Of a DNA stretch of 64,000 nucleotides, positions 1 to 64,000 are shown piece by piece. The stretch comes from Trueperaceae bacterium. GTDB lineage: Bacteria > Deinococcota > Deinococci > Deinococcales > Trueperaceae. Every line of letters starts with the position of its first letter. Position 1 is the first letter of the stretch. The translations under genes and the position numbers were made by a program. The notes under the pieces are model-generated. The model saw only the letters and a program-made list of their open reading frames with translations, had not been told where the DNA came from and did no database searches. The stretch spans positions 736,001 to 800,000 of the forward strand of contig JAXHNB010000006.1 in NCBI GenBank assembly GCA_034520945.1. Direction: 5' to 3'.

Positions 1-620
1 GCGTGGATCACGTCCATCCGCGCGCCGATGCGGCGGAACACTTCGGGCGCGACCTGGCTGGCGGCCCCGTTGGCGCAGTCCAAGGCGACGCGCAGGCCGT
101 CCAGGTACGGGGCGTGTCCCAACAGGAAGGCGCGATACGCCCCTTCCCGGCGGTCGTAGCGGTCGCTGGAGCCGATGTCGGCACCGGTCGCGTCGGGCTC
201 GTCGTCCGCACCGCCCTGCAGGCGTCGCTCGATCGCGGCGGTGGCGTCGTCGGCCAGCTTTCTGCCCTCGCCGTCGAACAGCTTGATGCCGTTGTCCTCG
301 AACGGGTTGTGGCTGGCGGAGATCACCACGCCGGCGTCGGCCCGGCGGTGGCGGGTCAGGAAGGCGACCCCGGGCGTGGGCAGTACGCCCGTCCAGGTCA
401 CGTGCGCCCCACGCGTGCACGCGCCGGCCGTGAACGCGTGCGCCAGCATGGGGCTGCTGCGGCGCGTGTCCATGCCCAGGACCAGCTTCGGGGCTCGGCC
501 CGTGAGGTGACGCAGGTGATCGCTGGTGGCGCGCGCCAAGCGGTAGGCGGTGTCGCCGTCCATTGGAGGGCGACCGGCGTGGCCGCGGACGCCGTCCGTC
601 CCGAATAGGGAGGGTGTCAT
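1..620 (-). CDS. glmM: Phosphoglucosamine mutase, 5' part (runs off the left edge)
   Basis: Minus strand from ATG 620 reads MTPSLFGTDGVRG... and later VISASHNPFEDNGIKLF (phosphoserine motif). TACAAT lies 7 nt upstream. Absent from the ORF track because no stop falls inside the window. Confidence 0.92.
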   Translation of the reverse strand, partial: MTPSLFGTDGVRGHAGRPPMDGDTAYRLARATSDHLRHLTGRAPKLVLGMDTRRSSPMLAHAFTAGACTRGAHVTWTGVLPTPGVAFLTRHRRADAGVVISASHNPFEDNGIKLFDGEGRKLADDATAAIERRLQGGADDEPDATGADIGSSDRYDRREGAYRAFLLGHAPYLDGLRVALDCANGAASQVAPEVFRRIGARMDVIH

Positions 621-660
621 GCGCGGCATTGTATCCACGGTGCCCGCGCCCGGCGCGGCG

Positions 661-1374
661 TTACACGTTCCAACCGCCGGAGATGGGCAGGAACGCCCCC
701 GTCACGTATCGCGCTTCGAACGAGACCAGGTAGGCGAGGGCGGCGGCGATCTCGTCCAGGGTGCCCGGGCGGCCCATGGGGATCTCGCCGCGGGGCTTGG
801 TGACGCTGTTCTCCATCACGCCGGGGGCGAGCACGTTGACGGTGGTGCCGTGCGGCGCCTCGCGCTTGGCCAATGCCCGGCTGTACAGCAGCACGCCCGT
901 CTTGGCGATCTGGTACGCCACGATGCCCGGCTTGCCACTCAGCGCGTCCGACCCCGCGTACCCGAGGTTCACGATGCGCCCCTGCGGGCTGTCGCGAAGC
1001 AACGGGGCGGCGCGTTGGCAGGTGTGGAAGGTTGCGGTGAGGTTGCTGTCCAACATCTCGTGCCACGTGTCCGCCTCCAGCTCCTCCAGGGGGCCGTAGT
1101 GGTAGGCGCCGACGTTGTTGACCAGCACGTCCAGACGGCCCAGGCGCGCCGCGGCCTCGTCCACCAAGGCCGTCGCCTCGGCGCGGTCCGTCACGTCCGC
1201 GCGCACCACCGCGGCTGCCACCCCGAAGCTTCGGGCCTCCTCGGCCACGGCCTGGGCCGCCTCGGCGCTGCTGCGGTAGTGCACGGCCACGTCGTACCCC
1301 TCGCGCGCCAATCGCAACACCAGCGCCCGCCCGATGCCGCGGGCGGAGCCGGTCACCAGGGCCGCCCCCGTCAC
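661..1374 (-). CDS. Short-chain dehydrogenase/reductase (FabG/pteridine reductase-like)
   Basis: ALVTGSARGIG Rossmann motif, NNVG, catalytic YQIAK (YxxxK). GTG start overlaps the upstream TGA. Confidence 0.88.
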   Translation of the reverse strand: MTGAALVTGSARGIGRALVLRLAREGYDVAVHYRSSAEAAQAVAEEARSFGVAAAVVRADVTDRAEATALVDEAAARLGRLDVLVNNVGAYHYGPLEELEADTWHEMLDSNLTATFHTCQRAAPLLRDSPQGRIVNLGYAGSDALSGKPGIVAYQIAKTGVLLYSRALAKREAPHGTTVNVLAPGVMENSVTKPRGEIPMGRPGTLDEIAAALAYLVSFEARYVTGAFLPISGGWNV

Positions 1375-2306
1375 GTCGGATCCGTCCCACCGGAACCATG
1401 CGCACGACGGTAGGCGCGGTAGCGCGGAACGCGGGCCGCCTGCGTCGCCAGCGCCCACGCCGCCATCCCCAGCACCAGCCACGGAAACGCCGCCGGCCGT
1501 CCCACCGCCAGCAGGAGCGCCAACGACAAGGTCTGCGTGGTCAAACCCAACTCCGCCAGCGTGGCGGTCGCGTACAGGTCCGACCATGCCAGGCGGCGGT
1601 CCCGTGGGGCCGCCTCGAACGAGGCCCCCTCCGCCAACCGGAACGCCGCCCGATCGGCGCGCTCGATCCACCGGTCCTGGGGGGCCAGCAGGTACCGGTA
1701 CGCCCCTTCGAACACGCGGTAGGCCCAGCCGGGCGCGGCGCACCCACGCTCCCCCTCCGGCGCCCGATCGGAGGCCGGCGTGCGGGGCAGGCGGTACAGC
1801 CGCTCCATGTTGTGATCCAGCGACAGGACCGCCATCGAGGCCAGCCAGCCCGCGACGGCCAGGCCGGCGCCGGCGACGGGCGCCAGCGCCGCGTACAGCG
1901 AGGTGGTGACGATCAGATCCATCCCGGTGTCCAGGTAGCGGCCGAGCGGCGTGACGCGGTCCGTGACGCGGGCCAGCCCCCCATCCACGTTGTCGAGGAC
2001 AGCCTTGAGCAGGAGTGCAGCGGCCGCCGCCAACCAGGCGGATGGCGGGCCGGACGCCGCCGAGGACGCGCCGATGACGATGAGCACGGCGGCCAGCACG
2101 CCCAACGCCGCGTGCGTGAGCACGACCGCGTGGGGGTGGATGCCACGGCGCGCCAGCACCGCGATCAGGGCGTCCGACACGGGACGAAGCAAGAGCACGG
2201 CCCGCTCGGTCCGGGGGCGTGCCTTGGCGGCGCGTCGCAGGTCCACGGTGTCTGGATGGTACCACCGGACCCTCTCCTCGCGGTCCGCGGGACCGCCCTC
2301 CTGCAC
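1371..2306 (-). CDS. CDP-alcohol phosphatidyltransferase family protein
   Basis: DNVDGGLARVTDRVTPLGRYLDTGMD matches the DxxDGxxAR...GxxxDxxxD signature; hydrophobic helices. Start codon uncertain. Confidence 0.85.
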   Translation of the reverse strand: MQEGGPADREERVRWYHPDTVDLRRAAKARPRTERAVLLLRPVSDALIAVLARRGIHPHAVVLTHAALGVLAAVLIVIGASSAASGPPSAWLAAAAALLLKAVLDNVDGGLARVTDRVTPLGRYLDTGMDLIVTTSLYAALAPVAGAGLAVAGWLASMAVLSLDHNMERLYRLPRTPASDRAPEGERGCAAPGWAYRVFEGAYRYLLAPQDRWIERADRAAFRLAEGASFEAAPRDRRLAWSDLYATATLAELGLTTQTLSLALLLAVGRPAAFPWLVLGMAAWALATQAARVPRYRAYRRAHGSGGTDPT

Positions 2307-2330
2307 CGGGCACCGCGGTAGGCTCGGCGC

Positions 2331-3125
2331 ATGAGCGCGACCGTGGGTTCGTACCTGTTCCTGTTGCTCCTGGCACTGGGGGTGTGGCGCACCGCACTGT
2401 GGCGCCCGCGACCGCTGCCCGGCGTGACCCGGCCGCGTCCGTGGGCGCTCGGGCATCGCGGTGCGCGCGGGCCGCACGCCGAGAACACCATGCCGGCCTT
2501 CGCCTATGCGCTCCGGCACGGCGACGGCCTGGAGACCGACGTCCAGCGGAGCTTTGATGGCGACCTGGTGTTGTGGCACGACTTCGAACTGGCCGGCGTG
2601 CCGGTCCGGGATGCACGGACCGTGTGGCTGCGCGGCCAAGCGCCGGACCTGGTCACGCTGGCCGACCTGTTCCGCCTGGCCGGCGAGGCGCCCGGCACGG
2701 TGCTCAACCTCGAGATCAAGAGCCGCCCGCGGCCGCTGCGGGGGTGGGCGCTGGAGCGCGACGTGGTGCGGGCGGTGCGCCTGTCCGGTCTGGCCGACCG
2801 GGTACTGGTCTCCAGCTTCGATCCCCTCGCCCTGCTGCGCGTCCGCCTGCTGGCGCCCGAGCTTCGGACCGGCCTGCTCACGGCCGCCGAGATGCCGGCA
2901 CTGCTGCGGGGTGGCGCGCTGGCGGGCTGGTTGCACGTCGACGCGCTGCACCCCGAGGCGCCGCAGGTGGACGCCGCGCTGCTGCGGACGGCCCGTGATC
3001 GAAGCCTCCCGCTGCACGTCTGGACCGTGAACGATCCCGAGCGGATGAGCGAGCTCGTCCGCAAGGGGGTAGGCGCCGTGATCGGCGACGATCCCGCCGC
3101 CGTCGCGAAGCACGTGAAGGGATGA
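2331..3125 (+). CDS. Glycerophosphodiester phosphodiesterase with N-terminal membrane anchor
   Basis: GHRGA, ENTMPAF, LETDV, NLEIK, SSFD and WTVND motifs. TAGGCT 6 nt before ATG. Confidence 0.92.
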   Translation: MSATVGSYLFLLLLALGVWRTALWRPRPLPGVTRPRPWALGHRGARGPHAENTMPAFAYALRHGDGLETDVQRSFDGDLVLWHDFELAGVPVRDARTVWLRGQAPDLVTLADLFRLAGEAPGTVLNLEIKSRPRPLRGWALERDVVRAVRLSGLADRVLVSSFDPLALLRVRLLAPELRTGLLTAAEMPALLRGGALAGWLHVDALHPEAPQVDAALLRTARDRSLPLHVWTVNDPERMSELVRKGVGAVIGDDPAAVAKHVKG

Positions 3126-3328
3126 ACGCTGCGATGAAGATCGTCATGAAGCTCGTTACCGCCAACGAACCGTCGTTGTTCGAGGAACGCATGAGCCGCG
3201 TGCTGGCGGGGCTCACCGAACAGGACGTCATCGTCGACGTGGAGTTCGCCACCTCGCCCACCGAGACCGGTTCGGGAACGGTCTACAGCGCGCTGGTGCA
3301 CGTGCAGACGTCGGAACCCTGGTCCTGA
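3122..3328 (+). CDS. Small hypothetical protein (60-68 aa)
   Basis: ATGA overlap with the GDPD stop; host-like codon usage; acidic, globular-looking sequence. Confidence 0.65.
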   Translation: MNAAMKIVMKLVTANEPSLFEERMSRVLAGLTEQDVIVDVEFATSPTETGSGTVYSALVHVQTSEPWS

Positions 3329-3400
3329 CGCCGCGACAGCGCGTCCTGCACGTGAAGCGCCAAGCGGCACGCCCGTGCGCCAGGGCGGTACACTCGGTCG

Positions 3401-4450
3401 ATGCCGACGACCCTCGTTCTCGCCGTGGATGACGAGCCGGGGATGCTCAAGGTGACCGAGATCGCCTTGACCTCCTCGGGGTACGCCGTGGTGGCGTTCG
3501 ACGATCCGCGCGACGCCATTCAGGAGCTGGAGCAGGGCCTCAGGCCGGACGTGATCGTGTCCGACATCGAAATGCCGGCCATGGACGGCTTCGCGTTCTA
3601 CGCCGCCGTCCGTGAGGTGTCCGAACTGCGGGCGGTGCCGTTTTTGTTCCTCACCGCCCACGGCGACCGCCAGACCATGCGGCGCGGCATGACGCTGGGG
3701 GCCGACGACTACCTCACCAAACCGTTCCAGAAGGACGAACTGATTCAGGCGGTCCAGGTCCGGCTTCGGCGCGTCGCCGAGCTCCGGAGGCCATTGGAGG
3801 GCACGGTCGTGGCGCGCGGCTTCGGCCATCCCGTGATCGAGCGCAACGGCGAGCGATTGGACTGGGATTCGCTCAAGGCGCTGGAGCTGTTGTTCTACCT
3901 GTTGGAGCACCGGGGGGGCGTCGGCACCTTCGAGGTGGCCGAGGCACTGTGGCCCGGCAAGACCGAATCGCGCGCGTCGTCGTCGTTCCACACCACGCTG
4001 TACCGCCTCCGCAAGGTGATGGGCGGCGAGATGGTCGAGTCGGCCAACCGGCGCTACTACCTGCACGACAAGTTCCGCATCGAGTACGACGTGGACCAGT
4101 ACCGTGAGCTGGCCCGCCACGCGCGCGCGACCGGCCGGTTGGGGGACTACCGGAGCGCCCTGGCGTTGTACCGCGGACACTTCCTGGCCCAGTTCGACTC
4201 CGAGTGGATCGAGACGCGCCGCGCCGCTCTGCAGGGCGAACAACTCACCATGTTGGAGGGGGCAGCCGAAGCGGCCCGAACCGCCGGCGACCTGCCCCTC
4301 GCGACCGAGATGTACCAACGCCTCACCGAACACGAGCCGTTCAGCGAGGTCGGGTGGGAAGGGCTGGCCGCCGCCTGGGACGCCCGCGGCGAGCCCGGCC
4401 GCGCGCGCGACGCGCGCCTGCGCTTCGAGCGCATGATGCGCGACGTGTGA
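3401..4450 (+). CDS. Response regulator: receiver domain + winged helix + BTAD (SARP-like output)
   Basis: LAVDDE, VSDIEMPAMDG, FLTA, DDYLTKPF in the receiver; LYRGHFL...SEWIETRR BTAD-like C-terminus. TACACT 6 nt before ATG. Confidence 0.88.
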   Translation: MPTTLVLAVDDEPGMLKVTEIALTSSGYAVVAFDDPRDAIQELEQGLRPDVIVSDIEMPAMDGFAFYAAVREVSELRAVPFLFLTAHGDRQTMRRGMTLGADDYLTKPFQKDELIQAVQVRLRRVAELRRPLEGTVVARGFGHPVIERNGERLDWDSLKALELLFYLLEHRGGVGTFEVAEALWPGKTESRASSSFHTTLYRLRKVMGGEMVESANRRYYLHDKFRIEYDVDQYRELARHARATGRLGDYRSALALYRGHFLAQFDSEWIETRRAALQGEQLTMLEGAAEAARTAGDLPLATEMYQRLTEHEPFSEVGWEGLAAAWDARGEPGRARDARLRFERMMRDV

Positions 4451-4524
4451 CCGCGGCGCGGGCCGGGGTCACGTCGCCGCCCTGAGGTACACTTCCCCGA
4501 CGCGAATCCTGGAGGTGCTCCGCG

Positions 4525-5328
4525 ATGTACGCAATCGATCTTCGTGGCAAGACCGGCCTGGTGATGGGTGTGACCAATCAACGGTCCATCGCCTGGACCA
4601 TCGCCCGCCCGCTGGCCCGCGCCGGCGCCCGTCTCGCCTTCAGCTACCAGGGCGACCGGCTGCGACCCGCCCTGGAGAGCCTCACCGAGGAGCTGGAGGA
4701 TCCCCTGCTGGTGCCGTGCGACGTGAGCGACGACACCGAGCTCGACGCCCTGTTCCAACGCGTCAAGGACGAGTTCGGCACGTTGGATTACGTGGTGCAC
4801 GCCATCGCCTACGCGCCCCCAGCGACCTTCCAGGAGCCGTTCCGCAAGGTGTCCCGCCAGGACTGGCGCACCACCATGGACGTCTCCGCCTACTCGCTGG
4901 TGGCGGTCGCCGACCGCGCCGCCCCGTTGATGAACGAGGGCGGATCGATCGTGACGCTGTCCTACCTCGCCGCCGAGCGCGTGGTGCCGCACTACAACAT
5001 GATGGGGGTCGCCAAGGCCGCTCTGGAGGCGTCGGTGCGCTACCTCGCCTACGACCTGGGCCCTTCGGGCATTCGCATCAATGCGCTCAGCGCCGGTCCG
5101 ATGCGGACGGTGGCGGCACGCTCGATCGCAGGCTTCGGCGACATGTACGGCGAAGCCGGCCGCCAGTCGATGTTGAAGCGCAACATCACCGGCGAGGAGG
5201 TCGGCAACATGGGATTCGCGCTCTTGACCGACATGTCCGGTGGCGTCACGGGCGAAACCGTCTACGTCGACGCAGGGTTCCATGCCATCGGCATGTTCCT
5301 CGGGAACGACGATGGGGAATCGACCTGA
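4525..5328 (+). CDS. fabI: Enoyl-ACP reductase
   Basis: GVTNQRSIAW, HAIAYAP, YNMMGVAKAALE, SAGPMRT motifs; GGAGG RBS. Confidence 0.95.
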   Translation: MYAIDLRGKTGLVMGVTNQRSIAWTIARPLARAGARLAFSYQGDRLRPALESLTEELEDPLLVPCDVSDDTELDALFQRVKDEFGTLDYVVHAIAYAPPATFQEPFRKVSRQDWRTTMDVSAYSLVAVADRAAPLMNEGGSIVTLSYLAAERVVPHYNMMGVAKAALEASVRYLAYDLGPSGIRINALSAGPMRTVAARSIAGFGDMYGEAGRQSMLKRNITGEEVGNMGFALLTDMSGGVTGETVYVDAGFHAIGMFLGNDDGEST

Positions 5329-5385
5329 GGCGCATCGTCCCACGCCGCGGCACCCCGGCCGCGTGAGCAGCGAGGAGCGCCGTAC

Positions 5386-6813
5386 GTGAGTTCGCCTGCG
5401 CACGCCGTGCGTCCCGTCTACCGCGAGGTGCTGGCCGACCTCGAGACGCCGCTGACCGCCTTCCTCAAGCTGGCGGGTCGGCCTGCCTTCCTGCTCGAGT
5501 CCGCCGAGCAGGGCGAGCGGATCGCGCGCTACTCCTTCATCGGGGTGGGCGAGCGGAGCCGGTTGGAGGCCCGCGGTGCCGACGTGACGCTCACCACGCC
5601 GCAGGGCGTGACGCGCCACCAGAGCGAAGACCCGCTGCGCGACCTGTGGGACCACGTGGTGCGCCCCTCCAGCCATCCGGAGGAGTTGCCCCCCTTCTGG
5701 GCGGGGGCCGTCGGGTACGCGTCGTACGATCTGGTCCGGCGCTACGAGCGGCTCCCCGACGACAACCCGGACGAGCTGAAGCTGCCGGACCTGCTGTTCG
5801 TGGTGCCCGAGGTGCTGGTGGTGTTCGACCACCTGCGCCGCCGCCTGTTCCTGATCGCCCCCGCTCGCGAGGGCGACGCCGACGACGAGCGACGCGCCCA
5901 GCGGTTGGTGGACGAGGCGCACGCCCGCCTGCGCGCGCCGCTGCCGGGGGTGCCCGGCGATCGCGCCGGCCGCCAGGTGTCGTTCCAGGCGAACATGACC
6001 GCCGAGCAATACCGCGAGGCCGTGGATAAGGCCACCGCCTACATCCGGGCGGGCGACATCTACCAGGTGGTGCCCAGCCAGCGCATGTCGGCCGAACTGG
6101 GGGTGCACCCGTTCGCGGTCTACCGTGCCCTGCGGACGATCAACCCCAGTCCCTACCTGGGCTACCTGGACCTGGGCCCCGTCACGCTGGTGGCGTCCAG
6201 CCCCGAGAGCCTGGTGCGGAGCGACGGGTTCGAGGTCGAGACCCTGCCCATCGCCGGAACCCGCAAGCGCGGCGCGAGCCCCGCGGAGGACGCGGCCTTG
6301 GCGGAGGAGCTCCGCGGCGACGCCAAGGAACGCGCCGAGCACGTGATGCTGGTCGACCTGGGTCGCAACGACCTGGGTCGCGTCTGCCGGTACGGCACGG
6401 TGCAGGTACGCGACCTGATGCGGGTCGAGCGCTACAGTCACGTCATGCACCTGGTGTCGACGGTGGTGGGGCAGCTGGCGGAGGGGCGGACCACCCTCGA
6501 CGCCCTGGCGGCCACCCTGCCGATGGGCACCGCCAGCGGCGCCCCCAAGATCCGCGCCATGGAGATCATCGACGAGCTCGAACCGACGCGGCGCGGCCCC
6601 TACGCCGGCGCGTTCGGCTACCTGGCCGTCAGCGGGGCGATGGACATGGCGCTCACGCTCCGCACCATGGTCGTCACCGACGGCCGCGTCCACCTTCAGG
6701 CCGGTGGGGGCGTGGTGGCCGACAGCGACCCGGAGGCGGAGTACCAGGAGAGCCTCAACAAGCTCGCCGCCCTCCGGCGCGCGGTCGAGATGGCCACGAG
6801 GGGCCTGGGATGA
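5386..6813 (+). CDS. trpE: Anthranilate synthase component I
   Basis: LLESAE, GDIYQVVPSQR, NPSPY, PIAGTRKRG, EHVMLVDLGRND, SGAPKIRAM motifs. Confidence 0.95.
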   Translation: MSSPAHAVRPVYREVLADLETPLTAFLKLAGRPAFLLESAEQGERIARYSFIGVGERSRLEARGADVTLTTPQGVTRHQSEDPLRDLWDHVVRPSSHPEELPPFWAGAVGYASYDLVRRYERLPDDNPDELKLPDLLFVVPEVLVVFDHLRRRLFLIAPAREGDADDERRAQRLVDEAHARLRAPLPGVPGDRAGRQVSFQANMTAEQYREAVDKATAYIRAGDIYQVVPSQRMSAELGVHPFAVYRALRTINPSPYLGYLDLGPVTLVASSPESLVRSDGFEVETLPIAGTRKRGASPAEDAALAEELRGDAKERAEHVMLVDLGRNDLGRVCRYGTVQVRDLMRVERYSHVMHLVSTVVGQLAEGRTTLDALAATLPMGTASGAPKIRAMEIIDELEPTRRGPYAGAFGYLAVSGAMDMALTLRTMVVTDGRVHLQAGGGVVADSDPEAEYQESLNKLAALRRAVEMATRGLG

Positions 6814-7397
6814 GCGTCCGCATCCTGATCATCGACAACTACGACTCGTTCACATACAACCTGGTGCAAATGCTGGGCGCGCAAGGCGTCGATCCCGTGG
6901 TGTGGCGCAACGACGCGTTCGACGTCGCGGACGTATCCGGTGTGGCGCCCGATGGCATCGTGATCTCTCCCGGGCCGTGCACGCCCGCCGAGGCCGGCCA
7001 TTCGGTCGAGGTGGTCCGCCGCTACGGCCCGCACCTGCCGATCCTCGGGGTGTGCCTGGGGCACCAGGCGGTCGGCGCGGCCTACGGCGCGCGCGTCGAG
7101 CGGGCGGGCACGCTCATGCACGGCAAGACGAGCGTCGTGCGGCACGACGGCAGCACCGTCTTCCGCGGACTGCCCGAGGAGGTCACCGTCACGCGCTACC
7201 ACTCGCTGGTGGTGCGCGATCCCCCGTCCGAGCTGATCGTCAACGCCTGGAGCGAGGACGCGGGCGAACGGGTGATCATGGGCGTGCGCCACCAAGAGCA
7301 CCCCGTGTGGGGCGTGCAGTTCCACCCCGAGAGCATCCTGACGGTGGACGGCGCCGCGATGCTGGCGACGTTCATCGCGGAGTTGGAGGCTCGGTGA
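6810..7397 (+). CDS. trpG: Anthranilate synthase component II (glutamine amidotransferase)
   Basis: IDNYDSFTYNL, SPGPC, GVCLGHQ, QFHPES; ATGA overlap with trpE. Confidence 0.93.
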   Translation: MSVRILIIDNYDSFTYNLVQMLGAQGVDPVVWRNDAFDVADVSGVAPDGIVISPGPCTPAEAGHSVEVVRRYGPHLPILGVCLGHQAVGAAYGARVERAGTLMHGKTSVVRHDGSTVFRGLPEEVTVTRYHSLVVRDPPSELIVNAWSEDAGERVIMGVRHQEHPVWGVQFHPESILTVDGAAMLATFIAELEAR

Positions 7398-8233
7398 CGC
7401 CTGACGGTCTCACCGTCGTCACGGCCACGCGGGGCCGGCCGGAGGTCCTGCTGGACAAGGCCCACGCGCTGGCGGCGCAGACGCTGCCGCGCGACCGGTT
7501 CGAGTGGATCGTCGCCTTCGACGGGCCCGCCCCGGCGCTCGAGGAACGCCTCACGCGCGAGGTGGGCGACGCTGTGCGGCTCAGGACCGTCGTCACGCCC
7601 GGCGTGGGGCCCGGCCCGGCCCGCGACGCCGCCGCCGGGGAGGCGCGGTACGAGGTGCTGTACCTGTCGGATGACGACTGCCTTCCCGACCCGCGCACGC
7701 TGGCGCGGCACCTCGACGCGCAGGCGCGTCCCGGCCTGTACCTCGGCGCCGTGATTTTCGAAGAGGAGGACGGCCGTCAGCGGCGCTGGGCGCCTCGCCG
7801 GCCCGGATGGTGGAACGTCGGCGGCGCCAACGCGTCGCTGCCCCGTGCCGCGTTCGAAGCGGTCGGCGGCTTCGGGCGCGAGCTGCGCGGCTACGGCGGC
7901 GAAGACCTGTGGCTGGGGTGGCGGTTGGCGCGCCACGGCGTGCCGATCCGGGCCCTGCCGCACGCCGCCGTGCTGCATCGCGGCCCGGATCCCGAACGTG
8001 CCGCCTCGCCGGAACGGGCCCAGCAGGCCGGCGCGAACGCCGTACGGATCGCCCGGATGGAGCCGCGTCTGGCGTGGCGGTTGGGCGTGCACCCCTCGAT
8101 GGTGCGCACCAAGATGGCGCTGCTTCCGCCTCTGGCGGCCATGGGGGAATCCCGCTGGATCGGACGCGAGTTGGCGTACGCCCGCGGCGCGCAGCAGGCC
8201 TGGCGGGCCGAGGCCGAGGAAGCGGCCCCGTGA
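7394..8233 (+). CDS. Glycosyltransferase family 2
   Basis: GTG 7394 overlaps the trpG stop. LTVVTATRGR, VAFDG, LSDDDC (DxD) and GYGGEDLWLGWRL GT-A motifs. Confidence 0.85.
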   Translation: MTPDGLTVVTATRGRPEVLLDKAHALAAQTLPRDRFEWIVAFDGPAPALEERLTREVGDAVRLRTVVTPGVGPGPARDAAAGEARYEVLYLSDDDCLPDPRTLARHLDAQARPGLYLGAVIFEEEDGRQRRWAPRRPGWWNVGGANASLPRAAFEAVGGFGRELRGYGGEDLWLGWRLARHGVPIRALPHAAVLHRGPDPERAASPERAQQAGANAVRIARMEPRLAWRLGVHPSMVRTKMALLPPLAAMGESRWIGRELAYARGAQQAWRAEAEEAAP

Positions 8234-8267
8234 GCAGGATGCGCTTCGACATGGAACAGGAGGCACG

Positions 8268-9311
8268 ATGAGCGACTCCGAAGGCGCGAACTTCGACGCG
8301 TCCCGCGTCCTCGCCACCATCTTCGACGGTCACACCCTGTCGCGGGCCGAGGCTCGCGAGGTGATGGGGCGCTTGATGGACGGCGAGCTCTCGCAGATGC
8401 AGGCGGCGGCGCTGCTTGCGGCGCTCCGCACCCGCGGCGAGACCGTCGACGAGATCACCGGCTTCGCCGAGGCGATGCGGGCCCGCTCGATCCACGTGCC
8501 GGTCGAGGACGACGGTCCGTTGTTGGACATCTGCGGGACCGGCGGGACGGGCGTGAGCACCATCAACGTCAGCACCACCGCCTCGTTCGTCGCCACCGCC
8601 GGGGGCGCGCGCGTCGCGAAGCACGGCAACCGCGGCGTGACCAAGCGCAGCGGCTCGGCCGACCTGCTGGAGGCGCTCGACGTGCGGCTCGACGTGCCGC
8701 CGGAGCGGCTGGCGCAGGCGCTCCGCGAGATCGGGCTGGCGTTCCTGTTCGCGCGGCAGCACCATCCGGCGATGCGCTTGGTGGCGCCGATCCGTGCCGA
8801 CCTCAAGGCGCGCACCATCTTCAACAACCTTGGGCCCCTCACCAACCCGGCCGGGGCGTCGCGCCAACTGATGGGCGTGTACAGCCCCGCCCTGACCCGC
8901 ACGCTGGCCGAGGTGCTGCGCGGGCTCGGCCTGGAGCGAGCGCTGGTGGTGCACGGCGACGGGCTCGACGACTTCACGATCAGCGGCGAGTCGTACGTCT
9001 CCGAGCTCCGGCCCGACGGCGAGATCGTGGAGCACGTCCTGACGCCCGAGGACGTCGGGCTGGACCGCGCCCCCCGCAGCGCGCTGCTGGGCGGCGACGC
9101 CGCCGCCAACGCCGATGCGACGCGCGCCATTCTGGCCGGCTCCACGCGCGGCCCCCAGCGCGACGTGGTGCAGTTCAACGCCGGCGCGGCGCTGTACCTG
9201 GCCGACGTCGCCCCCAGCGTGGCCGAGGGCGTGGCCCTGGCCGGCGAGGTGTTGGACGCCGGCGCCGGACTGGACGTCCTGGAACGCTACCGGGCGTTCA
9301 GCAAGCGCTGA
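8268..9311 (+). CDS. trpD: Anthranilate phosphoribosyltransferase
   Basis: [44 protein letters not shown] before ATG 8268. Confidence 0.95.
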
Positions 9312-9435
9312 GGGGCCGCGGACCGACCGGCAGGCGCGCGGAGGCGGCGCGCGTGTTCCCGGGAGGCACACGCGGCCCCGCCGAAGGGGGCATGATGAAG
9401 GGGACGAAGACGTACGCGACAGGGGAGGCAGCCAC

Positions 9436-10374
9436 GTGAGCGAACGCGACGACAGCACCACGACCATCGGCAGCACGTTGGTCAAGACCGGATTCGCCGA
9501 GATGTTCAAGGGCGGCGTCATCATGGACGTCGTCGACGCCGAGCAGGCCCGCATCGCCGAGGACGCCGGCGCGACCGCGGTGATGGCGCTGGAGCGGGTG
9601 CCCGCCGACATTCGCGCCCAAGGGGGCGTGGCCCGGATGTCCGACCCGGACATGATCCGCGGCATCGTGGCCGCGGTCTCGATCCCGGTGATGGCGAAGG
9701 TCCGCATCGGGCACTTCGTCGAGGCGCAGATCCTGCAGTCGCTCGGCGTCGATTTCGTCGACGAGAGCGAGGTGCTAACGCCCGCCGACGAGGCGTACCA
9801 CGTCGACAAGTTCGCGTTCACCGTGCCGTTCGTGTGCGGCGCGACCCACATCGGGGAGGCGCTGCGCCGCATCGGCGAAGGCGCCAGCATGATCCGCACC
9901 AAGGGTGAGGCCGGCACCGGCAACGTCGTCGAGGCCGTCCGCCACGCCCGCAGCGTGCTCGGCGAGATCCGCAGGATCCAGGCGCTCCGCCCCGAAGAGC
10001 TGATGGGGTACGCCAAGGAACACGGCGCGCCGGTGGACCTCGTGCGCTACGTGCACCAGCACGGGGCGTTGCCGGTCCCCAACTTCGCAGCTGGGGGGAT
10101 CGCCACCCCGGCCGACGCGGCCCTCATGATGCAGTTGGGCGTGGACGGGGTGTTCGTCGGCAGCGGCATTTTCAAGTCCGCCGCGCACGTCTCCGAGGTC
10201 AGCGAGAAGCACCGAGCCTGGCGCGGCCGCGCCGAGGCCATCGTGAAGGCCACCACGCACTACCGCGATCCGGACGTGCTGGCGGAGGTGAGCCGCGGCC
10301 TGGGCGAGGCGATGGTCGGCCTCGACGTGACGACGCTTCCGGAGGACCAGCTCCTCGCCGGACGCGGTTGGTAG
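9436..10374 (+). CDS. pdxS: Pyridoxal 5'-phosphate synthase, lyase subunit
   Basis: [57 protein letters not shown]. Confidence 0.96.
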
Positions 10375-10479
10375 GCCGCGCCGCGCCGTGCGACGCGTCG
10401 CACCCCCGGTCGTTCCCTTGCGTCCCGCAGGGCCGTTCTCTCACGGCGGCTCACCGCGTGTGTTGGTAGAGTCGCTGCC

Positions 10480-12681
10480 GTGAAGATCGTTCAGGGCATC
10501 GTCCTCGTGGCCTTCGCCGCCGGCCTGTCGCTGGCCTCCTGGTTCGGCGCGTCGGCGTTGAAGTGGTCGCAGGAGCTGCCGGACCTCGAGCCGGTGCTGG
10601 CGCTCGAGTTCACCGCTACCAGCGAGGTGTTCGCACGAGACGGGACCCGCATCGGGTCGATCGTGCCGGTCACCGGCGAGGACCGCGCCTCGACCAACCG
10701 CATCCCGGTCGGGCTGGACGAGATCAGCCCCGCGGCGCTGCAGGCCATCGTGGCGTACGAGGACGACCGCTACTTCGAGCACTACGGCTTCGACATGTCC
10801 GGCATCGCGCGGGCGTTCTACGAAGAGTTCGTCGGCAGCGGGGGGCGCGGCGGATCCAGCATCACCACGCAGGTCGTCAAGAACACGGTCCTCGCCGATA
10901 TCCGTGACGAGCGCTCGATGGAACGCAAGGCGAAGGAACTGCTGCTGGCCATCGAGCTCGAGCGGCGCCTCACCAAGGCCGAGATCCTGCAACGCTACGT
11001 GAACGTGGTGTTTTGGGGCGGCAACGTGTACGGCATCCGCGCGGCGGCGCAGACGTACTTCGGCAAGGACCCCATCGAGCTGAACCTGGCGGAGGGCCTG
11101 TACCTGGCCCGCCTGATCCCCGCCCCCAACGCCCGGCACGACGACTTCGAGACCACGCGCGCCTCGATGCGGAACGTCCTGGACCGGATGGTGCAACGTG
11201 GCACCATCAGTCGGGAGGCGGCCGAGCGCACCTGGCGTTACCCGTTGGAGCCGCGAGGGTGGGCGGCCGAGTACGAAACGGACGGCTCGCTGATCTCGGC
11301 GGAACAGACCGGCGATCCGGTGGTGGTGCAGCAGTCGATCAGCTCCGAACTGAACTGGCACGTCGTGGTCGCCGTGCGCAACTGGCTTCTCGATCGCTTT
11401 GGCGAGGCGGCGGTGTTCGGGCGGGGCGGGCTGCGCATCACCACCACCATCGACGTGCAGGCGCAGACCGCCGCCAATGCCGCCTCGCTGGACGCCCAGA
11501 TTCCGGACGGGGCGGAGCTCGGCATCGTGGCGCTGGATCCCTACAGTGGCGAGGTGCTGGCCATGGTCGGAGAGAAGTTGGAGCCCGGCGTCCGCGAAGG
11601 GGAGTTCAACCGCGTCACGCAGGCCCAGCGTCAGCCCGGCAGCTCGTTCAAGCCGATCACCTACGCCACGGCGATCGAGGAGGCCGGCTTCACGCAGGCG
11701 ACCATCCTGGTCGACAAGCCGACCGAGTTCCAGCAGCGCGGCGAACCCCCCTACGAGCCCGTCAATCACGACGGCTCCTTCATCGGGCCGGCCACCGTGC
11801 GGCAGCACCTGGACCTGTCCCGCAACATTCCGGCCGTCAAGGCGCTGGAGGCGGCGTCCGCCGAGGCGGTGGCGGAGCGCGCCCGGGAGCTCGGCTACGA
11901 CGTCGAACCGTACTACTCGATGGCGCTGGGCTCGTTCGAAGTGTCGCCCCTGCGCCACGCCAGCGCCTTCACCTCGTTCACGAACGGCGGCGTGCACGTC
12001 GAGCCGCACTTCGTCCGGCGCGTCGAGGACGCCGAGGGCAACGTGCTGTACCAGGCCGACCCGCGCCGGTCGCGGGTATGGACCGAGGAGACCGCCTACG
12101 TGATGTTGGACCTGCTGCACGCCAACGTGGTCGATCGCAACCCCACGGCGTTCAGCTGGCGGGCGCAACTCGAGGGCCGCTGGGTGGGGGGCAAGACCGG
12201 CACCACCAACGACGAGAAGGACATCTGGTTCGTCGGCACCACGCCCGAGATTACGGCCGCGGTCTGGATCGGCAACGACCAGGGCGAGAGCCTGCCCCGC
12301 AGCATGACGCTGCCGGATGGCTCCACCGATCAGGTGAACAGCTCGCGGCAACCGATCTACGTGTGGAAGGACTTCATGGAGGCGGCCCTGCGCGGCCAGC
12401 CGGCCGATCAGGACGGCTTTCCCGTGCCTGAAGGCATTACCTTCCAAACCTTCGATCGCGACACCGGGGCCGCCTCGTCCGCGGGAACGCGGGCCGCGTT
12501 CCCAGCCGGCGAGGAGCTGCCCAGGCGGGCGTTCGCGTCTGCGCTGAGTGTCGAACTTCCCATCGACCAGGCCACCGGCATGCGGGCGACGGCCGACACG
12601 CCGGCGGATCGCATCGAGGTCGTGCGCGTCGCGCCCAGCGAGATCGACCAGTACCTGCCTGCGGGGGACGGCGCGCCCTGA
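10480..12681 (+). CDS. Class A penicillin-binding protein (transglycosylase + transpeptidase)
   Basis: EDDRYFEH, GGSSITTQVVKN, RKAKE (transglycosylase); QPGSSFKP (SxxK), SRN, KTGT (transpeptidase). Confidence 0.93.
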   Translation: MKIVQGIVLVAFAAGLSLASWFGASALKWSQELPDLEPVLALEFTATSEVFARDGTRIGSIVPVTGEDRASTNRIPVGLDEISPAALQAIVAYEDDRYFEHYGFDMSGIARAFYEEFVGSGGRGGSSITTQVVKNTVLADIRDERSMERKAKELLLAIELERRLTKAEILQRYVNVVFWGGNVYGIRAAAQTYFGKDPIELNLAEGLYLARLIPAPNARHDDFETTRASMRNVLDRMVQRGTISREAAERTWRYPLEPRGWAAEYETDGSLISAEQTGDPVVVQQSISSELNWHVVVAVRNWLLDRFGEAAVFGRGGLRITTTIDVQAQTAANAASLDAQIPDGAELGIVALDPYSGEVLAMVGEKLEPGVREGEFNRVTQAQRQPGSSFKPITYATAIEEAGFTQATILVDKPTEFQQRGEPPYEPVNHDGSFIGPATVRQHLDLSRNIPAVKALEAASAEAVAERARELGYDVEPYYSMALGSFEVSPLRHASAFTSFTNGGVHVEPHFVRRVEDAEGNVLYQADPRRSRVWTEETAYVMLDLLHANVVDRNPTAFSWRAQLEGRWVGGKTGTTNDEKDIWFVGTTPEITAAVWIGNDQGESLPRSMTLPDGSTDQVNSSRQPIYVWKDFMEAALRGQPADQDGFPVPEGITFQTFDRDTGAASSAGTRAAFPAGEELPRRAFASALSVELPIDQATGMRATADTPADRIEVVRVAPSEIDQYLPAGDGAP

Positions 12682-13610
12682 TGGACACGTCACGGCCCGG
12701 CGGGTCGCGCGCCGACGGGCTCACGGCGGTGGCGGGCCTGCGCGTCGGACACTGGACCGACGTAGGCGCCCGGACCGGCTGCACGGTGGTGCGGCTCCCG
12801 CCCGCCGGGGCCCCCACCTCGGCCTTGGCGTTCGGGCCGGCGCCGGCCAGCCGGGAGTACGCGCTCCTCGACCCCGACAAGTCGGTGCCGGTCGCGCACG
12901 CGATCGTGCTGAGCGGCGGCAGCGCCTACGGGCTCGACGCCGCGTCGGGGGTGATGCGCGTCCTCGAACGCGAAGGCATCGGGCTCGAGACGCCGTTCGC
13001 GCGGGTCCCGATCGTGCCGGCCGCGGCGCTCTACGATTTGGGGGTCGGCCGTTCCGACGTCCGTCCGGGCGCCGCTGCGGGCGAGGCGGCGGCCAAGGAC
13101 GCCCACGACGGGCCGGTCGCGTCGGGACGCATCGGGGCGGGCAGCGGCGCGAGTGTCGGCAAGATCCGGGGGTTCGACGCGGCGGTGCCCTCGGGGATCG
13201 GCAGCGCCGCCGTGCGGGTCGGGAACGCCACGGTGGCGGCGCTCGCGGTCAGCAACGCGGTCGGCGCGCTGGTCGACCCGAACGACGGCAGGCCCATCGC
13301 CGGGCGCCCCGCCAGCGCCGAAGAGGCCGTGAACCTGTTCCAGACCCCGCCCGGCACCAACACCACGCTGGTGGTGGTCGCGACCGACGCGGCGCTCGAC
13401 AAGACCGGCTGCCGCGCGCTGGCCCCCGCCGGCCACGTCGGCATCGCGCACGTGACGCGCCCGTCGCACACCCCCCACGACGGCGACACCGTCTTCGTCA
13501 CCGCGACCGGTCGGGCCGGCACGGTCGCCCGCAGCCCGTTGTCGGTGGCGGTGCAGCAGGTCGTCGCCGAAGCCATCCTGCGCGGGGCCCGCAAGGCCGT
13601 CGCCTCTTGA
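12681..13610 (+). CDS. P1/S58 (DmpA-like) aminopeptidase family
   Basis: GLRVGHWTD, TGCTVV, LSGGSAYGL, NTTLVVVATDA, HTPHDGDTVF. Confidence 0.88.
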   Translation: MDTSRPGGSRADGLTAVAGLRVGHWTDVGARTGCTVVRLPPAGAPTSALAFGPAPASREYALLDPDKSVPVAHAIVLSGGSAYGLDAASGVMRVLEREGIGLETPFARVPIVPAAALYDLGVGRSDVRPGAAAGEAAAKDAHDGPVASGRIGAGSGASVGKIRGFDAAVPSGIGSAAVRVGNATVAALAVSNAVGALVDPNDGRPIAGRPASAEEAVNLFQTPPGTNTTLVVVATDAALDKTGCRALAPAGHVGIAHVTRPSHTPHDGDTVFVTATGRAGTVARSPLSVAVQQVVAEAILRGARKAVAS

Positions 13611-13683
13611 ACCGGCCCGCACGGCGCGGCCGCGCCCCATGTCCCCCCTTGGCGAAGGGTGCCGGCAGCGCCGGCGTAACGCC

Positions 13684-14286
13684 ATGGACACCGTGAACGT
13701 CGGCATCCTGGCCCTGCAAGGAGCGTTCCGTGAGCACCGCCGCGCGTTCGGGCGCCTCGGCGTCGACGCGTCCGAGGTGCGCCTGCCACGCGACCTGAGC
13801 GGGCTGCACGCCCTGGTGATCCCCGGCGGGGAATCGACCACCATGGCCAAACTGATGCGCGCCTACGAGCTGGACGAGGCCATCACGGTCTTCGCGCGCG
13901 AGGGCGGCACCATCTGGGGCACCTGCGCCGGCGCGATCGCCGTCGCCACCGAGATCGAGGACCGCCCCGAGCAGCCCCGGCTGGGGCTGCTGGACATGCG
14001 GGTGGCCCGCAACGCCTACGGGCGGCAGGTCGCCTCCTTCGAAGCGGACCTCGACGTGTCCGGCCTGGGCGACCCCTTCCGCGCCGTGTTCATCCGCGCG
14101 CCCCGCATCCTGCAGGTCGGGGCGGACGTCGAGGTGTTGGCCGCCTACCGGGAGGACCCCGTCATGGTCGCCTCCGGTCGGCTCATGGCGACCGTGTTCC
14201 ACCCGGAACTGTCCAATGACGACCGCATTCACGCCCTGTTCCTGGAACGGGCCGCCGCCGCCCGGCCGTGGACGGCGCCACGCTGA
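13684..14286 (+). CDS. pdxT: Pyridoxal 5'-phosphate synthase, glutaminase subunit
   Basis: GILALQGAFREH, PGGESTT, GTCAG, RNAYGRQ, FIRAP, FHPEL. Confidence 0.95.
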   Translation: MDTVNVGILALQGAFREHRRAFGRLGVDASEVRLPRDLSGLHALVIPGGESTTMAKLMRAYELDEAITVFAREGGTIWGTCAGAIAVATEIEDRPEQPRLGLLDMRVARNAYGRQVASFEADLDVSGLGDPFRAVFIRAPRILQVGADVEVLAAYREDPVMVASGRLMATVFHPELSNDDRIHALFLERAAAARPWTAPR

Positions 14287-14312
14287 CGCTCACCTGACGA
14301 CGTCGAACGTCC

Positions 14313-17147
<2,835 letters not shown>

Positions 17148-17220
17148 GTTCGGATTGTGACCCACGTGGCAGGGGCGGCACGTCGTACGCTCCGCAAGCC
17201 GCCGCGGGGCGGAGGGGCGG

Positions 17221-17877
17221 CTAGGCGTCGGCGACGGGCACGCCCTCGGGGTCCAGCCACGGGTACGCCTCGTTTTGCGCATCCAGGCGGTCGGCGACGC
17301 GCGGGTACAACCACCGGAACGCGAGGTCGTTGCGGGTGCGTGCGCTCAGGGCGGGGCGGTCGTACATACCGGCTTCGCGCCGCTGGCGTTGCGCTTCGAA
17401 CAGGATCACCGCCGTCGCGACGGAGACGTTCAGCGACCGAACCATGCCCAGCATGGGGATGGTGACGTGCAGGTCGGCGCGCGCCGCGCCGCGCGGGCTG
17501 ACGCCGGCCCGCTCGTTGCCGAACAGGATGGCGGTGGGGCGGGTGTAGTCGGCGTCGCGGTAGTCGATCGCGCCTTCGGAGAAGTGCGCGGCCAACACCT
17601 GCATCGACTGCGCCTGCACCTCGTCGAGGGCCAGGTCTAGGCGGTCGTGCACCACCAGATCCACCCACTTTTCGGCCGACGCGCTGGTGGCGCTGTAGGT
17701 CGGGACCCCGCCGGTCGGCGCGGTGGCGTGCACCGTGCCGATGCCCACGGCGTCGCAGGAGCGGAGCATCGCGGAGAGGTTGTGTGGCTTGTGCACGTCC
17801 TCGGCCACGATCGTCAGGTCCGATTGGCGCCGCGCGAGCACGCCGAACACGCGCGCGGCGCGGTGGGGGGTCGCCAT
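17221..17877 (-). CDS. trmH: tRNA (guanosine-2'-O)-methyltransferase, SpoU family
   Basis: VHKPHNLSAMLRSCDAVG, FGNERAGV, IPMLGMVRSLNVSVA. Confidence 0.93.
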   Translation of the reverse strand: MATPHRAARVFGVLARRQSDLTIVAEDVHKPHNLSAMLRSCDAVGIGTVHATAPTGGVPTYSATSASAEKWVDLVVHDRLDLALDEVQAQSMQVLAAHFSEGAIDYRDADYTRPTAILFGNERAGVSPRGAARADLHVTIPMLGMVRSLNVSVATAVILFEAQRQRREAGMYDRPALSARTRNDLAFRWLYPRVADRLDAQNEAYPWLDPEGVPVADA

Positions 17878-17934
17878 GGACGCAGGGTACCCTGGGAATG
17901 GGCACCATACCGGCTGTGACGCGGCAAAATGCGC

Positions 17935-17963
17935 TTGACACCCCACGAAGCCGGGGGTAGCAT
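17935..17963 (+). promoter_or_regulatory. Sigma70-type promoter of tRNA-Leu
   Basis: TTGACA (17935-40), 17-nt spacer, TAGCAT (17958-63). Confidence 0.85.
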
Positions 17964-17987
17964 TTCGCCTACGCCTGCGCGCCGCAC

Positions 17988-18075
17988 GCCGAGGTGGCGG
18001 AATTGGTAGACGCGCTAGCTTGAGGGGCTAGTGACCGTTCAGGTCGTGTGGGTTCGAGTCCCATCCTCGGCACCA
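17988..18075 (+). tRNA. tRNA-Leu (anticodon GAG)
   Basis: Acceptor stem GCCGAGG/CCTCGGC + ACCA; D-loop AATTGGTAGA; anticodon arm CTAGC-TTGAGGG-GCTAG; long variable arm; GGTTCGAGTCC T-loop. Confidence 0.97.
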
Positions 18076-18164
18076 TGTACGCAGCCAGAACGCAGGACGG
18101 ACGGCGCGCGGACCGAGGCGGCCCGCGCGCCGAATCGTAGGGGGACGCCGTGATAGCGTGCCCC

Positions 18165-19706
18165 GTGACGGCGTTCCCGTTCGCGACCTTTCGCAGCGGC
18201 CAGCGCGAGTCCCTGGACGCCATCCGCAGCGCCTTCGACGGCGGACACCGGTTCGTCGTCCTGGACGCGCCGACCGGCGCCGGCAAGTCCGCCGTCGCGG
18301 TCGCGCTGGCGCGTGAGGCGTCCAGCGCGTACGTGCTGACCGGCCAGAAGCTCCTGCAGGACCAGTATCTTCGCGACTTTCCCGACCTGTCGCTAATGAA
18401 GGGACGCGCCAACTACGACTGCCTGGTGATCCCGACGCACGCCGCGGCGGCGCCCTGTCTGGTGGGCCGTCGCTACGAGGCGTGCGACGCGTGCCCCTAC
18501 TTCCGCGCCAAGGACGTGGCCATGGCGGCCGACGGCACGGTGATGAACTACGCGTACTTCTTGCACGAGGTCAACTTCGGCGGCGGTTTCGGCGAACGCG
18601 ACCTGCTGGTGCTGGACGAAGCGCACGGGATCGAAGGGGCCCTGATGCAGTTCGCGGAGGTGCGCCTCACCGACGCCGACCTGGCGCGCACCGGCGTGCA
18701 GGCGCAGCTGCCCCAAGGGCCCGACGTGGAGGTCCACCTGGACGCCGCCATCGAGTTGATCCCGCGCCTCCGGGAGCGATCCTCGCAGTTGGCGGTGCGA
18801 CAGCAGGGACTCCCGACCGGCAGCGGCGAGCTGGCGGCGCTGCTCCGTGCCCGGCGTTGGCTGGACGGCACGGTGCACCGCCTGAGCCTGCTGCAGGACG
18901 ACGTCGAGGAGGGGGGACGCTGGGTGGTGGACCGGGACCGCGACGCGGACGGCGTCGCCGTCGCCTTCAGGCCCGTCGACGTCGCCGCACTGGCCGAACC
19001 GCTGTTGTTCCGCTACGGCGCGCGGGTGCTGATGATGTCCGCCACGGTGCTCGACGCCGAGACCTACCTCCGGGCGTTGGGGATCGACCCGGCCGCGGCG
19101 GCGGTCGTCCAGGCCGACGCCACCTTCCCGCCGCAGAACCGGCCGATCCGGCTGCGGCCCGCCGCGCGCCTCACCCGGCACTACCTGTCGCGCGACCTCC
19201 CGCGGCTGGTCGACGCCGTGGCCGAACTGATGCGCATGCACCCGGACGAGAAGGGCGTAGTGCACGCGCACTCGTACAAGATCGCCCGGGCGATCACGGA
19301 GGGGCTGCCGCCCGAACTGGCCACGCGCGTGCGCAGCCACGCCAGCGCGGCCGACCGGGACGCGGCCCTCACCGCGCACCTGGACGCGCGCGAACCGACG
19401 GTGCTGGTGACGCCCAGCATGACGGAAGGCATCGACCTGGCCGACGATCGCGCCCGCTGGCAGGCGATCTGCAAGATCCCCTACCCCTACCTCGGCGACC
19501 CCCAGGTGGCCGCGCGGCGCGAGATCGACCCCTCCTGGTACGCCTGGCGGACGTGCCTACGCGTGGTACAGGCGTACGGCCGCTCGGTGCGCAGCCGAGA
19601 CGACCACGCCGTGACCTACCTGTTGGACGCCGACTTCCCGGCCTTTCTGAAGCGCGAACGCGGGCGCCTGCCGGGATGGTTCCTGGAGGCGATCGAAGAG
19701 GCCTGA
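18165..19706 (+). CDS. DinG/XPD (Rad3)-family ATP-dependent helicase
   Basis: APTGAGKS Walker A, KGRANYDC plus further Cys (Fe-S region), LDEAH, SAT, EGID, QAYGRSVRS. Start 18165 chosen from the upstream TAGCGT; 18150 is an alternative. Confidence 0.88.
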   Translation: MTAFPFATFRSGQRESLDAIRSAFDGGHRFVVLDAPTGAGKSAVAVALAREASSAYVLTGQKLLQDQYLRDFPDLSLMKGRANYDCLVIPTHAAAAPCLVGRRYEACDACPYFRAKDVAMAADGTVMNYAYFLHEVNFGGGFGERDLLVLDEAHGIEGALMQFAEVRLTDADLARTGVQAQLPQGPDVEVHLDAAIELIPRLRERSSQLAVRQQGLPTGSGELAALLRARRWLDGTVHRLSLLQDDVEEGGRWVVDRDRDADGVAVAFRPVDVAALAEPLLFRYGARVLMMSATVLDAETYLRALGIDPAAAAVVQADATFPPQNRPIRLRPAARLTRHYLSRDLPRLVDAVAELMRMHPDEKGVVHAHSYKIARAITEGLPPELATRVRSHASAADRDAALTAHLDAREPTVLVTPSMTEGIDLADDRARWQAICKIPYPYLGDPQVAARREIDPSWYAWRTCLRVVQAYGRSVRSRDDHAVTYLLDADFPAFLKRERGRLPGWFLEAIEEA

Positions 19707-19820
19707 CGTGCACCGAGCCGGCACGGTGCCGCGTTCCAGCAGCGAGCTACGCCAGGCTCCTCATCGCATGGAGCTTCAGCCTTGCGACAACGTTCATCGC
19801 ACGAGCCCCCATACTGGGGC

Positions 19821-22800
19821 ATGAAGGACGAGGACCCATTGCGGGTCACGCTGCTGGGGGGCTTCGGCCTGGCCGTGGGAGCGCGGCCGGTGCCTCGCGA
19901 TGCGTGGCGGCTGACCAAGGGCAAGGACCTCGTCAAGATGCTTGCACTGGCCCCGGGTCGTCGCCTCCACCGCGAACAGGTACTCGAGTCCTTGTGGCCA
20001 GAACGGGAGCGCGAAGCGCAGCTCAACAACCTGCACCAGGTGGTCAGTGCCGCCCGCAACGCGATTGCCGCCGCGGGTGGCGACGGTCATGCGTGCGTTG
20101 CCTTTCGCGCCGAGACACTGCTCTTGTGCCCGCACGGCGAGCCGTGGATCGACGCCGATGCGTTCGAGCGCAGCGCGCGCGCGGCGATCGGCGGCGACGA
20201 TCGGGCGCTGTGCCGCGCGGCGCTCGACCTGTACGCCGGCGAGCTTCTGCCCGAGGATCGCTATGCGTCATGGACATCCGGGCCGCGCGAGATCCTACGA
20301 GGCCTGGCACAGGAGGTGAGGGTCGCCCTCGCCCTGTGCCTCGAGGCCGACGGCGAACTGGCGCTCGCGGCGGACCTGCTGCGAGGTAGCGTTGCCGAGG
20401 ACCCTGCACACGAGGCCGCGCATCGCCACCTCATGCGCGTCTATGCGCGCGCCGGAGATCGCGGCGCCGCGGCACGCCAGTTCCAAACGCTGACGCAGGC
20501 GCTGCACGACGAGCTCGCCGTGGCGCCGGACGAGCACAGCGTCGCCTTGCACCGGGACATCGCCTCGGGCCGCGTGGGTTCCGTGGCTGGCGATTCGCTG
20601 GTGTCGCCGCGCCGGAGCAACCTTCCCGCACCATTGAGCAGCTTCGTGGGCCGCGCCAGTGAACTCGAGCGAATCCCATCCCTGGTCCGCCAAAAACGCC
20701 TGGTGACGCTCGTCGGACCGGGTGGCTGCGGCAAGACCCGCTTGGCCCTGGAGATCGGAACCCACCTGATGGATGCCTTCGAGCACGGCGTGTTCCTCGT
20801 CGAGCTCGCGGCGACCGCGGGCGCCGAAGACGTCATGTTCGAAACGGCCCGCGCGCTCGGCGTGCGGAGCGGCGCCGACGAGGCGTCCGCGGTCGCGTCG
20901 GTCGTGCGGCGTATTGGTCACGGCGCCACGCTGCTGATCCTCGACAACTGCGAGCATGTCGTGGCCGCGGTCGCGGGCATGGCGGCCGCTTTGCTCGGGC
21001 AGTGCCCGCACCTGCACGTGCTCGCGACCAGTCGAGAAGCCTTGCGCCTGCCCGGGGAAACCGTGCGGCGTGTGGCGCCCCTGAGCGCACCGGATCCGGC
21101 GCAGCGGCCGAGCCTCGAGGCGATCGCTGAACACGACGCCGTGCGGCTGTTCGTCGAGCGCGCCGCGGATGCGCACGAGGGATTTGCGCTCGACACGTCG
21201 AATGCACCCCTGGTGGCGGCGATCTGCTACAGGCTGGACGGCATCCCGCTCGCGCTCGAGCTCGCGGCGGCGCGCGTAGCGGCGCTGCCGCTGTCGGCGA
21301 TCGCCGGGCACCTGGATGACCGCTTCCGGTTCCTCACCGGCGGCCTGCCGCATGGGCTCACACGGCAGCAGACGCTGGAGGCCACGGTGGCCTGGAGCTA
21401 CGCGCTCCTCGCGCCGCAGGAGCAGACGATGTTCCGCCGGCTCGCCGTGTTCTACGGCCCCTTCGACCTCGAAGCCGCCGCGGCCGTGGCCGACCCGGCG
21501 CTGCAGGGCAGCCACGCGACCGCGCTTCTCGCGCGCCTCGTGGAGCGCTCGATGGTCGTGTCCGGTGTCGGCGGCTCCGCCGCGCAGTTCCGACTGCTGG
21601 ACACGATGCGCGCCTACGGCAGGGAACGGCTGGCGGAGCAGGGCGAGCTCGCTGAGGCACGTTCCGCACACGCACGGTGGCTGTTCGAGCTCGCCCAGAG
21701 GACTGCGCCCCTGCGGGCCGGCGCCGTCGGTGGCGAGCGTTTTGCGGAGCTCGACCGTGCCCACGACGAACTCCTGCCGGCGCTCGAGCACCTGATCCAC
21801 CACGATGGCGCCGACGCGTTGCGCCTCGTCGTGCGGCTGTGCCCATACTGCCTATGGAACGACCAGGTGGCGGAAGGCCTCATGTTCTCGCGTCTCGTGC
21901 TCGAGCACGTGCTGGAGCCGTCTACGCTGCGGGTGGAGGCGGCGATCGGCGCGTCGGTCCTCGCGCTCCGCGGCGTCGGCTTCGACCTGGCTGCGCGTTA
22001 CGCCGTGGGCGCCGCTGCTGACGCACGAACGCTGGACGACCGCGCCTCGATTTGCCGCGCACTCCTCTGCCTGGGAATCATGCGCTGGTGCGCCGAAGAT
22101 CTTGTCGGCGCCGAGCGCCTGTTCGGTGAGGCGCGAGCCGTCGCCGTGCAGGACGGTCTCGTGCCCGAGGCGATCGTGGCCCTGCAGACCTCGGCGGCGT
22201 TGTGCGCCGACTGGCGCAACTTCGATGCCGCCGAGCGCCACCTGGAGGAGGCGGAGGGCTGGTGCCGACGACTTCGGGAGGGCGAGATCCTTCCGCTCAT
22301 GGTGACGCTCGGGCACTGGCTGCCCATGCGGCGTGGCGGCGCAAGCCGGCTGATGTGGGCCGAGCCCTTCGTGGTGTTCAGGGGGGTCCCGAAGGGCGCC
22401 GTGCGGCCGACGCTCCTGTCGGAGCGCGCCAACCTGGCCCGCCTGGTGGGCGACCGGGATCGCGCCCGCGCCGGGCTCCGCGAGGCGCTTGCGCTGTTCC
22501 GCGAGGAAGGCGACGCGGCCGGGGTTTCGCGAATGCAGTGCAGGCTCGGTCAAGTGGCCTTCAGCGAGGGCGATTTCGATGACGCGTACGAACAGTTGGA
22601 GGAGAGCCGTCGACTCCGCCTGCGCATCGGGGAGGTGCGGAGCATCCAGGTCAACCTGGTGAGCCTGGCCCGCCTCGCGGCCGAGCGGCAGCGCCTGGAC
22701 CTCGCCCATCGGTACCTGCGCGATGCCGAGGAGATGAGCAGGGACCGTCTCGATCGCCCTGGCCTGTCGATGATCCTCATCGAACGAGGGGTGGTGGCCC

Positions 22801-23048
22801 TGGCTGCGGGCGAAGCGGACGACGCGGTGGCCCTCCTGACGGAGGCGCTCACGATCGCCCGCGCGCACGGCACGGCGTTGCACGTGGGGTGCGTTCTGCG
22901 AGATCTTGGTGCGGCCCAGGCCGCGGCCGGACGGGGCGCGGATGCCGCGGGGTCGCTCGCGGAGGCGGTAGCCACGTTCGCCCGCGTGGGCCACGACGAG
23001 GAGGCGGGCTTCTGTCGTGCGCTGCGGGTGAGCGCAGGGGGTCGCTAA
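19821..23048 (+). CDS. AfsR/SARP-type regulator: wHTH-BTAD + STAND-type ATPase + TPR
   Basis: LLGGF...LYAGELLPED BTAD, NLPAPLSSFVGR, GPGGCGKTRLA, LLILDNCEH, LDGIPLALELAAA; helical repeats at the C-terminus. Confidence 0.88.
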   Translation: MKDEDPLRVTLLGGFGLAVGARPVPRDAWRLTKGKDLVKMLALAPGRRLHREQVLESLWPEREREAQLNNLHQVVSAARNAIAAAGGDGHACVAFRAETLLLCPHGEPWIDADAFERSARAAIGGDDRALCRAALDLYAGELLPEDRYASWTSGPREILRGLAQEVRVALALCLEADGELALAADLLRGSVAEDPAHEAAHRHLMRVYARAGDRGAAARQFQTLTQALHDELAVAPDEHSVALHRDIASGRVGSVAGDSLVSPRRSNLPAPLSSFVGRASELERIPSLVRQKRLVTLVGPGGCGKTRLALEIGTHLMDAFEHGVFLVELAATAGAEDVMFETARALGVRSGADEASAVASVVRRIGHGATLLILDNCEHVVAAVAGMAAALLGQCPHLHVLATSREALRLPGETVRRVAPLSAPDPAQRPSLEAIAEHDAVRLFVERAADAHEGFALDTSNAPLVAAICYRLDGIPLALELAAARVAALPLSAIAGHLDDRFRFLTGGLPHGLTRQQTLEATVAWSYALLAPQEQTMFRRLAVFYGPFDLEAAAAVADPALQGSHATALLARLVERSMVVSGVGGSAAQFRLLDTMRAYGRERLAEQGELAEARSAHARWLFELAQRTAPLRAGAVGGERFAELDRAHDELLPALEHLIHHDGADALRLVVRLCPYCLWNDQVAEGLMFSRLVLEHVLEPSTLRVEAAIGASVLALRGVGFDLAARYAVGAAADARTLDDRASICRALLCLGIMRWCAEDLVGAERLFGEARAVAVQDGLVPEAIVALQTSAALCADWRNFDAAERHLEEAEGWCRRLREGEILPLMVTLGHWLPMRRGGASRLMWAEPFVVFRGVPKGAVRPTLLSERANLARLVGDRDRARAGLREALALFREEGDAAGVSRMQCRLGQVAFSEGDFDDAYEQLEESRRLRLRIGEVRSIQVNLVSLARLAAERQRLDLAHRYLRDAEEMSRDRLDRPGLSMILIERGVVALAAGEADDAVALLTEALTIARAHGTALHVGCVLRDLGAAQAAAGRGADAAGSLAEAVATFARVGHDEEAGFCRALRVSAGGR

Positions 23049-23153
23049 GTGCCGGCAAAGAGCGGCGGCACATGATTGGCGTGTCCTCGCCGTCGGAACG
23101 GCGGGGCGGGGGGCCGTTGCGGCCCCGACGTTCTCGCAACGGGAGGTTTCATC

Positions 23154-24764
23154 GTGAATCATCGTGGATACCATCGCGGCCTGGTGCCGGCCGCCATCCT
23201 GCTGGGTTGCACGCTCGTCAGCTTCGCGCTTGCCGAGCGGAACGGGGCGCCCATGGCAGCGCTCGGGACCGTACGCTTCGCCACGTCCTGTACGGACGAG
23301 GCCGACGCGCGGTTCGATCGGGCGCTGGCCCTCTTGCACCACATGATGTATGCGGAGGCCGAGGAGGCGTTTGCCGCGGTCGTCGCCGAGGATCCCGACT
23401 GCGCGATGGCACACTGGGGCATCGCCATGTCTCTGATTCACCCCGTGTGGGCGGGCAGTCCCACGCCGGCGGACATGGCCCGCGGCCGCGAGGCGCTCGC
23501 CCAGGCGCGTGCATCCGACAGCGCCAGCGCCCGCGAGGGCGCCTACCTCGACGCGGCAGGCGCCTTTTTCGACGCGGCCGACGCCGACTACCCCACCCGC
23601 CTGCAGAGCTTGCGCGATGCGATGCGCCGCGTTCACGACGTGTATCCCGACGACGCGGATGCTGCCGCCCTCTACGCCCTCATGCTGGTCGCCACGGCGC
23701 CGGTCGACGACGTCAGCCGAGGCCAGCAGCGGCGCGCCGCCGAGCTTCTCGCCGACGTGCGGCGTCGGATCCCCGATCATCCTGGTTCCATCCACTACGC
23801 GATCCACGCCCACGACTCCCCGGAACTCGCTGCGGAGGGCGAGGAGATCGCGCGCCGGTACGATGCCATCGCACCGGAGGTGCCGCACGCGCTGCACATG
23901 GCCTCGCACATCTTCGTTCGACTCGGCATGTGGTCCGAGTCCGCGCAATGGAACCGGCGTTCTGCGGACGCCGCGCTGGCCCTGTCGGCCGGGGCCCCCA
24001 TCGTGAACCACTATCCGCACGCCATGGACTACTTGGCGTACGCGTATCTGCAGCAGGCGGCGGATGACGACGCGTCGGCCCTGTTCGACGAGCTGCGCGC
24101 GCACGACGCCTACCGCTTCGACTTCGGCGCCGTGCACGCCTTCACTGCAATTCCAGCGCGGCTTGCGCTCGAACGGCAGCGGTGGGCGGAAGCCGCAGCG
24201 TTGCCAATCCGCACGCCCGAGGCCATCGACTGGGACGCGTTCCCCCAGCTCGAGGCGATCACGCATTTTGCGCGCGGCATTGGCGCTGCGCGCAGTGGGA
24301 ACCTCGGGGCCGCACAGGCCTCGCTGGCTTCACTGGAGGCGCTGGGCGCCCAGACCTCGGGCTACTGGTCGCAGCAGGTGAAGCTGCAACGGCTGGCCGT
24401 GTCCGCTTGGATCGCACACGCGCAGGGAGATGACGATCGTGCGGTCCAGGACATGCGCGCTGCGGCCGAGCTCGAAGCCGAGGTGGGCAAGCATCCCGTC
24501 ACGCCGAGCGGCGTCGCCCCGGTGGGCGAGCAGCTGGGCGACCTGTACTGGGCGCTGAATCGGCCCGCCGAAGCGTTGGCTGCCTACGAGGCGGTGTTGC
24601 GCGTCGCGCCCCATCGCCTCAACAGCCTCGCGGGCGCCGTGCGCGCTGCCAGCGCGCTCGGTGACGTCGACCGGGTGGGGCGCCACCGGACACCTCTCCT
24701 CGAGGCGATCGAGGGAGCCGATGGCGATCGCGCGAGGCTTCTCCGCTCCCTGGGCGCATTCTAG
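23154..24764 (+). CDS. Secreted TPR-containing protein of unknown function
   Basis: GGAGG RBS; signal peptide ending FALA; GTVRFATSC, DPDCAMAHWG, HYAIHAHD, PHALHMASHIFVRLG motifs. Confidence 0.75.
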   Translation: MNHRGYHRGLVPAAILLGCTLVSFALAERNGAPMAALGTVRFATSCTDEADARFDRALALLHHMMYAEAEEAFAAVVAEDPDCAMAHWGIAMSLIHPVWAGSPTPADMARGREALAQARASDSASAREGAYLDAAGAFFDAADADYPTRLQSLRDAMRRVHDVYPDDADAAALYALMLVATAPVDDVSRGQQRRAAELLADVRRRIPDHPGSIHYAIHAHDSPELAAEGEEIARRYDAIAPEVPHALHMASHIFVRLGMWSESAQWNRRSADAALALSAGAPIVNHYPHAMDYLAYAYLQQAADDDASALFDELRAHDAYRFDFGAVHAFTAIPARLALERQRWAEAAALPIRTPEAIDWDAFPQLEAITHFARGIGAARSGNLGAAQASLASLEALGAQTSGYWSQQVKLQRLAVSAWIAHAQGDDDRAVQDMRAAAELEAEVGKHPVTPSGVAPVGEQLGDLYWALNRPAEALAAYEAVLRVAPHRLNSLAGAVRAASALGDVDRVGRHRTPLLEAIEGADGDRARLLRSLGAF

Positions 24765-24862
24765 GGTCGGGACCAAGGCTGGCCGGAACGGCCAGCGGCG
24801 AGCCGGTCACGGACCAGCTCCTGGACGGCCTGGGCGAAGCGTATTCGCAGGTTCTGACACGA

Positions 24863-24908
24863 GACGGCTTCCCCTTCGTCGACGTTCGGCTGACGAAGGG
24901 CGGCCGTC
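24863..24908. terminator. Hairpin between convergent genes
   Basis: CCCTTCGTC...GACGAAGGG inverted repeat, extended by GACGGC/GCCGTC; no clear U-tract. Confidence 0.45.
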
Positions 24909-24956
24909 CCTCGCGCAACCGTAGGCCGCTCTAGGCCCGTGACCGTTCGCGCCGCG

Positions 24957-26183
24957 TCAGAAGTAATCGGCCCCGCCCAGAAACGGCGGATGCGACGCCA
25001 CCGTGCCGGCCAGCGGCGCCAGCGCGGCCGGGTCGCCGTCGGCCAGGCCGGCCGCCTGCAGCGCGGCCGGCGGCACGCCCGCCAACACCGCGGCCAGGCC
25101 ACGCACGTCCACCCGCGCCGCGGCCTCCGCCTCCGTGGGCGTCGCCTCGCATCCCTCCGGCCCCACGCGGACGCGCCAGCGTCCCGCGTTCCAGTCGCAG
25201 AAGGAATCGTCGACCTCGATCACGTCGTCCCGCGGTGCCGCGTCGCGCGGTCCGCGAAGGGGTCGCAACGCCGCGGCGACGTCCACGATGCGGGCCTGCA
25301 GGATCGCCCGCGGGGCGGTATGGCGGGGCGCCTCGTCCCGTGCCAGGGGATCGGCGGCGGGCAGATCGATCAGGATGCGGTCCACCTGGCCGCGCCATGC
25401 CCCCAGCAGGTCGAGGACCCGGCGCCGTCCGGCGGCGTCGCGCCACGCGGCGTCGACCACGTGCAGGGTGCCCTCGCTGCCGAATCCGTCCGTGGCCACG
25501 ATGGCGTAGCCGTCGGTGGTGCGGTACGCCAGCGGGCGGGTCGCGCCCTCCGTCGGGGGGTCGAACAGGCCGGTCCACTGCCTGGCGTGGGGCGGCGCCT
25601 CGCCGTCGGGCCGCCAGTCCCGCAGGAACGCGAAGGTGTGGCCCTGCGCGAAGACGTCCCGTACCGCCAGCATCTCGTCGTCCGCGCCGGCACCCACCTC
25701 CTCGAAGGCCGCGCGCTTGGGGTCGCCCGCCACGCGGTCCAGGGGGGCGTGCAACCGCACGCCGGCGGCGACCGACGCGAAGCCGAGAGCACCGTAGAAG
25801 CGCGGGTCGAACGGGTGTTCGAGCGCCAGGCCGACCCCTTGGCTGTGCAGTTCGTGCAACCCGTGCCACAACAGGGCGCGGACGTGTCCCTGGCGGCGGT
25901 GCTCCGGTGCGGACGCCACCCCGCCCAGCGCGCCGGTGACGACCGGGACGCCGCCCACGTACGCCCGGAACGGAAACCAGGTCCCGGTGGCGACCGGCTC
26001 GCCTGCGACGAACGTGCCGCGGGTCCACGGCAGGCGCGCCGCCAAGTTCGCCCGTACCGCGGCGTCGTCCTCGGCCGTGCGCCCCCCGAACGCGCGGTTG
26101 CGAAGTCGGATCCACCGTGCCAGGTGACGGGCGTCCAAGGGCGCCACGCGCGCTTCGGCCTCGCGGCCGGCCCGGGGCCTCAC
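24957..26183 (-). CDS. Eis-like GNAT acetyltransferase with C-terminal SCP2-like domain
   Basis: GGVASAPEHRRQG, HPFDPRFYGALGF, RIVDVAAAL, DSFCDWNAGRW. Confidence 0.88.
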   Translation of the reverse strand: MRPRAGREAEARVAPLDARHLARWIRLRNRAFGGRTAEDDAAVRANLAARLPWTRGTFVAGEPVATGTWFPFRAYVGGVPVVTGALGGVASAPEHRRQGHVRALLWHGLHELHSQGVGLALEHPFDPRFYGALGFASVAAGVRLHAPLDRVAGDPKRAAFEEVGAGADDEMLAVRDVFAQGHTFAFLRDWRPDGEAPPHARQWTGLFDPPTEGATRPLAYRTTDGYAIVATDGFGSEGTLHVVDAAWRDAAGRRRVLDLLGAWRGQVDRILIDLPAADPLARDEAPRHTAPRAILQARIVDVAAALRPLRGPRDAAPRDDVIEVDDSFCDWNAGRWRVRVGPEGCEATPTEAEAAARVDVRGLAAVLAGVPPAALQAAGLADGDPAALAPLAGTVASHPPFLGGADYF

Positions 26184-26650
26184 GCCGGTTCGACCTCGAA
26201 GGGGAGCGGTACGGGTCGCTCGGCGTGCGTGCGAAGCACCATGGTGGTTTCGGTCCGCTCGATCCCCTCCATCATCATCAGGCCGTCCAGGAACTCGTCG
26301 AGCTGTTCCGGGTCGGCGACGCGGACCTTCGCTAGGTAGCTGTACGTGCCGGCGACGGAGTGCAACTCCTGGATCTCGGTCAACGCCAACAGGCGTGCGA
26401 CCAGCGCTCGCGCCTCCGTTCCCGGACGCGGCGCCAACGCCACGAAGGCGCAGATCGGCAGGCCCAGGGCGTCGGGGTTCAGCACGGCACGGGTGCCCTG
26501 GATCACCCCGGCCTGCTCCAACTTGCGGATCCGCTCGCCGACGGCGGGGGCGGACAGGCCGACGCGCTTGGCGACGGAGGCGTGCGCTGCGCGGCCGTGC
26601 TCACGGAGGATCGCCAGGATGTTCTGGTCGATCGCATCGAAACGGGACAT
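26180..26650 (-). CDS. Lrp/AsnC family transcriptional regulator
   Basis: DAIDQNILAILREHGR...VGLSAPAVGERIRKLEQAGVI HTH and AsnC-type C-domain. Confidence 0.92.
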   Translation of the reverse strand: MSRFDAIDQNILAILREHGRAAHASVAKRVGLSAPAVGERIRKLEQAGVIQGTRAVLNPDALGLPICAFVALAPRPGTEARALVARLLALTEIQELHSVAGTYSYLAKVRVADPEQLDEFLDGLMMMEGIERTETTMVLRTHAERPVPLPFEVEPA

Positions 26651-26710
26651 GCCGAACGCTACCACCCTGCCCAGGCCCGCTCGCAGGCGGCCGGCTGATA
26701 CGCTCGGCGG

Positions 26711-27499
26711 GTGCGCGTCCTCTTCGTCGGCGACGTCTTCGCCACTCCAGGGATGAAGGCTGCGCGGTCCTACCTGGACCGCGTACGGCCGGACTACGAC
26801 TTCGTGATCGTCAACGGCGAGAACGCCGCGGGCGGGCGGGGGATCACGCGCAAGCACTACCAGCAGTTGCGCGCCGCCGGTGCGGACGTGGTCACCCTCG
26901 GCAACCACACCTTCGACCAGCCCGAGGTCCACGGCCTGCTGGAGGAGACGCAGCACCTGTTGCGTCCCATGAACTACCCGCCGGGCACGCCGGGCCTGGG
27001 GGCGGCCACGTTCACGGCGGCGGACGGCTCGCGGATCACGGTCGCCCAGGTGATGGGTCGGGTGTTCATGGACCCGCTCGACGACCCGTTTCGGGCGCTC
27101 GACGACCTGATCGATCGATGCCCTGCGGGCGAGGCGCTGGTGTTGGATCTGCACGCCGAGGCGACCAGCGAGAAGAAGGTGCTGCTGCATCACGTCGCCG
27201 GCCGCGTCAGCGCGGCCATCGGGTCCCACACCCACGTCCAGACGGCCGACGAGACCGTGGTGAACGGCACCGCGTACATCACCGACGTCGGCATGACGGG
27301 CGTGCAGCACTCGGCGATCGGCATGGCCTACGAAGAGGTGCACCACCGCTTCACCCGCAAGACCCCCAAGCGCTTCCGGCCGGCCGAAGGGCCCGCCACG
27401 GTGTGCGCGGTGTCGTTCGTGCTGGACGGGGCGCGCGCCCGCAGCGTGGAGCGCTTGAGGTGGACCGCGGAGCAGGCCGCCCAAGACGAGGCGCGGTAG
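26711..27499 (+). CDS. YmdB-like metallophosphoesterase
   Basis: LFVGDV, NGENAAGG, TLGNH, HAEATSEK, GSHTHVQTAD, TDVGMTG. Confidence 0.92.
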   Translation: MRVLFVGDVFATPGMKAARSYLDRVRPDYDFVIVNGENAAGGRGITRKHYQQLRAAGADVVTLGNHTFDQPEVHGLLEETQHLLRPMNYPPGTPGLGAATFTAADGSRITVAQVMGRVFMDPLDDPFRALDDLIDRCPAGEALVLDLHAEATSEKKVLLHHVAGRVSAAIGSHTHVQTADETVVNGTAYITDVGMTGVQHSAIGMAYEEVHHRFTRKTPKRFRPAEGPATVCAVSFVLDGARARSVERLRWTAEQAAQDEAR

Positions 27500-27509
27500 G
27501 ATGCCCGCG

Positions 27510-30275
27510 ATGTCGAGCTCCGAGCCGGGCGTGCAAGGCGCGCCCACCAGCACCGCCGACGACGTCTTCGTTCGCCTGAAGGCCGACGTCGACTACCTTG
27601 GAACCGCCCTGGGCCGCGTCCTGCGCGAGCTGGAGGGCGAGCGGTTCTTCGAGCTCGTCGAGCACGTCCGCACCATCACCAAGCGGATGCGGGCGGGCGC
27701 CCCGAGCGATACGCCGGACGAGGCCGCGCGCGACGAGCTGATCGCCCTGCTCCGCAGCCTGGACACGGGCGAGGCCGAACGGCTGCTCCGCGCGTTCACC
27801 GTGTACTTCCAGCTCATCAACCAGGCCGAGGAGATCCACCGCGTGCGGGTGAACCGCCTGCGGGACGCCTCGTCCAGCGACGCCGAGCCGCGGCCCGAGT
27901 CGATCGCAGACGCCGTCGCCACGCTGCGGGAGGACGGGTGGTCGCGCAGCGAAACCAGGCGTCTGCTGGAGAACCTCGACGTGGGCCTGACGTTGACGGC
28001 GCACCCAACCGAGGTGAAGCGCACCACCATTCGCTTCAAGCTGCAACGGATTTCGGAGGCGCTACGCCAACGCAACGAGCGGGAGCTCTCGCCCCCGCGG
28101 CGTGCGCGCTTGAACGAGGAGATCCACGCCGAGATCGCGACCTTGTGGCAGACCCGCGAGTTGTTCCCCCAGAAGCCCACCGTGCTGGACGAGGTCAAGA
28201 GCGCGCTGTACTACGCGCGCCGGTCGTTGCTCGAGACGCTCCCGAGGGTGATGCAGGACATGGAACGCGCGTTGGACGCCAACTACGGCCCGGCCGACGA
28301 ACCGCCGCTGCCGCCGGTGGTGCGGTTTCGGTCCTGGATCGGCGGGGACCGAGACGGCAACCCCTACGTCACGCCCGAGGTGACCGCAGAGGCGTACCGG
28401 CTGCAGGCCGAACTGGCGTTGGAGGCGTACCGCGCCGACGTCGACGGGCTGATTCAGCGCCTCTCGCTGTGGGGCGAGCGGGTGAGCCTCACCCGGCGCT
28501 TCCGGGAGGACCTCGCCGCCTTGGCCGAGACGCACCCGCCCGTGCAGCGCTTCCAAGGTGAGCCGTACCGTGAGAAGCTCGCCTACGTGCACCGGTTCCT
28601 CGACCACGCGCACGCGCGCCTGGTGGAGGGCACGTCCCGGCAGGGGTACCCCGGAGGCGAGGACGCGTACCCCAATGATCTGTCGCTGATCATGGAGACC
28701 TTGGAGCGGGGCCAAGGGCGCCGCGCCGCCAACGCGTTCGTCCGACCCGCCCTGTACCGGGCGCAGGCGTTCGGGTTCGAGCTGGCGCCGCTCGACATCC
28801 GCGAGCACTCTCGCGTGCATGAGGCCGCGGTGGCGCGGCTGTTGGCGCATGCCGGCGTGTGCGATGACTACGCCTCCCTGCCCGAGGGCGAGCGCGTTCG
28901 GATCCTGGGTGGCGAGTTGGCCGAGCCACGTCCCTTGGCCGCGGCCGGTGCGGACCTGGGCCCCGAGGCCGAGCGGGCGCTGGCCTTCCTCGAGGTCTTC
29001 GGGCAGGTGCAGCGTGACTTCGGGTCGCGTGCGACCGGAAGTTACGTGGTGTCCATGACGGAGGGCGCGTCGGACGTGCTGGAGGTACTCATCCTGGCGA
29101 AGCAGGCCGGTGTGATGGAGTTGGACGCCACGCCGTTGTTCGAGACGCGCGCAGACCTGGACGCGGCGCCCCGCGTGCTGGCCGAGCTGTTCGATCTGCC
29201 CGGCTACGCCGCCCACGTGCGGGCGCGCGGCGTGCAGGAGGTGATGATCGGGTACAGCGACTCCAACAAGGACGCCGGCTTTCTGAGCGCCAATTGGGCG
29301 TTGTACCGGGCGCAGGAGGAGGTGGCGGCCGTGTGTGCGCAGGCGGGCGTGCCGCTGCGCCTGTTTCACGGCCGCGGGACCTCCATCGGCCGGGGCGGCG
29401 GTCCGGCGGGTCGGGCGATCCTGGCGCAGCCGCCTGGCAGCCTGGCGGGCCGGATGCGCATGACGGAACAGGGCGAGGCGCTGGCGGACCGCTACGCCGA
29501 CCCCGACCTGGCGCACCGCCACCTGGAACAGGTGATGCACGCCTTCCTGCTGTCGTCCGCGCGGGACGCGCGCGAGGCGGCCGAGCCCGTCCCCCTCGGG
29601 TACCGCGAGGCCATGGACGTGGCGGCCGAGGCGGGCCAGCGCGCCTACCGCGAGCTGCTGGAGGGCGAAGGGTTCATGCGACTGTACGCGCAGATCACGC
29701 CGATCGAGGAGATCGCGCGTCTGCACGTCGGTTCGCGGCCCGCACGCCGCAAGGGCGACCCGTCGCTCGAGAACCTGCGCGCCATCCCCTGGGTGTTCAG
29801 TTGGACGCAGTGCCGCGCCAACCTGCCCGGCTGGTACGGGCTCGGCAGCGGCTTGGCGGTGCTGGACGAAGGTCAGTCGCGCGAGATGTACCAGCACTGG
29901 CCGTTCTTCCGGGCGGTGATCGACTTCGCGCGGATGAGTCTCGCCAAGAGCGATCTCGGGGTGTTGCGGCGGTACTTCGACCTGGCCGAACCGGCCCTGC
30001 GCCAGCGGTACTGGCCGTGGATCGAGGCGGAGCACGCCCGAAGCGTGGCGGCGGTCTGCGACGCCTCCGGGCAGTCGCTGCACCCCAGTGACGACACCTT
30101 GACACGCGGCATCGCGCTTCGCAATCCGTACGTGGATCCGCTCAGCTACCTGCAGGTCGAACTGTTGGAACGCTTGCGCCGTCTCACCCCCGAGAGCCCC
30201 GACAAACCGGGGGTCGAAGAGGCGGTGCTGGTGAGCCTGCTCGGCATCTCCGCCGGCATGAGGAATACGGGATGA
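27510..30275 (+). CDS. ppc: Phosphoenolpyruvate carboxylase
   Basis: LTAHPTE, SWIGGDRDGNP, QEVMIGYSDSNKDAG, FHGRG, LRAIPWVFSWTQ, C-terminal MRNTG. TAGGAT 7 nt before ATG 27510. Confidence 0.96.
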   Translation: MSSSEPGVQGAPTSTADDVFVRLKADVDYLGTALGRVLRELEGERFFELVEHVRTITKRMRAGAPSDTPDEAARDELIALLRSLDTGEAERLLRAFTVYFQLINQAEEIHRVRVNRLRDASSSDAEPRPESIADAVATLREDGWSRSETRRLLENLDVGLTLTAHPTEVKRTTIRFKLQRISEALRQRNERELSPPRRARLNEEIHAEIATLWQTRELFPQKPTVLDEVKSALYYARRSLLETLPRVMQDMERALDANYGPADEPPLPPVVRFRSWIGGDRDGNPYVTPEVTAEAYRLQAELALEAYRADVDGLIQRLSLWGERVSLTRRFREDLAALAETHPPVQRFQGEPYREKLAYVHRFLDHAHARLVEGTSRQGYPGGEDAYPNDLSLIMETLERGQGRRAANAFVRPALYRAQAFGFELAPLDIREHSRVHEAAVARLLAHAGVCDDYASLPEGERVRILGGELAEPRPLAAAGADLGPEAERALAFLEVFGQVQRDFGSRATGSYVVSMTEGASDVLEVLILAKQAGVMELDATPLFETRADLDAAPRVLAELFDLPGYAAHVRARGVQEVMIGYSDSNKDAGFLSANWALYRAQEEVAAVCAQAGVPLRLFHGRGTSIGRGGGPAGRAILAQPPGSLAGRMRMTEQGEALADRYADPDLAHRHLEQVMHAFLLSSARDAREAAEPVPLGYREAMDVAAEAGQRAYRELLEGEGFMRLYAQITPIEEIARLHVGSRPARRKGDPSLENLRAIPWVFSWTQCRANLPGWYGLGSGLAVLDEGQSREMYQHWPFFRAVIDFARMSLAKSDLGVLRRYFDLAEPALRQRYWPWIEAEHARSVAAVCDASGQSLHPSDDTLTRGIALRNPYVDPLSYLQVELLERLRRLTPESPDKPGVEEAVLVSLLGISAGMRNTG

Positions 30276-30333
30276 CGGACTCTCATGCCGCTCAGAGGTA
30301 CGGTGCGTACGCTATGCGATCGAGGGGAGTGGC

Positions 30334-30984
30334 ATGGATCTGATCCTGAGTGGCGGCCCCATCCTCGCCGCGATCGTGATCGTCTCGTTGTACGCGCTGT
30401 ACGTGTTCCTGGTTCGCTTCTTCAAGCTGTCCAAGGAACGGACGGACTCCGAGCGCCTGATGGCGCGCGTGAACGCGGCGGTACGCGATCGTGATCTCGA
30501 CGCGGCCTTGGCGGCGTGCGAAGCGCACGGCGGGCCCGTGGCGCGGGTGTTGCAGGCGGCGCTGATGCGGCTGCCGTACGGGCGGTCCGCGGTGGAGGCG
30601 GCCTTCCAGGAGGCCAGCCTGGAGGAGGAGCAGCGCCTCAGCCACGGACTCCGGTCCTTGGCGACGGTGGCGCAGATCTCTCCGCTCATGGGGCTCCTCG
30701 GGACCGTGACCGGCATGATCATCGCGTTCGCGGAGATCTCGCAGCAAGGGACCGGCAACCCGGCCGCCCTGGCGGACGGGATCGGGCAGGCCCTCGTCAC
30801 GACGGCCGCAGGCCTGATCGTCGCCATCCCGGCCCTGATCGGGCAGAACGTGCTGAGCAGCCGCGTGGACACGATCCTGATCGAGATCGAGCGTCGACGC
30901 GAGGAATTGATGGGCGAGGTGGTGCAGGCCGTGGCCGTGCGGCGTGACGAGCGTGGACGCGAGGACGTCGCGGAGATGGCGTGA
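30334..30984 (+). CDS. MotA/TolQ/ExbB proton channel
   Basis: SPLMGLLGTVTGMIIAF and GIGQALVTTAAGLIVAIPA. Confidence 0.93.
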   Translation: MDLILSGGPILAAIVIVSLYALYVFLVRFFKLSKERTDSERLMARVNAAVRDRDLDAALAACEAHGGPVARVLQAALMRLPYGRSAVEAAFQEASLEEEQRLSHGLRSLATVAQISPLMGLLGTVTGMIIAFAEISQQGTGNPAALADGIGQALVTTAAGLIVAIPALIGQNVLSSRVDTILIEIERRREELMGEVVQAVAVRRDERGREDVAEMA

Positions 30985-31388
30985 TGCGGGCGCGGCGATC
31001 CCGTCGGTCACGGCTGTCGCCCATCCTCGAACTCACGCCGATGGTCGACGTGATGTTCCTGTTGATCATCTTCTTCATGGTGTCGACCACCTTCATTACC
31101 CTGGAGTCGGGGCTGCCCGTCGACCTTCCGCAGGCGTCCTCCGCGGAGGCCCAGTCGGAGGGGTTGCCGACCGTCACCATCGACGCCAGCGAGCGGATCT
31201 ACCTCGGCGGCGACGAGGTCGACGTGTCGTCGCTGGTCCCCGCGCTGGAGGCGCTGCTGCGCCAACAGGAGCAGGAGGTCGTCATCCTGCGGGCGGATCA
31301 GAGCGTGTCGCACGGGTTGACCGTGCGCGTGATGGACGCCATCAAGCGCGCTGGGGCCGTTCGGGTCGCCATCGCTGCAGGAGGCTGA
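30984..31388 (+). CDS. ExbD/TolR family protein
   Basis: LTPMVDVMFLLIIFFMV with the conserved Asp, VDLPQA, LRADQ. Confidence 0.93.
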   Translation: MRARRSRRSRLSPILELTPMVDVMFLLIIFFMVSTTFITLESGLPVDLPQASSAEAQSEGLPTVTIDASERIYLGGDEVDVSSLVPALEALLRQQEQEVVILRADQSVSHGLTVRVMDAIKRAGAVRVAIAAGG

Positions 31389-31391
31389 ACC

Positions 31392-33293
31392 ATGAGCCGT
31401 TCACCTGCGTGGACCGATCCCGATCGCCGACGGGCGTTCCTGCTGTCGGTGCTGGTCCACGCCTTGGTGTTGTTGGCGCTGGTGTCGTGGGCAAGCCTGG
31501 AACGCCTCGAGACGGAGCCGCCCGAGCAGTTCCTGGTGATCGACGTCGGCACGCCCGCTCCGGCCGAAGCCGAGCGTCCCGCCGCCGCCGACGATGCGCC
31601 GGCCCCCGAGGCCGAATCGCCGAGCGTCGCGGCGGACGCCGCCGGGGAGCCGATCCCGGGCCTGCCCGACCTCGAGACGCGCGGCGACCCGGTGGCGGAA
31701 CCGTCTCCGTCGGTCGAGTCGCCGGCGCCGCCGGCGCCGCCGGCGGAGGCGACGCCCGAACCGCCCAGCGAGGAGCCGGCCGCGGCGCAGGTGCCCCTGC
31801 CGGCCCCGGTCCCGTCGGTGCGGATGCCGGAGGCGGCCGTGCCGGCGCCCGCGCCGGAGGTGACCGCGTCCGTGCCGGAGATCGAGGAGACCGAGCTCTC
31901 GCCGCGTCCCATGAACGAAGCCCTGCCGGTGCCGGAGCCCAGCGCACGCGCGACCAGCGGTGCGGTGGCCGTGCCCAGTGCGGCCCCCGAGGTCACCCAG
32001 GCCGAGACGCGGCCCGTGCCGGCCCCCAGCGCGGCGGTGTCCGCGCCGTCGACCGTTGGGCTGGAGGCGCCCGAGGCCAGCACGGCACGACCGCAGGTGC
32101 GGGAGGTGGAGGTGCCCAGCCCCAACGCTGCCGCGGTCTCGGGCCGAACCGTGCAGGTGCCGGCCGTGCGGCGCGAGTCGGGGCCCGTGCGCGATCTGGG
32201 GGCCGCCCCCACCGCGGGGGTGCGCGCGCTTCGCGCGCTGCCCGAACCGGCCGTACAGGCCGCGGTGCGCGACGCGCCGGAAGACGGCGCGCCCGGCGCG
32301 GCGGCGGACCGCCCCATGCCCGACGCGCCGGCCGGTGGCGATGCCGCCCGTGCCGGCCAACCCGGCAGTGATCCCCAGGCGGCGGCCGACGCGCGTGGGC
32401 TGGCGGGATCGCCGGACGGCGAGGCCGGCGCCGGCGGCACGCCGGCCGTCCCGCCGCCGCCGCTGCGAGAGACCCGCCCCAGACCGTTGGCGGTGATGAT
32501 CGACAACGCGGCCGGCTACCCGCAGGCGGGCCTTCCGGCTGCCAGTTGGATCGCCGAGATGCCCGTGGAGGGCGGCACGACGCGTTTGATGGCGATGTTC
32601 GACGCCGGCGAGCCGGAACGGGTCGGGCCGGTCCGTAGCGCCCGCGACTACTTCGTGGAGGTGGCCGGGCGAAGCGATGCGGTGCTGGTGCACGACGGCG
32701 GGTCGCCGGGCGCGCTGGTCGCCCTGAACGAGGGCGTCGCCCCTTCCATCAACTCCTACGAACGGGGCCGGTTGTTCGAGCGCGCCGCCAACGCCTCGGC
32801 GCCGTACAACCTCTACTCCTCGGGGGCTGCGCTGCGGGAGGCGGTCGTCGATCTGAACATCGACGCGCAACGGTTGTTGTCGGGGTTCCGCCCCGCTCCG
32901 CCGGCGGAGGGCACGCCGTCCGCAACGCGGGTCGACATCGACTGGGGCGGCGCCTACGACAGCGGTTTCAGGTACGTGCCGGCGCAGGACCGCTACCGAT
33001 GGATCCGCAACGGCGAGGACGCCGTCGGCGCGTCCGGCCGGGCGATCCAGGTGGACGCCGTCCTGGTGGCACGGATCGAAACCCGCGTGGTGGATGCCGT
33101 CGGGCGCTTGTACATTCCGGTCAACGGCGGTCCGGCCCAGCTGTACTGGCGCGGCATGGTGCAGGAGGGCAGATGGAGCGTGGACGGGGGCCTGCACTTC
33201 ACCGACCCGAACGGCAACCGGGTCTCGCTGGAGGCGCTGCGCACTTGGGCGTCGTTCGTTCCCCAGGGGCAGTCGGTGACCGTCACGCAGTGA
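31392..33293 (+). CDS. TonB/TolA-like protein: TM helix + long Pro/Ala/Glu linker + C-terminal DUF3048 (YerB-like) domain
   Basis: RRRAFLLSVLVHALVLLAL (S-x3-H helix); ~330 aa Pro-rich region; then RPLAVMIDN...PQAGL...VEGGTTRL...GPVRSAR...HDGGS, recognised as DUF3048. Confidence 0.8.
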   Translation: MSRSPAWTDPDRRRAFLLSVLVHALVLLALVSWASLERLETEPPEQFLVIDVGTPAPAEAERPAAADDAPAPEAESPSVAADAAGEPIPGLPDLETRGDPVAEPSPSVESPAPPAPPAEATPEPPSEEPAAAQVPLPAPVPSVRMPEAAVPAPAPEVTASVPEIEETELSPRPMNEALPVPEPSARATSGAVAVPSAAPEVTQAETRPVPAPSAAVSAPSTVGLEAPEASTARPQVREVEVPSPNAAAVSGRTVQVPAVRRESGPVRDLGAAPTAGVRALRALPEPAVQAAVRDAPEDGAPGAAADRPMPDAPAGGDAARAGQPGSDPQAAADARGLAGSPDGEAGAGGTPAVPPPPLRETRPRPLAVMIDNAAGYPQAGLPAASWIAEMPVEGGTTRLMAMFDAGEPERVGPVRSARDYFVEVAGRSDAVLVHDGGSPGALVALNEGVAPSINSYERGRLFERAANASAPYNLYSSGAALREAVVDLNIDAQRLLSGFRPAPPAEGTPSATRVDIDWGGAYDSGFRYVPAQDRYRWIRNGEDAVGASGRAIQVDAVLVARIETRVVDAVGRLYIPVNGGPAQLYWRGMVQEGRWSVDGGLHFTDPNGNRVSLEALRTWASFVPQGQSVTVTQ

Positions 33294-33311
33294 GCGGCGC
33301 GGCGCGCCGCC

Positions 33312-34088
33312 TCAGCGCGCGAGGACCTCGTCGAACACCAAGCCGCGCAATCGGACGCGATACGCGTCCTCGTCGATGCGGACGTCCAGCCAGGCGTACT
33401 CGTCGCCGTACCCGTTGGCGTCCAGCAACAGCGCCTTGCCCTGCGACGCGACGTTGAGCCCGCCTCGTACCGGCGTGTGGCCGTACACGCCCAGCCGATG
33501 CGGCGTCTCGGCCAGGTAATCGTGATCCTCGTAGATCCAACGACGCCGGTTCAGCCGGTAGAAGTCGTTGTCGAACACGTTGTGCTCTTCGCGTGGGCCG
33601 ACGTGGGCGAGGTGAATGCCCTCCACCTCCAGCGACCGGGGCCAACGCCGGATCCAGGCGGCGAGCGCCTCGGGAAGGTGTGAGCCGTAGCCCGGTTTCC
33701 ACTCCAGGTGGCTGATGTCGTCGCTGCGAAGCGGGCCCTGGTGGGGCTCGACGGCGTTGTGGTCGTGGTTGCCCAGCAGCACGTGCGCGATCCCGTCCGG
33801 GACGGGATCCAGGAAGGCGTGAACGCGGTGCAGGAACGCCTCCTGCGCCCGTTCGACCCGCCGCACGTGGCCCGGGTCGTACTCGTCGTAGGTCGTGACA
33901 CCGGCCAACTGAGCGTAGATGGCGCGGCTCTTGGCGTGGACCAAGTCGCCGAGGAGGACCAGGCGAGTCGTTCCGTCGAGAAGCTCCGGCGTGGGGGCGC
34001 CACCTTCATCGCGGAGGCCCGACTCGTCCAGCATGCGCCAGAGCTTGTCCTCTTGGGCGTGAATGTCGCCGATGACGACCAGTCGCAC
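33312..34088 (-). CDS. Calcineurin-like metallophosphoesterase
   Basis: VIGDIHA, LLGDLVH, LGNHD, GHTP motifs. Confidence 0.85.
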   Translation of the reverse strand: MRLVVIGDIHAQEDKLWRMLDESGLRDEGGAPTPELLDGTTRLVLLGDLVHAKSRAIYAQLAGVTTYDEYDPGHVRRVERAQEAFLHRVHAFLDPVPDGIAHVLLGNHDHNAVEPHQGPLRSDDISHLEWKPGYGSHLPEALAAWIRRWPRSLEVEGIHLAHVGPREEHNVFDNDFYRLNRRRWIYEDHDYLAETPHRLGVYGHTPVRGGLNVASQGKALLLDANGYGDEYAWLDVRIDEDAYRVRLRGLVFDEVLAR

Positions 34089-34099
34089 GGTGGGCGGTG

Positions 34100-35296
34100 T
34101 CAGCGCGCGGCGGCCTGCGTGGAGGGGAGACGGCCCACTTCGAGCAGCGGGAGTGGATCGATCGGCGACCCATCCACGCGCACCTCGAAGTGGAGGTGCG
34201 ATCCCGTGACGCGCCCCGTGGTGCCGACCCGAGCGATCAGGTCCCCGCCGGCGACCCGTTGACCCTCGTTCACCAGCCGTTGAGAGCTGTGGGCGTAGTA
34301 GTACTCCACCCCTCCCTGCTCGATGATGACCAACTGGCCGAAGCCGCCCATCCACCCCGAGAAGGTGACGACGCCCGGCGTCGCGGAGACGATCGGGTCG
34401 CCCGTGTCACCGTCGATGTCGATGCCGTAATGACTGTGCGTGCCGCCGACGCTCAATTGACGCCAACCGAAGCGCGAGGTGAGGGGTCCCTGAAGCGGCC
34501 ACAGCATCGCCGTCGCCTCAGCGTCACCCGGGGCGGCTGACGCATCAGCCGGATCGGCCGCCGTCTCGGGCGAGCCGGTGGCGCGCTCGTTGACGATGCG
34601 CAGCGACTGGCCGGGTCGCAGCGTGGAGCCCGACAAATCGTTCGCCGCCATCAAGGCGGCGACGGTCGTGTCGTAGCGGCGGGCGATCTCCCACAAGCTA
34701 TCACCGGCGTCGACCGTGATCACCGGCGCGGCGTACCCGCCTTGGTCACCGGTGTCGTCCGCCTGGGCCAAGGCCTGCGTGCCCGGCACCTCCAGCACCT
34801 GTCCAGGTTGGAGGGTCGCGGACGGGGCCAAATCGTTGGCGGTGGCCAGGTCGTCGACCGTGACCTCGTGCGCCTGCGCGATCTCCCACAGGGTGTCGCC
34901 CGGCCCGATCTCCACCGTCGCGACCTGGGGCGCTGCCGCGCCGGGGTGGAGGACCAGCTCCTGCCCCGGACGAATGGTGACGTCCCCCAGGTCGTTCCAG
35001 GCGATCAAATCGTCGACCGACGTTCCCGTCGCCTGCGCGATGTCGTAGAGGGTATCGCCGGCCTGCACGGTCCACCGGCTGGGCGGGCCCGATACGGTCC
35101 CAGGGAGGACGAGCGTGTCGCCGGGCGACAACTGCGTAGAGGCGAGGTCGTTGGCGGCCATGAGCTCGTCGACGGTGGTGCCGTGGCGCGAGGCGATCGC
35201 CCAGAGGCTGTCGCCCGCCTGGACGGTGACCGCATCTGCCATGACCCACGAGGCCGCGCCGAACATGATGAAGAAGAAAAAGCCACGCACGCGCAT
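34100..35296 (-). CDS. LysM-repeat M23 peptidase (peptidoglycan hydrolase)
   Basis: Four LysM repeats (GDSLWAIA, GDTLYDIA, GDTLWEIA, GDSLWEIA); HYGIDI, YAH, HLHFEV. Confidence 0.92.
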   Translation of the reverse strand: MRVRGFFFFIMFGAASWVMADAVTVQAGDSLWAIASRHGTTVDELMAANDLASTQLSPGDTLVLPGTVSGPPSRWTVQAGDTLYDIAQATGTSVDDLIAWNDLGDVTIRPGQELVLHPGAAAPQVATVEIGPGDTLWEIAQAHEVTVDDLATANDLAPSATLQPGQVLEVPGTQALAQADDTGDQGGYAAPVITVDAGDSLWEIARRYDTTVAALMAANDLSGSTLRPGQSLRIVNERATGSPETAADPADASAAPGDAEATAMLWPLQGPLTSRFGWRQLSVGGTHSHYGIDIDGDTGDPIVSATPGVVTFSGWMGGFGQLVIIEQGGVEYYYAHSSQRLVNEGQRVAGGDLIARVGTTGRVTGSHLHFEVRVDGSPIDPLPLLEVGRLPSTQAAAR

Positions 35297-35401
35297 CGCT
35301 CGGTAGTGTAGCAAACGTCACGAGCGGGGGGTGCGAACGATTGCGCGCTGGGCGCGAACCATGCCGCTCAGCCCGCGGGGCGCCCGGTGCGAGGAGCCCA
35401 A

Positions 35402-36184
35402 TCAGCGCAGAAAGCGGGTCCCCTGTCGCCCCGAGAGTGCGTCCCTCAGCCGATCGGGCGCCCGTCCGTCGGCGATGAGCGCCTCGGGCGCGCCCCAGGC
35501 CAATGCGTTCAGTGCGGACTCGACCTTGGGGATCATGCCGCCGGCGATCCGTCCGTCGGCGATGCGCGCGCGGACGTCGTCCTCGCGGAGCTCGCGAACC
35601 AGCGTGGTGGGATCGCTCGGGTCGTCCAGCACGCCGGGCACGTTGGTCAGAAACGCGACCGGCGCCGCCAAGGCCCCCGCGACCGCCCCGGCCACGTCGT
35701 CGGCGTTCACGTTCAGCGGGGCGCCCGCCTCGTCCACCGCCAGGCAGGCCAGCACGGGCACCATGCCGAGCGCCGCCAGGCCCACCAGAAGCTCGGTCCG
35801 CACCGCGGTGATGCGCCCCACCCGTCCCAAGGCCGGATCGGCCACCTCGGCTTCCAAGACCCGGGCGTCGCGCCCCGTCAGCGCGACGGCGTCGCCGATC
35901 TCGCCCGCCAGGTGCTTGCCGAGCACGCTGAGCACGTTCTCGACGATGCCGATCGCATCGTCACCGGTCACGCGCCGGCCGCCTTCGAAGCTCGATTCGA
36001 TCCGTGCCTCGTCCAAGCCCGCCTGGATGTAGGGGCCGCCCCCGTGCACCACCACGCCCGGCCCCTGCTGGGCGGCGAGGGCCGCCAGCGCGGCGGCGAA
36101 CGCCCGGCGCGTGGCCGGGTCGCCCATGGCGTTCCCGCCGTACTTGACGACCCAGGGGACGCGGGCGTTCCCATCGAGGGGCAC
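35402..36184 (-). CDS. argB: Acetylglutamate kinase
   Basis: VVKYGGNAM, VHGGGP, NVNAD, FLTNVPGV, GGMIPKV. Confidence 0.92.
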   Translation of the reverse strand: MPLDGNARVPWVVKYGGNAMGDPATRRAFAAALAALAAQQGPGVVVHGGGPYIQAGLDEARIESSFEGGRRVTGDDAIGIVENVLSVLGKHLAGEIGDAVALTGRDARVLEAEVADPALGRVGRITAVRTELLVGLAALGMVPVLACLAVDEAGAPLNVNADDVAGAVAGALAAPVAFLTNVPGVLDDPSDPTTLVRELREDDVRARIADGRIAGGMIPKVESALNALAWGAPEALIADGRAPDRLRDALSGRQGTRFLR

Positions 36185-36197
36185 GGCCGGTGCGCGC

Positions 36198-37208
36198 CTA
36201 GTCCTGGTCCCGCTCGGCGTCGGGATCCGCGGCGTCGTCGCTGGAGGCGTCCGCGTCGGCGTCGGCTTCGTCCTCGGCCCCGTTTCCGTCGCCGTTCTCG
36301 CCGCCGTCGACGTCGTCGCCATTGGCGTCCGCTTCGGGTTCGGGCGTCATGCCTTCGTCCGCGTCGGCGTCGGCATCCTCCTGACCCGCGCCGGCGTCGG
36401 CATCAGCGTTTTCCTGACCCGCGTCGCCGTTGGCGTCAGCGTTTTCCTGACCCGCGTCGGCGTCCGCGTCGGCGTCAGCGTCCTCCTGGCCCTCGTCGGC
36501 GTCCGCGTCGTCGACGTCGTTGCGCTCGCCAGGCATCTCACCGGCCGGTTCGCCGTCTTCGTCGTCCCCGTCCCCTTGGGGTGCGCCGGCGTCACCGGCA
36601 CCGTCTTCGCCGTCCGCCCCGGCGTCATCGGCGTCATCGGCGTCATCGGGCATGCCCGGCGCCCCGGGGGTCTCGCCCGCGTCGTCCGCGTCGGCCGCGT
36701 CGGCTTCGCCCTCGCCGTCCGGATCGGCCATGTCGGAGGCAGCGCTTTCCTCGTCCTCGTCCAGGCGCTCCAGGATCTCGTCGCGGCGGGCCTCGAGGGT
36801 GGTCAGATCGCGGCTGGCACGGGCGATCTGTTGTTCGAGCAGCGACAGCTGCGTGGCCAGGTCGCCCTCACGCCCCTCGCGCAACGAGGCGACGACCGAC
36901 TCGAGCGAAGCGATCTCGTCCCGAAGCGAGGCGTTCTCGTCCCGGAGCGTCTCGATGGTGGCGCTGCGCTCTTCGGCCGTGGCTTCGAGCTCCTCGAGTT
37001 CGGCCTGAACGCCCTCGAGTTGCTCCTCGGTGGCGGCGCGGGCCTCTTGGGCCTCGTCGCGTTCCGATTCGAGCGTGTCGACGCGCGCTTGCAGTTCGTC
37101 GCGCTGCGACTCCAACGCGTCGACCCGGCCCGGATCGACGCACGCGCTCAACAGGAGCAGGAGGGCGAGAACGGTCGAAACGAATGCGGTCGTGGTGCGA
37201 ACGGTCAT
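36198..37208 (-). CDS. Lipoprotein with coiled coil and highly acidic low-complexity tail
   Basis: Lipobox LLSAC; heptad-rich region; D/A/G-rich C-terminal half; GAGGTG RBS before ATG 37208. Confidence 0.8.
   Translation of the reverse strand: MTVRTTTAFVSTVLALLLLLSACVDPGRVDALESQRDELQARVDTLESERDEAQEARAATEEQLEGVQAELEELEATAEERSATIETLRDENASLRDEIASLESVVASLREGREGDLATQLSLLEQQIARASRDLTTLEARRDEILERLDEDEESAASDMADPDGEGEADAADADDAGETPGAPGMPDDADDADDAGADGEDGAGDAGAPQGDGDDEDGEPAGEMPGERNDVDDADADEGQEDADADADADAGQENADANGDAGQENADADAGAGQEDADADADEGMTPEPEADANGDDVDGGENGDGNGAEDEADADADASSDDAADPDAERDQD
36380..36490. repeat. Imperfect 33-bp tandem repeat (about 3 units) inside the lipoprotein gene
   Basis: CCTGACCCGCG recurs at 36380, 36413 and 36446; encodes 11-aa units of the type DAGQENADA(N/D)(G/A). 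Confidence 0.8.
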
Positions 37209-37320
37209 GGTCACCTCTTTCGGGCGGAATCGGCGAGCGTCGGGCGTGCTTGCAGGGAGGGGGTGTACGGGTCGCGACCGGCGGCGGTGCCGGTACGAAC
37301 CGCGGGGCGCCGCCCGGCGT

Positions 37321-38391
37321 TCAGGCGCCTTGGGCGACGTCCAAAGCCCGCCATCCCTTCGGGCTTCGGGACAGTACTTCGTGGCCGTCGTCCGTCACGA
37401 CGACGAGATCTTCGACGCGGACGCCCGCGTCGCCGGGGCGGTAGGCGCCAGGTTCGACGGTGATCACCATACCCGGCGCCAGGACGTCCTCGCCGTTGGG
37501 TCCCAGCGAGGGCCCCTCGTGGACGTCGAGGCCGACGCCGTGCCCCAGGCCGTGCACGAACGCGTCGCCCAAGCCGTGCCGGCGTAGCACCTCCCGGGCG
37601 ATCCCGTCGAGTTCCTGGCCGCTGACGCCGGGCCGGACGGCGTCCAGCGCGAGGGCCTGAGCTTCGAGCACGTGGTCGAACAGGGCCTGGTGGGCATCCG
37701 ACACCTCACCCACCCCGAAGGTCCGCGTCATGTCGGCGCAGTAGCCGTCCAGGCGCGCGCCCATGTCGATGGTGATCAGCTCGCCCGCCCGGATGTCCTT
37801 GTGCGATGCCAGGCCGTGCGGCATCGCGCTGCGTGCGCCGCTGGCCACGATCACGTCGAACGCCATGCCGTCGCCGCCTTCGGAGCGGACGAAGCGTTCG
37901 ATCTCCAGGGCGACGTCGACTTCGCGCAGGCCGGGGCGGACCACGGTGAGCACGTGCTGATACGCGCGGTCGGTCAGCGCCGCGGCACGCCGGATGGCGT
38001 CGACCTCCGCGTCGTCCTTGACGAGGCGGAGCTCCGTCACCAGCCCTTCGGTCCGCACCGGTTCTTCGCCGACGCGGCCAGCCAGGCGGGCGGCGGCGGC
38101 CAGCGTCAGATGTTCGGCCTCCACCCCGAGGGGGCCGCTCCGGACCCGCTCGGCCACCACGCCCATCCAGTCACGCTCGATGATCGCGGGCAGGCGGGAT
38201 TCCTGCTCGGCTTGCGCCACGTAGCGTCCGTCGGTGAGCAGCCACACGTCGGTTCGGGTGATCAGTACGCGCGCGTCGGCGGGCGACGTGAAGCCGGAGA
38301 GCCAGCGCACGTTGGCCGGGCCGGTCACCAGCATCGCAGCCAGGGAGCGTTCCTCCATGGCGGCCCGCACGCGCGAGAGTCGATCGGTCAC
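37321..38391 (-). CDS. Xaa-Pro aminopeptidase/dipeptidase (M24)
   Basis: SAMPHG, IDMGA, DMTRT, HGLGHGVGLDVHE, TVEPG, GVRVED. Confidence 0.92.
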   Translation of the reverse strand: MTDRLSRVRAAMEERSLAAMLVTGPANVRWLSGFTSPADARVLITRTDVWLLTDGRYVAQAEQESRLPAIIERDWMGVVAERVRSGPLGVEAEHLTLAAAARLAGRVGEEPVRTEGLVTELRLVKDDAEVDAIRRAAALTDRAYQHVLTVVRPGLREVDVALEIERFVRSEGGDGMAFDVIVASGARSAMPHGLASHKDIRAGELITIDMGARLDGYCADMTRTFGVGEVSDAHQALFDHVLEAQALALDAVRPGVSGQELDGIAREVLRRHGLGDAFVHGLGHGVGLDVHEGPSLGPNGEDVLAPGMVITVEPGAYRPGDAGVRVEDLVVVTDDGHEVLSRSPKGWRALDVAQGA

Positions 38392-39146
38392 CGTGCGGCC
38401 TCCGCGATCGCGTGCAGGTCGTCGACCTTCAGGCTGGCGCTGCCGATCAAGCCGCCGTCCACGTCCGGTTGACGCAACAGCTCAGCGGCGTTGGACGGCT
38501 TCATGCTTCCGCCGTACAGGATGCGGATGCCGTCCTCGAACCCCGGCAGAAGCCTGCCCAACTCGGCGCGGATGGCGGCCGACATCGATTGCGCGTCCTC
38601 TGCCGTGGCGGTGCGACCGGTGCCGATCGCCCAGACGGGCTCGTACGCGACGACCAGTTCGGTCGCGCCGGTGAGCGTCACGCCGTCCAACGCCGTGCGC
38701 AGCTGGTCCAGGACCACCGTTTCGGCTCGGCCCGCGTCCCGTTCGGCTTCGGCTTCGCCGACGCAGAGGATGGGGATGAGGTCGTGGCGGCGTGCGGCCG
38801 CGAGCTTGTCCCGCACGACCTCGTCGGTCTCACCGTGGTAGGCGCGTCGTTCGGAGTGGCCCACGATCACGAAGTTGGCGCCGGCGTCGCGCAGCATCGC
38901 CCCCGACAGGTCACCCGTGTACGCCCCTTCGTCGAAGGGCGAGAGGTCCTGTCCGCCGATCGCGACGGGGCCGCCCTTCGCGCGGGCGGCCAGGCTGGCG
39001 ATGTGCGTGGCGGGCACGCACAGCAGGAGGTCGGTGCGGTCCGTGACGTCCGGCTCCAGGTGCGACAGGAAGGTGCCGAGCCAGTCGAGCGCCTCGCCCG
39101 GCGTCTTGTACATCTTCCAGTTTCCGGCGATCAAGGGGATGCGCAT
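38388..39146 (-). CDS. tpiA: Triosephosphate isomerase
   Basis: AGNWKM, VGHSERR, AYEPVWAIGTG, YGGS, DGGLIGSASL. Confidence 0.97.
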   Translation of the reverse strand: MRIPLIAGNWKMYKTPGEALDWLGTFLSHLEPDVTDRTDLLLCVPATHIASLAARAKGGPVAIGGQDLSPFDEGAYTGDLSGAMLRDAGANFVIVGHSERRAYHGETDEVVRDKLAAARRHDLIPILCVGEAEAERDAGRAETVVLDQLRTALDGVTLTGATELVVAYEPVWAIGTGRTATAEDAQSMSAAIRAELGRLLPGFEDGIRILYGGSMKPSNAAELLRQPDVDGGLIGSASLKVDDLHAIAEAAR

Positions 39147-39219
39147 GAGCAAAGGATACCGCAGGGCCGGGAGGCCGCCGGTCCGCGCAGGCGCGGACTG
39201 GCGGCGAAAGGCGCGGTGC

Positions 39220-41682
<2,463 letters not shown>

Positions 41683-41755
41683 GGTCGGCTCCTTTTCTTG
41701 TTCTTGGCGATTCGGGGCGGGTCGGTGCCCATGCAGGATCCCGAGGACGCGCGTA

Positions 41756-41803
41756 GTTGAGTCGGGGGGTGCGGTAAATCTGAGTCAGCACGTGTCAAGT
41801 GTA
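41756..41803 (-). promoter_or_regulatory. lon promoter: -10 TACACT overlapping a HAIR-like (HspR) inverted repeat
   Basis: TCTGAGT-N7-TGTCAAG at 41779-41799 versus consensus CTTGAGT-N7-ACTCAAG; extra half-site GTTGAGT at 41756; TACACT on the minus strand at 41803-41798. Confidence 0.55.
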
Positions 41804-41964
41804 CCTGGGCGAGGGGGTGCCATGCAGTGTCCAGAACACGTGCCGCCGTCCCAACGCGGGACGGCCGGCGCCACGGCGGCTGCCGTGCGTACGGCCTTTC
41901 ATGATAGCGCGCTGAGCGGTTCCACTGGGCGACGGCCGCGACGCCCGTGCTACCCTTCCGAGCG

Positions 41965-43803
41965 ATGAACGACGTCCGCGACGCCCTCCACCACGCCTTC
42001 CGCCGGGCCCTCGACCGGATCGGGGCCGAAGCGCCCGAGATCCCGATCCAAGAGGTTCCAGCCGACAAGCCCGGCGACTACGGCACGCCCGTCGCCTTCA
42101 CGCTGGCGCGCAGCCTGCGGCGCAATCCCGCGCAGATTGCCGCCGACCTCGTCGCGGCGTTCGACCCGCCGGCCGGCGTGCTGCGCGCCGAGGCGGTCGG
42201 CCCCTACATCAACGTGTTCCTCGATCCGGCGGTGTTCGTGCGCGACGTGGCGGCGGGCCCGCCGGCGCCGCCTGAGCGCGGGCTCAAGGTGGTGGTCGAG
42301 CACACCAGCGTCAACCCCAACAAGGAGGCGCACGTCGGCCACCTCCGCAACATCGTGCTGGGCGACGCGGTGGCCCGCATCCTGCGCGCCGACGGCTACG
42401 AGGTGGAGGTGCAGAACTACGTCGACGACACCGGCCGTCAGGCGGCGGAGAGCATGTTCGCCGCCGAATGGTTCGACGAGCCGTGGGACGGCCAGGAGAA
42501 GTTGGACCACTGGTACGGACGCCTGTACGTGCGTCTCGGCGAAGCGCGCGAGGCGCATGCCGACGAGATCGAGCCCGGCGTGAGCGAGATGATGGCCCGC
42601 CTCGAGGCCGGCGAGATGCGCGAGCGCGTCGCCGAGGTGGTCCGGGCCCAACTGGAGACGTTCTGGGCGCTGGGGGCTTCGTACGACCTGCTGGTGTGGG
42701 AGTCGGACGTCGTCGCCGCCGGCTTCCTGGCGCGAGGCCTGGAGGTGCTCGAAGCCAGCCCCTACGTGTCGCGGCCGAGGGAGGGCAAGTACGCCGGCGC
42801 GCTCGTGATGGACGTCTCCGAGTTCATTCCCGGGCTGGAGGAGCCCCAGGTGGTGCTGGTCCGTAGCGACGGCAGCGCCATGTACGTCGCGAAGGACATC
42901 GGGTACCAGTTCTGGAAGGCGGGCCTCTTCGAGGGGCTGGACTACGCCCCGTTCGCCGAGCAACCGATCGGCGCGACCCTGTGGACCAGCGCCCCCCAGG
43001 GCGACCCCGCCCCCGGCGGGCGCCGCTTCGCCCATGCCCAGGAGATCGTGAACGTCATCGACGTGCGGCAGAGCCACCCCCAGACGCTGGTCCGTACCGC
43101 CCTGGCGTTGTCGGGAACCGAGGAGGGGCGCGAGGCGTACCGGAACAGCAAGCACCTCGCCTACGAGGTGGTCACCCTCGAGGGCCGCGCCATGAGCGGG
43201 CGCAAGGGGATCACCCTGGCGATCGACGAGGTGATGGTCGAGGCCGCACGGCGCGCGCGTGTCGTCGTGATGGAGAAGAACCCCGAGCTGCCGAACGTGG
43301 ACGAGGTCGCCCGGCAGGTCGGTTTGGGCGCCCTTCGCTTTGCGATGTCGAAGAGCGAGGCACGCCGGGTGATCGACTTTCGCTGGGAGCAGGCCCTGAG
43401 CCTGCAGGGCGACAGCGCCCCCTACGTCCAGTACGCGCACGCGCGCGCCGCCAGCATCCTTCGCACCGCCCGGGCGCAGGGCGTCGCGGACGAAGCGGCC
43501 GATTTCGCGGCCATGGGACCCCTCGAGGTCCGCCTGGCACGCGAGTTGGCGCGCCTGCCCCACGTGCGGGCGCAGGCCGCCCGCGAGCTGGCCCCCCACC
43601 TGGTGGCGCAGTACGCGTTGGACCTGGCCACCGCCTGGAATGGCTACTACAATCACCGCGGTCCTGACGGGCGTCCCGACACCTCCGTCGTGCGGGCCGC
43701 GCCCGGCCTGCGCGGGGCGCGGCTGGCGCTGGTGAGCGCGGTCGCGGCCGGTCTGCGCGAGGTGCTGGACCTCCTCGGCATCGAGGCGCCCGACGCGATG
43801 TGA
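41965..43803 (+). CDS. argS: Arginine--tRNA ligase
   Basis: EHTSVNPNKEAHVGHLRN (HIGH), MSGRKG (KMSKS-like), PYVQYAHARA. Confidence 0.96.
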   Translation: MNDVRDALHHAFRRALDRIGAEAPEIPIQEVPADKPGDYGTPVAFTLARSLRRNPAQIAADLVAAFDPPAGVLRAEAVGPYINVFLDPAVFVRDVAAGPPAPPERGLKVVVEHTSVNPNKEAHVGHLRNIVLGDAVARILRADGYEVEVQNYVDDTGRQAAESMFAAEWFDEPWDGQEKLDHWYGRLYVRLGEAREAHADEIEPGVSEMMARLEAGEMRERVAEVVRAQLETFWALGASYDLLVWESDVVAAGFLARGLEVLEASPYVSRPREGKYAGALVMDVSEFIPGLEEPQVVLVRSDGSAMYVAKDIGYQFWKAGLFEGLDYAPFAEQPIGATLWTSAPQGDPAPGGRRFAHAQEIVNVIDVRQSHPQTLVRTALALSGTEEGREAYRNSKHLAYEVVTLEGRAMSGRKGITLAIDEVMVEAARRARVVVMEKNPELPNVDEVARQVGLGALRFAMSKSEARRVIDFRWEQALSLQGDSAPYVQYAHARAASILRTARAQGVADEAADFAAMGPLEVRLARELARLPHVRAQAARELAPHLVAQYALDLATAWNGYYNHRGPDGRPDTSVVRAAPGLRGARLALVSAVAAGLREVLDLLGIEAPDAM

Positions 43804-43892
43804 GGCCCCGCTGGAGAACCCCGGCCCAGGCTGCGGATTGCGGCGCTGTGCGGGGGTTCTCCGGCACGCGCGGCGGTGCTAGCCTACGCCGC

Positions 43893-45077
43893 ATGACGCG
43901 AGTCGGCGAAGATTCCTCCACGGTTCGGCACTCGTCGCGGATCACCCTCAGCCAGTCGGCCCTGACCAAGAATCTTCGCTTCGTGCGCCGCAAGGTGGGG
44001 CCGGAGCCGATCATCAGCTCGGTGGTCAAGGCGAACGCGTTCGGCCACGGGATCGCGCCGTTCGTGCGCATGGCGGAACGCTCGGGCATCCGACACTTCT
44101 CGGTCGCGTCCAGCTCGGAGGCGAAGGAGGTGCTGCGCGTGCGCCGCACCGACGCGAGGGTCATGATCATGGGCATCTTGTATCCCGAGGATCTGTTCTG
44201 GGCCATCGCCAACGACATCGAGTTCTTCGTGTTCGACTTCGTGCGCCTGCAGACGGCGCTGCGGGTCGCGCAGGAGGTGGGACGGCCCGCCCGGGTGCAC
44301 CTGGAGGTCGAGACGGGCGGCAACCGGACCGGCCTGCCCGAAGAGGCGTTCGGCGCGGCGCTCGACCTGCTGGCGACCCACCCTGGCGCGTTGAGATTCG
44401 AAGGTCTGTGCACGCACTTCGCGGGGATCGAGAGCCTGGCGAATCAGTTTCGCGTCCAGAAGCAATTGGCACGCTTCGACGAGGCGTGCCGTACCAGTGA
44501 GCGTCGCGGCATCGTGCCGCGCTTGCGGCACACGGCCTGTTCCGGGGCGGCCTTGGCCTTTCCCGAGACGGTGATGGACCTGGTGCGCATCGGCACGGCG
44601 CAGTACGGCTTCTGGCCGGGCCCCGACGTCTACCACCTGCACCTGCAACAGGTGGGCAAGAAGCGGGACAACCCCCTCAAACGCGTCCTGACCTGGAAGA
44701 CCGACGTGATGCACCTGAAGCCCGTCGCCCGGGACGACTTCGTCGGGTACGGCACCAGCTACCAGGCGCCACGCGACATGCTCGTCGCGGTGCTGCCCGT
44801 CGGCTACGCCGACGGGTATCCCCGCAGCCTGTCCAACTTCGGCGAGGTGCTGATCCGCGGCAAGCGGGCGCCGGTGGTGGGCATGGTCAACATGAACGTG
44901 ATGATGGTCGACGTCTCCCATGTCCCCGACGTGCGCGTAGGCGACGAGGTGGTGCTGGTCGGCCGGCAGGGTCGGCAAGCGGTCTCGGTCCGGTCGTTCG
45001 CCGAGTTCACGAACGCTCTGAACAACGAATTCGTCAGCCGGCTTCCCGCCGTGATTCCGCGCGTCCCGGTGAGCTGA
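43893..45077 (+). CDS. alr: Alanine racemase
   Basis: VVKANAFGHG PLP-lysine, ETGGNRTG, THFA, VGYG, PVGYADG. Confidence 0.9.
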   Translation: MTRVGEDSSTVRHSSRITLSQSALTKNLRFVRRKVGPEPIISSVVKANAFGHGIAPFVRMAERSGIRHFSVASSSEAKEVLRVRRTDARVMIMGILYPEDLFWAIANDIEFFVFDFVRLQTALRVAQEVGRPARVHLEVETGGNRTGLPEEAFGAALDLLATHPGALRFEGLCTHFAGIESLANQFRVQKQLARFDEACRTSERRGIVPRLRHTACSGAALAFPETVMDLVRIGTAQYGFWPGPDVYHLHLQQVGKKRDNPLKRVLTWKTDVMHLKPVARDDFVGYGTSYQAPRDMLVAVLPVGYADGYPRSLSNFGEVLIRGKRAPVVGMVNMNVMMVDVSHVPDVRVGDEVVLVGRQGRQAVSVRSFAEFTNALNNEFVSRLPAVIPRVPVS

Positions 45078-48019
45078 CCGCCGGATCCGTCGCGCGCTCG
45101 GCAAGGGCGTCGGCCAGCACCTCGATCAGGTGTCGGGGCGTCTCCCCGACGCCGTCCGCGATCTGGTGACGGCAACTGAACCCGCTGGCGACGGTCGTGC
45201 CCGGGTGCGCACGGACGGCGGGGAACAGCCGCCGCTCGCCGATCTGCATGGACAGGTCGTGGTGGCCGTACCCGAAGCTTCCGGCCATGCCGCAGCACCC
45301 GGCGTCGAGCTCACGCACGTCGCTGGAGACCCATTCCAGCACCGCCCGGCTGGCGGCGGTGCCGATCACCGCCTTCTGCTGGCAGTGCCCGTGCACCATC
45401 ACCGGCTCGTCCCGCCGTTCGAACACCTCTTCGGGCCTGAACCCGCCCTGCGTCCACGCCTTGGCGAGGAACTCCTCGATCATCTGCACGTGATGCGCCG
45501 CCGCCTCCGCCTCCTCGCCCGGCACCAGGTCGCGGTAGTCGTCGCGGAACACCGTGACGCAGGACGGCTCGAGCCCTACCACCGGGACGCCGTGGCGGAC
45601 GTACGGCATGATCCGGGCGAGGTTGTGGGCCGCGGCGGTCCGGGCGTCCCGCAGCAGACCCTTGCTGATCAGCGGCCGGCCGCAGCACCCGCTGGGCACG
45701 CGCTCGACCCGGTACCCCAGCGCCTCGAGCACCCGGACGGCGGCGCGGCCCGGTCCCGGCGCGTGGTACGCCGTCCAGGTGTCGGCGAACAGCGCCACGC
45801 GAGGCCGTGCCTCCCCCGGGTCGGCCCCGCCCCCGGACGCCGGGCGGCGGTCGAACCAACGGGCGAAGCTCTCCCCGGCGTACGCCGGCAGCGTCCGACG
45901 CCGGTCCACGCCGGCGACCTTCTCCAGCAACCACCGCACGCTGGGACGCGGCAGCAGGGCGTTGGCCAGCGGGGCCAGCGCCCGCCCGATGGGCGCGACG
46001 CGGGCCACGTTCCCGATCAGGCGCGTGGCCAGCGGGACGCCGTGCGTGTCGTGGTACTGCTGCAAGAACTCGTACTTCAGCTTGGCCATGTCCACGTTGC
46101 TGGGGCACTCCGCCTTGCAGGCCTTGCACTCCAGGCACAAATCCAGCGTGTCGTACACGTCTTGCGAGGCCAACCCCCCCGGCATGCGGCCGTTCAGCGC
46201 GTCGCGCAGCACGTTGGCGCGTCCGCGGGTCGAGTGGTCCTCGTCCCGTGTCGCCATGTAGCTGGGGCACATGGTGCCGACGTCCATCTTGCGGCAGGTG
46301 CCTACCCCCGTGCAGGCCTCGGCCGCGCCCAGGAAGCCGTCCTGATGCGAGAAGTCGAACACCGTGTCCAGCGCGACCTCGGGGTAATCGGGCCCGTAGC
46401 GGAGATCCTGCGTCATCGGCGGTGCGTCGACGACCTTGCCGGGGTTCAGGATGCCGTCGGGATCGAAGGCGGCCTTCACCTCGCGAAAGGCCTGGTAGAT
46501 GCGTTCGCCGAACATCTCGCGGTTCTTCTGGCTGCGGATCAGGCCGTCCCCGTGCTCGCCGGACCAGGAGCCGCCGTAGGAACGCACCAGTTCGAACACC
46601 TCGTCGGAGATCCGTTGGTACAGCGCCACCCCCTCCGCCGTCTTGAGGTCCAGCAGAGGCCGGGTGTGGATCACGCCCACCGAGGCGTGCCCGTAGAACA
46701 CCGTGCGGACCCCCAGGGCGCGGCAGGTCTCCTGGACGGCCGGGATGTACTCGGCGAGGTGCTCGGCCGGGATGGCGGCGTCCTCGATGAACGGCGTCGG
46801 CTTGTCGGGCCCCGGCACGGTGGCGTAGATCCCCAGCCCGTCCTTTCGGAACTGCAGGATCTGGTTCTTGTCGCGTTCGCCCCAGGCTTCGTGGAGGTGG
46901 TAGCAGCGCGCGTCGAACCCGGCGTCCGCCCGCATGGCCGCCAACGCGCGCTGGAGATCCGCGTCGCTTTGGCCGTCGAACTCCACCATCAAGACCGCCT
47001 CGGGCATGCCGTCGAGCCACCCCAGAAGCGGCGCCAAGCGCGGGTTCTCGAGGCCGATCTCGAACAGGCCACGGTCCAGCAACTCGACGGCCGACGGCCC
47101 GTGCCGGTTGATGATCGGGGACCGCCTCCAGCGCCTCCCGAAGGGTCGCGAAGTGCGCCATCGCCAGCACGTTGGTGGCGGGGAGCGGATCCAGCTTCAC
47201 CGTGACGTCGAGGATGACGGCGAGGGTGCCTTCGGACCCCGTCACCAGTTGCGCCAGATCGAACGGCCGTCCGTCCACGAGCCGGTCCAAGGCGTAGCCA
47301 CCGACCCGCCGCATCACCTTGGGGTAGCGGTCGCGGATCTCGTCAGCCAGCTCGTCGGTGATCCGCAACACCGTTTGGGTGGCGCGCCCCAGCAGGTCGT
47401 CACGCCCCGCCTGCGCCCGGACGGTCTCGTCGTCCCAAGCCTCCAGCCGCGCCACCGTCCCGTTCGCCAGGGCGACGGTCATGGCGACCACCTGGTCCGA
47501 GGTCTTGCCGTACTTGATCGAATGCGTGCCGGCCGAATCGTTGGCGACCATGCCGCCGACGTTGGCCCGGTTGGTGGTGCTGACGTCCGGTGTGAACTGC
47601 AGGCCGTGCGGTGCGAGGTGACGATTCAGCGCGTCCCGGATCACGCCCGGCTCCACGCGAGCGGTCCGCCCTTCCGGGTCCACCGCGAGAATGCCGGTGA
47701 GATGCTTGCTGACGTCCACCACGACGGCGCGGGCGACGGCCTGGCCCGCCAGGCTGGTGCCGCCGCCTCGCATCAGCAGGGGCACACGGTGTTCGGCGCA
47801 GATCCGGACCGTGGCGACGAGGTCGTCGCGGTCCAGCGGGAGCACCGCGCCGAACGGCATGATCTCGTACGGGCTTGCGTCCGTCGCGTACAGCGTGCGG
47901 GCGCGCGCGTCGAAGCGAACCTCGCCCCGAACCTGTTGGCGCAAGGCGCGTTCCACGTCCCGGAGTGCGTCCTGGCTAGGTGGCGGCGCGTCGGTGGCGG
48001 AATCGGCGGACGCGTGCAT
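45034..48019 (-). pseudogene. FAD-binding / Fe-S oxidoreductase (GlcD-GlcF-type fusion), frameshifted near 47117-47120
   Basis: N-half has RGGGTSLAGQ and GSEGTL; C-half, in another frame, has GEHGDG, CTGVGTC, CLECKACKAECP and CCG motifs. Removing one C from gtc-CCC-G-atc joins them as LEAVPIINRHGPSAVELLD. Could be a sequencing error rather than a true pseudogene. Confidence 0.8.
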
Positions 48020-48047
48020 GCCGCGAGTATCGCACGCCGCCGGCGGC

Positions 48048-50288
48048 TCAGCCGGCCTCCGCCCCGTACAGCGTGCGCGTGGTCTCGGCGAAGCCTGCCT
48101 CGTCCAGGTGCCGGTAGGCGTTCAGGAAGGTCTCGAGCCGGTAGCGCTGCATCAGGCCCTCGACCAGGGTCTCGGACGCGTACGGTTGGCGCCGCTCGGC
48201 CCGGCGCACCCGGTCCCGCGCGTCGAGGAGCCCGAGCTCGCGCAGGACGCGTCGCGCCAGCACGGCCGCGTCCGGCGGCAGCGGGGGCGCCTTGCCGCCG
48301 CGGAGGGCGACGAAGGCGCGGCGGACCTGGCTCACGTTGGGGTACCCGCGGGCGGCACGCCCGATCCTGGCCTGCGCGTCGACGTTCAGGTCGAACCACA
48401 ACGGCGTGCCCTCCGTGAGGAGGTGGGCCATCGCTTCGTGCGCACGAAGCGGATCGTCGCCCAACGGCAGCTCCTCCAGCAGCCGGCCCGCGTCCGGCCG
48501 CGGCGGGCGGCCGCGCCGTACCGGCGGCGAGCCGGCGCCAGCTTCGCTCGCGCCCTCGCGTGCCCGCACGCGCAGCGCCCGCCCCGGCCGGATCGCCTCG
48601 GCCATGAACTCCAGGGTGCGGCGTTCCTGCCACACGTTCTCACGGAGGGTGACCACCGCCTGGACCGCGCCGCCGCGCGGAAGGCGTCCGGCCCACCCGC
48701 CGAGGTTCCACGCCACGCCCTTCACGTCGCCGACACGGAGTTGAAGGTGACGCGCGTCGCGTCCCACCGCTCGTGCCGCGGAGAGGTCGTCGCACAGGGC
48801 GAACGTCGGGGCGGGGTGTCCCTCGCCGTACGGTTCGAGCAGGGCCAGGGCCCGCCACAGGTCCTCTTCGACCTGTTCGGGGGCCAACAGCGCGTCGGCC
48901 GTGACCTCGCGTTCCGGCGGTGGAAACGACGCGACGTGCGCCAGGATGCGCTGCCGGAACGCCTCCCGTCGAGCGGGATCGAGGGTGAAGCCGGCCGCGG
49001 CGGGGTGCCCCCCGTAGCGTCGCAGTTCGCTGGCGGCGGCCCGCAACGCCCCGACTGCCGAAATCCCGGGCGTGCTGCGCACGCTGCCCTGCTCCCCAGC
49101 CATGATGAACACGGGCCGATGGAAGCGCTCCAACAGTTTGCTGGCAACGACGCCCATGATGCCCGGATGCCAATCGTCGTCGGCCACCACCACGGCCGGG
49201 GCCTCGGGGTCGACCCGGGCAGCAGCCTGATCGAACATGTCGTCCTGAATGCGCTTGCGTTCGTCGTTGCGGGCGTCGAGGTAGATCGCCAAGCGTTCGG
49301 CGCGATGCGGCGCGTCGGTGAGAAGCAGATCCAAGCCGTTCTCGGGCTCGCCCAGCCGGCCGGCGGCGTTCAGGCGCGGCGCCAACACGAAGGCGATGTC
49401 CCTGGCGGTGACCTCACCGTGGAGGCGCGCCGTGGCGAGCATGGCGCGCACGCCCGGCCAGGCGGAGGACGGGAGGCGCGCAAGGCCCTCGCGCACCAAG
49501 GCGCGATTGGGGCCCAGCAACGGCGCGACGTCGGCGACGGTGCCGATCGCCGCGATGTCGGCGAACTGCAGCGGCGGGGCCTCGCCCAAGCGACGGTGGA
49601 GCGCCCACAGGAGGTGGTACGCCACGCCGGCCCCGGTCGGTTCGGGCCGTCCGGGCGTGGCGTCCGGCGCCAGCGAAGGGTGCACCACGAGCGCGTCCGG
49701 CAGCGCGTCGCCGGGCGTATGGTGATCGGTCACGATCACGTCGACCCCCCGAGCCCGGAGCGCAGCGACCTCGTCCAGATTGGTGACGCCGCAGTCGACG
49801 GTGACGAACAGGTCGCAGCGGGCGGCGTGCTGCTCGACCAGTCCAGCATCGATCCCGTACCCGTGGGTGAGCCGGTTGGGAACGAACGGCGTCACCTGCC
49901 CCCCGAGCGCCTGCAGGCCACGCGTCAGGATCGCCGTACCGGTGATGCCGTCGGCGTCGTAATCTCCGTGCACCAGGATCCGCTCGCCGTCTTCCAGTGC
50001 GGCTTGCAGGCGTGCGGCGGCGTCCGTCCCCGACGCCAACGTGAACGGTTCCAGTCGTGGGGCCAGGGAGGCGTCGGCGTCCTCGGGCGTCACCCCGCGG
50101 GCGTGCAGCACGGACGCCAACAGCGGAGGAATTCCCAAGCGCGCGACCAAGTCCCGCACGGCGAGCGGGGGGGCGGGCGGTCGGGTGGACCACCGAACGG
50201 CCTCGCCGTCCAGCGGGTCAGTGCCGGAAGGGTCCGTCGCGGACACGGCGTCGTGTCGTGCCCGGGGCGGCACGGTTCGCTCGCTCAC
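48048..50288 (-). CDS. recJ: ssDNA exonuclease RecJ
   Basis: HGDYDADG, TVDCG, TDHH, GTVADVAPL, PRLNAAGRL, GGHPAAAG. Confidence 0.95.
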   Translation of the reverse strand: MSERTVPPRARHDAVSATDPSGTDPLDGEAVRWSTRPPAPPLAVRDLVARLGIPPLLASVLHARGVTPEDADASLAPRLEPFTLASGTDAAARLQAALEDGERILVHGDYDADGITGTAILTRGLQALGGQVTPFVPNRLTHGYGIDAGLVEQHAARCDLFVTVDCGVTNLDEVAALRARGVDVIVTDHHTPGDALPDALVVHPSLAPDATPGRPEPTGAGVAYHLLWALHRRLGEAPPLQFADIAAIGTVADVAPLLGPNRALVREGLARLPSSAWPGVRAMLATARLHGEVTARDIAFVLAPRLNAAGRLGEPENGLDLLLTDAPHRAERLAIYLDARNDERKRIQDDMFDQAAARVDPEAPAVVVADDDWHPGIMGVVASKLLERFHRPVFIMAGEQGSVRSTPGISAVGALRAAASELRRYGGHPAAAGFTLDPARREAFRQRILAHVASFPPPEREVTADALLAPEQVEEDLWRALALLEPYGEGHPAPTFALCDDLSAARAVGRDARHLQLRVGDVKGVAWNLGGWAGRLPRGGAVQAVVTLRENVWQERRTLEFMAEAIRPGRALRVRAREGASEAGAGSPPVRRGRPPRPDAGRLLEELPLGDDPLRAHEAMAHLLTEGTPLWFDLNVDAQARIGRAARGYPNVSQVRRAFVALRGGKAPPLPPDAAVLARRVLRELGLLDARDRVRRAERRQPYASETLVEGLMQRYRLETFLNAYRHLDEAGFAETTRTLYGAEAG

Positions 50289-50635
50289 CGGCGAGATCGT
50301 TCGGTGTCGCGCGGCTCTTCGGGTTCGGGGGCGGCCGCCCGGTCGGGAATGACGGGGGCCGAGACGTCACGGTCGTAGCTCGGGACGTGCTGTTCGAGGT
50401 CGGTGATGCGGCGCTTCAGGCGGGCCAGCTCGCGGCGCTGCCGCCAGCCGCGAATCGAAGGGGGCACCCGGCCCGACAGGAAAGCGATCAGCACGGCCAA
50501 TAGGATCACCAGAGACGCCGGCAGCGGAAGCAGTCCCGGCAGGGCCAGCGGCTGCGGGTTGGCGTTGTGAAACACCACGCCATAGCCGATCAGCAGGGCC
50601 AGCAACACGACCTGGGCGATCCGTAGGACCCTCAA
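50285..50635 (-). CDS. Small two-TM membrane protein with coiled coil (LapA/DUF1049-like)
   Basis: GGGAGG RBS then TTG; two hydrophobic stretches followed by RQRRELARLKRRITDLE; stop overlaps the recJ start. Confidence 0.7.
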   Translation of the reverse strand: MRVLRIAQVVLLALLIGYGVVFHNANPQPLALPGLLPLPASLVILLAVLIAFLSGRVPPSIRGWRQRRELARLKRRITDLEQHVPSYDRDVSAPVIPDRAAAPEPEEPRDTERSRR

Positions 50636-50745
50636 CGCACGACCTCCCGAGGCGAAGCATACCGTAGGGCACCCGGCCGGAATCGCGCGCGCCCGCGTTC
50701 TGGGCGACTGACGTGCGGCTACGGGACCGGGTAGCATGCGCGGTC

Positions 50746-51888
50746 GTGGAACCGACGGTCCCCGTGCACGATCCGAGCCGGTCCGCCCGCCCCGACGCGG
50801 GCGGGGGAGAGACGTCCGCGCCCAAGGTCCTGGCGGCCATGTCGGGCGGCGTCGACTCGTCGGTCGCGACGCTGCTGCTCCATCAGCGCGGGTTCGAGGT
50901 GGTGGGGTCGATGATGCGCTTCTGGCCGGACGACCGCGAGGCCGGCGCCTTCGATGCGTGCTGCAGCCCGCAGGCCGCCTACGACGCGCGCCGGGTGGCG
51001 GACGCGCTGGACGTGCCGTTCTACCTGCTGGACGAGCGGGAGCGCTTCGACGAGATCGTGGTGGATCCCTTCGTGCCGAGCTACGTTCGGGGAGAGACGC
51101 CGAATCCGTGCGTGTGGTGCAATCGCGAGATCAAGTTCGGCGATTTCGTGCGGCGCGCACGCGCGTTGGGCGCCTCGTTCATGGCGACGGGTCATTTCGT
51201 GCGGCGCGTGGACGGGCCCAGCGGCGTCGAGCTGCACCGTGGCCGGGACGACGACAAGGACCAGACCTACTTCCTGTGGGCCCTCCCACGGGAGGTACTG
51301 CCGATGTTGTTGTTTCCGCTCGGCGACCTGACCAAGGCGGAGGTGCGTCGCATCGCGTCTGAGCATGGCTTCGCGACGGCGTACAAGAAGAGCTCGTCGG
51401 GGTTGTGCTTCGTGGCCGATACGGTTAGGGACCATCTGGCTCGGCATACCGACGCGCGACCGGGGGCCGTCGTGGACGCCTCCCGCGGGCGCGAAGTGGT
51501 GGGAGAGCACCAGGGGGTCCAGTTCTACACCGTCGGACAGAAGCGTGGGCTGGGCCTGTTCAAGTCGCACGAGCCCCGCTTCGTCGTGGACCTGGAGGTC
51601 GACACGAACACGGTCGTGGTCGGGCCGCGTGAGATGTGCGAGTGGTCGTCCCTCACCGCCGACCGGGTGAATTTCCTGTGCCACGAGGACGAGCTCCCGG
51701 CGCGCGTGCAGGCGCAGGTGCGCTACCGGCAGACGCCGGCGCCCGCCCGGCTGGAACGCACCGGGGACGGCGTGCGTGTTCATTTCGATGCGCCCCGCTT
51801 CGCGGTGACGGTGGGCCAGTCGGTGGTGCTGTACGACGGCGAACGGTTGCTGGGCGGGGGCGTGATTCGCGCTCGCGGGCCCGAGTGA
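50746..51888 (+). CDS. mnmA: tRNA 2-thiouridylase
   Basis: AMSGGVDSS, TPNPCVWCN, ATGH, KDQTYFL, GLCF, YTVGQKRGL. Confidence 0.95.
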   Translation: MEPTVPVHDPSRSARPDAGGGETSAPKVLAAMSGGVDSSVATLLLHQRGFEVVGSMMRFWPDDREAGAFDACCSPQAAYDARRVADALDVPFYLLDERERFDEIVVDPFVPSYVRGETPNPCVWCNREIKFGDFVRRARALGASFMATGHFVRRVDGPSGVELHRGRDDDKDQTYFLWALPREVLPMLLFPLGDLTKAEVRRIASEHGFATAYKKSSSGLCFVADTVRDHLARHTDARPGAVVDASRGREVVGEHQGVQFYTVGQKRGLGLFKSHEPRFVVDLEVDTNTVVVGPREMCEWSSLTADRVNFLCHEDELPARVQAQVRYRQTPAPARLERTGDGVRVHFDAPRFAVTVGQSVVLYDGERLLGGGVIRARGPE

Positions 51889-51935
51889 GCGTGGCGTGCG
51901 TGTTGCTGTTCTAAACTGACCGCCAGGAGGTACGG

Positions 51936-52487
51936 ATGGGATTCATCGTCACGCTCGTGGTCCTGGTGCTACTGGTCGGCTCGGTCATCTGGATCTACAA
52001 CCGCATCATCACGCTCGAGAATCGGTACGAGAACGCGTGGAGCCAGATCGACGTGCAACTCAAGCGCCGCAACGACCTGGTGCCGAACCTGGTCGAGACG
52101 GTGAAGGGGTACGCCACGCACGAGCAGTCGGTGTTCGAGGAGGTCGCCCACTCTCGGCAGGCGATGATGAACGCGCGGAACCCCGACGAGGGCGCCGGCG
52201 CGGCGAACATGATGAGCCAGGCGCTCGGGAAGCTCTTCGCCGTCAGCGAGGACTACCCCGACCTGAAGGCCGACGAGAACTTCCGCGTGTTGCAGGAGGA
52301 GTTGTCCTCCATCGAGAACAAGATTGCGTACGCCCGGCAGTTCTTCAACGACGCCGTGCTGCAGTACAACAACGCGATCGAGACCGTGCCGGGCGTGTTC
52401 TTGGCGGGTCCGATGGGCAAGAAGGAGCACGTGTTCCTCGAGATCCCCGACACGGAACGCGAGGCGCCTAGCGTGTCGTTCTCCTGA
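51936..52487 (+). CDS. lemA: LemA family protein
   Basis: NAWSQIDVQLKRRNDLVPNLVETVKGYATHE, EDYPDLKA; AGGAGG RBS. Confidence 0.94.
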   Translation: MGFIVTLVVLVLLVGSVIWIYNRIITLENRYENAWSQIDVQLKRRNDLVPNLVETVKGYATHEQSVFEEVAHSRQAMMNARNPDEGAGAANMMSQALGKLFAVSEDYPDLKADENFRVLQEELSSIENKIAYARQFFNDAVLQYNNAIETVPGVFLAGPMGKKEHVFLEIPDTEREAPSVSFS

Positions 52488-52495
52488 GCGCCGCC

Positions 52496-53446
52496 GTGGC
52501 GTCGCCTGGTACGCCTCGCGTCCCGGACGTCATCACCGACCGCACGACCGGTCGGCGCATCAGTCTGCTGGACACGAAGGCCGCCAACGCCCGCGCGTCG
52601 TGGCTGTTGTTCCTCGCAATGATCGTGCTTCTGGGCGGGGTCGGCTACCTGCTGGCCCTCGCGTTCGACGCGTCGGGGGCGATCTGGTTCGTGGGCATCG
52701 CCGTCGCCGTGGCGGTGATCCAGAGCTTCGTGGCGTGGCGTTACGGCGACCGGATGGTGCTGGCGTCGACGGGGGCTCGTCGGGCGACGCGCGAGGAGCA
52801 CCGCTACCTGGTGAACGTGAGCGAAGCCGTGTCGATCGGTGCGGGCGTCCCCATGCCTAGGACGTTCGTGATCGACGATCCCGCGCCGAACGCGTTCGCA
52901 ACCGGACGCGATCCGGAACACGCGTCGATCGCGGTGACGACGGGGTTGCTGGACCTGCTTGGGCGGGAGGAGTTGGAGGGCGTGATCGCCCACGAGATGG
53001 CGCACGTCCGCAACTACGACATTCGGTTCATGTCGTTGCTGGCGGCCACGGTCGGGGCGCTGATGATCCTGCGTGACCTGGTGTGGCGCTGGATGTTCTT
53101 CGGGCGTCGCCGCTCCGGGGGCGGCGGGAAGGGCCAGGCACTGGTAGGCGTCGCGTTGCTGGTGGTGTTGATCGTGGCCCCCATCCTGGCTACGCTTCTA
53201 CGCTTTGCCGTGAGCCGCCGCCGCGAGTACCTGGCCGACGCCACCGGTGCGTACATCACCCGCAACCCCGAGGGACTGGCGCGGGCGTTGGAGAAGCTCC
53301 GCGACTACAGCGGCACGCCGTTGAAGGTCAGTAACGGGGTGCGGCACCTGTTCATCGCCAACCCTGCCGCGCGCGCCAGCGCCGTGGGCCTCCTGTCGAC
53401 CCACCCGCCCATCAGTGAACGGATCGACCGCCTACGGCGCATGTGA
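52496..53446 (+). CDS. htpX: M48 zinc metalloprotease, HtpX-like
   Basis: PNAFATG, HEMAH, SRRREYLADA, STHPPISERI. Confidence 0.9.
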   Translation: MASPGTPRVPDVITDRTTGRRISLLDTKAANARASWLLFLAMIVLLGGVGYLLALAFDASGAIWFVGIAVAVAVIQSFVAWRYGDRMVLASTGARRATREEHRYLVNVSEAVSIGAGVPMPRTFVIDDPAPNAFATGRDPEHASIAVTTGLLDLLGREELEGVIAHEMAHVRNYDIRFMSLLAATVGALMILRDLVWRWMFFGRRRSGGGGKGQALVGVALLVVLIVAPILATLLRFAVSRRREYLADATGAYITRNPEGLARALEKLRDYSGTPLKVSNGVRHLFIANPAARASAVGLLSTHPPISERIDRLRRM

Positions 53447-53472
53447 GCGCATCCAGCCAGGGCGGCACGAAG

Positions 53473-53498
53473 AGGCCCCCGCCATACGGCGGGGGCCT
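53473..53498. terminator. GC-rich hairpin between convergent htpX and rpsA
   Basis: AGGCCCCCGCC-ATAC-GGCGGGGGCCT, perfect 11-bp stem. Confidence 0.7.
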
Positions 53499-53551
53499 TC
53501 GCGTGCAGGGTCAGGGTCGGCGCGAGCCGGTACGAACCGGGTCGGCCGGGC

Positions 53552-55819
<2,268 letters not shown>

Positions 55820-56162
55820 GAAACGGGGTTCCTCCTAGCGTGGGATGCTTGCGCAAGTGTCCATTAAAGCATACCCGCACCCCTTCCCGCAACTTGGCGG
55901 TGGGGGGCGGAGCCCGTCATGGCACGATCGTGCCTGCCACCAAAGCCTGTCGCACGCGGGTAAACTTCCTCCACCCCGCGCGCCCGAACGACCCGCTCAC
56001 CGCACCCATTCCAAGGGCCCGGGCTGCCGGGCTGCTGGAACACGGCGCCCCCTCGACCTGCGCCCTCGTGCTGCGCCGCGCCGCCACCTCGCAGCTGCCC
56101 GAGCCGCCTTGGCCGTCTCGTAGAACGCGGCCCTCGACCCTGCGCGCGCCTCAAGAAAAGGT

Positions 56163-56193
56163 TCGAGCCCCGCGTGGGAGGCGCGGGACTCGA
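56163..56193 (-). terminator. Hairpin downstream of the TPR gene (probable terminator on the minus strand)
   Basis: TCGAG-C-CCCGCG...CGCGGG-A-CTCGA stem; followed on the minus strand by ACCTTTTCTT. Confidence 0.5.
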
Positions 56194-56320
56194 CATTCGG
56201 AAGAGAATGGGAGCGAGGCGATTTACAAGGGGAGGTTCACCTCGAATCCACGACTCTAGTTTAGGGGGGCGTTCTTACACAATTCTTACAGGGGGCTGCA
56301 GGTCTCTCGGCATCAAAGAA

Positions 56321-57532
56321 CTATTGAAGGAAGTCCGCTGGTATTGCGTCCGCGACGTTCATTTCCTTGTCGAGGAATCGAGCGTTCTGCAGAGTCTTGG
56401 CAAGTGCGCGGAGCGTGTCCATGTCAGCTTCGTACGAAGGGTCTTCTAACTGCTTCTTTAGGTCACATACATGCAAGAGGACTTGACCGTATTCTTGCAG
56501 GAGCCCCATATCGCTGAATGCCGTGGCCGTTTGCTCCAGCTCCCGAATTGCATGCACATTCGTGTACAGCCCGCGTTTACGGAACACGAGGATCTCCCTA
56601 AAGCGATAGGCAAGGCGATCCGACATATCACCAATTAAAGACTGCCCTCGGTTTAGGCAGTGCAATGCTTCGTCGTTGTCAGAAGTCGAAAGTAGGGTCG
56701 CTAGCGCAAGCTGCGACAAGAACTCTTCGTAGACGACTTGTGTCTTTTGCGCCATATCGATGGCCAAGCGGTAGTGACGGACCGCACGTTGGCTGTGCCC
56801 TTGAATCCATGCGATTTCTCCCTGTAGCCACTTACCTTCGACGCGCATCGCTTGAGGGACAGAATCCGAATCAAGCTCGGTCAGCGCCTCCGAGGCTTCT
56901 CGGAGCCGCCCTTGTGCGACAAGTACGGTCGCCCAACGCATACGAGACTTAAGGTGTTGGAGCCCGGTTGTCAATTGCATCCCTCGTTCGAGGAACCAGA
57001 GTGCCCGCTGGGTACGGCCGACCCGACCGTGAAGAATCCCCAACTGCGCCAAGATGGAGGGGGCCAGAAGTTCGAACTCCGGTAGGCCTTGCAGGCGTCG
57101 CCACGCTTCTTCCGCGAACCGCAATGCCTCACGAATGTCTCCATTAGTCTCTTCGTGGATACTCTTAACCCGCATGAAAAATACCTGGTCGTAGCTCGTT
57201 AGACGAGCGAAGTCAACCTGCTGCAGTTCGTCTGAAGCACGTTCCGCATTGTTCGTCATACGAAGTAGGTGAGCCAGATTGACGCGTGCAGCTTGTTGCC
57301 CCTTCGCAATGGCTCGCTCAAAGGCCTCCTGCGCCTCATCATCTTGAACGAGCTGGAAGTGGCACACCCCTAACCATCGATCGTCGTCGGCCGTGGGGTT
57401 GGAGATGTCATGGTAGGCGTTGATCCCTTTGGTGAAATCCTCTAAATAGACCCAGGCTTGCACAACGCTCTCCAAGGACGCTTCGGGAAAGCTCAAAGCA
57501 ACTTGATCAAGGGCATCCTTAAGGTCTGTCAC
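56321..57532 (-). CDS. Stand-alone TPR-like helical repeat protein (403 aa)
   Basis: Long ORF in AT-richer DNA with TPR-like patterns (WLGVCHFQL..EAQEAFERAI; LAQLGILHGRVGRTQRALWFLERG; LQGEIAWIQGHSQRAVRHYRLA). Confidence 0.8.
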   Translation of the reverse strand: MTDLKDALDQVALSFPEASLESVVQAWVYLEDFTKGINAYHDISNPTADDDRWLGVCHFQLVQDDEAQEAFERAIAKGQQAARVNLAHLLRMTNNAERASDELQQVDFARLTSYDQVFFMRVKSIHEETNGDIREALRFAEEAWRRLQGLPEFELLAPSILAQLGILHGRVGRTQRALWFLERGMQLTTGLQHLKSRMRWATVLVAQGRLREASEALTELDSDSVPQAMRVEGKWLQGEIAWIQGHSQRAVRHYRLAIDMAQKTQVVYEEFLSQLALATLLSTSDNDEALHCLNRGQSLIGDMSDRLAYRFREILVFRKRGLYTNVHAIRELEQTATAFSDMGLLQEYGQVLLHVCDLKKQLEDPSYEADMDTLRALAKTLQNARFLDKEMNVADAIPADFLQ

Positions 57533-57672
57533 CGGTGCATACCCTACTGCACAATGGACGCCTACCCCTGCTTTGAGTCTCGTTTAGACCGTGAAGCAGA
57601 TCTTCGGCTCGGAACTCGGCGACTGTGTTTTGTGCGCACTCCTTGCTTGCAACAGGTCGTGAAAAACCCCGC

Positions 57673-57701
57673 TTGACCCCTTGCACGCCGCATGCTAACT
57701 T
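57673..57701 (+). promoter_or_regulatory. Sigma70-type promoter with extended -10
   Basis: TTGACC (57673-78), 17-nt spacer, TAACTT (57696-57701) preceded by TGC. Confidence 0.65.
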
Positions 57702-57707
57702 GTATCC

Positions 57708-57926
57708 AATCGCTGGTGGCTGGTTGGGAGGCCAGGCTAGCGAGGGTTTTCCCGGCAGCTTGTTGTTGTCGGCGTTCGGAAGAGATCGGGAGCTTGGAGG
57801 AGGCTTGAACCACACCCCAAGCAAGGCCTGATCAGAGTGAGTGCGTTTGCGCTCGAGTAGTTGGAGCTGGGAGGCTCCAACAGCGCTGTCCAATTGAGGT
57901 TGGGAGGCCTCGGATAGCGTGTTTTT
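57708..57926 (+). ncRNA. Candidate structured non-coding RNA or leader with three U-GGGA-G loops
   Basis: Six consecutive hairpins found by eye, several with G-U pairs that favour the + strand; the last is followed by GTTTTT; starts right after the promoter. Confidence 0.55.
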
Positions 57927-57960
57927 GGCACCCAGTTGGGTGCGGGAAGAGGATGGGAAA

Positions 57961-58062
57961 ATGAAGAACACTGGAAAGCGGATTTTCACCGTCGCGGCTC
58001 TGTTTGCACTCGTCAACCTTCCGTTGTTGGTGCTCGCAGGGGTGCACGTCTCGCAACGCTAA
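57961..58062 (+). CDS. 33-aa small peptide MKNTGKRIFTVAALFALVNLPLLVLAGVHVSQR (signal-peptide-like precursor)
   Basis: GAGGA RBS 7 nt upstream; basic n-region, hydrophobic h-region, V-L-A possible cleavage site; own terminator. Below the ORF-track length cutoff. Confidence 0.7.
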   Translation: MKNTGKRIFTVAALFALVNLPLLVLAGVHVSQR

Positions 58063-58081
58063 GCCATACACTTCTGTGTCT

Positions 58082-58119
58082 GCCCGCGGTCAGCGCATGC
58101 TTGACCGCGGGCGTTTTTT
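58082..58119 (+). terminator. Rho-independent terminator after the small peptide ORF
   Basis: GCCCGCGGTCA...TGACCGCGGGC 11-bp stem followed by GTTTTTT. Confidence 0.85.
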
Positions 58120-58334
58120 GGTAATGACGCCAAGAGTTGCGTCAGGGCTCACAGTTGCAGCGTAGTATGGACGTGCTATACACTCTCTGGCTGCACTCGG
58201 ACGGTTCCATGTAGGTAGGGCCAAGAAATCGAGGAAGCGATGTTCCGGGGAAGCAACTTGCGCCACAGGTTTTACTGCAAGTCAACTATAGCGATCTGGG
58301 AGTGAACTGTGCGAGGTATTGAGGTCCCAGAGAA

Positions 58335-60848
58335 ATGAAGGCGGAAGGTGCGTTCGGGTCCTCGTGGTTTGCACGACAGATGACGCAGCTTCGCGTTGGG
58401 GTGAGCCCATATTTAGTTCAGAGCCGGCCAAGATTCGGTACCAACTACCTGTTCCATGCCATGGCCTTGTCGCCAGGCGTCCTGTGGATTGAGCTTGAGG
58501 CTAACGACGGTCCAATTGCCATTGGAAATCGACTCAGCTATGCAATGCAGCGTTCTACAGGCACGAATCTATTTGGACTTGGGATGCCGTATCATTATGC
58601 CCTCGGTTACCTGGTTGGCCTACAGGATGAATTTGGACCTATTACACTTGTGGTTAGTAACGCACAGGGCCACGCCTGGTTCATTGAGCACGTTATTCGA
58701 CTCGCACGAATGTCCGATGGCGCTTTGATGATCATTGCGAACGGGCACGAGGATGAAGGCCCCTGGTCGCAGTTGCTTCAGTCGGACGATGTCCGTGTCC
58801 TTTATGAGTCCGATCTTGCTGTGCGGCCAGATGAGGTACCTAGTCTGTTGCACGGTGTAGATGTGCCAGAGCACATTGCACGCGAATTGTCGATGAAGGG
58901 CACCGAGGAAGGGCTTGCGTATGAAGAGGTGCTTGCGACGATCAACCTTGCTACGGGGCATCGTCCGCCGCCGCGACCTTCACCACATGGTGTCGTGTCA
59001 AGTCAGCGGTCGCCCTTAACGAAGAATCAGCAGTTGGAAGTTCTTATTCAGGAAGAACGTTGGATTGATGCGTTTGAACTTGCGACGGTCCGCGATGACA
59101 AGACTGCACTGCACATCCTCACAGAGTCGGCTGATGCGTACTTTGCGAGAGGCGAACCAGGGCGCCTATTACCCCATGTGCGAAAACTCGTAAGTCAGAA
59201 CCCTGAACACGCGAACGCCATGTATTGGCTATTTCAAGCGTATGTGGCACTGGGTCGCCTGAACGAAGTAGAGCGGCGTGTTGAGAGATTCCTAAAGCGC
59301 CACCAGGCACCCACGTTGGCGGCGTCATATGCGTCAGTGGCGCGCCCTCCGAACGCTGTGACCATGGCTGTCCAGGCAGTGGACCGGCTAAGAGTACCCG
59401 AAACGCTGGCGTCGTTGGGCTTCTTGTGGGCGCACAACGGAGAGGCTGCCCGTGGCATAAGTCTCCTTAGGGAAGCTTTCGAGGGCTACCGTCAATCCCA
59501 TCGGTACCACAGGGCCATACAGTTAGCCAATAGCATCGGGTCGTGCTACGTGAGTCTCGGTGACCATCGGCGAGCACTGTATTGGGGAAGATGGGGGATG
59601 GCGGAACTCTACCGTCGAGGAATACGCGAGGAATTGCTGAGGCTATCGTGTACAAATCTTGTTGCTTACGCATCTCTTTTGGTAGGCGAGCTTCAAGAAG
59701 GTCAAGAACTCTTGCGCTGGGTCAAGATCACGCCGAGTGACGATTCGCTTCCACCAACGTTGGAAGGCTTAGTTACGACAATTGGTGACTACAATGTCGT
59801 AGAAGGCAACGCAGAAACGGCACTATTCTGGTATCGCCGGATTTATGCACAGTATTTTGACCGATTACCAGGATATGCGACTCAGTTGGCGGTACGTGGT
59901 CTTTTGCATGCAGGCAGGCTTGACGAAGCTAAGGTTTGCCTGAATGTAGCGTTGGAGGCGGTCGCGCCTCCTGATTCCACGCAACAGGCCAGGCTAAACG
60001 TAGTCCGAACGGTCATCGAAGCATCGTACCCAGAGGGTGCGTTTCCGGAAGAGCGCGCACTTCTGGAACATGAAAGTGTTCAAGAGGACGCTGTCCTCAG
60101 GGCTGAGTATCTAATTGCACGATCGTCGATTCAATATCGGTCCGGTAATCTGGCCGGTGCCGAAGCAACGCTTAGCGCCCACAGAGACGTATTTGGTAGC
60201 TTAGGGCGTTCAGGTTGGGTGCTTTTGGGACCGCCTGGTGCGCCTATTGACACGCTACGCTCGCTAATCGGTATTGCGCGACCAGCTGAAAGGCACCTAC
60301 TCGTACTCAATGACAGAAGCCTCCTGAAGGAGGGTCATCCCGAGCGTCTGTCGAGGCGTTATGCCGAGCTCTTGACCCTACTTTTGCTGAATCCGGAAGG
60401 GCTTACCGGAGAGGCTTTATTGCTCGAATTGTACGGTGATGCGGGAAGCCTAAGCTCTTTGAAGGCCATAGTCTCGCGTTGCCGAAAGGTCGTTGGAATT
60501 GACTCGGCACCGTACCGTCTAGCTGAGCAACTCACTTCCGACCTAACCGACATCGAGGCGCACCTCCGCGCGGGGCGATTGCGTGAAGCGCTCGAGTTGT
60601 ACAAGGGGCCCTTGCTGCCGGAATCCGAGGCGCCGGGCATTCAGCGGGCGCGGGAGCGGATCGACGAGGCATTGCGGCAGGCCGCTCTGCACGCCAACGA
60701 GGGCGAACTCGTATTGCGTCTCGCGCGGAAGTGGCCGGACGACCTGGAACTGTGGGAGCGTGCGGCGGAGCTGTTCCCCAAGAGCGATCCGACGTACCCG
60801 TTGGTGCGTGCACGGGTACGCCGGATTCGTGGGGAGTGGGGGTTGTAG
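58335..60848 (+). CDS. Large regulator: divergent MalT-like N-region, TPR-like middle, C-terminal winged HTH + BTAD-like domain
   Basis: TPR-like helices (LASLGFLWAHNGEAARGISLLREA; ANSIGSCYVSLGDHRRALYWG); C-terminal LSRRYAELLTLLLLNPEGLTGEALLLELYG...LKAIVSRCRK and ALELYKGPLLPESEAPG. No intact Walker A seen. Confidence 0.75.
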   Translation: MKAEGAFGSSWFARQMTQLRVGVSPYLVQSRPRFGTNYLFHAMALSPGVLWIELEANDGPIAIGNRLSYAMQRSTGTNLFGLGMPYHYALGYLVGLQDEFGPITLVVSNAQGHAWFIEHVIRLARMSDGALMIIANGHEDEGPWSQLLQSDDVRVLYESDLAVRPDEVPSLLHGVDVPEHIARELSMKGTEEGLAYEEVLATINLATGHRPPPRPSPHGVVSSQRSPLTKNQQLEVLIQEERWIDAFELATVRDDKTALHILTESADAYFARGEPGRLLPHVRKLVSQNPEHANAMYWLFQAYVALGRLNEVERRVERFLKRHQAPTLAASYASVARPPNAVTMAVQAVDRLRVPETLASLGFLWAHNGEAARGISLLREAFEGYRQSHRYHRAIQLANSIGSCYVSLGDHRRALYWGRWGMAELYRRGIREELLRLSCTNLVAYASLLVGELQEGQELLRWVKITPSDDSLPPTLEGLVTTIGDYNVVEGNAETALFWYRRIYAQYFDRLPGYATQLAVRGLLHAGRLDEAKVCLNVALEAVAPPDSTQQARLNVVRTVIEASYPEGAFPEERALLEHESVQEDAVLRAEYLIARSSIQYRSGNLAGAEATLSAHRDVFGSLGRSGWVLLGPPGAPIDTLRSLIGIARPAERHLLVLNDRSLLKEGHPERLSRRYAELLTLLLLNPEGLTGEALLLELYGDAGSLSSLKAIVSRCRKVVGIDSAPYRLAEQLTSDLTDIEAHLRAGRLREALELYKGPLLPESEAPGIQRARERIDEALRQAALHANEGELVLRLARKWPDDLELWERAAELFPKSDPTYPLVRARVRRIRGEWGL

Positions 60849-60892
60849 CGAGCGAAGCGTCGGGGGGGGCGTAGGTGACCGCGGTGCGAGCG

Positions 60893-61447
60893 TCAGGCCG
60901 CTTCGGACGGGAACGGCTCGGCGCCCATCATGTGGACGACCAGTTGGGCGCGATTGTCGTGCCCGAGTTTGCACAGCGCATTCGAGACGTGGGCGTTGAC
61001 GGTCTTGAACGAGACGCCGAGGTCGCGTGCGGCGCGCTTGGTGTCGAAGCCCATCAGGAGCAGGCGGACGACGCGGAGTTCCATGAAGGTCAGGGGAGAC
61101 TTGTAGTGGTAGCTGCGTTGCGCGGCCGCGGCGGCGTAGAGGGCGGCGACGAGGCCGCGCCCATCGGTGGACGTCACCACGCCGCTCACGTGATAGCTCG
61201 CGAGGCAGTCGAGGTACGCGGGGTGGATGGCCTGAGTGACGATGAGGGTGCGGGCGCGATCGATGCTGTCGAGACGTTCGAGCTGGTACATGGACCACGT
61301 GAGAGGGAAGTCCAGCAACACGTGTGCGACGTTGGGGTCGCTCGCCATGGAGGGCTCCACGTCGGGGCGGTCCATCACCTCCTGGATCAGGCTGATGAAC
61401 GTGGGGTGGGACGAGTGGACGTGAACCGGGAGGGACTGTTCCGACAT
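60893..61447 (-). CDS. LuxR-family HTH regulator with degenerate receiver-like N-domain
   Basis: LTFMELRVVRLLLMGFDTKRAARDLGVSFKTVNAHVSNALCKLG; GGAG RBS. Confidence 0.85.
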   Translation of the reverse strand: MSEQSLPVHVHSSHPTFISLIQEVMDRPDVEPSMASDPNVAHVLLDFPLTWSMYQLERLDSIDRARTLIVTQAIHPAYLDCLASYHVSGVVTSTDGRGLVAALYAAAAAQRSYHYKSPLTFMELRVVRLLLMGFDTKRAARDLGVSFKTVNAHVSNALCKLGHDNRAQLVVHMMGAEPFPSEAA

Positions 61448-61568
61448 GGCCGATTTCCTCCATACATTGGATTTCCCCGCATGTCGCGAGTGTGAGCCAG
61501 CGACGGTTGCATGGAGGTTGCGGCGGGTCGGGGTCGATGCGATCGGTGAGCGGCTCGCGCCGAGGATC

Positions 61569-62408
61569 TCAGCGTATCCGTGGGTCCAGAAGGTCACGCA
61601 GGCCGTCGCCCAGAAGGCTCCACCCCAGCACTGTGAATACGATCGCCAAGCCTGGGACGAGCGCGGGGTACGGGTTGAGCGACATGAAGCTCTGCGCTTC
61701 GCGCAGCATGTTGCCCCAGCTCGGGACGTCGGGCGGCGTGCCGAGCCCGAGGAAACTGAGCGCCGCTTCGGCCAGCACGGCGACGGCCAGGCTGAGGCTG
61801 GCCTGGACCACGAGCGGGGATAGCGCCCCCGGGACCACGTGACGAAGCAGCAGGCGGCGGTTGCCGGCGCCGAGCGCCCGGCCTGCCTCGACGAAGTCGG
61901 CGTGCTTGAGGGTCAGGACCGAGGCGCGCGCGATCCGAGCGAAGATCGGCACGGTCGCCAATCCGATGGCGGTCATGGCGGTGAGCGTGCCGGGTTCGTA
62001 CACGGCGGCGAGAAGCAACGCCATGAGGATGGCTGGGAACGCGTACAGAACGTCGACGAGGCGCATCGTGACTTCGTCGATCCACCCGCCCAACCACCCG
62101 GCCAGCGTGCCGGCCAGTCCCCCGAGGGCCAGTCCGATGCCGACGGCAAGGAATCCGACGTACAGCGTCCCTCGCGCACCGACGAGGACGCGACTCAACA
62201 GGTCGCGGCCGAACTCGTCCGTGCCGAGGGGATGCGCCAGAGAGGGCCCCTCGAGTTGGGCCGCGAAGTCCAGTGCGTTCGGCGGGTAGGGGGTCCACAC
62301 GAAGCTCAGAAGTGCGCCAGCCACGACGGTTCCGATCAGAAGCACGCCGAGCTTCAAGCTGGTGCCGCCCGGGAGGGCGCGCCCTCGGGTGGGGGCCGCG
62401 GACATCAT
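61569..62408 (-). CDS. Peptide/nickel ABC transporter permease (DppC/OppC)
   Basis: HPLGTDEFGRDLLSR, FVEAGRALGA, EAALSFLGLG, PSWG. Confidence 0.93.
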   Translation of the reverse strand: MMSAAPTRGRALPGGTSLKLGVLLIGTVVAGALLSFVWTPYPPNALDFAAQLEGPSLAHPLGTDEFGRDLLSRVLVGARGTLYVGFLAVGIGLALGGLAGTLAGWLGGWIDEVTMRLVDVLYAFPAILMALLLAAVYEPGTLTAMTAIGLATVPIFARIARASVLTLKHADFVEAGRALGAGNRRLLLRHVVPGALSPLVVQASLSLAVAVLAEAALSFLGLGTPPDVPSWGNMLREAQSFMSLNPYPALVPGLAIVFTVLGWSLLGDGLRDLLDPRIR

Positions 62409-63352
62409 CAGTCGTACCGGATCCGTGGGTCGAGGAAGCCGTAAGACACGTCGACGAGAAACCCGAGCATCACGATCGTCGTGGCGTACACCAGGATCTC
62501 GCCTTGCAGCAAGGGGAAGTCGCGGGTGCCGATCGCCGTGAGGGCCAGACGGCCCAGGCCGGGCAGGGCGAACACCTGTTCGATGATGATGGAGCCGATG
62601 AAGACGTTGGTGAGGCTCAGGCCCAGGATCGTCACCAGCGTCACGAGGGCATTGCGTAGCGCGTGCCCGCCGATCACACGGCGGGGCCGGAGGCCCTTGG
62701 CGCGGGCGGTACGGACGTAGTCTTGGCCCAACGCTTCGAGCATGGCGGCGCGCGTCATGCGGGTCATCACCGCCGCCTGTCCCAGGCCGAGGGCGAAGAT
62801 CGGGAGGAGCAGGCTACGGATGCTGGCCAGGGGGTCGTCCGACCAGGGCGTGAAGCCCCCGGCTGGCACCCAACCCCATTGCACCGCGAACAACAGGATG
62901 AACATCAGGCCGAGCCAGAACGACGGCACAGCGGCCCCCACCTGGGCCAACGAGACGACCAGCGGGTCCAGCCACGTGCCGCGACGCAGGGCCGCCAGGA
63001 TGCCGAGGGGCAGCGAGATCGCGCAGGCGACGAACGCAGCACCCAGCGCCAGCGGGACGGACACGCCCAATCGGTCGGCGATCAAGGTGGAGACCGGACG
63101 ATCGAAGTTGATCGACCGTCCGAAGTCGCCCTGCAGGATGCCGCCGAGCCACGAGAGGTAGCGCTGCGGGGCGGGCACGTCCAGGCCCAGCTGTGAGCGA
63201 AGCGCAGCCAGCGCTTCGGGACTGGTGTTGATGCCGAGAATGATTTCGGCAGGGTCGCCGGGCACGGCCAACAGGGCCGAGAACACCAACAGCGACGCCA
63301 GCAGAATGGTGACGAGGGCTGTCGCGAAGCGGCGCAGGACGTACGGTCCCAT
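62408..63352 (-). CDS. Peptide/nickel ABC transporter permease (DppB/OppB)
   Basis: PGDPA, GDFGRS, PSFWLG, DYVRTARAKGL, HALRNA. Confidence 0.93.
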   Translation of the reverse strand: MGPYVLRRFATALVTILLASLLVFSALLAVPGDPAEIILGINTSPEALAALRSQLGLDVPAPQRYLSWLGGILQGDFGRSINFDRPVSTLIADRLGVSVPLALGAAFVACAISLPLGILAALRRGTWLDPLVVSLAQVGAAVPSFWLGLMFILLFAVQWGWVPAGGFTPWSDDPLASIRSLLLPIFALGLGQAAVMTRMTRAAMLEALGQDYVRTARAKGLRPRRVIGGHALRNALVTLVTILGLSLTNVFIGSIIIEQVFALPGLGRLALTAIGTRDFPLLQGEILVYATTIVMLGFLVDVSYGFLDPRIRYD

Positions 63353-63406
63353 ACATGCAGCGGGGACGGCACCGGGTGCGATGCCGTCCCCGTACCGGTG
63401 TCCGCC

Positions 63407-64000
63407 TCAGCGGGCCCGGTAGACCTCCGTCATGTCGACGGCGGGCGTGGGTTGGTCGGTCCAGAATCCGTACACGTCTTCCTGGGCCGCGACGAGGTAG
63501 GGCGGGCTGAAGATCCACACGTTCACGGCGTCCTCCGCGATGATGCGGGCGATCTCCTGGTAGGCGGCGATCTCGTCCTCCTGCGTGGGGGTTGTCTCGG
63601 CGCGCTCAAGGAGCTCCCCGACTTCGGGATTGTCGTACTGGTAGTAGTAGTCGGGGTCGGCGTACACATTGATGTCACGGGGTTCCGAGTGCCCGATGAT
63701 CGTCATGTCGTAGTCGGCACCGAGGAAGATGCGCTGGATCCACGTTCCCCACTCGACGACACTGAGGTCCACGTCGATGCCGACCTCCGCCAGCTGCTGC
63801 GCGATCACCTGACCGCTGCGACGCTCGATGTTGTACGGCTCGGGAAGCTCGAACGACACGGTGAAGCCGTCGGGGTATCCGGCTTCGGCCAGCAGTTCGC
63901 GGGCCCGTTCGGGGTCGTAGGGGTAGGTGTCGCTCAGGTCGATGTAGTACGGCTCGGCGGGGCTCATGTGCGTGCCGATGACCGTGCCGAGGCCGAACAT
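63407..64000 (-). CDS. ABC transporter family-5 substrate-binding protein, 3' part (continues off the right edge)
   Basis: YPYDPERARELLAEAGYPDGF, IAQQLAEVGIDV. Confidence 0.9.
   Translation of the reverse strand: MFGLGTVIGTHMSPAEPYYIDLSDTYPYDPERARELLAEAGYPDGFTVSFELPEPYNIERRSGQVIAQQLAEVGIDVDLSVVEWGTWIQRIFLGADYDMTIIGHSEPRDINVYADPDYYYQYDNPEVGELLERAETTPTQEDEIAAYQEIARIIAEDAVNVWIFSPPYLVAAQEDVYGFWTDQPTPAVDMTEVYRAR

Follow-up and report, generated by a model that had tools for sequence, protein, structure and literature searches.

Can a TPR protein and a very short open reading frame that diverge from each other in the genome of a Deinococcota bacterium form a peptide-signalling pair? The question arises from a window of 64,000 nucleotides (the whole stretch of DNA analysed here, with positions counted from its first letter), for which an initial annotation had proposed a TPR receptor with a short exported pre-peptide, in the manner of RRNPP and arbitrium systems. 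Conservation, linkage, fold, co-folding and co-variation, all of them in silico, support this pairing, and every in-silico test that was run agrees with it. The host, at first taken to be a probable member of the Deinococcota, is a Trueperaceae MAG according to the names of close homologues.

GC content is 0.51-0.59 across ~56200-60600 and 0.60-0.755 in the flanks, and each element that had been assigned to this low-GC cassette was found at or near its proposed place. Because the cassette features recur jointly in dozens of genomes, they lie far outside what chance would produce. The following features are referred to below.

56163..56193, minus strand: terminator-like hairpin downstream of the TPR gene (12 pairs, 9 of them G-C, then a T-rich tail), between the TPR-gene stop codon and the upstream S1 (rpsA-like) gene
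56321..57532, minus strand: 403-aa TPR protein, proposed peptide receptor (open reading frame, Pfam, AF2, Foldseek, VIA-align)
57673..57701, plus strand: promoter-like element of the peptide gene (-35 TTGACC at 57673-57678, 17-nt spacer, -10 TAACTT at 57696-57701)
57707..57960, plus strand: structured 5' leader of the peptide mRNA, ~250 nt (folding z-score)
57720..57735, plus strand: leader hairpin 1 with the UGGGAG motif (stem and GGGA tetraloop, closed by U.G)
57860..57881, plus strand: leader hairpin 2 with the UGGGAG motif (9-bp stem; 33-locus alignment)
57894..57913, plus strand: leader hairpin 3 with the UGGGAG motif (motif match)
57945..57959, plus strand: Shine-Dalgarno region GGAAGAGGATGGGAA (conserved across aligned loci)
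57961..58062, plus strand: pre-peptide gene, 33 aa (open reading frame, HMM matches, synonymous codon use)
58081..58119, plus strand: intrinsic terminator of the peptide gene (13-pair stem at 58081-58113, 9 pairs G-C, then TTTTTT)
58335..60848, plus strand: 837-aa TPR-wHTH-BTAD regulator (Pfam, AF2, profile comparisons)
60893..61450, minus strand: GerE/LuxR-type HTH regulator, 185 aa from the Met at 61450 (Pfam)
61569..64000, minus strand: Opp/Dpp-type ABC importer (two BPD_transp_1 permeases, 61569-62408 and 62408-63352; binding protein from 63407)

The pre-peptide gene

The list of open reading frames gave the small frame 47 aa, starting at GTG 57919; translation from the ATG at 57961 yields a 33-aa product, MKNTGKRIFTVAALFALVNLPLLVLAGVHVSQR, comprising a predicted signal peptide (codons 1-26, 57961-58038) and a proposed mature heptapeptide, GVHVSQR (codons 27-33, 58039-58059), followed by the stop codon. 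When 364 genomes of the phylum were searched with a profile HMM of the pre-peptide, 50 matched at E <= 0.01, 47 of them strongly (E <= 4.4e-11). All matches fall within one family (49 of 127 genomes besides this one), where 47 of 128 Trueperaceae genomes, this one counted, carry a strong gene, and none was found in another five families of this phylum (236 genomes). Within the intergenic DNA, conservation detected by BLAST is limited to the pre-peptide frame.

Across 45 distinct pre-peptide genes of 33 codons, residues M1, K2, N3, G5, I8, F9, A26 and R33 are invariant, and those at positions 2-33 are encoded by two to five synonymous codons. The frame, initially described as signal-peptide-like, is a real gene under protein-level selection, as indicated by its recurrence in 47 genomes, its synonymous codon use and its signal-peptide layout. 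Residues 1-7 carry a charge of +3, the core (8-18) varies in sequence and keeps its hydrophobicity, a polar residue, N or S, occupies position 19, and P21 occurs in 36 of the 45. Position 24 is restricted to V, A or G, which, together with the invariant Ala26, agrees with the -3/-1 rule of signal peptidase I, on which the predicted cleavage site after Ala26 rests. The seven-residue tail is hypervariable, with 8-10 different residues at each of positions 28-30 and S31, Q32 and R33 mostly kept, and appears pheromone-like in its behaviour. In one genome, a diverged pre-peptide adjoining a receptor orthologue contains the tail motif AGLEHR twice.

As a separate observation, the invariant N-terminus MKNTGKRIF is far more conserved than the n-region of a Sec signal peptide requires.

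Promoter, structured leader and terminator

A consensus sigma-70 scan found no promoter. The pattern TTGACC-N17-TAACTT, in which TGC precedes the -10 element in the window, was found by regular expression in 34 of 44 loci (100 shuffles: mean 2.1, maximum 6), at a constant distance upstream of the first leader hairpin across aligned loci, and transcription of the peptide gene would start from it. The segment 57690-57960 folds at -123.5 kcal/mol (z = -4.65; none of 200 shuffles folds as well), and the 250 nt upstream of the ATG reach z < -2 in 15 of 20 tested loci (median -3.78). The ~220-nt RNA of the initial annotation is thus structured, as had been claimed; it forms the 5' leader of the mRNA for the peptide and is no separate gene. 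The leader had no match in Rfam, and beyond the terminator the folding of 58063-58334 is unremarkable (z = -0.68).

Compensatory changes mark the first two leader hairpins. In hairpin 1 (29 loci aligned), five of eight pairs changed on both sides, with a covariation of 0.410 vs 0.214 in shuffles, none of 500 of which reached the observed value. In hairpin 2 (33 loci aligned), seven of eight pairs show such changes, the covariation is 0.666 vs 0.254 in shuffles (again 0/500) and at most 0.225 in slid controls, and the closing U.G pair is present in all 33. UGGGAG-type hairpins number nine in the 3.47-Mb genome, three of them in the peptide leader. On the alignments, the hairpin motif is conserved and appears to be new, and the leader may have a role in the signalling system. 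The Shine-Dalgarno core, 'GGA(A/G)GGATGGGA', is kept directly 5' of the ATG in nearly all aligned loci. The terminator attributed to the small frame was confirmed as a 13-pair stem with a T-run; it is not universal, since a crude scan of 45 loci detected a comparable hairpin and T-run within 100 nt of the peptide gene in 14.

Fold of the proposed receptor and predicted peptide contact

The 403-aa protein carries TPR motifs (Pfam TPR_2, 36.2 bits, cut-off 27; TPR_19, 31.9 bits, cut-off 25), and sequence models of the RRNPP families gave no match to it. Its AF2 model (pLDDT 94.9) finds its closest structures among the Rap and NprR peptide receptors: the best Foldseek match is RapJ-PhrC (4gyo; E 2.4e-7, TM 0.66/0.73, rmsd 4.7 over 377 columns), phi3T Rap with its pheromone gives TM 0.61-0.72, and other TPR proteins reach at most ~0.5. 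In VIA-align, Rap or NprR structures fill the top eight places (Z 26.5-28.4; rmsd 3.6-4.2 across 321-332 residues), but the match does not set RRNPP receptors sharply apart from other TPR solenoids, as MalT domain III (Z 26.4) and an APC subunit (Z 25.3) score near these values. The models support a Rap/NprR-like fold.

Of 46 loci whose flanks are long enough to be assessed, 44 have a TPR orthologue divergent from the peptide gene, 297-517 nt upstream; gene order differs in G002, and the peptide gene of G273 has no receptor within 5 kb. Conversely, the short signal-peptide frames expected near TPR homologues were present in all 10 genomes with strong orthologues (41 relatives). In other genera, the receptor family has 563-607 aa and combines TPRs with a C-terminal wHTH; comparison of the sequences suggests that this is the usual layout and that the domain was lost in the present genus. 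The C-terminal DNA-binding domain proposed initially is accordingly found in the receptors of other genera and in the 837-aa protein, and is absent from the 403-aa receptor.

Co-folding of the 403-aa receptor with the whole pre-peptide gave a score of 0.63 (runs 0.63, 0.66 and 0.59), the best of three controls reaching 0.02. Among solved complexes, 116 of 157 attained the mark, as did 2 of 215 mismatched pairs; these counts serve only as a rough benchmark because the analysis's own alignments were used. Runs share at least 55% of contacts, and peptide pLDDT is at least 43 (43-46, leaving the peptide's own fold uncertain). The confident interface involves peptide residues 26-33 only, placing GVHVSQR, the tail already proposed, in the TPR groove, against periodic segments of the receptor's concave face (59-62, 88-94, 125-129, 162-163, 194-202, 228-232, 266-269 and 302-305). 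Part of this pass may reflect likeness to the solved Rap-Phr and NprR-NprX complexes.

Tail and groove also co-vary, which the initial annotation had named as a supporting sign. Receptor residue R199 has predicted contacts with S31 and Q32; the position holds Arg in all 24 SQR-ending pairs and in 5 of 13 others. Tail distance correlates with distance over 26 interface columns at r = 0.707 and with that over the remaining columns at 0.574; of 2000 random column sets matched for entropy (mean 0.484), not one attains 0.707, and the partial Mantel r is 0.505 (p ~2e-4, 35 of 37 pairs), results not independent of the co-fold because the interface came from paired alignments that were reused in the test. 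In a phylogeny-aware test, SQR changes only four times on the tree, leaving two to four independent pairs, too few to lend the test any power (sign-test p ~1). Binding of the tail in the groove is supported by the modelling, and by fold, co-fold and co-variation the 403-aa protein is the best supported receptor, where two had at first been considered possible.

The peptide might instead remain uncleaved, as a single-pass membrane protein with its N-terminus inside, modulating a membrane partner such as an HD-GYP protein or tethering the TPR protein by its conserved N-terminus. Its 19 uncharged residues (8-26) are enough to span a membrane, MKNTGKRIF would be understandable as a motif for cytoplasmic contacts, and in 14 of 47 loci a membrane HD-GYP gene (PF13487) lies 157-686 nt downstream in the orientation of the peptide gene. 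Yet the HD-GYP gene is absent from the cassette of this window and genus, and the polar residue 19, P21, small -3 residue and invariant Ala at -1 form a canonical signal-peptide c-region. Moreover, residues 1-25 make no confident contact in the co-fold, an inside N-terminus would point the tail outward, away from a cytoplasmic receptor, and a hypervariable tail co-varying with a groove is unexpected for a membrane anchor. We regard this arrangement as unlikely.

Neighbouring genes and the proposed mechanism

In 28 of 47 loci, the 837-aa gene follows downstream of the peptide gene. Its product (Pfam TPR_19 29.1, BTAD 25.7 with cut-off 22.1, TPR_14 25.5 bits; AF2 pLDDT 88.1) comprises an alpha/beta domain with a degenerate P-loop (~1-210), TPRs (~230-645), a wHTH (~653-730) and BTAD (~736-835). 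None of 23 aligned sequences has GK[ST], the C-terminal profile matches OmpR/PhoB DNA-binding domains in the PDB (E 5e-4), and the protein shares homology with the long form of the receptor across 384 columns (hhalign probability 95.7%, E 9e-9). The LuxR-type gene said to follow is present, with a GerE HTH (43.4 bits) in the frame 60893-61597 on the minus strand; the frame could begin as far up as 61597, and orthologues align from about residue 47-50 of this long form. Pfam detected GerE only, with no autoinducer-binding domain, and the gene occurs in 25 of 47 peptide loci.

The family-5 binding-protein frame of the importer is partial and runs off the window (an orthologue scores 303 bits for SBP_bac_5), and ATPase genes are absent from the importer cluster. 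In 13 of the peptide loci, spread over four genera, highly conserved importer orthologues (63-82% identity) sit beside the LuxR gene, and in 6 of 19 assessable loci they are absent there; in one genome, the gene upstream of the binding-protein gene encodes a pseudouridine synthase. The importer may be a housekeeping neighbour; its synteny makes the coincidence first feared less likely.

This synteny bears on a second alternative, in which the peptide is exported and cleaved, then acts outside, on an HD-GYP sensor or as an antimicrobial or competition factor, with the TPR protein regulating its synthesis instead of receiving it. The signal-peptide layout and the HD-GYP neighbours would suit this, and the host is a diderm, for which no described precedent of re-import of a peptide signal was found in the literature searched. 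Against it stand the syntenic importer, the co-fold and co-variation that point to direct binding by the TPR protein, and the cytoplasmic location of that protein, which follows from its lack of a signal sequence and the wHTH of the long form; seven residues would also be short for an antimicrobial peptide. Such outside action seems improbable.

A cis-acting leader peptide or attenuator, in which translation, leader and terminator control read-through into the 837-aa or HD-GYP gene, is very improbable: in the window a strong terminator directly follows the frame, upstream of the 837-aa gene, and the leader is highly structured, but the scarcity of such terminators in other loci, the varying downstream gene (837-aa, HD-GYP, LuxR or none) and purifying selection on both ends, with a core kept in hydrophobic character only, fit a protein product better. 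A RiPP precursor modified by enzymes encoded elsewhere would resemble the peptide in its conserved N-terminal and hypervariable C-terminal parts, but is scarcely credible given a typical signal-peptide h-region and 47 loci without a modifying enzyme or dedicated exporter among the neighbours (TPR, HD-GYP, 837-aa regulator, LuxR and ABC importer genes) found by five queries and by Pfam scans of part of the flanking frames.

In the proposed signalling system, the 33-aa gene would be transcribed from its own conserved promoter with the structured leader of ~250 nt, and the pre-peptide would leave the cell through Sec and be cleaved by signal peptidase I, releasing GVHVSQR directly, with no pro-region. 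The peptide would build up outside and be re-imported, most plausibly by the neighbouring Opp/Dpp-type importer, to bind the concave groove of the cytoplasmic 403-aa protein; we infer a density-dependent response with its own output genes. In most Trueperaceae, the C-terminal wHTH would make the receptor a direct, peptide-controlled transcription factor with the divergent promoter region as its target. The receptor of this genus, having lost that domain, would have to work in a Rap-like manner, binding a partner for which the syntenic 837-aa paralogue and the GerE/LuxR regulator are candidates. This mode of working is that of the RRNPP systems of Bacillota, namely peptide quorum sensing. To our knowledge, a tiny exported peptide with an internal receptor has so far been described only in Bacillus-like bacteria and their viruses; the Trueperaceae locus probably encodes an RRNPP-like peptide quorum-sensing system outside Bacillota.

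The cassette and its 33-codon gene

Scans for ORFs, Pfam domains and terminators recovered every element that the initial annotation had described at the right-hand end of the window (a TPR gene, a small ORF, a terminator, an 837-aa gene, a LuxR-type gene and a transporter), and we consider that together they probably form an RRNPP-like peptide quorum-sensing module. The peptide gene, the selection on it, its linkage, the variability of its tail and the RNA hairpins come from comparison between genomes, and the fold of the receptor and the position of the tail from models. The window (G000:C6:736001-800000) belongs to a genome of 3.47 Mb in 10 contigs that is 97% complete; the genomes compared are mostly MAGs, and related genomes do not count as independent observations.

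Elements of the cassette (window positions)
56321-57532, minus strand: 403-aa ORF, with TPR_2 and TPR_19 above Pfam cut-offs and a terminator-like hairpin beyond
428 nt: intergenic region from the 403-aa gene to the small ORF
ATG at 57961, plus strand: small ORF, product MKNTGKRIFTVAALFALVNLPLLVLAGVHVSQR
58081-58113, 3' of the small ORF: strong terminator with a T-run
58335-60848, plus strand: 837-aa ORF with TPR and BTAD Pfam matches
Minus strand, downstream of the 837-aa gene: GerE/LuxR-type gene, two ABC permease genes and a binding-protein gene that leaves the window

GC content is 0.51-0.59 at ~56200-60600, against 0.60-0.755 in the flanks. The proposed receptor gene (the 403-aa gene or its orthologue) lies below the rest of its locus in GC in all 35 loci of at least 9 kb that include it, with a median difference of 0.106, and the 837-aa gene is likewise lower in GC than its locus (25/25); low GC is therefore a standing, family-wide property of the cassette and not a mark of recent arrival here. 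Where close homologues of the 403-aa protein have a named source, they are with few exceptions ‘Trueperaceae bacterium’ MAG proteins, annotated as hypothetical or TPR repeat. To the left of the cassette (53552-55819, minus strand), the 755-aa product of an S1 (rpsA-like) gene contains five S1 domains, flanked on either side by long Ala/Glu/Asp/Pro-rich extensions.

In a DNA search of 41 related genomes, the sole conserved piece of the intergenic region (query 414-530, window 57946-58062) consists of the small ORF and its ribosome-binding site. A profile built from ten orthologous peptides (A1) and searched in six frames against 364 genomes of the phylum matched 50 genomes at E <= 0.01, all of one family (49/127 besides the window genome), and none of 236 genomes from five other families. 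Three of these matches (E 2.6e-4 to 7.5e-3), partial and lying inside long frames, were excluded; the remaining 47 genomes reach E <= 4.4e-11, and all 47 loci were inspected. The gene has 33 codons in 45 of them and 32 and 35 codons in the other two, and all 45 differ in DNA. M1, K2, N3, G5, I8, F9, A26 and R33 are invariant across the 45 genes, and those at positions 2-33 use 2-5 synonymous codons, so that the constraint acts on the protein and not on DNA or RNA.

Judged by rule from its sequence, the product has the layout of a Sec signal peptide followed by seven residues. An n-region of charge +3 (residues 1-7) precedes a hydrophobic core (residues 8-18) whose sequence varies freely; position 19 is polar (N or S), P21 is found in 36 of the 45, and position 24, two residues before the invariant A26, is only ever V, A or G. 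Signal peptidase I follows the -3/-1 rule, by which cleavage is predicted after A26 and would free GVHVSQR, the same heptapeptide that had been proposed from the window alone. Within this tail, positions 28-30 each show 8-10 different residues and S31, Q32 and R33 are mostly kept, examples being GVHLSQR, GLDVTRR, GMTYSQR, GQWWSQR, GVSMIKR and VAPASTR.

The profile missed at least one pre-peptide, which makes the system wider than its 47 matches: a diverged small ORF in the relative G013 (locus L042, 4848-5030, minus strand) has a signal-peptide-like start and carries the tail motif AGLEHR twice, with the receptor orthologue adjoining it (5510-7216, plus strand) and a membrane HD-GYP gene after it. 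The doubling recalls the tandemly duplicated pheromone propeptides of Bacillota described in the accessible part of one source (PMC11343458).

Contigs from four DNA runs (three studies) match window positions 57897-57987, which hold the ribosome-binding site and the first nine peptide codons, and then diverge, which fits the presence, in samples of the same kinds, of relatives with other peptide variants. A contig from run X3 is near-identical (11 differences in 873 nt), the peptide ORF changing only at the third position of codon 26.

For linkage, the 47 loci were compared with the peptide gene set on the plus strand. In 44 of the 46 assessable loci the 403-aa orthologue is found on the minus strand 297-517 nt upstream, locus L094 being left out of the count for its missing upstream flank. 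One exception, genome G273, has no receptor within ~5 kb of the peptide gene; in the other, G002, the peptide gene is preceded by a LuxR-ABC block and followed, after 21 nt, by the end of the contig. Approached from the receptor, a strong orthologue (E <= 5e-71) is present in 10 of 41 relatives and has a small signal-peptide ORF beside it in 10/10, so that the co-occurrence of TPR homologues and small signal-peptide ORFs, named as support in the initial annotation, is seen from both sides. For two distant receptor homologues (loci L024 and L025), a crude search gave no convincing signal-peptide-like small ORF adjoining.

On the other side of the peptide gene, the 837-aa orthologue follows in 28/47 loci and a convergent GerE/LuxR gene is present in 25/47. 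The window's LuxR-type gene (60893-61450) has the GerE HTH as its sole Pfam match, and the autoinducer-binding domain of AHL-type LuxR proteins found no Pfam match in the N-terminal 118 residues. Next to the LuxR gene, in 13 loci from 4 genera, stand an Opp/Dpp-type binding protein and permeases with 63-82% identity; the orthologue of the binding protein is SBP_bac_5 by Pfam, of the Opp/Dpp/Nik type. Three further loci have a paralogous importer set, and 6 of 19 loci judged assessable have none. The cluster contains no ABC ATPase gene, the next gene upstream in genome G005 being a pseudouridine synthase. In 14/47 loci, none of them in the window's genus, a membrane HD-GYP gene (PF13487) lies directly past the peptide gene on the same strand, which suggests that the peptide signal is tied to cyclic-di-GMP turnover. 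Such genes are seen at 8139-9146 (minus strand) in locus L035, at 6852-7760 (minus strand) in L036 and in 12 further loci.

Fold of the proposed receptor and predicted binding of the tail

An AF2 model of the 403-aa protein, built with 37 orthologues, is an all-helical solenoid (pLDDT 94.9, pTM 0.89) and has the global fold of solved RRNPP receptors. Its top Foldseek match in the PDB is RapJ-PhrC (4gyo; E 2.4e-7, TM 0.66/0.73, rmsd 4.7), and the phage phi3T Rap with its pheromone reaches TM 0.61-0.72, against at most ~0.5 for the TPR domains of APC, LGN and OGT. In VIA-align, the top 8 matches are all Rap or NprR (Z 26.5-28.4, rmsd 3.6-4.2, 321-332 residues), among them the Rap entries 8rsu, 4i9c and 4gyo (Z 27.7-28.4, rmsd 3.7-4.0, ~330 residues), with NprR at Z 28.1 in its apo form (5dbk) and 26.5 with NprX (4gpk). 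MalT domain III (Z 26.4) and an APC subunit (Z 25.3) score so close that the match points to RRNPP receptors without isolating them, and the arbitrium receptor AimR (Z 20-22.4) fits less well than Rap or NprR.

This likeness is one of structure. None of the RRNPP family models in Pfam or NCBIfam matches the 403-aa protein, which has generic TPR matches only, TPR_MalT being sub-threshold, and identity to RRNPP structures in the structural alignments is 9-13% (Rap 11-13%). A PDB sequence search with the long orthologue from locus L035 returned MamA alone (E 0.35). In the ESM Atlas, the two nearest entries are a 564-aa Deinococcota cluster (TM 0.95) and a 637-aa ‘BTAD domain-containing putative transcriptional regulator’ cluster (TM 0.84); a feature search there gave generic TPR clusters only. 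The protein has no signal sequence, and no HTH model matches its N-terminus, where residues 1-43 or 44-110 might form a Rap-like bundle.

Outside the window's genus the receptor orthologues are longer, at 563-607 aa. Their extra C-terminal ~160 residues match Pfam NNH6 in 23/24 members (best E 6e-7) and align with the wHTH of the 837-aa protein in hhalign (probability 57%, E 1e-4, 131 columns), a moderate signal that came from profile comparison only, BLASTP between the two C-termini being non-significant (E 0.30). A PDB sequence search with the profile of this domain gave generic or chance matches only; the 837-aa wHTH profile matches OmpR/PhoB DNA-binding domains in the PDB (E 5e-4). The NNH6 match and the wHTH resemblance make a TPR region followed by a C-terminal winged helix the probable layout of the usual receptor. 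In the window's genus, the four receptors seen are 403-429 aa long and are without the winged helix. The non-RRNPP layout with a C-terminal DNA-binding domain that had been ascribed to the system thus holds for the 837-aa protein and probably for the long receptors, and fails for the window's own 403-aa protein.

The AF2 model of the 837-aa protein (pLDDT 88.1) comprises an N-terminal alpha/beta domain, a long TPR region, a wHTH (~653-730) and, at the C-terminus after them, a BTAD: PF03704 matches residues 738-785 with 25.7 bits (cut-off 22.1), inside a helical domain modelled at 736-835. Residues 1-232 have no Pfam match, a PDB sequence search with the protein gave generic or chance matches only, and the best Foldseek match, the STAND-TPR protein 6mfv (E 4.3e-6), is weak, with TM only 0.23/0.29. 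With its BTAD, OmpR-type wHTH and long TPR sensor the protein resembles SARP/AfsR and MalT-type (STAND) regulators. Unlike SARP/AfsR proteins, it carries the wHTH-BTAD pair C-terminally instead of N-terminally; unlike STAND NTPases, its family has no Walker A GK[ST] at the P-loop position (0/23 aligned sequences); and unlike either, it shows linkage with a peptide gene. In hhalign, homology between the long receptor and the 837-aa family extends over 384 columns (probability 95.7%, E 9e-9).

The 837-aa family is wider than the peptide system, being present in 30/41 relatives. The window genome has a paralogue, 30% identical, at G000:C2:270403-272823 (loci L013/L044), near which no copy of the 33-aa peptide was found. 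Signal-peptide-like small ORFs adjoin 837-aa paralogues in locus L010 (genome G021), from ~1282 on the plus strand, and in locus L038 (G013), from ~3546 on the minus strand. Picked out by a crude filter, they run ~43-54 aa from an internal Met beside paralogues that have no 33-aa peptide gene, and by sequence they may be further peptide-regulator pairs or chance.

When the 403-aa receptor (alignment A2) was co-folded with the whole 33-aa pre-peptide (alignment A4), the score was 0.63 (runs 0.63, 0.66 and 0.59), against 0.02 for the best of three controls. The mark set for such scores is reached by 116/157 solved complexes and 2/215 mismatched pairs, counts that are only rough, the alignments being self-made. 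Agreement between the runs covers at least 55% of contacts; partner pLDDT is at least 43, which leaves the pre-peptide's own fold uncertain. Confident contacts on the peptide are confined to residues 26-33, the proposed mature peptide and A26, and on the receptor they form a periodic set along the concave face. The model thereby supports, and does not show, binding of the tail in the TPR groove, and part of this support may reflect likeness to the solved Rap-Phr and NprR-NprX complexes.

Peptide and predicted groove also vary together. R199 of the receptor, predicted to contact S31 and Q32, is Arg in 24/24 pairs whose peptide ends in SQR and in 5/13 non-SQR pairs, the rest having T, K, H, V or G. 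Over 35 of the 37 pairs (two were dropped for a different tail length), tail distance correlates with distance in the 26 interface columns at r = 0.707 and with all other columns at r = 0.574, and 0/2000 entropy-matched random sets of 26 columns reach 0.707 (mean 0.484, sd 0.073); a partial Mantel test gives r = 0.505, p ~2e-4. The co-variation between peptide and TPR region named at the outset as supporting evidence is thus present. A tree-based sign test that set the peptide ending against residues 199, 232, 195, 60, 163, 88, 269 and 268 of the receptor has 2-4 informative pairs, too few to reach significance, and, as the interface was drawn from the same paired alignments, co-fold and co-variation are not independent lines.

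These results bear on the foremost alternative, in which the 33-aa product stays uncleaved as a small membrane protein. Its 19-residue uncharged segment, its invariant N-terminus and the HD-GYP neighbour would all suit such a protein, but the c-region features, the confinement of confident co-fold contacts to the tail and the co-variation of tail and groove speak against it, and we regard the alternative as unlikely.

The leader RNA and its promoter-like element

The 271 nt before the ATG fold at z = -4.65. For 20 of the 44 loci the upstream 250 nt were tested, under a shuffle that preserves dinucleotides only approximately; 15 of them fall below z = -2, and the median is -3.78. Alignment brings out recurring hairpins whose stems differ between genomes and whose loop is always GGGA closed by U.G, that is, UGGGAG; GGGA conforms to the GNRA tetraloop class. 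With stems of at least 5 bp, 92 such hairpins occur in 43/44 leaders, 1-4 per leader, all on the peptide strand and 0 on the other, against a mean of 1.8 and a maximum of 8 in shuffles. The obligatory U.G pair works on one strand only, which marks the fold as one of RNA. In the hairpin near -100, changes on both sides are seen in 7/8 pairs and covariation is 0.666, against 0.254 in shuffles (0/500 reach it) and at most 0.225 in slid controls; that near -235 has both-side changes in 5/8 pairs and a covariation of 0.410 against 0.214. Choosing hairpins for at least 5 pairs biases the percentage paired and leaves the compensatory changes unbiased.

The hairpins are apparently an undescribed conserved RNA motif. 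Rfam cmscan of 55500-61000 at E <= 1 gave no match in 57700-57960, and its two sub-threshold matches elsewhere are at chance level (27.5 bits against a gathering score of 70.4; 20.2 against 40). The motif is held at the same position relative to the peptide ATG in the window (57707-57960) and in loci L032-L110. In the whole genome there are 9 UGGGAG hairpins, 3 of them in the window's leader; no regulon emerged from the 6 others, of which the three inspected lie in high-GC, apparently coding DNA. Our best guess is that the hairpins serve as a site for an RNA-binding protein or control stability or translation of the peptide mRNA. Control by CsrA, considered for the GGA loops and the AGGAUGG Shine-Dalgarno region, was rejected, the 97%-complete genome having no PF02599 gene by a search that is positive in E. 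coli, B. subtilis and T. maritima.

A promoter-like element, TTGAC-N17-19-TAnnnT, immediately precedes the first hairpin in 34/44 loci, against a shuffle mean of 2.1; its position in the window, 57673-57701, gives a leader of ~250 nt. A sigma-70 consensus scan returned 0 sites under a rule too strict for TTGAC-N17-TAnnnT. Tentatively, a permissive regular expression places an ATATACG-like motif ~40 nt ahead of the -35 in 24 loci (e.g. L078, L080, L083, L084, L086 and L095) out of the 34 that have the element; it gave no match in the window or in L032, both of which have receptors that lack the wHTH.

Relation to known systems and proposed mechanism

The Trueperaceae system would work like Rap-Phr and NprR-NprX but is not a member of these families by sequence homology. 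Rap receptors of Bacillus and its phages and plasmids (RapF, RapJ, Rap-phi3T, Rap-pLS20) are, like the window's protein, all-helical TPR solenoids of ~400 aa with no DNA-binding domain; beside the receptor gene stands the gene of a short exported pre-peptide, whose last 5-7 residues form the ligand in the concave groove (here by prediction), and this ligand differs strongly from lineage to lineage. Rap proteins exert their effect on partner regulators that they bind, the GerE-type ComA among them, and a GerE-type gene is syntenic in the Trueperaceae cassette. With NprR-NprX and PlcR-PapR of the Bacillus cereus group, the 563-607-aa receptors share a layout in which the TPR receptor would itself be the peptide-controlled transcription factor, and NprX, too, is a heptapeptide from the C-terminal part of a small exported precursor.

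Four differences set the system apart from RRNPP. Its host is a diderm Deinococcota lineage. Its DNA-binding domain differs in position and type: NprR, PlcR, Rgg, PrgX and AimR have an N-terminal XRE-type HTH and Rap an N-terminal 3-helix bundle, whereas the long, ancestral Trueperaceae receptor probably carries a C-terminal OmpR/SARP-like winged helix that is absent in the window's genus. Peptide gene and receptor gene diverge, where in Rap-Phr the former lies downstream of the latter. Finally, the pre-peptide has no pro-region, unlike Phr, so that cleavage by signal peptidase alone would give the heptapeptide. Rap-Phr is also set apart at the sequence level, the Trueperaceae receptor having no homology to it by identity or family model.

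Arbitrium (AimR-AimP-AimX) of SPbeta-like phages likewise combines, in one locus, a TPR receptor with a short exported peptide and with an RNA element, and its mature peptide has a conserved C-terminal motif with variable N-terminal positions. The Trueperaceae RNA, however, is the 5' leader of the peptide mRNA and not a downstream regulated sRNA, and no phage context was seen in the window region examined.

In the parts of the literature accessible to us, RRNPP(A) systems are described as features of Bacillota and mobile elements (PMC10075063) or treated as a Bacillota/mobile-element trait (PMC12700828), and the accessible part of a third source makes no mention of other phyla (PMC9765709). 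Full-text searches, with most subscription journals outside their scope, found nothing that ties RRNPP-like systems to Deinococcus, Truepera or any non-Firmicute.

The steps that we infer, from export and the cleavage site through uptake and density dependence to the targets, are as follows. The peptide gene would be transcribed from the conserved promoter, and the pre-peptide translated, exported by Sec and cleaved after A26, with the heptapeptide building up outside the cell. Its uptake by an oligopeptide permease would fit the importer synteny in 13 loci of 4 genera; that the exported peptide instead acts from outside the cell seems improbable. Two further readings take the 33-aa ORF as a cis-acting leader peptide, which we think very improbable, or as a RiPP precursor, which we would hardly entertain. 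As an internalized pheromone, the heptapeptide would bind the groove of the cytoplasmic TPR receptor and change its output. In most genera the receptor would then bind DNA by way of its C-terminal wHTH; in the window's genus the output would have to be protein-protein and Rap-like, with the 837-aa paralogue and the GerE/LuxR protein as candidate partners.

Quite possibly, though we advance this tentatively, the locus represents a pheromone system native to the diderm, non-Bacillota Trueperaceae, with a minimal Sec pre-peptide, pherotype-like diversification of tail and groove, a receptor family (Rap-like TPR with a C-terminal winged helix) of separate origin from RRNPP receptors or only very distant kinship with them, a second layer of control in the UGGGAG leader and, in the window's genus, a Rap-like protein-binding switch left by loss of the DNA-binding domain. 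If so, peptide signalling through TPR receptors would reach into a further phylum and into cells that have an outer membrane, and the family would offer a natural series of ~30 peptide-receptor variants in which to follow the evolution of specificity. A new regulatory RNA motif would be added, and the design of Rap and NprR would prove either deeply ancestral or convergently invented.

Follow-up and report, generated by a model that had tools for sequence, protein, structure and literature searches.

The locus lies within a window of 64 kb, the whole stretch of DNA under study, from a 3.47-Mb genome of the Trueperaceae (Deinococcota). From sequence analysis, plus-strand positions 57708-57960 are best read as a structured 5' leader of ∼250 nt on the mRNA of a 33-amino-acid (aa) peptide that is conserved in this family. 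The peptide ORF follows at 57961-58062 on the same strand. Divergent from the leader, on the minus strand, lies the gene for a TPR protein of 403 aa (56321-57532), assigned through Pfam TPR families, which stands directly upstream of the gene for a predicted small RNA (sRNA) of ∼98 nt on the same strand (56154-56251). Beyond the peptide gene, the plus strand encodes a protein of 837 aa (58335-60848) that combines TPR repeats with a BTAD domain at its C terminus.

The leader and its transcription unit

The putative promoter of the leader and peptide gene (57673-57701, plus strand) consists of a -35 element TTGACC (57673-57678), a 17-nt spacer and TAACTT (57696-57701), and an extended -10, TGC-TAACTT, can be read from the sequence at 57693-57701. 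A preliminary description of this DNA had proposed TTGACC, the spacer and TAACTT. The sequence is indeed present, and 40 of 41 distinct leaders have a TTGNNN-N16-18-TANNNN arrangement at the equivalent place upstream of hairpin 1, the 41st having no upstream sequence, although a consensus promoter scan called no promoter-like site at this position. Transcription is expected to start near 57708-57710. Downstream of the ORF, the terminator scan placed the end of the unit at 58081-58120 on the plus strand, with a 13-bp stem followed by TTTTTT. Judged from these elements, the promoter, leader, ribosome-binding site, 33-aa ORF and terminator are one conserved transcription unit, which argues against the stand-alone sRNA of 220 nt that had initially been considered.

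The peptide begins with MKNTGKRIF, continues with a hydrophobic core and closes with A-G-xxx-SQR. Its length is exactly 33 aa in 40 of 41 pattern matches in public genomes, and it belongs to no Pfam or NCBIfam family. The N terminus is basic, and the C-terminal end, of the form small-x-A followed by G-xxx-SQR, suggests to us a signal peptide to which a short tail is attached. The gene is present in one copy in the genome, and its chromosomal setting next to rpsA and TPR genes is conserved across 12 genera.

The minimum free energy (MFE) fold of the leader, together with the sequence itself, contains six hairpins in 57708-57926, all on the plus strand and within 1 to 3 nt of where they had been placed before, and three of them carry the U-GGGA-G loop as had been claimed. 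P1 (H1, 57710-57743) is an extended hairpin at the 5' end of the leader whose loop presents GGGA at 57726-57729. P2 (H2, 57752-57772) has no GGGA loop in the present genome; its equivalent in one clade of relatives has a GU-GGGA-GC loop. Box 1 (57775-57792), of sequence UUCGGAAGAGAUCGGGAG, is conserved in long leaders, and its 3' half is the 5' strand of the long hairpin P3 (H3, 57784-57833). Relatives' folds contain an equivalent of P3 and are a further basis for P4 (H4, 57838-57855). P5 (H5, 57860-57881), a 9-bp hairpin, and P6 (H6, 57883-57926), a two-tier hairpin that extends to 57920 and is followed by GUUUUU at 57921-57926, carry the other two U-GGGA-G loops, with GGGA at 57869-57872 and 57902-57905, respectively. 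A seventh hairpin, P7 (57928-57943), of different sequence in each relative, sits immediately 5' of the ribosome-binding region, which is Box 2 (57945-57958, GGAAGAGGAUGGGA).

Folding of both strands against shuffled controls, a check suggested at the outset, gave -98.5 kcal/mol for the plus strand of 57708-57926 compared to -81.9 ± 4.8 kcal/mol for the shuffled sequences (z of -3.47), and only 1 of 200 shuffles folded as well. The minus strand of the same interval reached -68.2 kcal/mol, with a z of -2.83. Across the genome, TGGGAG occurs 922 times on the two strands and is closed by a stem of at least 6 pairs at only 11 sites, 3 of which fall inside a 180-nt stretch of this leader.

The U-run behind P6 had led to the proposal that the leader is a transcription attenuator, in which H6 and the U-run would end transcription ahead of the peptide gene, an alternative fold being needed for read-through. 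The strong two-tier hairpin followed by GUUUUU in the present genome is what such a device would need. However, just 3 of 41 leaders have a T-run of at least 4 behind their last GGGA hairpin, the U-run of H6 was not called by the terminator scan, and neither the MFE nor the centroid fold of 57708-57926 holds a competing antiterminator. Attenuation is therefore a highly improbable account of this element.

Conservation and duplicated units

Among 40 distinct homologous leaders the mean folding z was -3.33, with values below -2 in 33 of them, and across these leaders the loops stay constant while the stems covary. The covariation score reached 0.381 in alignment A3 and 0.352 in alignment A2, compared to 0.191 and 0.209 in the respective shuffles; none of 500 shuffles scored as high in either case, and slid controls for both alignments stayed at or below 0.17. 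In A3, 88.2% of the P1 cells were paired against 75.4% in shuffles, none of 500 of which reached the observed value, and the inner stem of P1 was 97.1% paired in A2 (35 leaders). Compensatory changes were seen in 6 of 7 pairs of P2 and in 8 of 8 stem pairs of P5 (35 leaders), and the U-G closing pairs, as read on the plus strand, were invariant (24/24). Sequence comparison thus establishes the structure of the leader and the strand on which it is read. The covariance analysis that had been called for bears out the earlier suggestion that identical loops reflect selection on RNA structure, given that the loops are the same and the stems are different and covarying.

Relatives have between one and four GGGA hairpins per leader. 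UGGGAG occurs 132 times in the 40 leaders, on average 3.3 times per leader, and CUCCC averages 0.08 per leader. In MFE folds the GGGA is fully unpaired at 80 of the 132 sites, 79 of these being in hairpin loops; overall, a fraction of 0.34 is unpaired. RNAalifold, run on a MAFFT alignment of whole leaders, recovered only the two anchored hairpins because the variable parts are misaligned.

At gathering scores, Rfam 15 matched only a tRNA in the 64-kb window, and a scan of 57400-58400 by E-value returned 5 matches, none of them to CsrB or RsmZ and each scoring far under its gathering threshold. The impression that the RNA belonged to no known family was thus borne out: this multi-loop, G-rich leader family is absent from Rfam 15.

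The two halves of the leader are tandem copies of one unit, in which a GGGA hairpin is followed by a further hairpin and then by a UUCGGAAGAG-N-UGGGAG box; P6, P7 and Box 2 make up the second copy. Model R1, built from the 5' unit, matches the 3' unit at 57880-57962 with 25.9 bits (E = 8.6e-07), and it also matches a distal copy at 56161-56216 with 21.7 bits, on the strand opposite to that of the predicted sRNA gene. Distal copies beyond the TPR gene are found in 6 other loci. The third copy of the present locus, at 56154-56251, makes sense as an RNA gene on the minus strand alone. The possibility of a small ORF following Box 1 or following the distal element was considered and rejected, the stops being placed differently among genomes when inspected by eye.

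A predicted sRNA gene and candidate regulators

The third copy is the predicted sRNA gene (minus strand, 56251 to 56154), encoded 1.45 kb upstream of the leader on the other strand and supported by the R1 match, a minus-strand alignment, covariation and a dedicated model, R2. The predicted RNA is composed of a stem-loop, SL1, with the C-rich loop CCUCCCC, a single-stranded linker CUCCCAUUCUCUUCCGAA, and the terminator hairpin SL2, with the loop CCUCCCA, followed by a U-tract. Among 12 aligned sRNA genes SL2 is 100% paired, with compensatory changes in 7 of 10 pairs, and it includes 8 G-U cells, which the plus strand would read as A-C mismatches. All 12 have a T-run after the terminal hairpin, and in all 12 direct repeats are followed by N9, TAnnnT, N7 and then a conserved 5' end. 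In the present genome the predicted promoter (56258-56290, minus strand) reads TGTAAGA-N4-TGTAAGA (56290-56273), with an 11-bp period, a 9-bp spacer and the -10 element TAAACT (56263-56258). The direct repeat occurs once in the 3.47-Mb genome, and the heptamer alone occurs 11 times. The promoter, hairpins, terminator and strand of this gene are thereby established by comparison among homologues. CCUCCCA is present in 14 of 16 matches to the sRNA model, two of the 16 being cut by contig ends, and UCCC sites are unpaired in 28 of 40 cases in MFE folds of the sRNAs.

An Rfam scan of the sRNA locus (55820-56330) by E-value returned no match, and we could not detect homology to LhrC, RsaE/RoxS or cuckoo RNAs. 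The sRNA is previously undescribed and its family is absent from Rfam 15; nothing on small RNAs of Trueperaceae was found in the literature searched, which covered that on Deinococcota in part. Model R2 matches 87 of 128 Trueperaceae genomes, and in a comparison across the phylum the sRNA model matched 9 of 12 Trueperaceae and none of 138 genomes of other families. The sRNA is found in 41 of 46 genomes with the peptide pattern and also in 46 genomes without it, so that it is more widespread than the peptide, and it is multicopy in some genomes (7 and 6 matches). In 5 loci with the sRNA but without the peptide pattern, no leader-like partner was found within ∼4.5 kb. The sRNA probably has other partners.

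A TPR homologue stands at the equivalent place in 43 of 47 loci, duplicates of one genome counted. Most of these homologues are ∼550 aa long and have a SARP-like C-terminal domain, which is absent from the 403-aa protein of the present locus. In a structural model of this domain from the longer homologues (pLDDT of 86.5) the best match was EmbR (E = 2.7e-4), and the modeled domain also resembles AfsR on the afsS promoter (E = 6.8e-4, TM of 0.60). A PDB sequence search with the TPR protein gave no match, and one with its family profile gave generic TPR proteins only. The 837-aa protein is a candidate SARP-type regulator, an assignment made by Pfam alone: BTAD scored 25.7 bits against a cutoff of 22.1, and Trans_reg_C remained below threshold (E = 0.038). 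A PDB sequence search with its C-terminal part found no match.

According to excerpts of PMC10936776, SARP promoters have direct repeats spaced by one turn of the helix, and ∼8 bp separate the 3' repeat from the -10 element. The sRNA promoter fits this rule in layout, with a spacing of 9 bp, as far as the excerpts define it. A SARP-type regulator encoded in the locus is therefore a candidate for the sRNA promoter, both its binding and its activation being predictions. The arrangement is reminiscent of AfsR-afsS of Streptomyces, for which the same excerpts describe 11-bp-period direct repeats overlapping the -35 region, a TPR-bearing SARP-type regulator and a small downstream product (PMC10936776). 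Unlike in that system, the product here is a predicted noncoding RNA, and the domain order is TPR first and then SARP.

Complementarity of the two RNAs and its possible meaning

The leader loop UGGGAGG is complementary to the sRNA terminator loop CCUCCCA and, taken together, the leader loops and both boxes are complementary to the C-rich loop, the linker CUCCCAUUCUCUUCCGAA and the terminator loop of the sRNA. The duplex of the linker with Box 1 (57771-57804) has a predicted energy of -44.3 kcal/mol against a background of -24.4 ± 3.1 kcal/mol. Of 6081 seeded sites in the whole genome, none outside the sRNA itself scores better than Box 1 (-40.5, with a mean of -19.8 and a standard deviation of 4.2). 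Box 2 could form 14 contiguous pairs with the linker, one of them G-U, which end 3 nt before the AUG; at -26.3 kcal/mol this duplex ranks 439 of 6081 genome-wide and is not exceptional by energy alone. The shared UUCGGAAGAG is not a Shine-Dalgarno sequence, and a general Shine-Dalgarno/anti-Shine-Dalgarno likeness therefore does not explain the complementarity. Sequence comparison establishes both the complementarity and the co-occurrence of the two RNAs; an inverted duplication may have left behind some of the former.

The two RNAs co-vary at the level of clades: duplexes of cognate leader-sRNA pairs averaged -40.1 kcal/mol compared to -35.1 kcal/mol for noncognate pairs. The cognate leader ranked 1 to 3 of 14 for 10 of 16 sRNAs and 9 to 12 for 5 of 16, in a set of related genomes that are not independent. 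In full-length co-folding, by a program that cannot score kissing loops and with shuffled C-rich RNAs that still pair with the G-rich leader, hybrids were mostly no better than those of dinucleotide-shuffled sRNAs: 4 of 14 pairs beat all 25, and the present genome gave -17.7 against -17.2 ± 5.6 (z of -0.1). Two cruder searches were set aside. An unrestricted duplex search produced unrealistic whole-length hybrids, and a search for exact 11-mer complements gave 283 runs, the best of which were chance GC-rich 13- to 14-mers, making it uninformative in a GC-rich genome.

On balance, we think that the leader serves as a dedicated base-pairing partner, target or sponge, of the predicted sRNA. It displays three UGGGAG(G) hairpin loops and two UUCGGAAGAG-N-UGGGAG boxes, Box 1 in mid-leader and Box 2 as the ribosome-binding site. 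First contact would be made by loop-loop kissing, and the pairing would then be extended at Box 1 and could cover Box 2, the likeliest outcome being repression of peptide translation or destabilization of the mRNA. The sRNA itself would be driven by its two-heptamer, 11-bp-period promoter, whose layout is that of SARP-type activators such as are encoded in the locus. That either RNA is transcribed, that the two pair in vivo, which of them regulates the other and with what sign, and which activator is at work are each what we infer from these features. Under the base-pairing reading, the identical loops on unrelated stems can be explained by the fact that they are complementary to the neighboring RNA, and no protein need be invoked. 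A relay was also considered, in which the 3' strand of P3, once released by a duplex at Box 1, would mask the ribosome-binding site. It is not supported: when Box 1 was blocked in silico, the ribosome-binding site became less accessible by more than 0.1 in 7 of 35 leaders and more accessible in 1, with no change in the present genome.

Several high-affinity sites per leader, at the mean of 3.3 UGGGAG, and a genome-wide best site that is Box 1 rather than the ribosome-binding site would also suit a leader that is mainly a sponge, whose three to five G-rich sites soak up the sRNA and so control its other targets. Such targets should exist, since the sRNA is wider spread than the peptide and multicopy in some genomes. 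This reading, which we hold to be rather unlikely, would allow for a short RNA that ends at H6 and its U5 in the present genome, where GUUUUU does follow H6, and it has an analogue in RosA, which acts on RoxS and FsrA. The T-run behind H6, found in only 3 of 41 leaders and passed over by the terminator scan, speaks against such a short RNA, and a conserved ORF has the second box as its ribosome-binding site, which points to control of that ORF. Excerpts of PMC8216469 describe two G-rich regions of RosA (Bacillus subtilis) that bind C-rich sRNAs and, for RosA and RsaI (Staphylococcus aureus) alike, G-rich regions complementary to C-rich regions of sRNAs, as is the case here. Unlike either of these, the G-rich RNA of this locus precedes a conserved coding gene as its leader, is encoded next to its partner and is built of duplicated units.

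The same 6 to 8 nt in loops on varied stems, with one copy overlapping the ribosome-binding site, could also be expected if the UGGGAG loops and boxes bound a sequence-specific RNA-binding protein by a CsrA-like logic, the distal element being a further platform and not a partner RNA. The layout resembles that of CsrA targets: both CsrB/RsmZ and CsrA-regulated leaders have repeated GGA hairpin loops, one site being at the ribosome-binding site, and the present leader does have its three GGA-bearing U-GGGA-G hairpin loops. That co-folding does not single out the sRNA-leader hybrid also fits a protein ligand. We nevertheless consider this improbable. No CsrA was found in the genome, which is 97.4% complete; PF02599 gave no match there and matched 3 of 14 control genomes. 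Promoter, terminator and G-U pairs make the distal element gene-like on the minus strand alone, so that its RNA would bear the complement of the motif and not the motif itself. Nor is a regulon apparent: the consensus hairpin pattern GGUUGGGAGRCC occurs at 10 places in the genome, 2 of them in the leader, and none was seen beside a second leader-like element. The locus thus differs from CsrB/RsmZ in having no CsrA, no Rfam match and a complementary RNA encoded next door. A CsrB/RsmZ-like protein sponge, as first suggested, is not supported, no CsrA having been found in this 97%-complete genome, and the idea of a sponge possibly survives for RNA, the loops being complementary to the C-rich loops of the neighboring sRNA.

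A 33-aa peptide with a basic N terminus and a hydrophobic core, a long stable leader, and a nearby RNA partly complementary to that leader and to the ribosome-binding site are also the ingredients of a type I toxin-antitoxin system, in which the peptide would be a membrane toxin and the sRNA its antitoxin. Such peptides are, as here, shorter than 60 aa and hydrophobic and accompanied by a partly complementary RNA, and the par (Fst) system of pAD1 makes comparable use of repeats and a terminator loop. The spread of the present gene is not the patchy, often multicopy one of such systems: it is single copy, synteny is kept in 43 of 47 loci, and the setting next to rpsA and TPR genes extends across 12 genera. 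The occurrence of the sRNA in 46 genomes without the peptide pattern and the likeness of the peptide end to a signal peptide with a short tail point the same way, and a toxin-antitoxin role seems to us very doubtful.

A broader, unlikely proposal is a peptide-signaling circuit with an RNA feedback arm, made up of an exported pro-peptide, a TPR-SARP receptor and the C-rich sRNA. The 33-aa product would be a Sec-exported pro-peptide whose signal is the C-terminal heptapeptide G-xxx-SQR, with xxx varying between lineages. The TPR-SARP receptor would sense the peptide and turn on the C-rich sRNA from its direct-repeat promoter, and the sRNA would make kissing contacts with the G-rich loops in the leader of the pro-peptide mRNA and either silence it or be soaked up by it. 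If true, Deinococcota would have a quorum module of RRNPP-like or AfsR/AfsS-like type acting through an sRNA-leader pair, and we know of no peptide-signaling circuit with an RNA feedback arm in that phylum.

To return to pairing with a dedicated partner, the closest likeness is to UCCC-type sRNAs, with which the predicted sRNA shares, by sequence, its own promoter and terminator and the exposed G-rich sites of its partner. We know of no dedicated multi-loop partner leader for Cuckoo, CcsR or NfeR1, which are sRNAs of Alphaproteobacteria with no model match at the sRNA locus. These resemble the present sRNA in having the anti-Shine-Dalgarno sequence CCUCCUCCC in C-rich loops and are often in tandem and associated with a small ORF, according to excerpts of PMC4615179 and PMC8034643. 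LhrC1-5 of Listeria monocytogenes, whose sRNAs carry UCCC motifs, are likewise found in tandem or in multiple copies in some genomes, have a dedicated activator for their transcription and pair with G-rich, Shine-Dalgarno-like targets, as excerpted from PMC4132741. They belong to another phylum and have no sequence or Rfam relation to the present sRNA, making them an analogue and not a family to which it belongs. Compared to LhrC1-5, the present sRNA has a longer motif (CCUCCCA and CUCUUCCGAA) and a SARP-type direct-repeat promoter, and its partner carries the complement of the motif on three to five structured loops of one leader and not only at the ribosome-binding site.

The multi-loop G-rich leader and the C-rich sRNA add two RNA families outside Rfam 15. 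If the pairing holds, the UCCC/GGGA logic, so far known from Firmicutes and Alphaproteobacteria, would reach a high-GC extremophile lineage, in a compact module that would join a SARP-type promoter, an sRNA and duplicated, decoy-like units placed before a small, exported-looking peptide. The predicted kissing-loop pair is well defined and suits compensatory-mutation tests.

Structure and conservation of the leader

The six hairpins (H1 to H6) of the preliminary description are present at 57708 to 57926 of the plus strand, and an identical U-GGGA-G loop closes three of them (57710-57743, 57860-57881, and 57883-57920); that observation is real. The stretch folds at −98.5 kcal/mol versus −81.9 ± 4.8 for dinucleotide shuffles (z = −3.47), with one of 200 shuffles as good, and its minus strand reaches −68.2 kcal/mol (z = −2.83). 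Among the 922 TGGGAG sites in the 3.47-Mb genome, only 11 are closed by a stem of at least six pairs, and three of those 11 lie here. The stretch had not been recognized as a known family, and indeed it has no Rfam 15 match at gathering scores, while a permissive Rfam scan of it gave no match near any gathering score.

The free-standing RNA first considered does not stand, since the flagged RNA is a conserved 5′ leader upstream of a 33-amino-acid ORF (57961-58062). When the DNA was searched against 41 related genomes, the matches fell mainly on this small ORF. Its first nine codons were turned into a degenerate pattern (the peptide pattern), which returned 41 loci from the species-level genome collection; 40 of these encode a peptide of exactly 33 residues, and one is a chance match. 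Every true locus carries an upstream leader of 140 to 270 nt with one to four hairpins (at least 4 pairs) closing on a GGGA loop, at conserved distances from the AUG (about −230, −200, −90, and −59), and the stems beneath these loops differ widely in sequence between leaders. Of 41 distinct leaders, 40 have the promoter motif TTGNNN-N16-18-TANNNN directly 5′ of the first hairpin, and the remaining one has no upstream sequence. For 40 distinct leaders the mean folding z is −3.33 (below −2 in 33), and plus-strand energies are 20 to 40 kcal/mol below those of the reverse complement.

Selection on RNA structure, proposed from the shared loop, is supported by covariance analysis. Across 24 aligned 5′ modules, the paired fraction of cells is 88.2% versus 75.4% in shuffles, compensatory changes occur in 14 of 20 pairs, and the covariation score is 0.381 versus 0.191, a value that none of 500 shuffles reached, with slid controls at or below 0.11. 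Hairpins P1 and P5 (H1 and H5) across all 35 long leaders are 83.0% paired versus 73.1%, with a covariation score of 0.352 versus 0.209 (0/500 shuffles). The other early proposal, an attenuator whose terminator gates the peptide gene, is not a family feature because just 3 of 41 leaders have the T-run after H6, and we consider attenuation by the leader quite improbable.

The peptide has a basic MKNTGKR start, a hydrophobic core, a small-x-A motif, and a seven-residue G-xxx-SQR tail (57961-58062 and loci L002 to L048) whose middle tripeptide varies with lineage (VHV, LDV, MTA, AFA, NLS, and others). By its sequence it looks like a Sec signal peptide with a short tail, a layout that recalls exported signaling pro-peptides. 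The same peptide-leader locus occurs on contigs filed as Hyphomonadaceae, Thiopseudomonas, Rhodothermales, Ferruginibacter, Bacteroidales, and Actinomycetota (L008, L009, L028, L034, L038, and L048), and some of these are identical to Trueperaceae loci (the leader of L009 equals that of L005), which suggests that such contigs are mis-binned.

Repeated units and a predicted small RNA gene

Two G-rich boxes are conserved among leaders, Box 1 (UUCGGAAGAG-N-UGGGAG, 57775-57792) and Box 2 (GGAAGAGGAUGGGA, 57945-57958), the latter being the ribosome-binding site of the ORF and ending three bases 5′ of its AUG. A covariance model built from the 5′ unit (P1, P2, and Box 1) scores 39.2 bits on its own unit (57707-57795) and 25.9 bits (E = 8.6e-07) on the leader's 3′ portion (57880-57962); the leader is made of repeated units. 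A further match of the model, at 56161-56216 (21.7 bits), marks a third copy that lies between rpsA and the TPR gene; 33 of the 128 Trueperaceae genomes match the model. Six other loci have weaker additional copies 2.1 to 2.5 kb upstream of the leader, past the TPR gene. Five loci (L006, L007, L022, L031, and L038) have short leaders of ∼140 to 190 nt with a single unit 5′ of the ribosome-binding box, as if the duplication had never occurred or had later been lost.

The distal copy is, as judged from its sequence, a predicted sRNA gene on the minus strand (56154-56251, ∼98 nt). Read on that strand, the element shows the heptamer pair TGTAAGA-N4-TGTAAGA followed by 9 bases, a TAnnnT −10 element, 7 bases, and a conserved 5′ end. 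This direct repeat is present a single time in the genome, and the heptamer only 11 times. In the predicted RNA, a hairpin whose loop is C-rich precedes the single-stranded stretch CUCCCAUUCUCUUCCGAA, after which come a G+C-rich hairpin, with a loop reading CCUCCCA, and a U-tract. Alignment of 12 genes shows the terminal hairpin with 100% of cells paired, compensatory changes in 7 of 10 pairs, and a covariation score of 0.377 versus 0.253 (0/500 shuffles), and eight of its G-U cells would be A-C mismatches if read on the plus strand. We infer from sequence that both the leader and the sRNA are transcribed; among public sequencing runs, none recorded as RNA was found to contain the stretch.

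A separate sRNA model has one match in this genome and matches 87 of 128 Trueperaceae genomes in 28 of 36 genera, with tandem or multiple copies in some (up to seven matches). In a phylum-wide sample it matched 9 of 12 Trueperaceae genomes versus none of 138 from three other families, and Rfam gave no match at the locus even at E values up to 10. In two larger genomes of one genus (G013 and G058), seven and six matches are spread over the chromosome; at L060, the one locus inspected, neither the peptide pattern nor a leader-like element was found near the sRNA.

Proposed pairing between the sRNA and the leader

Because the leader unit and the sRNA element are alike as DNA but lie on opposite strands, their RNAs are complementary. 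The leader loops UGGGAGG are exactly complementary to the sRNA terminator loop CCUCCCA, and the predicted duplex between the sRNA linker and 57771-57804 around Box 1 has 15 contiguous pairs and then six more (−44.3 kcal/mol versus −24.4 ± 3.1 in random 440-nt windows). Among 6081 seeded genome sites on both strands, Box 1 (−40.5 versus a mean of −19.8, SD 4.2) is surpassed only by the sRNA's own antisense. Box 2 could pair at 14 contiguous positions covering the ribosome-binding site, yet it ranks only 439th among the 6081. A simple relay from Box 1 to this site is not supported: forcing Box 1 single-stranded lowered site accessibility in 7 of 35 leaders, raised it in one, and left this genome unchanged.

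UGGGAG occurs 132 times in 40 leaders (3.3 per leader) and CUCCC is nearly absent (0.08 per leader). Of the 132 sites, 80 have GGGA wholly unpaired in the minimum free energy fold, and 79 of these lie in hairpin loops; in 14 full-length sRNAs, 28 of 40 UCCC sites are unpaired. An unknown RNA-binding protein could be the partner of the leader instead, a reading to which we give little weight.

The peptide pattern (at most two mismatches) is present in 46 genomes; the sRNA accompanies it in 41, and the other five are fragmentary assemblies of 79 to 95% completeness. Cognate duplexes average −40.1 kcal/mol versus −35.1 for noncognate ones, and the cognate leader ranks 1 to 3 of 14 for 10 of 16 sRNAs and 9 to 12 for five, a signal at clade level only since related genomes are not independent. 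Full-length co-folding lends the pairing no support, with only 4 of 14 pairs beating all 25 shuffled sRNAs (z = −0.1 in this genome), by a method that cannot represent kissing loops and in which shuffled C-rich RNA still pairs with the G-rich leader.

On balance, we lean toward the leader as the target of the sRNA, with peptide expression as the output. The reverse direction, in which the leader would act as a sponge, appears unlikely, and a type I toxin-antitoxin role less likely still. We found the sRNA in 46 genomes that lack the peptide pattern, and in five such loci nothing leader-like lies within ∼4.5 kb of it; judging from this distribution, it probably has additional partners or a wider role.

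The sRNA and leader would constitute a new pair. Neither belongs to the compared Rfam families. RosA and RsaI, in the available part of the source, carry G-rich regions for C-rich sRNAs (PMC8216469), and the leader resembles both. Unlike in the known systems, the G-rich partner here is a leader preceding a small conserved ORF, consists of duplicated units mirroring the sRNA, and is encoded beside it. Our search found no literature on small RNA in Trueperaceae and nothing relevant on a Truepera sRNA in the portions available; among the matches listed for Deinococcus (sRNA, base-pairing, and Shine-Dalgarno), the available text does not describe the pair.

Genomic setting and likely control of the sRNA

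The genome comprises 10 contigs at ∼71% G+C, the window being part of contig 6, and the leader lies in a block of ∼4 kb at 52 to 56% G+C. As the locus is conserved across genera, recent transfer does not readily suggest itself as the reason for this block. The block spans 56300-60500, taking in the TPR gene, leader, peptide gene, and most of the 837-amino-acid gene. In order, rpsA (53552-55819, minus strand) and a 403-residue TPR protein (56321-57532, minus strand) are followed by the leader, the 33-amino-acid ORF, a strong terminator 3′ of it (58081-58113), an 837-residue TPR protein with a BTAD domain (58335-60848), and last a GerE/LuxR regulator.

According to the available part of one account, the direct repeats to which SARP activators bind lie 11 or 22 bp from one another, with 8 bp between the 3′ repeat and the −10 element and the site overlapping the −35 region (PMC10936776). 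The sRNA promoter shares this layout as there described, with a spacing of 9 bp to the −10 element. Most homologues of the TPR protein adjoining the sRNA gene have ∼550 residues, and their additional 170 C-terminal residues (model pLDDT 86.5) match EmbR (E = 2.7e-4) and AfsR on the afsS promoter (E = 6.8e-4, TM 0.60), with OmpR/PhoB DNA-binding domains lower on the match list. SARP-type control of the sRNA promoter is likely on these resemblances. The window's own 403-residue protein is without the SARP-like winged-helix C-terminal domain of the longer homologues (e.g., L027:3475-5136), and the domain is absent from the TPR protein in this genus. In the 837-residue protein, BTAD scores above the Pfam cutoff and is directly preceded by a Trans_reg_C match below threshold.

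The sRNA gene lies directly 3′ of the TPR gene, with only ∼30 nt between the TPR stop codon and the sRNA promoter. Further along this strand, the rpsA start codon follows ∼300 nt after the end of the sRNA gene (55820-56154; also in L058, L013, and several relatives). Because it sits between these two genes on the same strand, the sRNA could be partly a 3′UTR product or could act on rpsA. The encoded ribosomal protein S1 has 755 residues, and long extensions, acidic and rich in alanine, flank its S1 repeats on the N- and C-terminal sides.
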